The notes: generated by a model from the letters alone, not told the origin. DNA of 64,000 bases from Okamejei kenojei (GCA_035221665.1 CM069131.1:27342001-27406000), one strand, 5' to 3'. Positions 1-64,000 are shown, numbered from the stretch's first letter. A program made the numbers and translations.

Positions 1-455
1 CAAAGAACTCGGAGCGATGAATGTACCCTCAACGTCATCCGACAAAGTGTTCCGACATGAAAGGTCACCTGTCCATGTTCTTCATAGATGGTACCTGACA
101 TGCTGAGTTAATTGTACTTTTGGTGTCTAACTTCAGTACACCAGCATCTGCTGTTAGTGTTACTTCATAACAGCCTGCTTCCTACGGTTCGTTGTTGCAC
201 ATAATTTCTCTTAGAATTAAAATGAATCAAAATTCTAAACAGGGCCATCGTGTGGATATTTGTGATATTTTCTCTTTTAAAGATTTCATTCTTGTGTTCC
301 CATTTTTGAATTGCTTTTGGGAAATTCTATTTTAGGTACAAAATAAACGTGTTTTGTTTCTTCCCCCTTCATTCAAGACAACGCTATCTTGATTTTCTTT
401 CTGATTTGTTTCATTTTGCATCTTTCTCCCTATATCAACCCATATCAGTGAAAGA

Positions 456-550
456 TAGACGCAACATGCTGGAGTAACTCAGTGGGACAGGCAGCATCTC
501 TGGAGAGAATGAATGGGTGACGTTTTGGGTCGAGACCCTTCTTCAGTCTG
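456..550 (-). repeat. Penelope pLTR-derived short repeat (degenerate hammerhead core 519-546)
   Basis: gctggagtaactcag...gcagcatctctggag...gtgacgttttgggtcgagacccttcttcag. Related fragments at ~45-150, 1460-1578, 7045-7085, 8097-8160, 35222-35315 and 48088-48160. Confidence 0.75.
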
Positions 551-689
551 ACCATATCAGTGAAACTTCTACTTATCTAGAAATGGAGGTGAACCTCAAG
601 AAACTTGACAGATGATACAGCTGCAATCTGATTAGAACAATATCTTTAATAGCAGATTTAAATTTATTTGCTATGTTCAAGAAAGCCTC

Positions 690-1300
690 TACTTCTTCAG
701 AAGACAGGAAATGTGGCAATTCTCCAAAGGCTCTGGCCAATTTACACAGATGCAGCATAGAAGGCATCCTATCGGGATGCATGTCGCCTCGTTTGGCAAC
801 AGCTCTGCCCACAACTGGGAGAAATTGCAAAGTTGTGGATGTAGCTTAATCTATCATACAAACAAGCCTCTCCAAACCCTTCCCTCCCTCCGTCCCCCAT
901 TGACTCTTTCTATACTTCACGTTGCTCTCGGAAAACAACCAACAAAAGAAATGGCTGCTTATACCTTTTCTGGCCTCTCCCATCAGGTATAATACACAAG
1001 TTAGAAAGGAAGTACCAACAGATTCAGGAACAACTCCCCTGCTGTTATCATATTATTGAACAGTTCTCTCGTACACTAAGACACAGTCCTGATCTCTCAA
1101 CCCACCTTGTTGTGGCCCTTGCACTTTTCTTTTATCTGCACTTTGTCGTTGTAACACTGTATTCAGCATGTTGCTTATTTTTTTTCCTTTGCACTTGCTG
1201 TTGCAATTGTGTTATGGTTTGATTGTACTTGGGTATGATACTTGACTGACTAGAATGCATGCATATGCATTGGTACATGCGTCAATAATAAACCAATACC
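690..1300 (+). mobile_element. Decayed Rex1/Babar LINE 3' fragment
   Basis: YRCSIEGILSGC...FGNSSAHNWEKLQ-like coding remnant; tail tggtacatgcgtcaataataaaccaatacc. Similar remnants at ~29700-29940(-), 58780-59120(+) and 59890-60280(-). Confidence 0.65.
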
Positions 1301-2387
1301 AATATCAAATCACATGAATGAGGAGCTGTTTCTTTGGCAAAACAATAATTGTAGTTATTAATAACAGTATATCATTGTTTCAAATGAAAATATTTCAAAA
1401 TTGTCTTAATATTATACATTTCACCCCAAAAATCAGTTAGGTTGTATGATTTATGTTGGAGACACAAGAAACTGCAGATGATGGAGTATCAACCAAAAAA
1501 TAGACTACTGGAGAAACTCAGCAGGTCAGACAGGGGAGTGGAGGAAGACATCATTTTGGGTTGGGACACTTCTTCAGGTTGATCTGTCTGTTATGTAGTA
1601 TGTTATTAGGTCTAATATGTCTAATATCATTAGATTTGCATAATACTTTCTTGCCATTGCTAACTCTGTGGAAATGTTATGCAAACTGTTTGGTAATTTC
1701 AAAGAGGACTTTTCTGCAAGTTGTGCTGTAATTGCGAGTTCCCATCGGGTCACTCAGAATTGCCTGCCACAGGCTTTAAACTGTTGATTTTTTTAAAAAT
1801 CTATTTACATTTTTATTTCTTATTTTAGATTTAAGGCATTTCCCGAAGTTGTTCATTCTTCCCTGGCCACTTGCTTTTACTGAAACTCCTGCTCGGCTCC
1901 CTTCAATACAACACCATCTCATTTCAGTGTGCTACCTCATTTCAGAATAGTGTTGGCAGTGCCTCAGAAATTGGCTAATGCCTCTGAGAAATGGAGGCCA
2001 CATGAAAAAGGAGGATCCATTGCTCTTGTTCTTGTGTAATGGGTATGATTAAATGTAAATGGCTGGCTTCAAAATAACCACATTTGAAATGACTCGTGTT
2101 AGTTTGATCATAACCTGAATTATAGTGTACTTTGTCTCTAGGATTATTGGTTGGCAGAATTGGAGCAAATATCCAACAGTAAATAGAGCTCAAATATGAA
2201 TCTCAAATTACATGATGCATATAGAAAAGATGAAGGGTGGGTGGGGTCTATTGCCGCCAGTGTTTCACGCTAATGAGTACTGCAAGCATTCGTTATATCT
2301 TCCCTTTCGCATGCACTTAATGCTCTGTCATGTATCGATGTTTGAAAGTACACTACGCACTTGGCCAATGCTTCTTTTTGTTTTCAG

Positions 2388-2489
2388 GAAAGCGCCATGT
2401 CTGCTGCTGGAGAGGCTCCAGGTCTGACTGTACATTCCCATCCAGCAACAGCTGAAATGCATGCACGGGATTCTGAGTCCGACTCTGAG
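2388..2489 (+). CDS. Candidate upstream coding exon (ATG 2397; MSAAGEAPGLTVHSHPATAEMHARDSESDSE), possibly an N-terminal extension of arfaptin-1
   Basis: Strong acceptor cttctttttgttttcag, GCCATG Kozak-like start, 31 open codons, weak phase-0 donor GAG|gttatt. It would join in frame to exon 23495 (GAA CGT GTA ATG). Confidence 0.4.
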
Positions 2490-2619
2490 GTTATTACAAG
2501 ATTATGTTTCATAAAATTATCTAACCATGATTTAATGTTCGATCTTATGTGCTTAATCACTGCTTAACATTTTCATTCAATTAGTTGTACTTTGTCTCAA
2601 ACAATAAAAGAATGAATGT

Positions 2620-3600
2620 TTATTGGCCAAGTATGTACACATACAAGGAATTTGCCTTGGTGGTCTGCTCGCAAGTAACAACACGACATACAGTAAACCA
2701 TTAAGAATAAAACATAAAACATTAAAACATTAAGAATAAAACTTTATAGTTTAAACATGTGAATTAAATAAAATACCAGAGCAAAAGGAGGCTTCAGATT
2801 TTTGGTTATTCAGTAGAGCTACTGCTCATGGAAAAAAGCTGTTTTTAACATATAACATATAACAATTACAGCACGGAAACAGGCCCTCTCGGCCATTCCA
2901 GTCCGTGCCGACCATTTGTTTTCCCCTAGTCCCATCTACCTGCACTCAGACCATACCCCTCCATTCCCTTCACGTCCATATACCTATGTCTTGCTGTGGC
3001 AGCTTTGACAGACTGGAGTCGCCTTCCAGAGGGAAGTGCTCCAAAGGGTTTGTGGCCAGGGTGAGAAGGGTCAGAGAGCATACCCGCTCGCTTCCTGGCC
3101 CTTGCAGTATATAGTTCGTCAATGGGGGGGGGGAAGGTTGCAGCCAACAACTTTCTCAGCTGATCGAACGATGTGGTGCAGACTCCGGATGTCGTGCTTG
3201 GTGGCTGAGCCAAACCAGACCATGATGGAGAAGGTGAGGACAGACTCTACGATGGCAGTAGAAAATTGGACCATCATTGCCTGAGGCAGATTGTGTTTCC
3301 TCAGCTGCTGCAGGAAGTACATCCTCTGTTCTTTTTAACTGTGAAGTTGATGGTGGCTCCCCATTTAAGGTCCTTGGAGATGATGGTTCCAAGGAACTTG
3401 AAGGACTCCACAGATGTGACTGTGGTATTGTTGATGGTGAGTGGGGTGAGGGGAGGGAGAGCTCTTAAAGTCAACAATCAATTCCACCGTCTTAAGAGCA
3501 TTGAGCTTCAGGTTGTTCCGAAGGCACCAGGATGCCAGCTATGCCACTTCCTGTCTGTAGGCAGATTCCTTCCCATCCTGGATCAGTCCATTCAGGGTTG
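2620..3600 (-). mobile_element. Rex1/Babar LINE 3' fragment (RT end and tail), interrupted by a CR1 tail at ~2847-2986
   Basis: MYFLQQLRKHNLPQAMMVQFSTAIVESVLTFSIMVWFGS...HPGHKPFGALPSGRR; tail gcaaattccttgtatg...tacttggccaataaa. Confidence 0.88.
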
Positions 3601-4199
3601 AATCATAGTTAACTGCGCTTGAAATAATTTCCTAAAATGCAAAGTTTCTGTTATAATTTGTAACAGTATTGGAAGGAGCTCATGGATTTGTTTTTAGGTG
3701 CTTAAGTCAAGGCAATCTAGTTACTTGTTTTGCCTCTTTCCTTCTCTTTGTCCATACACACATGGATGTTCTCTGCGCATGATACTTGACCAAGTTAATT
3801 TTGTCCTATCCTCAGCCTTTTTTATCCAAGATTAATTTGTCAGTGGGATCCACACTTGCTGATTTGATCACTTTCTGCCGAACTGACCACCTCTCTTCAT
3901 CAGTTGTTAGCAGGTAGTCTAACGAGTTCTCTTAAAATCTTGTTTCCCCTCTTAAATCTAACATCACAAACCTGTTCCAACATGAACCACCAAAATAAGT
4001 TGCACTGTTTATCTTTTAATATTAGATGAGCAGACATTTCCTCAATTAAATATAGCTAATGTTGAAACCCCTTTTTTTTTTTTTTGGTCCCAACTTAGTA
4101 ATCTGCTACACCATCATAATTTCCAACTCGGTTAATAGTTTGAGACTGTGCAAGATCATTTGCTCTCTCCATGTTATACTTCACACAGATCTCATTCCC

Positions 4200-5370
4200 C
4201 ACATACATTGTCCATCACTAAGACTGCCCCTTCCTCAGACTAGCTTTTGCTCAAACTTTCAACTAAACTTGTGTCGTCTGTCCCCTTCCTTCCCAACATT
4301 GTTTATTTAAAATCAACTATTCTGGTTTCCAATTCTCTCACTGAATTGAAGCAGCTCTAATCAAAATCATACATGTTACACTTTGTAGCCTTGATTATAA
4401 TCAACTATTCATCCCCGTTGTTGATCTTTCAGTGGTCTTTGACACTACTCACGATTCTATTACACCTTGCTGCAACTGTCTTAATTTTTACGAATATGGA
4501 ACTGCCCTTGCTTGATTCCTTTCTTATTTATTAAATAGTGAAAGAATCAATACCCACTCTTAAACCATTAGCATTGGAGTATCTGTGTTTTCTTATGTCA
4601 TACCTACACGCTGCTTGGTGGTATTATTTAATCTCTTTGTCTAGCTTCACATGACATAAATGATGCTAGCTTCACTTCATAAACTATTATTAGGTGGCAA
4701 AGTTTTTGGTCCCTACTACAAAATCAACTCCATGGCTATAATTCACAACTCTATTCGTGATTTGGTGCTGTACACACCCACTTGCTATCACCGTGTTACA
4801 CTTCACATGTATCTTGGTTTTCCAAGATATTCATGGCCCACTAAGACTGTCCCTTTCTCAACTCAACTTTTGCTGACGCTTTTGGCCCTAGACAGTCTTT
4901 ATATTTCCTCCCACGTATGAATTTGTGTTTATTCATTGTGTGCCATTCCTTCTGAAACTTGTTGCAAATCTTGTTCACCCATCACGCCCATGCTTGTTGA
5001 CTGGCTCTGGCTGTGCTGCAACAAGACACCGACTTTAATATTCTCATCCTTGGTGTCAAGTCCCAGCATAGCTCTAATGCTCACTTGCTCCTCTATCACC
5101 ATCCTCACTTCATCTACATCATCTGTGAAATCTTTGCCGCCCTAGTCAAGCCTTTCAGCCAATTGTGGTCTCTTGTGTGGTTTTCTTGGCACTATTAGTG
5201 GGAAAGATTGCAGTAGATTTACCTCCCTTGTATCTGGAATTATCTCTGTCTTGGTTTAAGATATTCCTTAAAACGAAGTCTTCGATCATTTCTGTGGCTC
5301 ACTGAGCAATTTTATGTTGGATTGTGGGCATCTTTGAAAGTTTTATTATGTTAGGGTGCTATTTAAATTT
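4200..5370 (+). mobile_element. Old L2-type LINE fragment
   Basis: gaagcagctctaatcaaa (E-ALIK) and gttgatctttcagtggtctttgacact (DLS-FDT) RT motifs; L2-like tail near 5340-5368. Confidence 0.55.
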
Positions 5371-5659
5371 TAATTACCATTTGTAGAGGAGAATGTAAAT
5401 CTCCTTAACTATTATGTTTAAAGGGATGACCTTTTGCTTTATAGTTTAGCAATGTTGTTTTCAGCTACTTCTGAAAGTTATGTTACTTTTAGAATCTAAG
5501 AGGTGACATGCTGTTGTCCTCTTTGTCAGTGTGGCAATTTTCTGTTTAAGTTGAGCAGTAAATTACAGAGATATCTGTTGTTATCCATAGATAACTTGCA
5601 GTTACCCACCATCTGGCTCTGTAGAATACCTAGGTTGCTGTTGTCAAAGTTATGACACC

Positions 5660-6280
5660 AGGTAGACAAGGTGGTTAAGGTGACTTTTGGTATAATGGCC
5701 TTCATCAGTCGGGGGATTGAGTATAGAAGTTGCGATGTTATGTTACAGTTATACAATGTGTTGGTGAGGCCCCATCAGGAGTATTGTGTTCCGTTTTGGT
5801 CACCTTGCTAAAGGAAGAATGTCATTAAGCTGGAAGGACGCAGAGAAGATTTACAAGAAGGTTTCCAGGCCTCGAGGTCTGAGCTGCAGAGAGAGGTTGG
5901 GCAAGCATGACTTTATTTCTTGGTGCAGGAGGCTGAGAGGTGATCTTATAGAGGTGTATAAGATCATGAAGGGAATATAGGTTGAATGCACAGAGACCTA
6001 TACCCAGAGTAGGGGAATGAAGAACCAAAGGACATTGGTTTAAGGTGAGAGGGGAAAGATTTAATAGGCACCTGTGAAGCAACCTTTTCACATAGACGGT
6101 GGGAAAGAGCTGCCAAAGAAGGTAGTTGAGGCAGGTACATTAATACCATTTAAAAGACATTTGGACAGGTACATGGATAGGAAAGCTTTAGTGGGTTATG
6201 AACCAAACTTTGGAAATCTTGGTTGGCATGGACATAGTGGGCTGATGGGCCTGTTTCCTTGCTGTGTGATTCTGACTATT
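5660..6280 (+). mobile_element. CR1 LINE 3' fragment
   Basis: RRLRGDLIEVYKIMKG and FKRHLDRYM motifs; tail gggctgatgggcctgtttc. Confidence 0.85.
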
Positions 6281-6710
6281 TAAAAATTAAAAAAAAACTG
6301 TAGATTGTAACATTGCATATACTGGACGATCAGCAGGATTATCGACAGAATTAAACAAATTTGCTGGTTTTGCTGTCGGGCTGATATCTTGGACTATTTG
6401 GTCACTTGGAATTATTGAGGAACGTTTCTCTACCTCTTGGCTATAATCAAGCTTTCAACTTAGAAATGTCATTTTGAAAGTTGCCCATTGATTTATAGAA
6501 GAAATATAGTTAGCAGCAACATTTAATTTCAGATTAATATTATTGTAGTGAAAATGTATTTATGTTGAAGCAATGATTGACAGTGATTTACATGAGTGGA
6601 TGTCGGAGCACTTTAATTGGAAAAGACCACCATATTTTATTCATCGCATCCTTTGTGCCAATTAAAGATTTTCACTGCTCTGGAATTGCTCCCGAACATA
6701 ATCATTATTA

Positions 6711-6860
6711 CAGCTGCTCCTCGACCCATGATGGGGTTACGTTTGATAAACCCATCGAAAATATCGTAAGTAGAAAACGCATTTAATACAATTTTGGTCA
6801 CGTGACCGGAAGTGGCATGCGGCTCGTTGCCGAGCGTTTGCACCATCGTAAATATCGTTT
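6711..6860 (+). mobile_element. Tigger/pogo-type DNA transposon end (MER47/Tigger5-like)
   Basis: TA|CAGCTGCTCCTCGACCCATGATGGGGTTACGTTTGATAAACCCATCG...AAAATATCGTAAGT...GCATTTAATAC resembles the MER47/Tigger5 terminus as recalled. Confidence 0.55.
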
Positions 6861-8218
6861 GCCAAGTGCTCCATTAGATAGTCAGAGTGAAAAAGGTGAA
6901 AAGAAAACCGTGGTGGTGCACGTTTTCTGCCCAGTGTATCGCAATTTAATAAAGCGAGTCATGTTCCTACTGAATGGGCAAGAGTAAGAGTGTGCAAATC
7001 CCAGATTAACAATCAGAATTATTTTTCCTAAATAGCATGCATGAAAGAGATGCTGTCTGAGCTGCTGAGTTACTCCAGCATTTGGGTCCCCGTGCAGTGA
7101 TATTAGCAGTAGTCTGACATCGGACTTGTCAAGGGGTCTAACCACATAGTGCTAACTTCCACAAGTTTATCTGGAAAAATCTGCTGCTGAGCCTGTTTCA
7201 GGTTTGACCTGCTGCAGGTTCAGCAACTGCAATTCAATGCACTGGAACTAGGGAGAAGTGTCAATTTTGGATAATTTGTGTTCTTAATTACATTTGTTTA
7301 ACCTAAATCTATTTAAAATTGAACATTGAAAAATGAGAGCGGGAGTAGGCTGTTGGACCTTTCCAGGCTGCTGTACCAATGAGCACATTCATGGATGGTC
7401 CTTTTTTTGTAAAGCCATGTTCCTCCTTCCACGCAGAGCCTTTGATGCCTTTCCTGCCAGAAATCAATCTATCTCAAATGTATTTGGTGAGTTAGTCTCC
7501 AGTCTTCAGTGGGGGTGAATTCCACAGCATCACCACCATGCCAATGAAGGAATTTCTTCTTGTTTCATTCTTAAATATCTTCCTGTGACTGAATCTGGAC
7601 TAACGAGAAATGTCCAACCTGTCAAACCTTGTCGGAATCTTCTAAATTTGAGTGAACACAGGCCTTGACTGTCTAGTCTCTTATCCGTTGTCTATCCTTC
7701 CATCCCAGAAATTGATGCATTTGCCAAGTATATTATTTTCATAAGAGGTCCTTGCTTCTGTAATTTAAACCCTTTGCTGCGAGGACCAATATACTTTTAA
7801 TTTCATTGCCTGCGATTTTGTTTTCAGTGACTGTCAAGCAAGGATAACTGGATAACTTTGTACATAAATATGTCATCTCCCATTATTTAAATAGAACTCT
7901 ACATGTTTTTCTTACTGTAGGAAATACATTCAAATTTACCTATGTTAATTCCATAACTGCCATGTATTTTCGCACTCAATCAAGTTCTCTATATCCTCCT
8001 TGCAATCCAGCTTCAACCTAGAAAAACAGAACACTTCTGCTCCAGCATGTATTTCCGTACCACAAATTGGACGTGACACAAGTGATGAATAAGGGACAGA
8101 CGCAAAGCTGGAGTAACTGAGCAAGAGTAAAGGAATAGGTGACATTTTGTGTCAAGACTCTTTTGGGGAATTCTACTTGCCTAATGCAACTAATGCAATT
8201 TTGACAGGGAACATTTTA

Positions 8219-8529
8219 GGGGTGGCACAGCGATCGAGTTGCTGTCGTACAGCGCTTACAGCGTCAGAGACCCGGGTTCGATCCTGACTACGAGTGCTTG
8301 TCTGTACGGAGATTGTACGTTTTCCCTGTGACCGCATGGGTTTTCTCCGAGATCTTTGGATTCCTCCCACACTCCAAAGACATACAGGTTTGTAGGTTAA
8401 TTGGCTTGGTATAATTGTAAATTGTCACTCGTGTGAGTAGGATAGTCCTAGTGTACGGGGATCGCTGGTCAGAGCGGACTGGGTAGGCCGAAGGGCCTGT
8501 TTCCACACTGTATCTAAACTAAACTAAAC
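8219..8529 (+). mobile_element. HE1/V-SINE family tRNA-derived SINE, full length
   Basis: Box A-like TGGCACAGCG, box B GGGTTCGATCC, V-domain gggttttctcc...ttcctcccacactccaaaga, CR1-like tail gggccgaagggcctgtttc and (taaac)n. Confidence 0.88.
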
Positions 8530-9235
8530 AAGAGAACCACTTAATAGTTATTTTGGAAATTGATAAACAGAAGAAAATATCCACTATTTAAACAAGTAGC
8601 AGCTGCTACTCTCAAAGTGGGTGGTCATTGAAAGGTACAAGTAATATTGACACTTGTGCAACCATATTGTATTAAACAGTGTAACACACAACCTTTAGTA
8701 TTTCCGCTTGCGGTAGCAATAATAAACTTACTGCTTTTGAAAAGACTTTACAGTAGGAAATCCTGTGGGAAAAAATTGTTATTACGAAATTGAAACTCCC
8801 CAGCTCCTAACTCCCTTTTTTTCATTGACGCAATGGTCTTTACGGCACTTTTTTTTTCTGTAACATGAGGCTTACTTAGAAATGCAACTACTGTGTTATA
8901 TCAGAACTACCTCTGCCACATCCAGTCCCCTCGGGTGAATTATTGATAAATGTGTGGGTGTATGTATTTAAAAATTGTGAGACTAATTTTTGTTATTTTC
9001 AATAATCAAACTATTCAAATATTATTACATTTAGTAAGTTGGCAAAGTGGTTTGTTTTTGATTGGAAGGCCCTGGGCTTGGAAGGATTTTTGATTAAAAC
9101 TTGATTTAGTAGCCTGATTATTTGTTAGTTGTTTTTTATTTGCCCAGGAAATACGTTGAGATAGTAGTTTTGTGATATACTCCCCAGAGAGAAAGAGGCA
9201 TGAAAAGCCTTGAGAATACAATATCATGATATATC

Positions 9236-9733
9236 ATAGACAATAGGTGCAGGAGTAGGCCATTCGGCCCTTCGTGCCAGCACCGCCATTCAATGTGATC
9301 ATGGCTGATCATCCCCAAGCAGTACACCATTCCTGCCTTCTCCCCATATCCCCTGACTCTGCTATTTTTAAGAGTCCTATCTAGCTCTCTTGAAAGCATC
9401 CAGAGAACCTGCCTCCACCGCCGTCTGAGGCAGAGAATTCCACAGACTCACCACTCTCTGTGAGAAAAAGTGTTTCCTCGTCTCCGTTCTAAATGGCTTA
9501 CTCCTTATTCTTAAACTGTGGCCCCTGGTTCTGGACTCCCCCAACATCGGGAACATGTTTCCTGCCTCTAGCGTGTCCAAGCCCTTAGCAATCTTATATG
9601 TTTCAATGAAATCCCCTCTCATCCTAAACTCCAGAGTGTACAAGCTCAGCTGCTCCATTCTCTCAACATATGACAGTCCTGCCATCCCAGGAACTAACCT
9701 TGTAAACCTACGCTGCACTCCCTCAATAGCAAG
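9236..9733 (-). mobile_element. CR1 LINE 3' fragment (young)
   Basis: ORF QRRFTRLVPGMAGLSYVER...RGHSLRI...FFSQRVVSLWNSLP; tail gggccgaatggcctactcctgcacctattgtctat. Confidence 0.92.
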
Positions 9734-10299
9734 ATCACTTCAGGTGCAACTCGTCACTTATGTGACCTCTGGCAATTTGAACAAAATGATATGTCTCTGT
9801 ATACTTTTCAGTCAACTGACCCATCAGCCTTTGGGAACACTAATGTCCTAAAGAGGGAAAAGGATGATGGAAGCATCTTCTGAGAATGAATAAACACATT
9901 TATTACCGGCTAGTGTTAACAATACTGGGATCTTGCTCATAGGAAATCTGCTACAGGAGAACATGGCTGTGGGAACAATGAACACAGTTGGGCAGGTACA
10001 TGAGTAGGACAGGTGTGGAAGGATATGGGCCAAGCGCAGGCAGATGGGACTAGTGTAGCTGGGGCATGTTGGCCGATGTGGGCAAGTTGGGCCGAAGGGC
10101 CTGTTTCTACACTGTATCTCTCTCTGACTCTATAAAGCAAGTGGTATGATTTATGCTCTGACAGACGGCAGAATTGATTCGGTCCCTGGGCTTGGGATTA
10201 AAATTGCTCACTCATTGCATTTTAAAACCAAACTGAGTTTGCACCTTAATATTAAGTCGAATGTTGAAGAAGAACTTGAAGTTGAACTGTAGTATTTAT

Positions 10300-11998
10300 T
10301 TACAGTGAATATAGGGAGTGAGGCAAAAGGTTAAAGCAGGACCTCCAGGATGGTGATCTCCGAATTACTCCTGGTGCCACATCCTAGTGAGGGTAGGAAA
10401 GGAAGGTAGGACATGGCTGAGGAGCTGGTGGAGAGGTCAGGAATTCAGATCTTTGGACCTTTGCAATCTCTTCTTGGGCAAAGGTTATCTATACAAGAGG
10501 CACGAGTTGCACATGAAGTGGAGAGGGACCAAAATCTTGCTGACAGGTGTGCTGGTGCTCCTCGGGTGTGTTTAAAGTAGGTGCATTAGTAAGGCAGGTG
10601 GGAGGCTGGATGTTGGGTCAGGAGTCAATGACAGCAAATTGAGTAGACAGGAAAAAGCATGACGGAGTGAGGAAGGGCAGTTGGGTTAAATTGAATTTAT
10701 TTCTATGCTAGAGTCCTGATAGGCAGGGTGGATGAAGTTGGGGCATGGATAGGTACGTTCATTTGGTATGTTAATGTTCCAGACTCAGGTGAGTTAGAGG
10801 TGGGGGTAAACGACGTGGAGGGGTTGCTTTATTGATTAAGGAGGACATCACAGCAGTAGCCTGAGATAACATTACTGAAGGATCTTCCAGTGAGGCTATA
10901 TGAATGGAGCTGAGATAAAAAGGGAATAATCATCTTGTTGGGAGTGTACTATAGGCCCCCAAAAAGTCCATGGAAGTTAGAGGAACAAAAATGCCGGGAT
11001 ATTACAGGCAGCTGCAAGGCTTATGGGGTTGTCATAGTGGGGATTTTAACTTGCCTTATGCAGACTGGGACTGCCATAAGGCCAAGGGCTTAGAGGGGGT
11101 GGAATCTGTCAAACACGTTCAGGAAAGTTTCCTCAGACAATATGTAGAGGCCCCTCCAAGGAAGAGGGCAATGCTTGACTTGCATTTGAGAATTGGGTTG
11201 GGTAAGTGATAGGAATGTCAGTGGGTGAGCCTCTTGCAACCAGTGACCTCAGTAATATTAACTTGTGGACCAGCACTTATTTGCCATAACTATTTTGAAC
11301 TTCTAAATTGAGGCAAGGCTAACTTTGAGTTAGACAGGAACTTGCTAAAGTTGATTGGAATTGTTTGTTTGTGTGTCCTGAAATTGGGATGCTTGTAAAA
11401 ATGTAAGAGTGAGAGCTCAAGGTATGCATGTTCCCTTTAGAGTGAATGGCAGGGGAGGTAAGAGAAAGGAACTCTGGATGATCAGGGAAATTGAGGCTCT
11501 GGCCAAGAAAAAGGAGGAGGTATGGTCAGGAATAGGTAGCTAATATCAAGTATTTACCTGGAAGAGTATAGGGGATTGAGGAACATTCTTAAGAAAGAAA
11601 TCGGGAGGTCAAAGGGGTAAAAAAATACCTCTAACAGATAAGATTAAGGAGAATTTAAAAGAGTAACAAGAGGGAATAGGGCATCCTCAGACACTAAAGA
11701 GAAGCTGCAGGAGATGGGCAAGGTCCTCAATGAATATTTCTCCTTTGCTTTTATTGTGCAAAAGGACATGAAGATTAGGGAACTTGGAACATTAAATGGA
11801 GATATCTTGAAGACAGTTCGTATACTGCCACAATCGGAGGTGCTGGGCATCCAAAGACGTGTGAAGGTGGACAAATCTTGTGGGCCCGATGAGATATATC
11901 CAGACTCTGTGGGAAGCTAGAAAAGAAAGTACAGGAGTCCTGGCTGAGATATGCGAATCATTGTTAGAAATGGATGAGCTGCTGGAAGACTCGAGGCT
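10300..11998 (+). mobile_element. CR1 (HER1-like) LINE fragment: ORF1 esterase C-terminus plus ORF2 AP-endonuclease and linker
   Basis: WLRSWWRGQEFR...LYKRHELHMKWRGT (DGLH-type esterase motif); GVYYRPP, GDFNLP and LNEYF motifs; many stops. Confidence 0.85.
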
Positions 11999-12003
11999 GG
12001 CAA

Positions 12004-12765
12004 CATACCACCAGGGGCGACGTACGATGGGCAGCCTCGCCAACTGTCTGTTTTTTTGGGGTTTTTTGTCTTTTTTAACTTACTTTTTAGTGTGTTTTAA
12101 AAGGTAGTGTAAATGTTCTCTGGTTTGTTTTTTCTGGTGGGCAGGGCGATCGGGTGAACCTTTTTGTTCAATCTCATACCTTGCGGGAGATGCGATTGTT
12201 TTCTGGATCGTATCTCCGGTTGTTCAGCGGCCACACATCACGGAGCTGGAGGCCTCTCGGGACTGACTTTGAGCCCCACGGCGGGGCGTGGACTTACCAT
12301 CAGAGCCGATCCCTTGCCTGGGATCGATGCTCCAACCGCGGCCCGTGGACTTTAACATCAAGGGCTTGCAGTCTCGGGAGAGACCAGAGTCAGGAAGCAC
12401 CGGAAGCCGCACGACGTTCAACTAGCCCCGTCCCAGGGTAGATCACCCAACGTGGGGGAGCTGAGATTCCCCCCCGGTGCAGCTTGATCGGCCCGAGGAG
12501 GAAGGCCGGCACCGGCTACGGGGGTAAGATCGTCCCGTCAATGGAAGGCTCGAGGCCCCTGACCGCTGGATGACAAAGAAGGGTAGAGATTTAAGTTTTT
12601 TTGCTTCCATTACAGTGAGGAATGTGGAGGCATCAATGTGGTGAAGATTTATGTTAAAATGTATTTTGTGTGTTCCGTTGCTTTTAATTTGTGTGACTGA
12701 CTTGGCAAATGAAATTCCTCATATGTTGCAAAACATACTTGGCTAATAAAGTATTATTATATTGT
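12004..12765 (+). mobile_element. GC/CpG-rich non-coding retroelement with a Rex1-like 3' tail
   Basis: The tail gcaaatgaaattcctcatatgttgcaaaacatacttggctaataaa resembles the Rex1 tail at 2620-2660. No coherent ORF; internal tggactt..catc repeats. Confidence 0.6.
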
Positions 12766-13493
12766 AAATCCTGTTTTCACGGCACATCTCCCTCCTATCT
12801 GTTCTATTCTCCTCAAATGAGGTGATGCCACATTGATAGTCCTGGTCTGACCCATTTTATCCATTTTTGTCCAGTTCCCACTGGTCTATTTGGTGTTCCA
12901 CCTCTCACTGCACCAATTGTGAAGCATCTCAGTTGTGGGTTGTGAGCCAGTCAGGTACAGTGAAGCATGAGATTCATTTATCCTGACTGTTAAAGACTTC
13001 ACATCTCAAAGCAGGTTAGCTGGTAAAAAGAGAGGAATGTTGGGCAGATGGAATCGGCGGTAATTAGATGAGATAAGGGACCCAGTCGATATAGTGCGTG
13101 GGTGGTAGGCAGATGGAGCCAGAGGGGGAGGGTAGAACTTGCGTGGATCAGAAGGAGAAAGGGGTACTAGGAATGCAGGTTAACTATATTTAATAATGTG
13201 ATGGAAAGTGAGATTCTTTCAAATTCATTCACACTTTAAACAATTCAGGAAATGTCTTGCTCTTCAAGGATTTAAGAAGTTAAGACTGCATTTAACGTAC
13301 AATCAAACTATAAAGAAATATTTAAACATTAACATTATTTAAACATAAACATAACTTCAAAACAAAAGAATGCTGTGCAAAAGCAAACATTTAAACATCC
13401 TTGCATCATTCAAAACTCCAATAACCTCCAAGATTTCTCGCATTCCAAACTTTGATTTATGGTAGGACTTGGATTATATGTTTTGCTTGTCAT

Positions 13494-13535
13494 TCAACAC
13501 TGAGCAATATGTCCTTGTTGTCGACATTTATAGCA
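13494..13535 (-). pseudogene. CCHC zinc-knuckle remnant (retroelement gag or ORF1)
   Basis: Reads C-YK-C-RQQG-H-IAQC-*. The spacing is exactly CX2CX4HX4C, with the last Cys codon changed to TGA. Confidence 0.55.
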
Positions 13536-14056
13536 CGTCCTTCTTGTGGCACAGGAGCATGTCTTTTCGCATAGGGTGGTAGTGGTCGCCACATTGGACC
13601 CCTACCTTGTAGATCATTGATCCAAGCGACTGGGTAGGTTTCCTGGGTCAAAAGCATGAACTCGCACTCATCCTTTACCTCTCTTACACAGGCCCTTTTC
13701 TAAAAGAACATGGGACATAAAACTGAACAGCACTAGGATAGACACTGAGGCAAATATTCTTCTTCAACAGACCTTTGGAAATTAAAGAGGTTAAGAAATA
13801 TGGAATTAGTCAGAAAGAATTTGTTTGAGAACAATGATCTTGCTAAATTGCAAATCAAAACCATGGGCCTGAATGGCATTCTCCAGCTTGTGTTCTAATG
13901 TCCTCAAAGACAATTGGAGATGAGCAATAAATGCTGTGCTTACCAGTGACATCCAAATCTCATAAAAGGAACAAAAAAGAAACATCTCCTGTTTAAGAAG
14001 GAATGCAGATGCTGGAAAATCGAAGGTAGACAAACGTGCTGAGAAACTCAGCGGGT

Positions 14057-14367
14057 ACACCAAATAGACCAGTGGGAACTGGACAAAAATGGACAAAATG
14101 GGTCAGACAAGGACTATCAATGTGGCATCACCTTATTTGAGGAGAATAGAACAGATAGGAGGGAGATGTGTCGTGAAAACAGGATTTACAATGCAATAAT
14201 ACTTTATTAGCCAAGTATGTTTAGCAACATATGAGGAATTTTATTTGCCAAGTCAGTCACAAATAAAAAGCAACAGAACACACAAAATACATTTTAACAT
14301 AAATATTCACCACAGTGACGCCTCCACATTCCTCACTGTAATGGAAGCAAAAAAAGTTAAATCTCTA
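14057..14367 (-). repeat. Inverted duplication of 12584-12896
   Basis: Continuous reverse-complement match over ~311 bp, including sequence beyond the element tail. Confidence 0.9.
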
Positions 14368-14386
14368 TGGAGCGAAGGAAATAGGC

Positions 14387-14414
14387 AACGTTTCGGGCCG
14401 AAACCCTTCTTCAG
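14387..14414 (-). ncRNA. Minimal hammerhead core in a Penelope pLTR fragment (13998-14056 plus 14368-14415)
   Basis: CUGAAGA A GGGUUUCGGCCC GAAA CGUU. Confidence 0.6.
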
Positions 14415-14544
14415 AACATCTCCTATTTGGTATAGCTTGCAATTCCAAATACACCCAGAAGGTGGCAGAAAGACTCCATGATAACATTAACATTTCTGTA
14501 TTGTAAAACCTCTATCTGCTGATTTGCCTAATTCCAAAACTTTG

Positions 14545-16145
14545 GTTCATAAGTAATTGGAGCAGAATTAGGCCATTCGACCCATCAAGTCTACTCTGCC
14601 ATTCAATCAATGCTGATCTATCTCTCCCTCCTAATCCTGTTCTCGTGCCTTCTCCCCATAACCCTGACACCCGTACTAATCAAGAATCTATCTCTGCATT
14701 AAATATCGATTGATTTGGCATCCACAGCCTTCTCTGGCAAAGAATTCCACAGATTCACCACCCACTGACTAAATAATTCCTTCTCATCTCTTTTGTAAAG
14801 GTGTGTCCTTTTATTTTGAGGGTATGCCTTCTGGTCCTGGACTCTCAGACCATTGGAAACATCCTTTCCATGTCCACTCCATCCAGGCCTTTCACTATTC
14901 GGTAAATTTCAACGAGTGCAAGTTTAATTCAATCATCTCCAGGATCTTTCTCGTAAACCTCCTCTGGACCCTCTCCAGCACCAGCTCATCCTTCCTCAGA
15001 TACGGGACGTAGATAAACTGCTCACAATTCCCCAAATGAGGTCTGACCCGTCCCTTATAAAGCTTCAGAATTACCTCCCTGTTTTTTTTTTTTATGTTCT
15101 AATCCTTTCGAAATAAATGCAAACATTCCATTTGCCTGCCTTACTACCAATTCAACTAGCAAATCAACATTTTGGGAACCCTGCACCAGTACTACCAAGT
15201 CCCTTTGCACCTCTGTTTTCTGAATCCTCTCCCCAATTAGAAAATAGCATACACCTGTATTCCTCTGCCAAAACGCATGACTGCTCTTTGCTTGGCTGTA
15301 TTCCATCTGCCACTTCTTTGCCCACTTCTACCCAACCTATCTAAGTCCTTCTGTAGAGTCCCTGCGCTACCCTGCACCTATCTTTTTATAGTCCGCAAAC
15401 TTGGCCACAAATTGCCTCGTCCAAAGTGATCTCCCCTTAAGAAAACCAGACTGACTTTGGCCAATTTTATCATGTGCTTCTAAGTACTCAGAAACCTCAC
15501 CCTTTATAATGGACTGTAAAATCTTACTAACCAGGCCCTGGCCTATGGTGTCTCTTCCTGCTTCTCTCTCTTCTTGACCAACAGAGTGATATTTGCAATT
15601 TCCCAATCCTCTGGAACCACTCTTCATTCAAGTGATTTTTGAATGTTCACCACTGATGCCTCCACAATTTCAAAAGCTACCTCTTTCAGAAATCTGGAGT
15701 GTAGCCACCTGATTGAGGTGACCTATCAACCTTCAGACCTTTCAACTTCCCAAGCTCCTTCTCATTAGTAATAGCTGCTCCAGTAACTTTTGCCCCTGAC
15801 TCTTGAATTTTGGGCACATTGCTGATGTCTTCCACCAGCCATAAAGACTGACACAAAAAAACGTATTACATTCTTCTGCCATTTCTTTATTCTCCATTAT
15901 CACTTCTCCAGTGTCATTTTCCAGCAGTCCTATGTGCACTCTTGCCTCTCTTACTCTATATATCTGAAGAAACGCTTTCTATCCTCATATTATTGGCTAG
16001 CTTATCTTCATTTTTCTCCCCGTATTGCCTTTTTGGCTGCCTTCTGTTGGTTTTTAAAAGCTTCCCAAACCTCTAGTTTCCCACTAATCTTTGCAATATT
16101 ATATGCCTTCTCTTTTAGTTTTATGCTGTCTTTGACTTCCAATTA
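14545..16145 (-). mobile_element. CR1 LINE ORF2 fragment with internal deletions
   Basis: ENKEMAEE, KIGQSQSGFLKGRS, KFADYKKIG and VQRDLVVLV motifs plus a CR1 tail. Confidence 0.85.
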
Positions 16146-16312
16146 TCCTATTTGAATATATTAAAATATTTAGATTTCTTGGTTAGAAAGTCCCAAGAAT
16201 GTAGACATTTCTTGTCGCCTCAGTCCCTTATTTTCAGACTTTAGTTCCTGAGTCTAAAAACCGCAGGTGGAAGAAAGAACATCCTTGTATCTACCTTGCC
16301 ATGGGTACTCAA

Positions 16313-16710
16313 AAGGCTGGAGAAACTCAACGGGTGCAGCAGCATCTAAGGAGCGAAGGAGATAGGCGACGTTTCGGGTCGAGACCCTTCTTCAGACTGG
16401 TCAGGGATCAGGGAAACGAGAGATATAGACGATGATGTGGAGAGAAAAAGAACAATGAATGAAAGATATGCAAAAAAGTATCGATGATAAAGGGAACAAG
16501 CCATTGTAAGCTGTTTGTAGTGTGAAAATGAGAAGCTAGTGCGACTAGGGTGGGAGAGAGAGAGAGGAAATGCCAGGGCCCGAGGGCTGAGGGAGAGGTG
16601 GGAAGGGGAGGAGACAGCAAGGGTTAACAGAATTGAGAAAATTCAATGTTCAAGCCCAGAGGATGCAGACTCCCCAAGCGGAATATGAGGTGCTGCTCCT
16701 CCATCTACCT
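16313..16710 (-). mobile_element. Penelope-like 3' fragment (endonuclease C-terminus plus pLTR)
   Basis: Minus strand encodes EEQHLIFRLGSLHPLGLNIEFS, followed by a pLTR with an intact hammerhead core. Confidence 0.8.
16368..16395 (-). ncRNA. Minimal type I hammerhead ribozyme core (short palindromic stem III)
   Basis: CUGAAGA A GGGUC-UC-GACCC GAAA CGUC; the ACGU palindrome is typical of dimer-cleaving PLE hammerheads. Stem I is only ~2 bp. Confidence 0.65.
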
Positions 16711-16742
16711 TGCCATGTTAGTCTTGTGCACAAATGGTAGCA

Positions 16743-17284
16743 CCTGACTACGGGTGGCTTGTCTGTACAGAATTTATACTTTCTCCCCGTGGCAGTGTGG
16801 GTTTTCTCCGAGATTTTCGATTTCCTCCCACACTTCAAAGACGTACAGGCTTGTAGGCTAATTGGCGTGGTACGTGTAAATTGCCCCTCGTGTGTGTGTA
16901 GGATAGTGTTAATGTGCAGGGATCACTGGTCGCTGTGGACTCGGTGGGCCGAAGGGCCTGTTTCTATTCGAAGGGCCTATTTAAGGATAATGGGGAAGTC
17001 TTTTAGGACCGAGATGAGAAAATCTTTTTTCACACAGAGTGGTGAATCTGTGGAATTCTCTGCCACAGAAGGTAGTTGAGGCCAGTTCATTGGCTATATT
17101 TAAGAGGGAGTTAAATGTGGCTAAAGGGATCAGGGGGTATGGAGAGAAAGCAGGTACAGGATACTGAGTTGGATGGTCAGCCGTGATCATATTGAATGGC
17201 GGTGCAAGCTCTAAGGGCTGAATGGCCTACTCCTGCACCTATTTTCTATGTTTCTATGTTTCTGCTCTGTATCTCTAAACTAAA
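16743..17284 (+). mobile_element. 5'-truncated HE1/V-SINE with a CR1 3' fragment (~16981-17258) inserted in its tail
   Basis: SINE body runs to gggccgaagggcctgtttct; then CR1 FRTEMRKSFFTQ with a (tatgtttc)n tail; the SINE tail ctgtatctctaaactaaa resumes afterwards. Confidence 0.8.
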
Positions 17285-17649
17285 TTACAGTAAAACTCTG
17301 AAAATCGTCAGTCCAAATATTTGGAAACTGCAATGGTTCAGCGGAATTGTTGCTATTTTCTGAGCTTTTAAATTGAATTTACGCATAGGTATCCATGCTC
17401 TCATTAAATTCTCTGGCACCCCACTACTCCGTTAAATACACTGGGGCACTGATTCCCAAAATCCATTGAAACTCCTACACGGTCTTGCTTCCCACAATCA
17501 TTTTATACTCGCTGACTTTTGTTTCCTTTGTTTTCTTCAAACTCTGCTGGTTAACTGGAAATAAATTGTGCTGATTAACCTCTGAAAACAGCAAATTAAC
17601 AATGATTTGGTGTATTTATATGAGTAACATTCAGTTGTCCAGAAAATGT

Positions 17650-18400
17650 CTTAGTCTGGCATTGCCACAATCCAAGAGAGTTTTTCAAAATTGTGGCCTT
17701 CTGCAATCAAAGGTTTTATTCTCCAATGCACACAATGGAGTTGACGATTGATCTGCAGATTTAGAATGTTTTCAGTAGCATTATTTATAGTGGTTTCCTC
17801 CATCAGTAGGGAGATTCTGCTCTGAAGAAGAGACAATTTGGAGATGGGATGAAAGACCAGTGTTCCAAATACCTCTTTGTTTATCAAGAAATGTGGGTGC
17901 CTTTGGTTGTATTGGAGTACAATAGCATTTTGTTTCACGTGGGTTTTGTACTGTGGGAAATACTGAAACCAACCATGCTCATTAACTTTTTAATATCCTT
18001 TCAGTCAGATGAGCCAGTGTTAAACATTCCAAAATACTTGATCACACTTGCCCAATGTATTTCTCAAATTTAAAATATATGATTTAAATGACAACATTGT
18101 AGATCTTATCACAGATTTCATCTTGTGGAGCACACAATTGCTAGTGATCTACAATCTAAGTTTCGGGAAACTTTTAAGCAACTTTGCCAGTGGTACGTTT
18201 AGTATATGGCTAACAAAAGCACTCGGACTACTGTCATTTTCAGCAGTTTCATCCAGTGGTCTGTCGGCATACATGACAAGCAATGTCAGTCTTTGAAAGA
18301 TTTTTTTCATGGACATTTTTCTATTTAAACAACAGTCGCCCATGAGCATCAGCAAACTGAAGACTTTCTTGCCTTTGCAAATGGGTTATCGTGGATTAGT
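17650..18400 (-). mobile_element. hAT (Charlie-like) transposase fossil
   Basis: Ordered remnants across frames (FAKARK, LSKTDIACHV, PLDETAEND, HCVHWR) resemble IAKAKKP, LSxxTV, LDESTD and the CxxH motif. Confidence 0.45.
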
Positions 18401-18640
18401 GTATTATTCTGAAAGTACAGAATTTGATTCCATACTGCGTTGATAACAAACTTGCACGATTAAGATCGCCAAACTAAATTGTATTACTGCAATTATTTGA
18501 GTTGGAACCTTCAGAGGTGGTAAATGAACAAGTAAACCTTTAAAATAAGTCGTGCTTCTTATTTATGTGATAAGATCACAGGAGTTCTACTTTTTGCAGA
18601 AATATCGAATGGTTATAGTACACATAGTCATTTGACACCC

Positions 18641-19175
18641 CGGGCAGAGATGCTACACTTGTCGCTTTACCTTCCCCCTCAACTCCATTCAAGGACTCAA
18701 GCAGTCGTTCCAGGTGCGACAGAGGTTCATCTGCATCTCCTCCAACCTCATCTATTGCATCCGCTGCTCTAGATGTCAGCTGATCTACATCGGTGAGACC
18801 AAACGTAGGCTTGGGGATCGTTTCGCCGAACACCTCCGCTCGGTCCGCATTAGCCAACCTGATCTCCCGGTGGTCCAGCACTTCAACTCCCCCTCCCATT
18901 CAGAATCCGACCCCTCTGTCCTGGGCCACCTCCATGGCCAGAGTGAGCACCACCGGAAATTGGAGGAGCAGCCTGCACCCTAGCGGCATAAACATTGAAT
19001 TCTCCAATTTCCGGTAGCCCTTGCTGTCTCCTCCCCTTCACAGCTTGCCCTCAGCCCTCGGGTTCCTCTTCTTCCCCCCCACTGTGCATCAGTCTGAAGA
19101 AGGGTTTTGGCCCGAAACATTGCCTATTTCCTTCGCTCCATAGATGCTGCTGCACCCGCTGAGTTTCTCTACCTT
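18641..19175 (+). mobile_element. Penelope-like (Neptune-type) retroelement 3' fragment: GIY-YIG endonuclease plus pseudo-LTR with a hammerhead-like core (19094-19121)
   Basis: QRCYTC...FICISSNLIYCIRCSRCQLIYIGETKRRLGDRFAEH...LEEQ, then a pyrimidine tract and CTGAAGA-AGGG...CCC-GAAACATT. Confidence 0.9.
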
Positions 19176-21051
19176 AGTTATATATTTATTCCCTTCAAGA
19201 CTCTGAAAGTTTATATTTTGAAGAATATTGCCAGCTTCTGGTAATTTTAATCACATTTGGATGATATTACTAACATGGAAGGGGAAATTGGATTTATATG
19301 AAACATTTCATAAACATGTCTCAAAATGCACCTAAAAATTACTTAATTGGGCTTTAGTCTGTGGACTTTGTAGGTGTTTTGTAACTTTATATTATTCTTA
19401 ATCTCAGTTAATATCTCCCTCAATATTTCTCTTCTCATTTTTGTACCATCCAATGCACAAACATGGCTTGTTAATGTTTTGTATTTATTCGTTTTGCTTC
19501 AGATGCTCTTCCTTGTCACCTTGGCATCTCTAAATGTTTTTCTTTCTCATCACTTTTGCGTACAGTTTAGAATATTAGATGATATTCATTTCTGCCAGTT
19601 TAGAAAATTACAAATTGGAAGAAGTTGCGTTCGGTCGTTCATTTCAGAGGTGCCTTGATTATTATACCGAGTTCTGGACATTGATCCTGGAGGAAACTCA
19701 AAGAGAGCACGCGAGGGTGATCCCTATACCCGGAAAGGGCAGTCTGGGCAAGAGTGTAGCTGAAACTGTTTCCACAGCCTGCCATGTTATTCAGTGACAT
19801 CGTGGAAAACCTGATCTTGCAAATACATTGTTTATCAGAGAGTATTTTTGTAAAATGTAGTGTCAGAAAACTCTAGGAGTAGCCTCTTCACTGATAAGTA
19901 TGTCTCCTTACGCTAAGCGATGCACTCCAAGTTGCCAGCTATGGCGTAATGATGGAGTTCTGTCACTGCTGGGACACCCATTGAATGAATGTCACAAAAG
20001 CTGCAAGCAGTATTGTGGTTGTGGTGGACTCTGGATGTAGGAAAGTGTTTCAGCAATCTAATTGTTTCTGAAGGTGTATGATTAAACCGGCACAGAGTGT
20101 CCTTTTAAATTACAAACTAAGCAACAAATTAACACATTGTGCTAGTAATTCCACTAACACTATTTCGCGGCAGTTTTGGTGTGGTGTTTCCTCCTTCAAT
20201 ATCTGTTGGTATGGGCAAAATTGAATGTTAAGCAAATGATGATGTCATTTGGTGAAAGCCTGAGGTTGAATACGTGCCAAGTCAAATTTAATATCGGGTG
20301 CAATTTCAATCGGAAATTATCTCCAACAGGACACACTTCAGATAAAATTGAAATTGAACTTTGTATTGCTGAAACAATAGGTGCTATCTAGACTTTTGTA
20401 CATACAGATGGCTCTAAAGTAAATACTAGTTAGGAAGAATTAAAAAATATTATTTTGCTCAGTAGTACATCCAATTTAGTAATATTTTGTAGTGATTTGT
20501 CCCAATCACGTTCTACCTTTTGTGACTGAAATGGTTTGCATTCCTGTTTCAATCTTTTATTTAAGTATTACAGTAGCTTCAAATAAAAATAGCAAATGCT
20601 GTAAACTCTCAGCAGATTGGGTGACCACTGCAGAGAGAAATGAAGGTAATGTTTCAAGTCAATTACCTTTCACTTGTTGTGAACCAAGTATTTAACATTT
20701 CCACAGCTCGTGGCACTTTTCTGGATTTTCACTTAATAGCACACACAAAAATGCAAGCATTCACGCATCAGTTTGTGTTTTAATTCTTCCCATTGTATTG
20801 TAAAAATCCAACAGTACTGCACACAAATTATATAAAAATTTGAGAAATTAGTGCAAAAGAGGAAAGCAGGACGCAGGATAGTCCGGGGCTTCGAATTGTA
20901 TGATATGTGTTCTGAATATTACCAAAGTTCAGAAATTCTCGTATAACTTCCCTCTTAACGCTATCATTTGTTTGTTGGAATATCTGTTTCCCTTTCCCTA
21001 AACGGTATCTTAGCTACCTGCCTAGTTAACATTTAGATTTGGGAGAACTAA

Positions 21052-21371
21052 TGGCCCTGTCCCATGATGCGAGTTCATTCAAGAGCTCTCCCGAGTTTAA
21101 AAAAAAATCAAACTCGTGGTAAGCACAGAGAATGAACGTAGCGGGTACGTAGGAGCTCGGGGACGTCTCTTAGCGGCTCGTAACGCTAACGGCAGGTACT
21201 CGGGAAGACTCGCTAACGGCAGGTAAGCGCGGGAAGATTTTTCAACATGTTGAAAAATGTCCACGAGAGCCCCGAGTACCAACGAGCGGCCATTACCGTA
21301 AATCTCCGAGTTCGAATCAGGGCAAACTCGGGAGAAATCTTTGAGTGAATTCGTACAGCGGGACAGGGCTT
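21052..21371. mobile_element. PIF/Harbinger-type MITE
   Basis: ~45-bp imperfect TIRs starting GCCCTGTCCC, TAA/TTA-like flanks, internal tandem CGCTAACGGCAGGTA, CpG-rich. Confidence 0.75.
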
Positions 21372-23503
21372 TAACAAATGACTTGGGACATTATGTTCGA
21401 TCAGTTGCTCAAATAAAAAAAAAATTATAAACTTGATGAGCCATGCAGCAACTATATAATTGTTCAATTATGTTTGTCACTACATTTAATTCTCCGGCGT
21501 TGTTACATGTGTGTGTTTGTTCATTTTGTTTTAGTTGCATCCTGTTATCTGGACTCTTTGTTTTGATTAAAACAAAGAATTAAATTCTACGGGTCTCTTA
21601 CTGACGATCACAGTGATAATATTTGTGGGACTTGAAATAAAGATGAGAGGAAATCCTATTTTAATCCTGAGTGATGAAAAATTAGATTTGTTCTCTGTTA
21701 TCACTCTATTCATGAGTTAAAAGCACCTGCATGCGATAGATTTGGGTCATTGAGTTGCCTTGAAACACAAGGCAATGTAGGAAGGGCGTGGTTCAAAATG
21801 AAAATCTTTTGTTCAAAAGAATGGATATATTAAACTGTCTTTATTTTGTAAAGTTAAAATTGATTTTTTTAATTCATAAATTACAGAGAGGAATAATATT
21901 ATTGACAGTCCTGAGTAAATATTATATTGTGTGGCTTGAGCATCATTTAGAATTATCCCAGGCCTTTGTTACTTATTCGATTAAACTTGGCCTGCAAGCA
22001 ATAATAGTTCAAGCTCTTGGCTTTTCACTCTTTTTTTAAAGATCTTTTCAGCCATGTACGGCATGGCAATGAAAAGAAGGTTATGGTGTATTAATCATAT
22101 AGCCAAAGTGTAAAGAAGTAGTTAACAATTCGAGGTACATTTATGAATAGCCCCAAAAGGTGAATGCTGGTCTAACAAATAATTTGCTTTTACATGCCTT
22201 TCTGCCCTGTTCTTCTGTTTACTTCATGACTAGTATGTTATCAACTTTGGAGCATGTGGAAAGCTGAATGGGAGAAACGGTGTTGTTTATGCTAATAATT
22301 TTTGAAAAATGGAGTCCCCTTCTTTCTTCAACCTAATTCTAAGTTAATGCCATAATGTTGCATTAATAGCACAGATTCTAATTTCCAACATATGCAAAAA
22401 TACATTGTGGGTCTACATAACTGTCTTGGCAAATATGTTTTAAAAAGATATCAATGGTAAAGTGTAAGTTGAGCCGCAGAAGTCGAAAGGAGGAGAAATG
22501 ATCAATAAAAGCAGACAATGAAGAGTTTTTAAGGATTTTAAGGTGGAGAAAAAGAGGTGGGGAAAAGCTTAGGAAGGGAAGGCAAACAAAGTTTGCTAGG
22601 TGATGGGGAAGGACAGATAGAACGTGATAAAAGCAGCTGCTTTTCTTACCGACCAGATTTAAGCTTGGAGTTGAATTTTTAAAGCAAATAAAGTCATTGA
22701 TAGGCACAGAGAGAGAAAAGGTAATGGAGATGCAAGGTTGCGAGAAAGTAGGTGGTTTAAAAGGGAAGGACAGGTTTGATGAGTGTGCACCGCCATTTTG
22801 CATGATGGAGTGTATTCATAATTTTATTTGGGAACATGGCCACTGCTGGCGAGGCCACAGATACTATAAAGTATCTGCCCGTTACCTCTTTCTGAAAACG
22901 GACTAAATAGGAGCAGGAGGAGGTCACTGGCCCATCACGAAAGCCCTGCCATTCAACACGATCGTAGCTGATCAGTCCTAGGCATATTTGCGGCTTCTGT
23001 GCTAGTTCCCCGTGACCCTCAGTTTTTTGGCCTTTCAAAATGCATTTATCTTTATAAATGCCCCCGTGATCTAGCCTCCACAATCTCGTGGAGTAGAAAA
23101 TTCCAAAGATTCGCTATCCTCTGTGCAACCTTGTAACTATGCCTTTTAGTTTGAGATTCTCCCACGAATGGAAACATCTCCGCAGCTGCCCTGTCTCTGA
23201 CCCATGGGATTTAAAATGTTTTGGTAAGATCACCCCATTGAGCATAAAGAGTTAAATGTAGCTGTTGGATACTGTTGATTAATGTGAACAGCATTGGTTG
23301 AAACCAATTATGGTCACTCTTCTGACTTGTAAACATTAGATTCTGCATGTTGTGGGTTTTATTTCACTTGCATTGCCAGTAGCCATTTTTGTGTGAAATC
23401 TCTACTTGCCAGGTAAACATTCACGAGCACAAAATAAAATAATGCCAGCATGGTCTAAATTTACAAAACTTTAATCCGTCTATTGTTTTTAAAGGAACGT
23501 GTA

Positions 23504-23563
23504 ATGGCAGAGGCACAGGCTAGAGATTCTGCAGCTGAAATTCCTGTCACCAGCAATGGAGAA
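23504..23563 (+). CDS. ARFIP1: Arfaptin-1, first conserved coding exon (MAEAQARDSAAEIPVTSNGE); exon starts at 23495 with 9 nt before the ATG
   Basis: Acceptor tattgtttttaaag at 23494, ATG at 23504, phase-0 donor GAA|gtaagt at 23564. The peptide matches the human ARFIP1 N-terminus as recalled (MAQESPKNSAAEIPVTSNGE). Confidence 0.92.
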
Positions 23564-23891
23564 GTAAGTGATTCACAATAGGAATGTTTTAAGTGGGTAT
23601 GAATGCATTTTTTGTATTTATTATTTGTATTTATTATGCATTGCATAACACCAACTGCACCCTTACTTGGCCACTGATAATATTATGTCCTGTACCAGAT
23701 CCAAATTCTGACATTCATCCATGTTAACAGGCTGTTCCCCACTTTTTTTGTCCCCATTATTTGTCGAGTAGACTTAGTCTGCAATTCTTTTGCAACCTTT
23801 CCTCTCTTTAAATACAGATTTCAGTCTGATTTTGGTTATATTTGAATTGGTCCATATGTACAGCTATTCAATTAATTGGTTTTGGGCATTT

Positions 23892-23992
23892 GAGTCTGAA
23901 GAAGGGTGTCAACCCAAAACGTCAACCATTTCTTTTATCCAGAGATACTGCCTGTCCCGATGAGTTACTCCAACATTTTGTGTCGACCTTTG
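23892..23992 (+). repeat. Penelope pLTR-derived repeat (core 23896-23923, GAAA mutated to AAAA)
   Basis: gtctgaagaagggtgtcaacccaaaacgtc...gagttactcc. Confidence 0.75.
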
Positions 23993-25789
23993 GTGTTGGG
24001 TATTGTCTTATGCCCAAAAATAAAAAGCTCTTCAAATCATATAAGATTTGTTTTTAGAATGGAAGAAATGTGAATGAGAGAGAAGTTTTATTTGTACAAT
24101 GCAGGAGGTAAATAGTGAAGGTTGATGAGGGCTTTTGAGGCCACACCTTATGTAAGTTTGCGCACAACTTGGGTGAGGTAGATCTTGAGATGAAGTTGAT
24201 GCGCGTGCGTGTGTGTGCTTCAGGCCTGGATGAGGCAGTTTTTCCCCTCCTTTTATCCTTTTATCTCTCATGAGGTTGATCAATCTAATCCCACTCCACC
24301 ATTTACATAGGAATCCAAAAATAATAAATTAATGTCTGCCACCTTAAGCAATAGTGGTTGGTGATTTGTATAATAGTGGTCTGTACATGGTACTGGAACT
24401 TTTGTGGTAAATGGATATCGGCTGATTTTCACCTACATTGTGGTGTAATGAAGGCCTGGAACTGATCTGACTTAGAGTTGAGAACAAAATGAGAAGCTTG
24501 GGCTAAATTAAAATTCAAGGAGGTTTTGGCTATTAATTCATGGAATAGGTGAAATGTCTTTCATTGATCACATTATTAATTTGAAATATAATAGACTTGT
24601 TCTTTAAGTGGCCCATGCTAATAAGGAACTGAGATTTGTGTGGTCCCTGTGGTCGATGAACACTTTGAGAAATAAATTATTGTTTTTTTAATTTACCAAG
24701 CTGACACTCATGAACAGCATTCTAGTTGGGAATGTTAAAGGATCCTTTAGACTAAAATCAATGGAGTGCATTTTGTTGGCGTGATTATTATTTCTACTTT
24801 TTGATTATGTATGCTTCAATAACATGAAGCAATGATACCTTAGTTTTCTTACTCTTATGAGCCTGAAAATACGTACATAACACAGTCAGAAACAGGAGCA
24901 GAATTTCGATTGACCTCTTAAGTCTGATAATGTCTCACCAGAGGAAGAGAGCTGTGCAGCCAAATATTGACATGAGAAGTGCCAAGAGCCTTCAAGGCAG
25001 TTTTTGATCTTGCCGGAAATGTACCATGCAAACAAGGAGGATGTAAAATAGAGTTTCTATGAAAAATGGCGCCTTAAGTGGTTAGCTGTAAAAACAATTA
25101 GAAAGAAAGATTGATTTACACCACATTGTTCAGTGTTCTTCCCAACCCCTTCCTCATCTCATTCAGTCTAAACCATGCACTGTTTGCAGTTTAGATGTTC
25201 TCAATTTCAATTAATCTTTTGCAAGCTAATAATTACAATTCACTTTGTATAATTGATTTTCTTTACGGTTTCAAATTTAAGCACTAGATAACTATGGAAC
25301 TGTGATTTAAATAACTAATGGAAACTGGTCTGCAGAGTTAAGCTATTTTCAATGGTTCAAACTTAGTTTATTGGTCACATACACCAATTGGTGTAGTGAA
25401 ATGCTTCTTGCCAATGCAGCACAGATATTTGGTTATGATTAGGCAAATTAAAGACACCGTCTTTCTATATGTTGGATATGTGGTAAAATAATGATTGGAC
25501 ATTATATTAATAATTCAAAATGCATTTTTATGACTGGTCAAAGAAGTTTGACCAATGGTTTAAATTGCCCATAGCTAACTCAGATCTAATTTGTTTTGTC
25601 AAAAAAAAACAAAAAAAAAGAATTATTACTTGCATTCTTCGTTATTCTAATGAAAATCTTTGCTCATTAGAGGCTAAGCTGTTTGCTTGGGCTGCACCTG
25701 AGCCAGGCTGGGTCCAAGGACCTAACATAAAACATAGCGAAGGCTGTAAATAAAACATCTAAGCTAAGCTAATGGATTTACAAAGGGGA

Positions 25790-27425
25790 AATCATATTTG
25801 AAAGTAAACACTATGTCAATCAACCTCTTCAACAAGCTAAGAACTAACGAGCCACAAGGACAAATCCACTCTACATGCATTCGGAGGGGAGGTTCTGGTG
25901 CCTCTGGGCAAAACCAACTTGCTGAAAAAAACCACGAGGAATTTGACCTTCTATGTCTTGAACTTTAATTCAGTTATTCAGCTTGGCAACCGGGCCTGTC
26001 AGGAACTGGGGCTGATCTCCTTTGACAAAACGGTCCACAAGCTGCAAATTTCCCTGGACCCGCTGAGTGAATTCCCTGATCTTTTCGACAATAACCTGGG
26101 CAGGTTGCCCGTGACTTACAAGATTGTTATTGACCCCGAAGTGACACCCGTCATCCGACCTCCACAACGATTGTCATTTGCCATGACTGACAGGGTTCAC
26201 TCTGTGCTGAAGGACATGGCCTCCACAGGCATAATTGAAGCAGTCAGCGACCCCACCGACTGGGTCCCAACCATGATTGCCACAGTCAAGAACGGAAAAA
26301 ATGAAATCCGTTTGTGCATTAACTGGAAAGAACTGAATACTGCCATTAAGCGCCCACACCATCCCATGAAGACTGTCGAGGATGTTGGGGCAAAGGTCGG
26401 AACGGCCACTTTATTTTCTCTCCTTGATGCAAAGGACTCTTTCTGACAGATACCGCTGGACAAGGAGTCATCAAACCTCACCACATTTGCCACCCCATTC
26501 GGCAATACAAGTTTCTGACAATGCCATTCGGAATCATCTCTGCCAGTGAAGTCTTCCAAAGAACTATGGAGCTATTATTCGAGGACCTACCTTGTGCTAT
26601 CATTGTCGACGATATCCTAGTGTATGGCAAAGATGCAACGGAGCACGACCACAATCTCAGGCTCATCTTGGATCGTGCACGCAAGATCAACCTCAAGCTC
26701 AATCCTGACAAGTGCAAGTTCCGGGTTCCAGAGGTTTCCTACGTCGGCCACGTCCTAATGGTCTCAAACCCGATCCGAAGAAGGCTACTGCCATCACAGA
26801 AATGCCTGCCCCCACAGACATGAAAGGACTGCAGCGTTTTCTGGGCATGGTAAACTATCTCGGCAAGTTCATACCGAATCTCAGCGAACTAAGCTCCACA
26901 CTGTGGGAGCGGACAAAAAAGGACACAGCATGGTCATGGCTCCAGTAATATCAGATTGCTTTCAATGTCTTAAAGTCCAAACTGACCAGTACACCGACCC
27001 TAATTTTTTTGACCTGAAACGTCCGGTAATGATCACCTGCGATGCTTCGAAATTTGGGCTCGGCGCAGCCTGCTTGCAACCATCTTCCGAGGGCACCCTA
27101 CTACCTGTCTCGTATGCCTCTCGCACCATGACCGACACGGAGCAGCACTACGCGCAAATCGAAAATGAACTGTTGGCTGTTGTTTTTGCTTGCTCCAAAT
27201 TCCATGACTTCACCTTTGGCAACACCTTCACGGTCGAGACGGACCACCAACCACTGGTGACAATCCTGAACAAGCCCATCCACGCCGCGCCAGCTCGTTT
27301 GCAGCATATGATGATGCAGCTGCAGTGGTACGATTTCTCTATGACCTACACTAAGGGTAAGGGCATGCACGTTGCTGACACTCTCTCCCGCGCACCTCGG
27401 GCATCTTGCGAACAACATCAATTTG
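25790..27425 (+). mobile_element. Ty3/Gypsy pol fragment (protease end, RT, RNase H), disrupted; no gag, integrase or flanking LTRs seen
   Basis: LDAKDSF*QIPL, MPFGIISASEVFQ, IIVDDILVYG, LQRFLGMVNYL, CDASKFGLGA, YAQIENELLAVVF, ETDHQPL and ADTLSRA motifs in ORFs 25898, 26521, 26712 and 26903; GC-richer than the flanks. Confidence 0.93.
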
Positions 27426-27839
27426 CAGGATGCCAAGAGTGGGAATAAAGGAGTCGATGGATATTGTAAATATTTCTTGGTTATTTTTTAATAACCAAGG
27501 GAGAGATTCTTGAATAGTATGGGTGTCGGGGTTTATGGGGGGAAAGGCAGGAGTATAGGGTTAAGAGGAAATGATAGATCAGCCATGATTGAATGGCGGA
27601 GCAGAATGGCCTAATTCTGCCCCTATCACTTATGAACACGAACTCGAGCAGCATTCCACCTTTTTAGCTGCGATATGAAGTACGAATTCAAGTGTTTTGT
27701 AACTCTGTTCTGAAGATTTTTCATTTAAAAAATACTTGCAATTTTAAAGTTTTTACTCACCTGAGGTAGATCTTGTAATTACCGGACTAATTGGCTAGTA
27801 TGCAATAGCCGATCTACAGATCTGTAAATAGTAAAATTT

Positions 27840-28080
27840 CAGTTTAGTTTATGCCGACCAGCAATCATCCGTACACCAGTTCTACTCTACACACAAGGTA
27901 CAATTTACACAAGCCAATTAACCTACAAACCTGCGCATCTTTGGAATGTTGTGGGAAATAAGAGAAAACCCATCTGGTCACAGGGAGAATGTACAAACGC
28001 TGTACAGACTGCACCCATAATCAGGATCAAACATGCGTCTCTGGCGGTGTAAGGCAGCAACTCTACCTTTGTTGCACTGT
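27840..28080 (-). mobile_element. HE1/V-SINE (decayed)
   Basis: Reverse complement of the 8219-8529 consensus (aagccaattaacctacaaacc...ggcagcaactctacc). Further decayed copies at ~33128-33270 and ~39160-39330. Confidence 0.75.
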
Positions 28081-28286
28081 GCATAGCTATTCACGTTAAT
28101 CCCCTTTAGCATGTATCTGTATACAGTGGATGGCTGACTAGTTACCATGTAACAAAAGCTTTTCACTGTACCTCAGTACACGTGACAATAACCTAAACTA
28201 GCTAGAAAATCGACTAGTTAACTGTGCGACTTGTCTGTGATTATGCTGCTGGCCTTGCCAAGGCAGCGTAAGGTGTCAATAGAAGG

Positions 28287-28378
28287 GAGACACAAAAAGC
28301 TGGAGTAACTCAGTGGGACAGGCAGCATCTCTGGAGAGAAGGAATGGGTGACGTTTTGGGTCGAGACCCTTCTTCAGA
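28287..28378 (-). repeat. Penelope pLTR-derived repeat (core 28350-28377)
   Basis: Same consensus as 456-550. Confidence 0.78.
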
Positions 28379-28466
28379 TAGGAGGTTGGTTTGTGTGATG
28401 GTCCGGGCTGTGTCCACAATTTGTTACAATTTCTTACAGTCTTGGATGGAGCTGTTCCCAAACCAA

Positions 28467-28830
28467 GTCAATTTGTAGGATTTTACAGAGCCAGCACTGG
28501 TGAATTTTTCCCAGTGACTTCAGATGCCTGCAACTGAGAGTAACTAGGGCCTCTTCTAGTAACCAGAAAGTGGTATCTGGTCTCAGAAATCTATAGGAAG
28601 GCAGAGTCATTGTTATCTGATAAACCATGAGTTTTATGCCAGGTAAATTGACCACAGCTTGTGCTAGTGCTCTGAAGGTGGTGGTGAATTTCATCATCAA
28701 TCTTGCCTTTGCCAAGATGCACTCCCAAGATTAGGATCTTATCATGAACCTTTGTTGTTGGAGCAAGGTGGTTAGGTTGAGAGAGGGCCTTGGTTTTAAA
28801 GATGCAGTGTGTGCCCACCCTCTCTTATAC
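28467..28830 (-). mobile_element. RTE-clade LINE fragment
   Basis: KIDDEIHH, KLMVYQ and RHLKSLGKIHQCWLCKILQI resemble post-RT motifs of RTE elements. Confidence 0.65.
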
Positions 28831-29154
28831 AATTCAATTACTAAGGGATGTGTGTGAACTTTTTTTCTGAAGTGTAGTTGCTGCCAACAGTTTCACATTG
28901 GCTCTAAATGTTAATTTCACTCTTGCAGAAAGTTTGTTCGAGGTAAGGTTCAGCACTATTTGAGAAAGATTGAGTAAAGTGCCGTGGCAATGATTCAGCC
29001 CTGTTTGATGCAAGTCTTCACTGAGATCACATCTGTTGTGAACTCAATGGTTAGTAATATGGCTTGAGGGTGTTTGTCACATGTACCGGAAACAGAACAA
29101 TTAAATTATTGCTGCACCTACTACTATTGTTATTAATTAATTTTATTATTTCGT

Positions 29155-29386
29155 TGTAGCGGCACCTAGTGATGGTTTGGGGAGGTCAGAACCCTCATTA
29201 TTGGTCAGCTCGGTCACGTGACCGCGGGGTTTTGTTCGTGGGCTTTTTAGTCAGTTCGTCAGCGCTCCTCCCAGCAACAGGAGCTGTTTTGTGTTAGATA
29301 GTTAGGCACGTGTATTGCACGAGGTTTTGGTTCGTTTTTATTTGTTAATAAAAATTACTTCACTCAACCTGCCTGGTCATGCTACA
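29155..29386 (+). mobile_element. Solo-LTR candidate (232 bp)
   Basis: Terminal inverted repeat TGTAGC...GCTACA, AATAAA at 29347, CpG-rich 5' part. No clean TSD. Confidence 0.6.
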
Positions 29387-29532
29387 GAGTATTATATTGT
29401 GCCTGTGAACACAAGAGCACAATATAATACAAATAACAAAATTAATGAATAACAATAGTATTAGGTAATAATAGAGCAAAGCAGATGTCTGTAGTGCAAC
29501 CAAAGACACAGTCCAGAGAAGATCATAATCGC

Positions 29533-29659
29533 AAAAGCTGGAGTAACTCAGCGGGACAGGCAGCATCTCTGGAAAGAAGGAATGGGTGATGTTTCGGGAA
29601 ACGTCACCCATTTCTTTCTCCAGAGATACTGCCTGTCCCGCTGAGTTACTCCAGCTTTT
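29533..29659. repeat. Fold-back (head-to-head) pair of Penelope pLTR fragments
   Basis: Arms of ~63 bp (29533-29595 and 29598-29659) with a 2-nt spacer; the junction is at the hammerhead GAAAC. Confidence 0.85.
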
Positions 29660-30805
29660 TGTGTCTATCTTTGGTTTAAACCAGCATCTGCAGTTCCTTC
29701 CTACACAGACGATAGTTAGTGTTGTGTAGTGTAGTGTTCAAGAACATGATGGTTGCTGGGAAAAAGTTGTTCTTGAACCTGGTGGTCACGGTTCTCAGGC
29801 TCCCGTACCACCTTCCCGATCGCAGTAGTGAAATGAGAGGGTGCCCAGGTTGGTGTGGGTCTTTGATATTAGCTGCCTATAGATCTTTTTTTTTGTGAGG
29901 AGGTTGTACCTGTGATGGATTGGGCAATGTCTACCATCCTCTGGAGAGTCATGGAGTCCTATGGGGCCCTTCAGGGCCCTTCAGCCCAATTCATCCATCC
30001 ATTACTACCAAGATACCTCATAAGCTTGTCTCACTTGCCTGCATTTGGCCCATATCCCTCTAACCCTTTTTCTATCCATGAGACTCCTCTCGTGCCCTTT
30101 TTCCTGAGCACTTGAGAAGTAAGATGGAAACAACTTTTCTGTGCATCCAAATTTGAAGTGTGCTGCACAGTTCCTCACAATTGGATTTGAAGGCTGTTAT
30201 GAACATTAACAAATTAATCCAACAAATATGAATAAATAAACGTCTTAACACAGCACTTGATAAAATTAAGCTCAATAAAATATAAATTAACTCAATTAAA
30301 AGAATATAAGAATACATTTGTTTTTAATTTCTTGCAGTCCTCCATTACAATTAATACAGGAATATACTCAGACCTGGTTGTTTAAGTGGATTTGTGACCA
30401 CATGATAAGGAAATTGCACATCATATTCCACTGCTGAGATTGTAGTTATGAATACCTGAAGGAAGACCAGGACTTTAGTGTGCATGCTTGCTTGGCGGAG
30501 AAGCCCAGAGCACCAGCATTTTCCAGCCAATTCAACCCCCTTGCACTTTCCATTGCTTCATGATGTACAAAGTATTTCATGACAATTGTTTGATATTCGG
30601 TGAAATATGGCAGCCAATTTGAAAACAGCAGGGTGCAACAATAAAATGTGGCCACATGTTAGTGATCTGCCTGATAAAATGTTGCCTTGTGGATTCCCCT
30701 TCCCTTTTTGAATAATGTGATAGGATCTTCTGAATCCATGTAAAACTTCACATGGGCCTTAGATTAAAATCGCATTCAAAACAGAACCCATATCAGTATA
30801 ACACT

Positions 30806-30860
30806 AATGGGCCTGTTCCACTTAAGCAATTTTTTTAGGCGTCTGCAGGAGTCTATAGAT
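30806..30860 (+). mobile_element. Harbinger-type terminal fragment
   Basis: taatgggcctgttccacttaagcaatttttt resembles the terminus at 33837 and the MITE TIR. Confidence 0.45.
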
Positions 30861-31624
30861 CACTATATTAGATCACTTATAAGGGAAGCAAATAACTAGA
30901 GCAGGTACTTGATTACATTTTGAAATCCATTCTCCACTTCGCTGAGATGATGCATTTGAGTGAATTGATGATTGTTGCCATGATCTGTTGGTTCAGCCTT
31001 CCCATTTCTTCCTCTCTGCTGGAAAATCATTGAAGCATCTCGGCTCCCATAAACTGCAGTACTTTCAGCCTTTATTTTTGTTCTTGGACGCAGGAGTGTG
31101 AGGTCCCAGGGTTTAAAAAAAAAACAATTGACATTGGGTTGTAAAGCTTATGTTAATGGTAGCTAGCCCAACTTAATTTCATCTGTTAAACATTAAAATG
31201 TAAGCCTACGGTGGGAAATGTTGCATTTTGTTTCTCCAAAACTGGCTGTTATAAACTGAAGGTATTTCTGGTGTGGCTCCAAGGATTGTCAATGTTTAAA
31301 ATTAGGCAGAATTAATCTTCCAGGCACTAAGTTACAAGTGAGCTCAAGATATTTGTGCACAATTTCTTTGCTTGAAATCTCATGAAATGTTATAATTTTA
31401 AATCATTTTGGAAGATTTGTAAGTCTCTAAATTTCTGTAATATTCACTTGCTCCCAAAGATAAAAGTAAAAGTAACTGCCTGGAGTCATCCGTGGCAAGG
31501 AATTCTTTATATGTTGGAAGTTAATAATTTCAGCCCCTATTTAATGCTCCTGTACATCCTGCCTGACCATAGAGGGATAAGAGCGCCACAAATTCTTGCT
31601 GCAGTTAGTATTTAACATGTTGCA

Positions 31625-31760
31625 ATTAATGAGGTCTTGCTCTGTGCAAACTGGCAGCTGCATTTCTCCTGTTGCTTCAGTTGCTACACTGAAAACAATT
31701 TATTGGCTGTAAAGTACTGCATAATGTCTTGTGTTTGAAAATCACATCTTCAAAATGCTT
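31625..31760 (+). mobile_element. DeuSINE (SacSINE1/AmnSINE1-like) Deu-domain 3' remnant
   Basis: gtcttgctctgtgcaaactggcagctgc...gctacact...attggctgtaaagtac resembles the Deu consensus as recalled; a similar remnant lies at ~36860-37070. Confidence 0.55.
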
Positions 31761-33836
31761 GTTCAGGAATCAAAGTATCATACTCGGAATATTGCACCAT
31801 GAGAATTGTAAGTTGGTAATTTGAAAGAAATTGGAGTAAACTGGAGTGTTTTTAGGGCTGTCGTGGTCATAGACTTAAAAGAGAAAGTGGCATTGAAGAG
31901 TGGGCGGAAACCTCGTAACCCTGATGTTAATGGATGAAACAGTGTTTTCTGCTTTATACATTAAAAAGATTGTCCATCCACTGCCATTTTAGTACAAAGG
32001 AAACAACTTAGTTAAGATCCTACATGCTCAACTCTATTTTTACAAAATCTAATCACCCCGTTCTCGCATACAGTTGGCTGTAAATATGCCTTTCCTACAT
32101 TTGGTAATTTAACAGGTATGAGTTTTTCTTGGTGGTTTGATTATTAGCAAATGATTTAATTTGAAATTATTCTTTGGATGTTACAAGGAGAAATGCAGTT
32201 TTGATTATCTATTTGTTATTTAAAAATTAAAATCTCCTTGCATTGGTAACTTTAAAAAAAATATGTCTGCAGTGGAGAAAAATAAGTTTGTTTTGAACAC
32301 CATCATCAAATCTCAGGATTCAGAAAAGGTTAATGAACTACTTGAGCCTTGTCCTTGCACCTTGCACAGGACAACGTCCCATCTACACTAGTTCCACCTG
32401 CATGCATTTTGCCCATGTCCCTCTGGACCTTTCCTATCCATGGATAGATGAGTAGTAATGTTCAACAGCATCAGTAAAACAGGCTGACTTGCTATTCTTG
32501 CATTGTTTCCTGAACACACTCAAAGTTCCTAAATGAAAAAGAAAAAATACAAACACATTCTTTTATGCCTTAAGTCCTTTTGCATGTCCAGACACCAGGC
32601 ACTATTTATACATTAGTTTATTCAGAGTTTTTAGACTATAGCCTCTGTAAAGAAACCCTTTTTTAAAAAAAGATACCCAATGCAAACTTATTATGAGATT
32701 TAAGTATTGCATCATTGAAAGCTTGTTTTGTTCAGCGTGCCCTTTTTTTGTACTCTTCACCACATACCCTGCTCCCCTAATTTATCTCAAGCATACAACT
32801 ATTTTAGTTATTTATTGACGCATCAAGTAAAGGTGAAGTAATGTATTTAAGCTTGGATGTTACAGGTCCTGTATCTGCATGTTAAATGTCTTGGAAGAAT
32901 TCAGCGGGTCAGGACCCTTCTTCATAATGAGTGGAGTAGGGGAATTATTGCATTCATTGTTCCCCACATGGCCTCCTTTACATTAGCAAGACTAGACAAC
33001 TGGTTCGCTGAACACTTCTAGGCTTGTTTGAGCTCCCCCTGGTTGCTAACCAGTTTAACACTGCTTCCTATTACCATACTGACCTTTCCGTTCTTTGCCT
33101 CCATTCCAAAGTGAGGCCACATTCTACTTTAGACTTTAGTGATACAACGTGGAAACAGGCCCTTTGGCCCACTGAGTCCATGCGGACCATCGATCACCCC
33201 ACCAGCACTATCCTGCACACCAGCGAAAATTTACAATCTTTACTGAATCCAATTAACTTGCAAGTCCTTTGGAAAGTTGTTCCATGTGTTTTTCCATGCA
33301 AGTGAAATAGTATTGATTGTGGTTTGAAGGAAAACAAAAAAAAGCAGGAGACCTTACATCAAGTGAAGTTAAGCTGTTTTATGTTGTTCCAGAACTAAAG
33401 TACTGGATAAGGTTATTAGCCCAGTGCCTGAGTATTATAGAACAGTACAACATAAAAACAGGCCTATCGGCCCACAATGTCTGCTGACCATGATGCCAAG
33501 CCATGCACATAATCCATTCCCTATGTTCATTGTTCCTTGCAGAAAGGGAGGGAAATGTTTAACTTTTTACTGTGCATTAAAACTTTGCTTGTTCCTTTAC
33601 TTCCCCACTGTTTGGGTGGAATTAATGAGTAAGGCATCAGTGCCACGAATGAAAAATACTTCCACCTTTCCGATCTCCTCTATGCATTTTCAGTTTAGAA
33701 CAGCATAAACAAAACAAATTTTCCGTCCAACATATTGGCTAAGGTCCAGGTTTAGTTGATGGACACGATTGTGCTTAATCCAACCTACTGCAAACACTTG
33801 ATTGAAAGTAAATAAATAACCTTTTTTAGAACCTTT

Positions 33837-34330
33837 AATGGCCTGTCCCACTTAGGCGATTTTTCAGCAGACTGCCAAGTCGCCGGCAGTCGCCTGAAGA
33901 ACCGGCGACTGTCAGAGTGGAACACACAAACACACACAGCCACACACATCGTCTGTCCCCGCGGCCGGGGTGAATCACCCTGGTGTGGGGGTTAGGGTCC
34001 GTTGGAGGTGCATCGCCGTCAGTGACTGTGGGACGCTCTCACAGGTGGAGACGGAGGAGAGAGAGAGAAGGGAGAGAGGGGGTGAGAAGGAGGGGGGGAA
34101 GAGAAGGAAAGGAGAGAGGAGGAAAGGAGGAGGAGGAGGAGAAAGAGGGGAGGGAGAAGGGGAGACTGGAGCGTGGGGTTCATTTTCCCACACAAGGTGA
34201 CTGGGCAATCTGAACCCAAGCACCAAGTTGAAAGCGGCCGAAGGTGTGGACAGCCCCCACTCTCCCACGGCCACCCTCCGCGGGCTGTGGGTCGGGTGAA
34301 GCGGAGGTTTGGGACAGTGTTCATGTCTTC
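33837..34330 (+). mobile_element. Harbinger-type non-autonomous fragment with a GA-rich low-complexity interior
   Basis: taatggcctgtcccacttaggcgattttt terminus, CpG-rich body, purine-rich tract at 34050-34165; no right TIR found. Confidence 0.5.
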
Positions 34331-34350
34331 ACAGTGATGTGAAGACCATG

Positions 34351-34486
34351 GCTGGAGTAACTCAGCGGGGCAGGCAGCATCTCTGGAGAACATATATAGA
34401 TGACCATTCGGATCAGGACCTGACTTGACACATTACGTATTCATGTTCTCCCGAGATGCTGCCTTGACCCACTGAGTTACTCCAGC
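34351..34486. repeat. Older fold-back pair of Penelope pLTR fragments
   Basis: gctggagtaactcagcggg...gcagcatctctggagaacat is inverted as atgttctcccgagatgctgcc...ctgagttactccagc. Similar pairs at ~59271-59405 and ~60975-61065. Confidence 0.75.
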
Positions 34487-37400
34487 ACTTTATTTGCCAC
34501 AGTTGTCTGGGGCTTTGATAATACAGCTGCTTGAGTATTGCTCACAGTTTCTGCCTTAACTGCCAATTACTACAATGCAAGAAAAACACATACCTGCACA
34601 TATCATGAAAATGATGTTGGGAAGAGCAAGAAGTGATCTAATTGAACCATACGCTAATCATTCTCATTTTTTAAAAGAATTGCCTTCCATCTTAGAAACA
34701 TAGGAAAATAGAAAATAGGTGCAGGCGGAGGCCATTTGGCCCTTCAAGCCAGCACCGCCATTCATTGTGATCATGGCTGATCATCCACAATCAGTAACCC
34801 ATGCCTGCCTTCTCCCCATATCCCTTGATCCCGCTAGCCCCTAGAGTTCTATCTAACTCACTTTTAAATTCATCCAGTGAATTAGCCTCTACTGCCTTCT
34901 GTGGTAGAGAATGCCACCGATTCACAACTCTCTGGAAATCTTATCTTATTTGGAAATCTCTCAGCACATCTCTACCATCAGAAACTCACCTTTGACCCTA
35001 CTAACCTTGAAATTGCCTCCCCATCTCCAATCACTCTGAGCATGTTGTCACCTCTCATATCTGACCCTTTTCATTAATACTATCTGAATTTAGTCCAACA
35101 ATAGTCAAAACATGCCCTTAACGTAGCCACAAATCGTATTGTAGCAATTTGTAAAAACAACATTTGTAATTTGAGGAAAATGACTGCAAAGTTAAATTAT
35201 TTTTTGATTAAACTTGTGTGGAGTACAAAGTGCTGGAGTAACTCAGCGGATCAGGCAGCATCTCTGGAGGACATGCATGGGTGTGTTTCAGGTCAGAACC
35301 CTTTTTCAGACTGATTGTAGTTTGGGGTGGGGGGGGGTTAATTGGAGAGGCTGATGCAAGCAATGTACCAAGCCTGTGTGTCAGTTTCTTATCCATTACA
35401 TTTATTAATGCAAGATTAAAACATCCATTTGGTTTTGTACTGCATTTGCTTCCATTCTGTTAATCCAGACAGACAAGTTTTGTACAAATAATATACTTAT
35501 TCAATTACTATAGGTACTATAAATAAGGGAGGATATTTGTAATCTAATACAATGTACATTGGTTCAGCCAAAGTGCATTTTAAATTGTTGAGTCAGGTTA
35601 CTGATGCCTACAGTTGATTGCCACTATGGATTGCGCTTCAAATGAAACTAAACACGTGATAACATGTGTATGCAGCAAAGAATCAAGCATATCATCGCAA
35701 AATATTATGCAAATTTTACATTCTTTTCGGTGACTTAATAATATTGCAGATCAGGAAAAATACAACATACTGTGATTCATTAACTGGATTTCAATTAACT
35801 ACTTCACATGCTGACATGGAGATGTTGGAAAGGCAAAGTTAAAATGCAGCACAGCAAGTAATTGAGAAGGCGGTTATCATAATGTCTGTGAGTGCAATAT
35901 GGTTGAAGTCCAAAGGTAACACTCCAGTTGTCAACAATTTAGTGAGCCATAGAAGGAAGGCCCTGTGTATTTTGTGTTCACGAGGAGCTTCACTTGCCTT
36001 AGACTATGCAGCAAAGGTTGACAACATGGATTACTGAGATGGAGAAAATTGAGAAAAATGCACTGATGCTTAAAGAATTAAAAAAGTCAACTCACTGAAG
36101 TGAATTTGAATATTTGACAAGTTGCAGACTATTTTCTTTGGCTTGCAAACTCTAGAACCAAGGAGGTTGCTTTCGTGTTCAGTATAGAGAAGGGGAAATG
36201 TCTTCACTTGGGGTTGAGACTCTTTGGAATTCAGTACTCCAGAAAGTTGTGGATACAATTGGGTAAAGTGGAGATTGGGGAGCTAAGAGCAATTCCAGTC
36301 AAGGACAAGGGATGGTGGAATGGTGCTACCATGGTTCCTTTTTCTTTTATTTAAATATTATCATACTAATCATACCTGTATAAGTGAAGCAAGATATTTT
36401 TCATTTGGCTCTTGTCTACACAAGCAAATAAAGATAATTGCATGACTGTGAAGAAGGCATCTTAGTGGGGAGCAATTTTGTGCAATGTTCTCATTTGTAA
36501 TTGTTTTTCTTCGTGTTGAGAAACATTTCAAATTTCTGGATATTAGCCTGCATGAAGTTATAAAGTCTAGACATTGTCTCGGAAGAGCAGATGCTTAAGA
36601 AGCACTGTTTTTCTAACCCTGTCATTGTGATGGTGTAACAATTTTCATGCCAATTTTGTTCCATCAGTAATTGCGAGAAAAACACAAATCAGCACCTTGT
36701 TCAGGCCACTTGCTGGAAGATCAGAAGAAACCCCGTTTTAGCACATAAGCTAGGACAACCCATTAATAAAGTATCAAGGGAATGATGGACAATTGGAGAT
36801 ATTTTTTTGAAGGAAACTGAAAAGAATTCGTTAATCCCACAGAATGTCTCTAAGGGGAGCAGAAGATATTTTCCCATGTCTTGACCAATATTCAGCCTTG
36901 AACACCAACAGCGTTTCCGATATAGTTCCTTTCATGTCACAAGGGCAAAGATAATCTGGTAATTAATCACGATTATATTGACCGTGCTACACTTTAGAGG
37001 TTCTTAATTGCCTGCAAAGCACATAGCGATGTCCTGTATTTGTGAAAAGCAGTGTAAATGTACATTTGCTGAATCTCTGAGAAACGGTGGCTGCCCTCTA
37101 AATGACCAGATTAATTATTCCCTCATCACACCCACCACCTCCTAATGGACCAGAGAATATGAAATATTTTGGTCACCTACAAAAGTGAACAAATTCATCT
37201 TCGAAGACAAAATATTAAAGATTCTTGTGAGATTTGCAATATTAACAATTTTATCAAGAGTAAGTCGGGTTAATGCAAAAATGTCTTTGTAGCAGATCTC
37301 TGAAAACATTCCAATTTCACATTGTAGATGCTGACTGCTTTCAATCATTCTTTTAAAATTTGGGGAAAAAGTTGAGGCAGAACATGACAAGCAGGTATTT

Positions 37401-38020
37401 GTAAGTATTGAGATATCCCTTCGATAATCCAGCAACAAGTAGCTGTTAATCAATGTTAAGAGTGTGACTACCAAATAATTGGTCCAGCTCTACAAGAACA
37501 AATAGCTTTGGAGATTACATTGAACTATCTGCGCTAAGAACAATTAACTCCAAGATAAAATATAATTTTATTAAATTAGATTTTCAATTGATTGACAGTA
37601 GTTGGTTTGGAAATATTAACTAAGTTTCTCTATTTTTATCAATTTTTTGTCAAATATGTTATGTTCCGACATCACGTGCATCAGTCATAAATCAAAGGGG
37701 CAAAAAGCTGTGTAGGAAGAGACCAACTGACGGCTCGGAGGTATTTACCCAATTTGAAAACTATGATATTAACGCACGCAGATATTTGAAAGAAATGCTC
37801 GTGACAAGAATCCCTTTTCAATTTTCTGATATTACCAGATCCTGGTAGGCATTTTATCAGGGAACCACACCCATTCTTATATCTGAAGCAGAGTTACGTT
37901 TTCTATTAGCTTAGCCTGCTCCTTTTAACATTACATGTCTAAATTGGGCAATCTGTGTAATCTGTATAAACTGCTGTGAAATCGCAGTGCTTACAACGCT
38001 AGATTTTGACCATGCACTTC

Positions 38021-38155
38021 TTCTTCTTTCGTGTGGTGTGCACAGCCTAAAGTTGTTGCACAACTTGTTCTATATGATCTTCCGTTTGTGCACGTCGAGT
38101 TTATTGCATTGGTCGAAACAGGGCGGACCACGTGAAGGTTGCAATCTTCCACCCC
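38021..38155 (-). mobile_element. Second copy (135 bp) of the HDV-ribozyme-headed retroposon
   Basis: Imperfect 13-bp TSD gaccatgcacttc (38008-38020) versus aaccgtgcacttc (38156-38168); GAAAGAAGAA(G) tail on the minus strand. Confidence 0.88.
38102..38155 (-). ncRNA. Minimal HDV/CPEB3-like ribozyme (54 nt)
   Basis: Reads GGGGUGG AA GAUUGCA ACC UUCACGU GGU CCGCCCU G UUUCGA C CAA UGCAAUA. L3 UUCACGU equals the mammalian CPEB3 L3 as recalled; there is one terminal P2 mismatch. Confidence 0.8.
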
Positions 38156-41100
38156 AACCGTGCACTTCATTTTGCTTGTATTTACTCTGCTGAAAATGAA
38201 GCTTGGTTTGTTCCTCACATTCCCTGATATATACCTTTTAAAAGTTTAGGTGGGACCTGCTTCCATTGTTTTATCTGATATGTTATCCAGTGTCACAACC
38301 TTAGGGCAAACTTTGTCCCGTTTCCCCCCCCCCCCCAGCTCCCATGTTTTCAAGTGATTACTGAACAACCAGCTATGTTCACACTTACATTACATTAAGA
38401 AAATGGCTTGACTTTCTTTTCTGTCAATATCAGATGGCTGGCTGGCTTTTTTTTAAAAGGCTGTGTTCCATTTTGAATGCAATAGAAATGCGGTACTGCA
38501 CATATAAAGGGATTTTTTTTTAACATTTGGAAAATTAATATAAGACTTGATGCTGCTGTTTCTTTCCAAGTTTGAAATATAAATTAGAACCGAAAACAGA
38601 TTTGCCATATCTCTGTCGTAGCTGAAATGGTTGTAATTGAAACATTCGGGTTCCAATAGATGTGAAGCTGCAGTGGCAGACGGCTCCTAGAAGAGCTGAA
38701 AAAATTTAACCTCATTGCAAAAGTTCCCTTGTATTATTTCACATATTGATTATGTACTACTTCATAAAATGTTGATTCAGCTTCCAGTCCTATCAATACA
38801 AAATGTGTTTACTAATTATTAGTTAGCTCACTGCTCAAATCTGTTAGTTTACGATAAGGTGTTAGAAAACCAACAGATTTGTGTTTTAAATATAACTCGC
38901 TTTTGTTCAATCTGATATTTTAAGATTGCATACGGTGTGGAACATATTTTCCATGTGACCAAATAGAAGATCTGCATTTAATTTGATTTTTTACATTTAT
39001 TATTCTCCTACGCCATTGGAGAAAGCCACACAGCCCTTCAGGGCAGCTGCTGGAACAATCCGATCAGTTCCACTTCCCATTTCCCTGTAACATGTTCTCT
39101 TCTTCCATGCCCATGAACTCCGCCCTGATTTTCCCAGCATTCATCAAAACCACAATAATTTACATAAACCAATTAGCCTATCAACCAAAACATTTTGTGT
39201 GTAAGAGGAAACCGGAGTTCCCGAGGGAAACCCACGCAGTTACTAGGAATACTGCAAACTCCACCTGGACAGCATCTAGGTCAGGATTGATCCTCGCCTA
39301 CTGGACGCTAGAACTACCCGCTATAACGTTCTGCACGTTTCTTTTATAATATAACGTAATGCAGAGAATGATCAAAACCATGGCCTATAGCCCCTCAAGG
39401 TTGCTTTACACTTCAATGCGATGAAGTTGCATTCTGAGTTCTGCTTTCTTGCTTTGTGGTAATTAATCAACATCTTGCTTACCAACAACCCATTTATCAC
39501 TGCCTTAAAACATTCAGAGGCTGTTTCCACTGTCCTTGGTGAAAGGAAGTTGCAAAGACTGTACGCTCTGAGCGGAAAAGAGTATCTCATTTGTGCAGAG
39601 AAGATTTACGAGAATGTTGCCAGGACTGGAGGGCCTGAACTATAGGGAGAGATTGGCAGAGTAGGTCTTTCCTCAGAGTGCAGGAGGATTAGGGATCATC
39701 TCGTAGATGCGCCTAAAATTATGAGAGGATCCCATGTGATAGAATTTAATGATTTTTGTGCATTAGTTTTGATGTGGATATATAATTAAGAAATCCTGCA
39801 ACTTTTAAAAATTGCTTAAGCCACTTGGAGAAATTAAAAGATTCACATGGTATCAGCTCGTCTATAATGTTGTATGGGTCTATTTGGCTCTTGCACTACA
39901 TTAAGTCAGTGGAACATATGCATCATATAAGACCTCTTAATTTTGATATTTTTAACTTATAACCGTATAACCATATAACAATTACAGCACGGAAACAGGC
40001 CCTCTCGGCCCTTCCAGTCCGTGCCGACCATTTATTTTCCCATAGTCCTATCTACCTGCACTCCGACCATACCCCTCCATTCCCTTCCCGTCCATATACT
40101 TATCCACTTTACTTTTAAATGTTTGTAAAAGCTTGTTTGTAAAAGCTCATTAGCTTTCTCCTCTCCTAGCTTTCCTAATGCTCATTACCAAATATGCTAA
40201 CCTGGCCTACATGTGATTCAAGACACACAAGAAGATGGTTGACATTTACTCTACCCTTTGAAATGGGTTCTTAATTGTACTAAACATTAATGAGAAAGTG
40301 TTAAGAAGAAAAACTTGATGAACATCTTGAATCTTATATGGAGTTGGTAAAGTCATAGTCAACCCTGCATTGTTGGAGCAGACCTAAAGATCATTCAAAC
40401 AGGTGTTGGCTTACTGACACAATCAAACCTTTCATACATGACTTCTTTATTGACATGTTAACACCAAGTTTAAGACAAAGATTGTAGGTTAGGTCCACAT
40501 ACTTGGTATTGGTTGATTTTGGGCGCATCTGATGTGCACACCTCCATCCTACCCTCCACCTGATTGTCTTCCCCAACCTCTCAAAATAACAGCTTACACC
40601 AACCCGAGCATCGACATCCTGCTCTCGCATCACAGACAAATGGTTATTTGGTAAAACACTGGGTACTTTGGTTCCACATAACGTTGGTTCCACAAAATTA
40701 CTACTATCCTGTATTTATTTTACTGGGGGGCAATTTATCCCTAGAAAGTGTAAAAAAAAAAAAACTCACTATTCGGTTCTCATAAGCGAGGACAGATTAT
40801 ATTCAGACATGAACAATAAACAGTTGCACTGGCTGGACACTTCATGTGCATTTGTTTTTAAATTTTATTTTTGATATATTCACTTAACTGGATGAAGAAT
40901 ACAAACTGTTTGAAAATTGAGTGTTGCATTTTGATTGTAACATATACCTGCAATTTCTTATACTGGTCCATACCTCCCATTGATTAATCAGAGTGTCAAA
41001 TAGATAGCTACCTGAACAAATAATGATTATTTTGAGTAATTAAAAAAAATATATCCAACAGGTAACTACAAAACAAATTGTGGCATAGCAAGGAAATACA

Positions 41101-41746
41101 CAAGACTGTTGGGTTGTAAGATTAAAAAAACCCAATGAACTAGCATTTGTGTAGTGAGTTGATTTTGCAGTGGTGCTGTTATTGGTATGGTGTTACTGTT
41201 GCATATTTACATGTAAAGTAAGGTGTCATAAACAGTAGCAGGGGCATTGGGTGGTGGACAGATGTTGAAAGACTAAGATAAAATTCCTGTTCTTTCAATT
41301 GATGCTTCTGAAAATTCTGATAAAATGGCATCTCTGACAATGCAACACTCTGTATCAGGCGTGTTCTAAGTATTAGGATGGTTATATGCTGAGGTATCGG
41401 GAGTGACATTTGAACTGACAAGCATGACGACCGGGTTGGGAGTGCTGCCACTGAACTGGCATTTAATAATTTTGCTACAATATCCCAAAGCAACATCCTC
41501 ATGGTGTATCTTGGTGCATCTAACTATTTTCCTGGTACAATTAATGGCAGCAGTAAAGCAAATCTTCCATTGCAATATGTGTTTGCACTGCAATGATAGT
41601 TGAGCAAAAGGAAATGACTCTTGTTTGGAAAAAAAAATTTGCTGAAATTCTTTTGAGCTATCTTTTCACAGAACTCCGGTTTCCACGATTCCATAATTGT
41701 CCTTGTGACATTGTAATGAAACAGAACTTGATGGGATCATGAATTG

Positions 41747-41782
41747 ATCCATCAAAAGGAATATCCATCAAAAGGAATATCC
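41747..41782. repeat. Short tandem duplication (atccatcaaaaggaat)x2
   Basis: Directly visible, just outside the Helitron 3' end. Confidence 0.8.
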
Positions 41783-41795
41783 CTTTTATTTTAAA

Positions 41796-42949
41796 TTAGA
41801 CCGGGTGCGGACCCGTTGGGCCCTGTCCCCAAGGCAATATTCCACCACTCATCCATAGCCCCCAACTGCGCAGGCACGGCTGATGAGTTCCCGTTGTGAC
41901 GCCAGAGATCCCCGTTGTGACTCGAGTGATGGCAACCCTCCCCCAATGGCGCGGCCGGCAAGTGGGAGCACGACTGCAACGTTTTTAAAGTTCAAAATGG
42001 CAATAACCATAAAATCTAAAATATAAGATCAATGTGAAGGCATCTCTTCAGTCCCTATTCCCCACCTTCATTATCCTCCCTCTCCCCACACTCCTCTGCT
42101 TCCTCCCTCTTCCCCCTCCCTTCCTCCATTATCTCACCATCCCTCTTCCTACCCCTATCCCTCATCCCCAGTACCTCCTTCCTCTTCACCCTCCCTCTTC
42201 TTTCCCCTCCCCACCTCTCCCGCTCCTTCCCTCACTTCTCCTTTCCTCTCCTTTCCCCTATCCTCAGTCACTCCCTCCCTCCATTACCCCCCTACCCCCT
42301 CCACTCCCTCTATTCTCCTGCTCCCCCACTCCTCACCTCCCCCTATCCCACCCCCACTCTCCCTCTTCACCACCCCCACTGCCTTCCATTCCCTCGATCC
42401 CCCACCCCCCACTCCTCACCTCCTCCCTATCCCACCCTCCCACAATGAAAATCGGGATTTTTTTTTAAATGAAACTCCCCCCACACAATGAAAATCGCAA
42501 TTTGTTTTAAATTGAATTCCGAATGGGAAAACATTTTCCCATTCGGAAAATTTTAGGTTACGTTTTTTCTTTGAAATAACCTAAACACAATGTTAGCTGT
42601 TAATGAAAACGGAAGAATTTGATTAAAAAGGAGGTTTTGTTTAGAATTTTAAAAATCGCGGATTTTTAATGTAAATAAAATTTGGGATCCTATTATGACG
42701 TCATTGCAACGTCGAACGCGGCTGACATGTCGTTTTGTAAAGTGTTCTTTGTAAAGTTTAAAAATATCAATAACTTGTAAAGTATAACATCAATCTGAAC
42801 AAAACTTGGCTATTGCACACCCGGGATAATGGTGAGTAAGGTGGGTCACAAACTGTAGCGCTATCATCTACCATTTTAGCTGTGTTTCGGGAAAAAATCC
42901 ACATACAAACAAATGAACAAGATGAGAGTTTTAATAAAACATATATGGA
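41796..42949 (-). mobile_element. Non-autonomous Helitron
   Basis: On the minus strand: host A then 5' TC at 42949; 3' hairpin GGGCCC-AAC-GGGTCC (41809-41823) about 10 nt before CTAA (CTRR) and a host T. Internal pyrimidine-rich tract at 42040-42440 and an internal ~55-bp direct repeat (~41981 and ~42749). Confidence 0.72.
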
Positions 42950-43029
42950 TGTTAACAGGACAAATTACTAAATGTGCTCTCATTTTGGAACTATACTTGG
43001 ATGATTATTTGTTTTTTGGTATGTCCCAG

Positions 43030-43138
43030 GATATGAAGCACATGATGACTGGTGGTCCTACCCTAAAAGAAACCAGAATTGTTTCTAGCAGCTATGGTAA
43101 TCCATCTGAGGGAATCATTGAAGCTGAAACATATAGAG
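43030..43138 (+). CDS. ARFIP1: Arfaptin-1 coding exon, 109 nt (DMKHMMTGGPTLKETRIVSSSYGNPSEGIIEAETYR-G)
   Basis: cag|GAT acceptor and AG|gtaatg donor, phase 0 to 1. Aligns with human DLKHSLPSGLGLSETQITSHGFDNTKEGVIEAGAFQG. Confidence 0.92.
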
Positions 43139-43944
43139 GTAATGGTAGTTTAACATTTTTTTACAAGGCTCATATAATGTTTAATTTTTCATAATCGGAA
43201 TATGTGTATTTCAAGTTCTTGATTCACATTTATATTTCAATAATACTTGCATTCTTCTTTCATAAATACAATTCAGCAATGCTACAGACACTTGTGAGGT
43301 TGCTCTCAGAAAAATAATGTCTTAAAAGGTGGAATGTAGACTAATGGGACCACATTTATCATTCTCATGCCATAAAAATGACTTGCAATAATTACTAAAA
43401 TAATTGAAATCCTTATCTTTTTGAAGTCTGAAATTGTTTGAATACTTGTTTCTGATGTATGTGCTTTTGTGGGTTTTCACTTGTATAAAGCTAGAGGCAT
43501 TTGAGGTGATAAATGCTGACCTATTGCCACTAATAGACATTATCTATTAAGTTGGTTCTGTGAGCCGGGATTGATTAGTCCCTTGCAAATTCCGATCAAG
43601 TTGATGTTTCTGAAAAGAGCTACAAAAGTAGACCAATTTTTGTCCATTGGATCTGGAACTTTTTTTCCTTAAAATATATATGTAATTTTTTTTTGAAAGT
43701 TACTTGAATCTTTCCTGCACATTACTAGCTGGGTTAAAAGAAACTCATCTTGTTCTTTTGCCAATTACATCATCGGTGCCTTTCGGTAACTCCCTTCTAA
43801 ACCCGAAAAAAGTTAATTTACTAAAACATTTCGACCTTGTGCACCTCAATTAATTATTTGTTATTTTTTCTAATGCAAATCCCAATTTCTCCATTCTGTC
43901 TACATTACTCAAATCGCACATCCCATGTCAAATCGCACATCCCA

Positions 43945-44130
43945 TGTAACCCCTCCCCTTCCCAGTTCTCCCAGAGCCCACTGTCTCCGCTTCTTCCTTT
44001 CTTCTTCCCGTCCGTCCCCGTCCCCCCCACATCAGTCTGAAGAAGGGTTTCGACCCAAAACGTGACCTATTCCTTCGCTCCACAGATGCTGCCTCGCCTG
44101 CTGAATTTCTCCAGCATTTTTGTCTACCTC
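43945..44130 (+). repeat. Penelope 3' pLTR fragment (core 44037-44064, degenerate)
   Basis: Pyrimidine tract, then catcagtctgaagaagggtttcgacccaaaacgtg; same layout as 19020-19175. Confidence 0.75.
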
Positions 44131-44775
44131 CCATGCAACTGAGGTTTTAGTTATGTGAACACTGAGGAATCCTGAGTAAACTTAATCAAAGCATGCCTTT
44201 ATTGGCTTTCCGAAAGTTATGTCCAGAATTGATCATAATTCTATGGCTGGGACCAATACATGATTTATAAAAAACTTTACTACCATTCTGCTGTAGGTAT
44301 CTATTTGTAAAGCAGGGATCTGTTGGGCTTTTTAGCAGCCTTCGCATCGTAACTTATACGTTCAAATATATTTATTTGCAACCCCTCTATCTGTTCCTGG
44401 ATTCCTTTTAAAATTGTTTCATTTAGTTTATACTGTCTCTTGTGTATGTCTAATCAAAATGCTTCACTTCATACTTCTCTCCATCAAATCTCATCTGTGC
44501 TGTGCATGCACCAGTTCCTTAGCCTGTTTATGCTCCCAGAAATATTCCTATCCTGCTCATTGTTTACTGCATTTACAAATGCCTGTCATATGCAGAGATT
44601 GACATTATACACTTGTCTAAGTGGAAAAGAACAATGTAAAAAAAGCATAACCTATTCATGTGCACCTCTTCCACTAAATGTATATGTAGCAGCAGAAGCT
44701 ACTATATTAAACCCTCAATTTTTTTGATTTAACTGTACAAGACTTAAATTTATTAAGTTTAAAATTTTTATTTCA

Positions 44776-45126
44776 ATGTCTGGAGGAAAAGCCGCGAACA
44801 CAGCGGGGTCAGGGAAAATTCAGCGAGAGAGAAAATTTTTAACAGGTAAAATTTTGCAATCGACATTGAGCACTGTCGACCCTCCACTCATTTCTGAAAT
44901 AAAACAAAAACATGCAATCTTTGCCTTGCTGATCTCTCAGCATGAGCTTGGAAAACTAGAGGGAGGGTTTACCCAGGCCACATTGGGGGAAAAAAGCATC
45001 TCTTCATATGGGGTATCACACGAGTTGGCAAAAACAATTCATCCCTTGGAAAAAGTGAAACAATTGATCGTCAACTTAATTGTGCGTCCAGACACAGTGA
45101 AACAGCTGCACTTGGAACGTTTCTGA
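44776..45126 (+). mobile_element. Possible hAT/Charlie transposase N-terminal fossil
   Basis: ORF contains SSYGVSHELAKTIHP..KQLI, similar to the Charlie-type ASYxVSxxIAKxxKPHxxxExLI motif. Confidence 0.35.
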
Positions 45127-48100
45127 GAATGTATTTAAAAGCTTTTAATAATTTAATTTATACAAGTAACTTAAAGATCCAAACATCTTAACCTGAAAAA
45201 CATTTAAATATATTTTAAAATATCTTTAAAGCATTATGCATCCTGTTGCCCTGAAGTGAATTGCTGACAGCAACTTCAGGATTTCTGTTCACATACATGT
45301 GGTAATCTTGAAATTGATGTCAATTCAGTAGAATAATGACATGAATGCTGTCAGTTTCCCTGTCGCAGTGCCACACAATCCATTTACTCTTCCACAGGAT
45401 GATCTTTCGTCAGCAAATTTAAAATTTGCTTTCTCAGATTGGCATGCTGCTGTCTATCAACCAAATCCATCATTTACACGTTGCTCAGTTTGATTTTTTT
45501 TTAAACTAAAGTTTAATTAAAATATTGTATTTCAGGTTTGCTCTCAAATTATCCTAAATACTGCATTTTGCAGTGAAAATAATTCAGGATGTTTTTGAAA
45601 TTTTCTTGAAAACCCATATCCTTAAAGCAATTAAAAGCGAGCTTTTAAAATGCTCTATTTATTTTTCTTGTTTCCTAAAATTCCTTTCATGAGTATATTG
45701 GCGGAAAATGATTACTGGTTTCCCCATAAAGACGGTTTGATTGGGAAATCTGAGGAACATAACAGATTTTCCTTTGCCAGACTCCTCTTGATACAAATAA
45801 TACTGGAAAAACATTACATTTGCAGCATATCTTACTTTGGTTGCTCTATATTTGCACTCAAAGAATAAACTGAATTATTACGATAATATGAGCTATTTTA
45901 AATGGTTGATACTCTTTGCGGCATTCTGTATTAATCAACTATTATATTACTTGATTCTTATTTTGGAATTGAGTTTGGCTGTTTTGCTGACGCTGTGTTT
46001 TTAAATTGTGCGATCATTTCTCATTCTGTCAACAGATAAGAACAAACTAATTTTGCTATGGTAAATATTGTGCATGCTATCCTAGCAACAACTGTAGTGA
46101 AACATCAAAAAGTAATCTAGTGTGTATATATATTGTGGCTAAATGGAGATTAAACTGGACAAACAGAAAAGCTAAGATGTTCCTTTTTGCATGAAATCCA
46201 TAGTGTGCAATATTGAACAGTCATTGTGTTTTTCTTCTCATTGAAGAAGCAAAAGCTTTCAAGTCACTGAGACTGAAACATTTAAATTTGAAAAGCATGA
46301 ATTTTTATAATTAGCAGTCATGGAACCTTTTTATTTCCTACTCTTTCATAAGCAGCTGCGCGCTGAAGGATGGGTTCACTAAACAAGCTTGAATACCTTT
46401 TATAGCACAATGAAGATTTTCAACTGGTTACCATTTTGCCTGAGTTTGTAGTTTTTACATTAATATTTATATTGTAACCATTATTCCAATAGCATTAAAA
46501 AGACTCTGCATGCTACATTCAACCCATATTAACAGACCAATCAAGTTTACTGACCATAATGTTAACCAGCACATCTTATGTCAAATTCAAATTGTACACC
46601 ATTTGTAAGTAAATGAAGAGTTATATTAAACGTTTTTCACAGAAATTGACTGGATGTATAACAATACATTTTCTTTAACATTGAAAGTGACTTTGTCACT
46701 TCTCTCCATCAATACAATAATATGACCATTTTGATTTGGGCATATATCCAGGAAGTAGACACTTGGTCTAGACATGAGTTTAGATTCCATCATGGCATTT
46801 GAGGAATTTTAATGCAATAAACTGGAATAAAATACTAATATCACATAACGTCCAATATTACATGTTGTACTGATTGTGGATAATCAGCCGTGATCATATT
46901 GAATGGCTGTCGGTGCTGGCTCGAAGAGCTGAATGGTATACTCCTGCACCTATTGTCTATTGTCTACTTCTGTCTCAAAGTTTCCACTTCCACTGCCCTT
47001 TAAAATAGATGAGATAATCCAAAAACTTGAGGAACAAAATAGCCTAAAACAGGTGACCTATTTTTAATCAGTGGAAACTCGTTCTAGGTTCTCCCACAGG
47101 AAGAAATGTCTTCCACCATTTCAAGACACTTGAAATCTTCCTTGTTTTAATCTATTCCCTCTTGCTGTGCTAAACTCCAGCATTTACAAACCTAGATGGA
47201 CGAACATTTCTGAGTGGGACAACTTGTCCTTTCTTGGCATTTGTCAGTAAACATTCTCTGAATTAACATATATCCTTAAGTAAGGAGACCAATATTTAAG
47301 AAATTGTGATTGTTTTTCATTTTCCTCCAATCTTCCTACTTGTCTTCAATCCTTCCAGCAATAAGGGATAATATTCTGTTCGTTTTCCTACATACCTACT
47401 GCACCTGCATTCTATCGATAAGGAATTTTAGTTATGTGGATAAATTTGAGAGGCTGTGGACATTGACGGGATCTGATAGGGTATTTAAAACTAAGTAGGG
47501 CCTAGACAAAATAGTAACTAATCCTATTGGCAGTAGAGTTGAAAAGGAATGGATATAGAATGAAGGTAATTACCAGAAGCATCACAGGTGAAATTAAGAT
47601 TTTTTTTTGCACAGAAAGCTGTTACCTCTAGGTCCACAGGGATACTGGTGGAGGAAATAAAATTGTAGCATACAAAGAGAAGCTGGAGAAAAATGGAGTG
47701 TTGGGGGAAGCGAACAGGGAAGAACTGGTGCAAGCTCGATAGGCTTTTATGATTATTGCCATCTTTAACAAGCGTCATACTTGCTTTGGAGGCGGTGTAG
47801 CAAAGATTCCCAGAATACCTCGTGAAATGCACGGGTTGGCCTCTGAGGAAAGATTGAGCAGAATGGCCAGTACTTTGGAGATCAGAAGAGGGTAACTCAT
47901 TCCAATAAGAGTAATTAGAGATGGATTAATGCTGACCTTACTAGCGAAGCAGAGATGCTGAAAGTTAAATAAGTAAAATTTTCAGGGGTTTTCTAAGATG
48001 GATATTGTTTTCTTTGCTCAGCATCTCGTATTAAGGACGTCATCCCAAGGTAAGGTTGATCATCTAAAATTGAGAAGAGATTTCTTTCAGTCTGAAGGGT

Positions 48101-48282
48101 CCCGACCCAAAATGCCGCAGAGAAATGCAGCCTGACCCGTGGAGTTACTCCAACACTGCCTTCTGCGCAAGTTCTTTGTGCCTCTAGATTTTATATGATT
48201 GTGAATTTTTCTAATTATCTGCCCCAGAGATGAAGCGTTGAGTTCATTTAAGATTGTGATAGATCTTTTATTCACAGAGCAG

Positions 48283-48745
48283 AAACATAGAAAAATAGGT
48301 GCAGGAGTAGGCCATTTGGCCCTTCGAACCAGCACTGCCATTCAATATGATCATGGCTGATCATCTAAAATTAGTAAATCAGTACCCCCGTTCCTGCTTT
48401 TTCCCCATATCCCTTGGTTCCTTCAGTACGAAGAGCTAAATCACTTGAAAACATCCAGTGAATTGGCCTCCACTGCCTTCTGTGGCAGAGAATTCCACAG
48501 ATTCACAACTCTCTGGGTGAAAAGGTTTTTCTCATCTCAGTCCTAAATGGCCTACCCCTTATTCTTAAACTGTGACCCCTGATTCTGGACTCCCCCAACA
48601 TCAGGAACATTTTTCCTGCATCTACCCTGTACAATACTTTAAGAATGTTATATGTTTCTATAAGATCCCCTCTCATCCTTCTAAATTCCAGAAAATATAA
48701 GCCCATCGACCCATTCTTTCATCATATGTCAGTCCTGCCATCCGG
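48283..48745 (-). mobile_element. CR1 LINE 3' fragment
   Basis: LEFRRMRGDLIETYNIL...RGHSLRIRGRPFRTEMRK with a (catagaaa) tail. Shorter CR1 tails at ~9980-10130, 22905-23240, 27490-27640, 34695-34935, 39955-40120 and 46875-46965. Confidence 0.9.
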
Positions 48746-50392
48746 GAGTAGAGAGATATGGGACTTAAGCAGGGGATGAAGCCAGAAATAGAACTGCGAT
48801 TATCTTATTGAACGTCAGGGCAGGCTTGAGGGGACATCTAACCAACTTCACTTTATATTCTGAAGTGAAAATATCTAGCAGAATAGTTCAGGGGAACTAG
48901 TCCTGCCAATTTATGATCACATCCTATAATTGATGAAATAAAAGATAACGCAACATACCGTTATGTGTTGCAGTCAGTAACTAATTTAAACAAATGGCCT
49001 CAGCCTTTTGGATAGACTGTGTCTTTCAGCTCCATGGATGCATCAGAGTTAAATTTTGCAAAATTCGTGGATTTCTTTTTCATAACTTTCTACCAGATCA
49101 AATTTCTTATTAAATTTCATGGAATTCCTTGTGCAAGTTGATGATTTAAATTGAAATCCGTCTTTTGAGTTTCCTAAAGCTGCTGGGTTGTTGGAGTTGG
49201 ATGTGAATTTACATGAAGATGGAGCTTTTTTTAATCCACCGGGTTTATGATTAAGGAACTTAAAGCTGCGGATGTACACATTGCAGTACAAGTGGGCTCA
49301 GAGCTTCAAGTGGTCAAATGTGCTGCTCAGATTAAGGAATTGGCTGTGTGAAAAAGGTTAGGAATTGCTCAGACAATGCTGAGAATCAGTGTAGGAAGTT
49401 TGGGGTCATGTTGCTCCTGTTCCATTGTAGTAATTGTAGTGCTTTTTGCATGTGATCGAAGCTGTTGAATCTGGGGCTGGGTGCCTGTGCGAATGTTTAT
49501 TGGGGACAGTAAGACTATACAAAGTGAACATGCCAGCAGGAGGTATCTCAGGCCTGAATCTCTCTGGTTCAGTGACGCTGAGCTGCAGTACAGGTTGGAG
49601 ATTTAAATCGAGTGGTAGATGGTTTATTTTGAAACCGTACTTTTGTATCAGTCTCATTTAGGTGCTAAGATTTTGTTGAATGAATTGTGCAGAGTGATTT
49701 ATGTAAGCTGAATTATCTTGTGCTATAAAATGTGAAGCTAATGAATTTGCACCTAATATTTTGAAATGTGTATAACCAGCTAGAATATGATTAGTGTGAA
49801 GTTCACCTTTGAATTTATTTTCATTAAACTGTAGAAAGGCACAGAGAGTCTAGACTATGCAAGCTGATCCTAAAAATGTAAAGCTGTTGAAAGATTCACA
49901 AAGTGACTCTGGGATTCATCGTTGAAAACTCTAGTTTGAGTGAATTGACGGCAAGCTCGCTGCCAGGTTCATTTACGTTGTTTTGCTCAGGCATTCCTGA
50001 TTTTTGATAAACATCCGGACTCTCATGGGTGAATTCCATAGCTGCTTGATTGATTTACCTGACCTTTGGCTGTGTTACAAATATGCCAATATCTTTGGTG
50101 TAAATGTATCTGTTTTTCATTGTGTGTATGCATGCGTTTTGACATTTAAAAACTATATATTCATGCACAAGTTTGAAATGTATAAAGAAACAGACTACTC
50201 TTCAAATAATTTGAGGTGAGTTTTGCAGTGCTTGGTTTATTCAGCTTTTCAGATCAGAATCTTTGTGCCGAGTACTATTTATATGTTAAGGCAAGGCCAG
50301 CACCATCCAAAAGCAGCTTAGACACTTATGATGGGTAAGACTACAAATGTTCCTTCTATTCTTCACTTTGTTTAGTTTTTTAGTTTAGAGAT

Positions 50393-50525
50393 CTTCTTTC
50401 GTGTGGCGTGCACAGCCTAAAGTTGTTGGACAACTTGTTCTATTTGATCTTCCATTTGTGCACGTCGAGTTGATTGCATTAGTCGAAACAGGGCGGACCA
50501 CATGAAGGTTGCAATCTTCCACCCC
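50393..50525 (-). mobile_element. 133-bp non-autonomous retroposon with a 5' HDV-like ribozyme and an AAG-rich 3' tail
   Basis: Perfect 11-bp TSD AGTTTAGAGAT (50382-50392 and 50526-50536). Near-identical to 38021-38155. Inserted in a (tttag)n SINE/CR1-type tail. Confidence 0.88.
50472..50525 (-). ncRNA. Minimal HDV/CPEB3-like ribozyme (54 nt)
   Basis: Minus strand reads GGGGUGG(P1) AA GAUUGCA(P2) ACC(P3) UUCAUGU(L3) GGU(P3') CCGCCCU(P1') G UUUCGA C UAA UGCAAUC(P2'). All helices pair, with a G1-U wobble and a J4/2 CUAA. Confidence 0.82.
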
Positions 50526-51383
50526 AGTTTAGAGATACAGTGCAGAAACAGGCCATTCAGCCCACCACGTCCGCGCCAATCCCCCCCCCCCCCCTCCCCC
50601 CCCCCATCTGAGGAAACGGAAGGGAAATCTGCTCTAACATTACCACACTGGAGACATTAAATAAAGAGAACGAGCAGGTGAGTTTGTGGGGTAAAACTAC
50701 TCACGTATATCACACAACCTATTTCAAGTATCATTTTGGCTGAATGGCATGGAAAAATATGGAAAAATCTGAAATAAAAGCAAAATCTGGAAACTTTCAG
50801 CAGATCAAACAGCATTTGTGGAGTGAGAACAGAGTTAACATTTTGGGCCAAGGACCTGTTTAATTTTTGGTATTCCTGGTTACTCGCATCTCAATTCAAC
50901 GCTCCTATGTTTGTGTGAACATATTTTCGCAGCAGCAGCTTCTCAGAAAACACCGTGGCAATATTGGACATCCTGCAGATCATTTCCCTACTTGATTTAT
51001 TTTTTGTCTTTCCCCTATCCCCATATCCACTACAATTGCTGCAGAACTAAAAGTGATTTAATCTGAGAAAATATGCTTCTGTTTTTAAATTGTTTTTGCA
51101 CAAAAACACCTAACGTGATCCAATATGAAACAGATGAGAAAAGCAATGTAATTCTAGAAGAAAATCTGCTTCTGCACTTTTAATAGCACTATCCTGTAAA
51201 AGCAGTCCAGAACCAAATAAACACACGGCTCCTTTCTCTTAACAATAGTCATTAGATTCATCCATTATCACCCCCAGCCCCTTCTAAAAAGAGAAAAAAA
51301 AGTAATCCAATTCCCAGAGAAACAAGAACAGGAAATGCAGAGAAACAAGGTGTGATGTGTCTGAAGAATGGCCAAACCCTCCC

Positions 51384-51414
<31 letters not shown>

Positions 51415-53428
51415 ACGTTGAATTTTGTGGACACAATCAAATTTAAACTAAAAGCTCAAAAGGTAAGGTATACAAGCATGCCACAGTAATCTGAGATGAG
51501 AAATCCATCATTCTATGTTGAAAAGAAATGCTGATTTGAAGAAAAAAAAAAGTCCTGGTGTGGCATAACTTTCCTCTTCTCCATTAGCAGAGAGAGATTG
51601 ACACGTTGCAGATTATGGAGATGTCATAAGCATTGTCTTTGCTAAGCTAAAGGAAACTTTGACAGACACTGATACTTGCTCAGTCAGAGCTGAGGTCAAT
51701 CTAATGACTGAAAAATGGGAGTTCTGTTTCAGCCATTGAAGATCTGTTGGGGATGGCAATAGTAAGGTTGCCAGTCTAAAAATGAGAGCAAGGAACTGAT
51801 ATAATTTATTGCCTAAGAATTCTTATTTACCTACAGTAAACACAAAATAATGCATATGTACAGGTGAAAAATAATTGCTAACAACATTTATTCTTTGGCA
51901 GCGGATCAGACTCCAATTCTTTAGGGTTGCTTTGAAACAATTTCTAAGACTTTAATTTAGGATACCGCACAAACAGGAAATCTTTCTTCCTACATCAATT
52001 CAATTTCATCTAATCTACCAAATTCTTTCTCCATTCACTCTGCCAAGTACTTAACTATTTAGTACATTCAATCCAAATGATATGAATACCAGATAGCCAG
52101 GGGTAATAAACATGTTGATAATACATCCTCCCATCATATTAATTTCCTGCAAAAATGTATTATTAAGAACCATAATAAATCCTGCAATTAACAAGAACCT
52201 GATAGATAACAGCATTAATGAAAAATTCTATACTAGTCAAAGGGAATTAGTATATATTCCTACACTGGGCCGTGTGATTACTCATTAATCTATGACTTAT
52301 CAGTGCTTTATCACTGGTGGAATTCATTTTAATTTTTACTCCCTCTCCATTTTCCCGACTTTTACACCTTAACATGCACGTTTACTGGTGATCATTTTAT
52401 GAATAAAGCAAATTTTAAAACTTACATTTATTGTCATTGAAAAGGTGAGATTTGATTTATCTGTCAAGTTCTCGCCTCTGCAAGTTTCTCGGTGTCCTGT
52501 ACTCTGTTCATTTTCATTGTTTGCTTTTCATTAGTATTGATACTTAAGTATTTATTCATGCTGTGATTAAACTGTTGATTATGTTGACAGTGATGGTTCT
52601 ACATATTCATGGTTCTATTTCTTCTTCTGGTGGGAAATTGGATACGTTTGGCTCAAATTTCAACATTTCTACGAAAATAGTAACTTGGCACCAGAATTGT
52701 AACTATTATATTTCTCAGAGACACTCTTTTAGGTGTAGTCACTAATTACATATTAGAAAATTACTGAAGGTACATTGTATAGAATCTTGTGGTTTCTGAC
52801 TCACCCATTTATCATTCTTATGGAAACGCCTAAACTAAAATTGTACATAATTATGTGTCATATAGAAGGATATGGTGGATTGAAGGCATTTCTTAAATCT
52901 TTTTTTGTAAATTCCATTTTCCCAAATACGTGTCATAATTGTGCTTTGTATGCACAGAAATGCCTTCTTACCAATCTTAGAAACACTTTGTGACATCATA
53001 AAATGGCATTGATGATCAATATACAGTTTGTGTGTTTAGATTCCTAAAGAATGTTAACAGATACAGTATTGCGATGTGCTCATTTACTGTAAGTTTTTCC
53101 CTGGCACCAATGTGGGTCTCTCTTTATTCAAATATTAGTTTAATTTTGCCTTTCAGATTATTAACATTTTAACATATATTTACTGTGTCTGTTTGTGTGT
53201 ATGTATGTTTTTCTTTCTTCATCCCTAACACATGTTCCTTTAACCAAGACGACAACCGTGAGATCTGTTGAAGGACATTGAAGCCCTTTGAGCAAAATGT
53301 TGCCATTGGTGTTTATAATTTTAATTTTATGCAGCTCTCGTGGAAAAGGTCACCTTTTATCAGTTTGAAAATGTTCCATTCTTTGGGTCCTTTTGATGTT
53401 TCTTACTGTAAATCTTTACTGTTTTCAG

Positions 53429-53524
53429 GGTCCTCTTTCTTTCCAAAGAGTCCAGTATTGTTTCCCAGCAATGCAGCTGCTAGCAGATTGGCTGAACATG
53501 CACAGGATGTTTCTGGTCCCGCAG
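53429..53524 (+). CDS. ARFIP1: Arfaptin-1 96-nt symmetric (phase 1-1) cassette exon (GSSFFPKSPVLFPSNAAASRLAEHAQDVSGPA)
   Basis: ctgttttcag|GG acceptor and CAG|gtattc donor. The AASRLA motif matches human PSRVAASRLAQQGSDLIVPA; 32 aa is the size difference between the long and short human isoforms. Confidence 0.88.
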
Positions 53525-55358
53525 GTATTCACACCTCTCCCTGGGAAACTTATTCCTTTTCTCAGCTGGCAATGCACTAACTTATTCTAATATCTTTGCA
53601 AATAATTAATAATTCTCTTAATAATGCTTGCATATTTCTCTTTTGCCACTGAAGGTCGAATGATGCAATGTTTCAGTGGCTGTTCCTCATTCTATTCTTC
53701 GTTCTGGCTTCAATCTTGCCCAGCAGAATTCGTAGTTTATCAACAGTTGATCTTTGAATTGCTTTTGCTTAAATTAATGCTAATTGCTTTTTTTCCCTTT
53801 GGGGAGCATTTAATTTCTCATGTCACATAGGCTGAAAGCATAAATTGATTGTAAAGATTGTGCCTCAGCCACAACGATGAGTCCAGTTTGACCATCATAA
53901 CACATTGTTAATGCACAGCAATTTGCTCAAATGCTATTTGAATCCAACTGCTAAATATTTCAATATAAGTATAAACGAACTGTAATTGTCATTTTTCAAT
54001 AATTGACCTGCTAATTTAACAATTTTCAGATTCAGTCCCCAAACTGAGCCTATTTGGGATAGGGGATATGGATGGAAAAAAATGTCAGTAATACAATTTC
54101 GTAGTCACTAATCAGTTCGTCCTGTTTCTTAATTGCCCTCGTAGTAATTAAACAGACTGCCAACAATTGCTGTTTTGAATTATGGACAACATATTAAAGG
54201 GCATCTTTACAAATGACATTTGCATTATGCTTTTAGCCTATGTGACATATAATTTAAATGTTTCTTTGGATCAGTACGCGAGCAATAGATAGTTGTGTTC
54301 ACAAGGTGCATATTTTGGACAATCACATTTGGACTTTTTTAAAGAATCATTTGTTTTAGGCTCAAAGTGCAAAATATATTTTTATAACGAAAATTGAAAC
54401 CTCCCGTTTGGGGTTATTTTGAATGGGACTTTGAACCTAGTTAACTTTGACTGGATTCAACAGTTTTGCTCTACTCTGAGGTTTATTCTTGATGTCTTAA
54501 ATTCCCTTCCTATCATGAATTGTTTCCCTTTTGATTTTTCTTCTCATGTTTGAGTGTTTTTTTTTAAACTAACTTGCAGTAATCACTTATGATCGCTATT
54601 TGCTTTTAATCTGCTTTGTATTTTCCTTGAATTGTCCTGATTTTTTGTATTTATGATATTACAAAACTGCTGTTGGAATGCTCTCAGGCAGTTAATGTGT
54701 TTTAAATATCTGCCTGATATGCAAAACTTTTATTATCTTACATTTGTTATTTCCCTTTCCTCTTTGTTTTGGATTGACTTCACCTTGAATCTATGTATAG
54801 GTTTTAAATCTATGTATAGATTTTTCATATCTGATACAAAGGTTTTCCATCTGTACCTACAAACCGTTGTATGATCAGGAAAGTATGATAGTATTGTATG
54901 GCCAAAGCATTCTACCTAGTAGTTAATACCATTCCCAATTTAGCAAACTCTTCTCCCCTCTTGCCTCCATCTCGCAAAGTATAAACTGTTTCAGTATAAT
55001 ATTCCACCTCGCTCTCTCGCTCTCCCTCTCTCCTCCTGATCACCCAATAATTAAACCTTGAACTGACATGCACCAAGACGTTGCAGAGTGGCAGGCCAGA
55101 CGTAGCCTATGGGCATATCCTGCGCACCATTGCATTAAAAGTCTTCAAACCGACTACCAATAGCTGTGGTAACAAGTTTCACTTTTAACTGCCCTATGTG
55201 GTATGTATCACCCAAATTTGGATTCTCACACAAGTGAAAACATTCTCTCTGCATCAACTCTATCTACAACACAAAACAGTACAACACAAGAACACTACCT
55301 TTGACATACAATGTCCGTGCCGAACATGATGCCGAATTAAAATAATTTCTTCTACCTA

Positions 55359-57024
55359 CAGTGCCCTCCATAATGTTTGGGACAAAGACCCATTGTTTGT
55401 TTAATTGCCTCTGTACTCCACAATTTGAGATTTGCAATGGAAAAAATAATGTGGTTAAAGTGCACATTGTCAGATTTTATTAAAGGCCATTTTTATACAT
55501 TTTCGTTTCACCATGTAGAAAGTACAGCTGTGTTTATACATAATCCCCCCATTTCAGGGCACCATAATGTTTGGGCCACATGGCTTCACAGGTGTTTGTA
55601 ATTGTTCAGGTGTGTTTAATTGCCTTCTTAATGCAGGTATAAATGAGCTCTCAGCACCTAATCTTTCCTCCAGTCTTTCCATCACCTTTGGAAACTTTTA
55701 TTGCTGTTTATCAACATGAGGACCAAAGTTGTGCCAATGAAAGTCAAATAAGCCATTCTTTGGCAAAGAAGCCAAAGAAGTCTGAGAAACAAAAATAAAA
55801 CTGTTAGAGACATCAGCCAAACCTTAGGCTTACTAAAATCAACTGTTTGGAACATCATTAAGGCAAAAGAGAGCACTGGTGAGCTTACAAATTGCAAAGG
55901 GACTGGCAGGCCAAGGAAGATCTCCACAACTGATGACAGAAAAATTCTCTCTATAATAAAGAAAAATCCCCAAACATTTGTCCGACAGATCAGAAACGCT
56001 CTTCAGGAGTCGGGTGTGGATTTGTCAATGACCACTGTCCGTAGAAGACTTCATGAACAGAAATACAGAGGTTACACTGCAAGATGCAAACCACTGGTTA
56101 GCCACAAAATAGGATAGCCAGGTTACAGTTTGCCAAGAAGTACTTAAAAGAGCAACCACAGTTCGGGAAAAAGGTCTTGTGGACAGATGAGATGAAGATT
56201 AACTTAATCAGAGTGATGGCAAGAGCAAAATATAGAGGAGAGAAGAAACTGTCCAAGATCCAAAGCATACCACCTCATCTGTGAAACATGGTGGTGCGGG
56301 TATTACGGCCTGGGCATGTATGGCTGCTGAAGGTACTGGCTCACTTATCTTCATTGATGATACAACTGCTGATGGTAGTAGCATAATGAATTCTGAAGTA
56401 TATAGACACATCGTATCTGCTCAAGTTCAAACAAATGCTCAAAACTCATTGGCTGGCGGTTCATTGTACAGCAAGCCAATGATCTCAAACATACTGCTAA
56501 AGCAACAAAGGAGTTTTTCAAAGCTAGAAAATTGTCAATTCTTCAGTGGCCAAGTCAATCACTCAATTTGAACCCAATTGAGCATGCCTTTTATATGCTG
56601 AAGAGAAAACTGAAGGGAACTAGCCCCCAAAACAAGCATGAGCGAAAGATGGCTGCAATACAGGCTTGGCAGAGCATCACCAGAGAAGACGTCCAGCAAC
56701 TGCTGATGTCCATGAATCGCAAACTTCAAGCATGCAAAGGATATGCAAAAAAATACAAAACATGACTACTTTAATTTACATGACATTGCTGTGTCCCAAA
56801 CATTATGGTTCCCTGAAATGGGGGGACTATGTATAAACACTGCTGTAATTTCTACATGGTGAAACTAAAATGTATCAAAATGGCCTTTATTAAAATCTGA
56901 CAATGTGCACTTTAACCATATGTGATTTTTTTTGTTTTTGTTTTCTATTACAAATCTCAAATTGTGGAGTATAGAGGCAAATAAATAAATGATGGGTCTG
57001 TCCCAAACATTATGGAGGGCACTG
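55359..57024 (+). mobile_element. Full-length inactive Tc1/mariner (DD34E) transposon with ~220-bp IR/DR-type TIRs
   Basis: TA|CAGTGCCCTCCATAATGTTTGGGAC at the left end and its inverse at the right end (TSD TA mutated to CA). Inner repeats CCATAATGTTTGGG near 55562 and in inverse near 56795. Inserted within a CR1 tail. Confidence 0.95.
55716..56765 (+). pseudogene. Tc1 transposase pseudogene
   Basis: GRPRK, VLWTDE, VKHGGAG, QQ(D>A)NDLKH then 34 aa to NPIE, and WPSQSLNLNPIE motifs. Several stops and frameshifts; the second catalytic Asp is mutated. Confidence 0.93.
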
Positions 57025-58760
57025 CACACGTGATCCATATCCCTCAATTGCCTGTATATTCAATTTCATATATAAATGACTATTAAATGTCATTATCTTA
57101 TCCACTTCTACCACCACCCTGGCAGCATTTTCCAGGCACTCTTAACTCTCTGTTTTAAAAAAACGGCCCCACATTGCCTTTAAGCATTTCCCCTCTGATC
57201 TTAATGCTGTGCCCTTTAACATTTTCTTTAACATATCCATTGTGGGAATAAGGTTCAGGCTGTTTACCCTATCGGAGTTTCTCCGAAATGTCTACACTTC
57301 TATCAGGTCTCTCCTCAAATTCCTGGCACTGCAGAGAAAACAATCCAAGCACAGACCTGCGGAACGTCACGAATGACAGATTCGTAATTAGTAAGGGTGT
57401 CAAGGGTTATGGGGCGAAGGCAGAAGAATGGGGTTGATAGGGAAAGATAGATCAGCTATGATTGAATAGCGAAATAGACTTGATGGGCCAAATGGCCTAA
57501 TTCTGCTCCTAAAACGTATGAACTTGCCCGACCTCTCCTTGTAGCTAATACCCTCTAATCTGAGTCTGAAGAAGGGTCTCGACCCGAAACATCACCCATT
57601 CCTTGTCTCCAGAGATGCTGCCTGTCCCACTGAGTTACTCCAGTATTTTGTGTGTACCCTGTAATCCAGGTATGCATCCTGTTGAACCTCCTCTGCAGCC
57701 TCCCCAAAACCTCCACATTCTTCCTGTAACGGGGTGACCAGAATTACATCCAACACGCCAAATGCAGCGGACCAAACTATTAAAAAGCTGCAACATGACT
57801 TTATGACTCGTACTCAATGTCTTAATCATAAATTCCTTCCATTATCCTTGAGTGATCCTGCCTTCTCTCGAGTTAACCTCTTGTTTTACATATGGGAAAA
57901 GGCTTGGGATTTTCTTTAATCCGATTTACCAGTAACATTTCGTAACTGCTTTTGGCACATCTAATTCTTTGCTTGAGTTCTTTCCCGCCTGCGTCATATC
58001 ATCAAAGGCCCCGTCTGATTTAATCTTCCTGAACTTTACATATGGTTTTTTTTCCTGACCCATTTTACAACCCCTCTAGTCATCCATGTTCCTCACCCTT
58101 ATCCCTCTTCTTTACTGGAATATGCCGGTCCTGAATTCTGATTAGCTGATCTTTAAACTACTCCCAAATTTCTGATGTGGACTTCCCAATTTACCTTCTT
58201 CAGCTCCTGTCTAATAAGGTATTCAAAGTTACCCCAATTTAGGTATGTTCCTCCAAAATCCAGACTTATCCTTCGCCATAACTAACTTAATACTGATAGA
58301 GTTGTGATTGCTGTTCCAAATGCTCTTCCACCGAAACCTAGCTAAGCTCGTTTCCCAATACAAGGTCCAATGTGGTCCATCCCAGAGTTGAGCGATCCAC
58401 ATACAGTTTCACAAAACTCTTTTGGCTACACCTAACAAATTCTGCTCCCTAACAAATTCTGCTCCATTTAAGCTTTTTGCATTAAGGAAGTCCCAGTCAA
58501 TGTCACCTAAGATGAGAACCCGGTTGTTTTTGCATCTTTCCATAATCTGTGAGCAGAGCTGTTTCTGTATCTCCTGCTGCTGGCTAATGGGAAACAATAG
58601 TATTGTATTTGAGTGCCAGCACCTTTCTTATTTTTGAACTCTACTCGTATTGTGTCAGCGGATGAACCCTCTGGTATGTCTTTGCTAAGTGTAGCTGTGA
58701 CATTTTCCCAGATTAGTTAAGCAACTCATCCACCTCCTTTTCCTGCATCTGTATCACATC
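57025..58760 (-). mobile_element. CR1 LINE fragment (endonuclease to 3' end, deleted) with nested insertions
   Basis: QLCSQIMERCKNNRVLILGDIDW endonuclease region. The 3' tail continues on the other side of the Tc1 (55265-55358). Confidence 0.75.
57562..57655 (+). repeat. Penelope pLTR-derived repeat inserted in CR1 (core 57566-57593)
   Basis: CTGAAGA AGGGTCTCGACCC GAAACATC. Confidence 0.78.
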
Positions 58761-61266
58761 TGATATTTTCACAAAGCTATCAAGAGGGAATTCAGGACCA
58801 AACTAGTGTTCTGAGGTTGTGGCAAGGCTTGCATGCTATAACGGGCTACTAAGTGAAGTCAGGCAGTTTTTGTTGGCAACCACTGGTCTCTTCAATACAT
58901 TTTATGCTCACTTTGAACAGAAGATCGATGGAGTAACAAAATCGGCCCCAACAACCTCGGTTGTACCTGTATCTGAGTTACGATAGCAGATATCAGATTG
59001 GTTGTCTTGAGAGTGAACCTGCAGAAAGCAGCTGTCCTGGATTAAGTCTCTAGCCACGTCCTCGGAACTTGCACAAACAAAAGCTTTTCACTCTATTTCA
59101 GTACACGCGACAATGATATATCACTACAGACTGAATACGCGTGCTCTGCAAAGCAGTCACGCCCTCTGCATTAATTTTTCCACTGTAAAGAAGACCACGT
59201 TATGAACAGGGAATGCAATACACTAGAATATAAACATGGGGAAGTGTAGATGTTGCGATCTTGAGCAAAGCGCTGGAATAATTCAGCGGGCCGAGGAGGG
59301 AATGGATGGAAGACATTTTAGGTCGGGACCCTTATTCAGAATCGAGACTTATCTCGACCCAAAATGTCACTTATCCATTCCCTCCGCAGATGCTGCCTGA
59401 CCCGCCATTACATTAGCAGCACCTTGTGTTTTACATGAGATTGGACGATGGTCCAAGGGGCTGGTCTCTAAACTGGAGAAACCAAATGCAGATCACAGCT
59501 TACAGATGTGCAGTCAGAAACGCGTCACAGTAGTTCGCTAGTGGCAGTTCATTAATTAGATCTTCACGGCTTAATCTGATTTTGACCCCATAGCTATTGG
59601 AGTTGCTGTATGGGAGATAAGATTCATTCCCATGAGATGAAGCGATTACCAGAGGTGAAGGTGTTACATGTTCTTGTTAGATATATTTCTCACTGCAAGA
59701 TTCAAAATAGCAGATTATCTGTCATCTGACAAGTTAGTGTGTACCACTGACAAGAACAGGGCATTTAAATGTTTGTACTTGGATAACAAATTTTCTTCCC
59801 CTTAAATGTGAAGGCAAAATAAGCAGAATGAGGCGGGAAAATGTGGATACGACCAAAAGACAAAAAATTATTTAAGAATCAAGTTTTTTTACTTCAATCA
59901 AAATCAAATCGAACAAATCAAACAAACTTTATTGTCATTTAGACATACATCGATATATGCAATTCCAAACGAAATTCCGTTGCATTTGGCTCCCCGTGCA
60001 ACACAATAATAAACAGAAGGATGAAATGGATAAAAAGATAAAATGGATAAAAGGATAAAATAGACAATGGTGACAGCCCATTACATGGCATTCAGGAGTT
60101 TGATGGCTCGTGGAAAGAAGCTGTTTCAGAACCTTGATGTTCTGCTCCTTATGCTACGATATATTTTGCCCGAGGGCAGCAGAGTGAACAGTCCGTGATG
60201 GAGACGTGTGGGGACCTTTATAATAATGCTGGCCTTAGATACCCAACGTTTGGTCGCAATATCCCCGATTGAGGGGAGAGAAAGTTTTCTTGGGTGATAA
60301 AGTTATCATATGTATTTCAGCTATCATGAAGCGCATTTGGCACTTTAATTAATATAGTTAGATTGTGTCACAGGTTTTGCATTTGTTGAAGAGTATTGCC
60401 AAAAACGAGTTGCATCTACATCAACATGAAAGCTAATGTGCTTACCCATGGTGAGAATGATTTACATTTCTATTATTTTTAAGCAAAGGCTGGAGGAAAA
60501 GATTTTTTTAAATTTCTCAAGTCCTTTCCTGTGCCGCACTACAAAGCTGCTTAAAACAAATTTATGCTCAGTGGAATCATCACTTTGCACTGAAATCATA
60601 TGGTGGCCCACAACTGAAGCATTGCCTTTCTATGAAGTAAATATAGCCGAATATGCCGTTGTAATTTAATGCCTTTCTAAATTTCTATTGTCGATAGCCA
60701 CATTAATCGTGAGATGTGTGGCACAAAAGGTGTCTGTTTGGCCATTTATATTCTTGTCATCCATTACGAGACCTATTTTGATGAACTTCATCTCCTACCT
60801 TCTCGTCCATAATCCTGTAGAGAATAACACTTTTTGGATTCTTGTTTAGGCCTCCATCATCCTTTTCACGTAGAGTCTCATAATTGTGAATCTCCACATA
60901 CCACGTGCCATTTTCTTTGTGTAATGTAGTCATGAAATTTTACCTGTGAAAAGATACAAAATGCCGATCAGACAACATCCATGGAGAACATGGGCATGTG
61001 ACGATTTGGGTCGTGACCCTTCTTCAGACGTCCTGACCTAAAACATTGTCTATCCATGTTCTCCACGCATGACTGATATCTCAGTCATATGACTTTCATT
61101 TCCATTTGTAATGATTTTGTCAAGAAGGTACTAATCCAATGCTTGATCATGAACCAAATGCTGAGTGTATTCTTAAATACTTTCCACATGTAAATAATCA
61201 TGCTGTATTCTGAATAAATTCTCATTACCTTTAACCTCTAGTTTTTAGAGCTATATGTCCACTTGC

Positions 61267-61298
<32 letters not shown>

Positions 61299-62135
61299 TG
61301 CATGGCTGATTGAAGCTGCTCTAATCCAGAATGAAATTATAAAATTGTGCTTATAATTACGCTGGTCTACATAGTATATTGTCCAATCATTTAGTCTACT
61401 GAACCTCATAAATATAGCAATATACTCTGAATTATGCCAAAACATGATAGGCCTCCTAATGTACATGAACTTCAATTTCCTGAAAACAGGTACAACCGAG
61501 ACTATCGTTATAATGCCCTTGGGGAATGCTCAGCTGCAGTTTGCAACCAGGTGCCATGGTTTAACAACAGCCATCTCACAAGCCCTTCATCCTCCATGTG
61601 TGTGTTTCCAGATCACTGCATCTAAATTTCTACTGAAGTAAAGGTTAAATGAAGGTCTACACATAAAATCTGACAATGATTTATTACGCATTAATTTCTT
61701 CATCCCTTTCTCCGCACAGTAAAAGGATGTGCAGTTTTAAATTGCACCGTCTAATTAGTCCTAGGCCAAGTTTATACCCTTGTGGTTTGAGGCTTAAAGT
61801 ATGGCTTTAGACGACCAGTAACTGCTTCCAATGTTACGTGCTGTTTATTGCGATTCTGACACAGCCACTTGGGTTAATAAGTTGGGTAAATTCATATGTA
61901 AGTTTCTAAATTAAAATCTTAAATTGATTACAACATGCAGTGCAGCTGCATTGTTGCCCTGTGCAGGTATTACTTGGCTGTGTTTTTGCTTTGTCATTTG
62001 ATTAAGTGTGGTCTTGAGTTCTCTTGTTTAATCATATTTTATTTGAACATGTTCTTTCAAGTTAACACTGTCTCAACCTTTAATGTAATTTGTTATTTAC
62101 ATTTTAACTGCATATGCTTATTTGAAAAAAAACAG

Positions 62136-62248
62136 GTGGCTTGAAAAACGCTCAGAGTGGTCCTGTTGTCATTACCGACGAAATATCAAAAAATATTGCT
62201 TTAGAAAAGCTTGAACAGATGAAAAAATGGAGTATAAGCACATACAAG
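62136..62248 (+). CDS. ARFIP1: Arfaptin-1 coding exon, 113 nt (GGLKNAQSGPVVITDEISKNIALEKLEQMKKWSISTYK): amphipathic helix and start of the AH/BAR region; the gene continues beyond the window
   Basis: aacag|GT acceptor and AAG|gtatgt donor, phase 1 to 0. Matches human SGPVILADEIKNPAMEKLELVRKWSLNTYK. Confidence 0.93.
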
Positions 62249-63034
62249 GTATGTGCCTTTTAGATCTTTCCATATCTTATCAGCTAAAGTAGATATTTGG
62301 AAGAATATCAATTAATTTTGAGACCGTATATTTTACATTGAGAAAAATAACCTTGTTTGACTTTATCGGTTCCTTTAATTCAAACTACTGCCTCCCAAAA
62401 AAAACTGCCCTCCACCTATTTATTTCAATTTTCCGGAGTTGTAGTTTACCTGCCAATGAAAGCAAAGTAGTGATCTATTTTTTGACCAAGAAAGTATTTT
62501 CACTGCGAAATTATAACTTGCCTTTGATGAAGTGTAGTGATGATCCAACTGCACTCACAATGAGATGATGTTGTAATTTTTTTTATTTTTTCAACATAAT
62601 TTCAGTTCGATTGAATAACACATCTGGTGTATATATCACTAAAGCCCCAATGTAGCATCACTTGAATACTGCCGCTGTATCTGGAAAGCCATTTCTTTAC
62701 CTCTCTTGCAACCATAAACAAGATGTGAGAACAAATTGTCTAATAACTGATCCATTATACACGTCTCCTTTATTTATATTTAGTTTAACATTTATTGACA
62801 TCTCCAAAATAAAAACGGAGACATATAATAGATGAAAATGTATGATTGATTAAATGATAAAATGGATGCTCAAGCAAGGCAAAGTTGATTATGAAACAAA
62901 TAAAGAAATAAAATATGTATCTGGAGGATTTGTGCGCCACTTGGAAAACTATCAGTACTTGCTGCACAAAAATAGAGCGACATTAACTTTTGTTTAAGCT
63001 CCAATACATTTCCTTCTACTAAAAGCTTAATCTA

Positions 63035-63900
63035 TGTTAGAACATAAGAATCTAGAAAATAGCAGGTGTTGGCCATTGGCTCCACCATCCAATTCATCAT
63101 GGCTATTTTTGTTCCAATTTTTCTGTATTAACCCCATATCCCTTGATTCTCTTGCGATCCACAAATCTTTCAATCTCTGTTGTGAATATTCTCAGCGTTA
63201 GAACTGCTACAGCCGTCTTGGTTAGAGAATCTCAAGGGATCAGTACCATTATGAGTGAGGAAAATTTCTTCCCCTTTCTATTCTGATTGGTCAACCATTA
63301 TTTTTATACCTTGACCCGTGTTTTAGATATCACAACCTAGGGAAAAATTGTCCTATAAGATTTATGTATATTTCATTGTGATCCCTCTTGTTCTATTACC
63401 CAGTCTACTTATGTCCTTCTTACAATAAACCTGCCATCTCGGGAATCAATTTGGTTAATCTTTCCTGCACTCTCTTAATTGTATTCTCTCCTGGGGAAGG
63501 AGACGAGATCAGTACACAGTATCCAGAAGTGATCTCACCAGGGCCTTGTATAATTGAAGGAAAGCCTCCACTTTTGTGTTAAAATCCTCTAGTGATAAAT
63601 GTCAAACTGCTTTTTACCTTCCTAATTGCTGGATCTACATGTTAACTTGCAGTGTTTCAATGTACACAGTGTTCTGAGGAACCTGGATGTCCAACACTTC
63701 TAGTTCTCATCATTTAAAAAAATATTAAGTGTTCTCATTTTTTTTTTACCAAAGTGGATGACCTTGTGTTTTTCTTTCCTGTACATTTTACTTCATTTGC
63801 CATGTCATTGCCCATTCACTTAAACTGTTAATCTCTCCATGAACCCCCATTGAATCCTCTTCACAGCTGCTTATCCAGTCAACTGCATGTTGCTGCACAT
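63035..63900 (-). mobile_element. Decayed CR1 LINE 3' fragment
   Basis: agaacataagaa tail, cctgccatctcgggaatcaat and accaaagtggatgacc CR1 RT-region motifs. Older CR1 remnants at ~7320-8060 and ~47020-47420. Confidence 0.7.
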
Positions 63901-64000
63901 GATTGAAACAAAGATTTATTGTCCAGATTATTGGTCTGACTTTATGCCACTTTACAGTTAAGCTGCAGGCATCGTTGTCTATACATCATAAAGTTGTAAG

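Follow-up and report, generated by a model that had tools for sequence, protein, structure and literature searches.

Short retroposons that begin with a ribozyme and derive from a LINE by internal deletion have been described in trypanosomes, where NARTc, RIME and SIDER belong to the L1Tc/ingi clade (PMC4035085, PMC6765202), and in Drosophila, where the R2 SIDEs join a 5' ribozyme and a short unrelated middle to the LINE 3' end and are not Pol III elements (PMC3414825). In vertebrates, LINEs of the Vingi clade, which are compact and encode APE and RT in a single ORF of ~1,000 aa without RNase H or ORF1 (PMC13708176, PMC3708506), yield bipartite non-autonomous elements such as the hedgehog Vingi-1_EE derivatives, SINE2-1_ACar and SINE2-1_AMi (PMC5786205). 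Related ribozymes include the minimal HDV-like/theta ribozymes of phages and metagenomes, which lie next to tRNAs, have a near-absent P4 and place the catalytic C first in J4/2 (bioRxiv 2023.06.13.544163), and the CPEB3 ribozyme, whose P1.1 is one pair plus a U/U (bioRxiv 2022.09.22.508989). Among the matches listed in a search of open-access papers and preprints there was neither a family like the one below nor end-to-end pairing in LINEs, and for Vingi together with HDV-like ribozymes one review was listed, whose ribozyme passages, in the part consulted, concern R2.

Here we examined a 64-kb stretch of Okamejei kenojei DNA (the window; the genome assembly has 2.76 Gb), in which a 133-bp insert, judged by its relationships to other copies and LINEs, is almost certainly, as to its origin alone, a SIDE of a Vingi/Ingi-type LINE. 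The SIDE class is already known; what is seen here is a dispersed vertebrate family. Like NARTc, RIME and SIDER, the element is a short derivative, formed by deletion from an Ingi-group LINE, that starts at nt 1 with an HDV-like ribozyme and has short target duplications (~12 bp in theirs), but it differs in its vertebrate host, its far larger copy number, its (AAG)n tail, its parent without RNase H, and a ribozyme of only 54 nt with a CPEB3-type L3. It has the three-part make-up of the R2 SIDEs and is likewise not a Pol III element, whereas those are rDNA-specific and rare and the skate element is dispersed, numbers tens of thousands by estimate and has an APE-type parent. With the hedgehog, SINE2-1_ACar and SINE2-1_AMi elements it has in common that it is a bipartite non-autonomous Vingi derivative in a vertebrate. 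It agrees with the theta ribozymes in the near-absent P4 and the position of the catalytic C, but belongs to an animal retroelement and has a P4 stub of 6 nt. Compared with the CPEB3 ribozyme (RF00622), the numbering, the family-majority L3 UUCACGU, the single G37 followed by U38 and the CGAA of an older subfamily are alike, whereas the sequences of P1, P2 and P3 differ, P4 is a stub and Rfam gives no match.

Exact duplications of 11 bp flank the minus-strand insert, and the 12th bp no longer matches (Table 1). The first-pass annotation had reported this 133-bp insert with perfect 11-bp duplications, G1 as the first base adjoining one of them and an AAG-rich 3' tail, all of which was reproduced, the element terminating with the start of an (AAG)n tail. 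It landed in the simple-repeat tail of an older repeat. An independent copy at another locus (L021) likewise entered this host repeat's simple-repeat tail, in opposite orientation and with the identical 11-bp duplication sequence; most other targets are unrelated. In sequencing run X18 a joint from 50392 to 50537 is compatible with an empty site, but is not counted as proof of one because both sides are repeat sequence. The second family copy in the window has C24 in L3, a P2 shortened by C54A, CCAA in J4/2 and an imperfect duplication. Elsewhere in the window, broken LTR-retrotransposon-like pol pieces with protease, RT and RNase H-like motifs (25841-27487, plus strand) and broken Tc1/mariner-like transposase pieces (55752-56765, plus strand) were recognized by eye, and inspection of the ORFs of at least 110 aa revealed no obvious host exon.

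Table 1. Features of the inserted element and its surroundings, in window coordinates
Feature	Position	Strand	Basis or remark
Target site duplication, copy on element's 3' side	50382..50392	.	exact 11-mer
Target site duplication, copy adjoining G1	50526..50536	.	exact 11-mer
Non-autonomous element, 133 bp, young subfamily	50393..50525	-	sequence and family comparison
Predicted HDV-like ribozyme, nt 1-54	50472..50525	-	descriptor; same in LINE copy L300
Ribozyme P1	50519-50525/50490-50496	-	descriptor parse
Ribozyme J1/2	50517-50518	-	descriptor parse
Ribozyme P2	50510-50516/50472-50478	-	descriptor parse
Ribozyme P3	50507-50509/50497-50499	-	descriptor parse
Ribozyme L3, C24U at 50502	50500-50506	-	descriptor parse
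Ribozyme G37	50489	-	descriptor parse
Ribozyme P4 stub	50483-50488	-	descriptor parse
Ribozyme J4/2, putative catalytic C44 at 50482	50479-50482	-	descriptor parse
Remainder of LINE 5' UTR piece, nt 55-~79	50447..50471	-	LINE comparison
5' arm of end-to-end helix, nt 62-69	50457-50464	-	within LINE 5' UTR piece
Linker, nt 80-97	50429..50446	-	no collinear match in two full-length LINE copies
LINE 3' end: last codons, stop, 3' UTR, (AAG)n tail start	50393..50428	-	LINE comparison
Stop codon inherited from LINE	50417-50419	-	within LINE 3' end
3' arm of end-to-end helix	50407-50414	-	within LINE 3' UTR
3' end of older, different repeat	50537..50578	-	similar stretches elsewhere in window
Second family copy	38023..38155	-	94.7% identical to 50393-50525 copy

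The first-pass annotation had read the first 54 nt as an HDV nested double pseudoknot, and every helix could be parsed as claimed: P1 GGGGUGG/CCGCCCU, a 2-nt J1/2, P2 GAUUGCA/UGCAAUC, P3 ACC/GGU, a single G37, a 6-nt P4 stub and J4/2 CUAA. P1.1 consists of one C22-G37 pair plus U21/U38, an arrangement as in CPEB3. The descriptor used (P1 of 7 bp starting from G, short J1/2, P2 of 6-7 bp, P3 of 3 bp, L3 of 7 nt, C-N-R-A) matched the two family copies and nothing else on both strands of the window, and had 0 matches in 200 dinucleotide-shuffled windows. As for L3, which had been given as UUCAYGU, the pattern stands but the actual loop is UUCAUGU; every one of the 30 copies selected through the 3' end has C24, and a stricter descriptor demanding C24 does not match the copy at 50393-50525. 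The catalytic C, the G1.U36 wobble, U20 and G25 are all present in it, and in 28, 22, 29 and 27 of the 30 copies, respectively. The model search called for by the first-pass annotation gave no ribozyme match in Rfam around the locus at E<=10, and RF00622 (cut-off 35 bits) did not match this copy. In a nested minimum-free-energy fold, which excludes pseudoknots, 60 nt of upstream flank pair with the ribozyme, so that this particular copy, with C24U and a mispairing flank, may be a weaker ribozyme than others of its family. Two other classes were considered and rejected. A theta ribozyme would have an adjacent phage tRNA gene, while the window has no tRNA and the setting is an animal retroelement. 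A Pol III SINE is likewise set aside: simple regular expressions found no A/B boxes, as had been stated before, the window is free of tRNAs according to ARAGORN, Rfam gave no 5S/7SL-type match, and the head of the element is a LINE 5' end.

The element belongs to a large family. Its 5' 23-mer has 5,060 exact matches in the genome and its 3' 22-mer 7,532, LINE ends included, with 0 for either control. Since the exact 5' 23-mer is also present in 8 of the first 30 copies selected by the 3' motif, the family would comprise ~19,000 copies, which we read as 15-25 thousand. All 30 of these loci are the short element and, when the uniformity of the 5' ends is checked on this set chosen solely by the 3' motif, 28 extend to the G1 position. 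Duplications of 9-18 bp flank 25/30 of the best-matching copies, and 19/24 and 17/24 in two other sets of copies with both ends (6 of 30 were dropped from each, an end being missing or altered), compared with 3/300 random sites. Copies are dispersed and mostly full length, with variable duplications and an (AAG)n tail. They fall into two subfamilies, sampled with 15 copies each, which diverge from their own majority by 2.5% (young) and 5.5% (older); J4/2 is frequently CGAA in the older one, and the termini are CATACGC-AAG in the older and CACACGA-AAG in the young subfamily. The most frequent variants among 30 copies are at nt 8 (J1/2) and nt 45 (the variable J4/2 base), while nt 32, the partner of U5, gives U-A or U.G. 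Of 30 copies, 11 have every one of the 18 pairs and the core bases intact, and U29C, which disrupts A17-U29, occurs in 6/30, in one of them compensated. Related sequence is present in sequencing runs of five organisms and one more, and reads of four runs were aligned to it; no RNA run was among those listed for the stretch itself. One short element lies in sense orientation within its own parent LINE family (L299:277-409), and another lies antisense within a different Vingi-like family (L210).

The parent of the family was sought among LINEs. A search with PF14529 returned mostly a Nimb-like LINE, which has RNase H, ORF1, an AAG tail and unrelated ends, and one compact element, and a query with the latter led to several Vingi-like families, designated A-E; these were rejected as the parent because their P1, P2 and 3' UTR are unlike those of the short element. 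Two exclusion patterns, one for another P4 and one for another sequence beyond nt 62, matched 24 and 148 times, and of 54 matches examined nearly all are indel copies. The one informative match (L246), an element of ~420 bp flanked by a duplication, carries the short element's ribozyme and ~110 C-terminal codons; its stop codon and 3' UTR are the same as in the short element's last ~36 nt. A first look with the coding part of L246 gave 713 candidates in the genome, of which 38 stretches of this family, termed F, were examined. Walking upstream, copies L292, L300 and L304 were found to start with the same ribozyme; L307 is complete, with 3,040 nt, both ends and a duplication, and L292 with L308 makes up a second copy with both ends. 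The autonomous LINE sharing both ends, which the first-pass annotation proposed to look for, is family F (L307, L292+L308, L300 and L246). The short element consists of LINE nt 1-~79, a linker of ~18 nt and the last ~36 nt of the LINE; the linker, which contains a short duplication as well as nt 100-106 repeated in inverted form (7 nt), is missing from the two full LINE copies compared. Since both ends are shared with the LINE and the ORF is deleted, the element is a SIDE and not a Pol III SINE. The earlier term "ribozyme-SINE" is apt in so far as it denotes a LINE-mobilised, non-Pol III retroposon, but misplaces the element as to class, a SIDE being an internal-deletion derivative.

Family F is ~3.04 kb long with a single ORF, and its APE begins ~130 nt after G1. 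Pfam finds APE and RVT_1 but no RNase_H in seven pieces of families B, C, D and F; RNase_H appears solely in the Nimb-like control. Homologs, encoded on contigs of 3.1-3.6 kb, are single proteins of ~1,000 aa that share these domains. APE and RT without RNase H and such single-ORF homologs fit the description of Vingi, while none of the best 120 of 744 homologs is named Vingi and the PDB contains no close relative. Compared by eye with sequences printed in a supplement, the RT motifs agree with Ingi-1_Pp but not with RTE. In an RT tree of 176 columns, with no named Vingi reference, F is placed with the I-like set, apart from CR1/L2-like elements, and Nimb is not separated from F. That the parent is of Vingi type is well supported by its anatomy, not by phylogeny.

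These comparisons bear on which LINE mobilises the element. RTE/RTEX had been suggested in the first-pass annotation in view of the tail, and the abundant, young Nimb/I-like LINE also ends in (AAG)n, one copy (L111, G000 C2) having an ORF1 open frame of 401 aa and an intact ORF2 of 1,276 aa with RNase H; moreover, RTE is described as making bipartite elements (PMC5786205). However, both ends match the Vingi/Ingi-type family F, the RT motifs resemble Ingi-1_Pp and not RTE, and neither end resembles the Nimb-like loci beyond the tail, so that such a partner is very improbable and, as to origin, largely refuted. A weightier alternative, compatible with our preferred explanation, is that the element originated from family F and is now carried by another AAG-tailed LINE, likeliest the younger family C. 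Every family F copy examined is broken, and the copies lie 3.5% from their majority, against 2.5% in the young short subfamily. Family C copies (L202, L204 and L209) are 1.3% apart pairwise (n=3) with a clean ribozyme, making this family the best candidate for an active element, and its terminus CATACGC-AAG is that of the older subfamily; hybrid R2/R1 SIDEs show that partner switching is possible (PMC3414825). Against this, the young subfamily's terminus has moved away from that sequence, and intact F copies may exist because only 38 of 713 candidates were examined. We regard such a switch as a real possibility, somewhat under even.

Returning to a Vingi-type SIDE headed by family F's ribozyme, we compared the fold across LINE families. 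In families A, B, C, D and F and metagenome relatives, the sequences of P1 and P2 are rewritten (P2 being, for example, GUCGGCA/UGCCGAU, GUUGUCG/CGACAAC, AAAGACA/UGUCUUU or GACAGAU/AUCUGUC) while pairing is kept and C-N-R-A follows P4. The covariation that had been proposed as a check is thereby found between LINE families; within the short family no compensatory change of this kind is seen, as its copies resemble each other too closely and decay neutrally. The first descriptor matched 4/7 loci of family A, 4/8 of B, 2/4 of C, 1/3 of F, 0/3 of D and 0/3 Nimb-like loci, and 0/17 metagenome loci. A looser descriptor, written after the metagenome loci had been read by eye and with 1 other match in 789 kb, matched 1/3 of D, 4/15 metagenome loci with the N-terminus and 0/4 Nimb-like loci. 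Sub-threshold Rfam matches lie at the ribozyme position in family C (32.1 of 44 bits), L349 (25.2 of 35) and L300 (17.5 of 44). Two metagenome loci were noted by eye to have HDV-like 5' ends, one with a much extended L3 loop (L330) and one resembling family C (L387). In another ribozyme, activity is little with a 1-nt J1/2 and rises with 3-7 nt (PMC4908430); the 2-nt J1/2, near the lower limit of that other ribozyme, is common to most of the sister families.

The ribozyme of the family majority is probably active. The rival view accepts the same origin and holds that the 5' end is set by an internal Pol II promoter starting at +1, in which case the element would not be promoterless as the first-pass annotation had inferred. 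An example is Pr77 of L1Tc, which is both promoter and ribozyme (PMC3383444), the fold in the short element being slow, vestigial, or mainly protein-binding or protective. In a poly(A) RNA run (X24) of unknown strandedness, probably from another species, with 923 reads, 152 loose ends continue past G1 and read starts or ends form no pile there, as this view would have it; but antisense and unselected copies likewise yield read-through reads. In the same run, the element (window 50393-50516) has a first-mate depth 1.7 to 2.9 times as high on the minus strand as on the plus, which the host repeat does not; how this is to be read depends on the library's strandedness. The U29C sublineage and the small share of intact copies (11/30) also speak for a vestigial fold, but copies decay neutrally after insertion, and both subfamily majorities, like LINE families with rewritten helices, retain the catalytic C, G25, U20 and G1.U36. 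We hold the promoter explanation to be unlikely, and a Vingi-type SIDE carrying a predicted near-minimal HDV-like ribozyme, its activity included, to be quite probable.

The two ends of these LINEs may also pair with each other. In the short element, nt 62-69 are complementary to nt 112-119, a complement inherited from the LINE, and nt 90-96 to nt 100-106. When the 40 nt after the ribozyme are compared with the last 35 nt, using majority ends of 2-19 copies per end, families A, B, C, D, F and one metagenome family have perfect 5'-3' complements of 8, 6, 7, 7, 8 and 8 nt, against at most 6 nt for non-cognate family pairs, and the cognate pairing ranks first among 720 permutations at each of three window sizes. 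Pairing energies per family are weakly better than those of shuffles (3 to 109 of 500 as good), and single copies compared with shuffles are inconsistent (0 to 242 of 300). Pairing of the LINE 5' UTR beside the ribozyme with the 3' end in six families is only suggestive because the idea was formed after the sequences had been seen. In addition, the 5' end is inverted in 7/38 family F stretches, running off at nt ~1-11, and sense in 3; the inverted first ~70 nt are found at L269, L273, L282, L290, L301, L303 and L305, and in six of these seven the break falls at nt ~66-77, directly beyond the helix. The inverted 5' ends would fit twin priming on RNA that ends near G1. If real, the pairing would explain both the easy birth of internal deletions and the inversion breaks at nt ~66-77.

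Taken together, a copy would be transcribed by Pol II, mostly by read-through from flanking DNA, and the ribozyme would then cut 5' of G1, giving the RNA a fixed 5' end. Pairing of nt 62-69 with nt 112-119 would hold the ends together and leave the terminal CAYACG-(AAG)n free, and a Vingi protein acting in trans would nick the target and reverse-transcribe from the tail. A short RNA with a fixed 5' end would also account for most copies ending at G1.

The likeness to the CPEB3 ribozyme in L3 and single-pair P1.1, to which the first-pass annotation had pointed, is deeper than claimed there: Vingi-like 5' ends pass RF00622. On the Okamejei kenojei genome 30 of 59 scored matches exceed the cut-off of 35, the best with 66.8 bits, and none does so on the control genomes. 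Among 12 matches examined, three (L390:21-94 on the plus strand, L393 and L395, on G000 C14, C27 and C14; all 3'-truncated) enter a Vingi-like APE start ~120 nt later, L390 having 54% identity to P0110 over 65 aa (E 5e-18). For Vingi-2_Gav (Repbase, gharial), nt 2-74 are given in the supplement of PMC5786205; by eye, this stretch agrees with the RF00622 consensus at 52/54 compared positions (38/40 in nt 2-41 and 14/14 at the 3' end), the sole other difference being the P4 interior. In the same supplement the body of the alligator SINE2-1_AMi is almost letter for letter the CPEB3 ribozyme consensus, and the paper makes no reference to CPEB3. From Vingi-2_Gav and the three skate loci it follows that, in a crocodilian as well as in a skate genome, Vingi-type LINEs start with ribozymes of the CPEB3 class. 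We infer from such sequence likeness that the mammalian CPEB3 ribozyme may descend from a Vingi-type element. The broader proposition, that ribozymes with the CPEB3 core and a panhandle are standard Vingi 5' ends which readily spawn mini-elements, CPEB3 being a domesticated one, seems to us rather likelier than its opposite. Among the matches listed in the open literature, nothing links CPEB3 with Vingi or proposes a Vingi origin of CPEB3.

Further CPEB3-like ribozymes occur in dispersed families. A second short ribozyme-headed family of ~165 bp with an AAG tail and a stub P4 (L398-L400, L403 and L404; G000 C1 and C31) scores 39.6-39.8 bits on RF00622; its terminus resembles that of Vingi family D, L398 has a 10-bp duplication, and T replaces G at the expected first P1 position in all three. 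Two more families (L391, L392 and L396; L397 and L401) have CPEB3-like ribozymes with a longer P4.

A Vingi origin would provide a testable source for the CPEB3 ribozyme. HDV has been proposed to have acquired its ribozymes from CPEB3, and by way of that published proposal the link would extend to the origins of HDV. Vingi-1_Acar UTRs flank the templates in gene-writing systems (PMC13708176), and the predicted ribozyme and end-to-end pairing in Vingi UTRs matter for this reason; the 133-nt element would be a natural minimal Vingi template. In the skate genome itself, the family has seeded an estimated 15-25 thousand predicted near-minimal ribozymes, which form a natural mutant library and may be a source of cleavage within introns.
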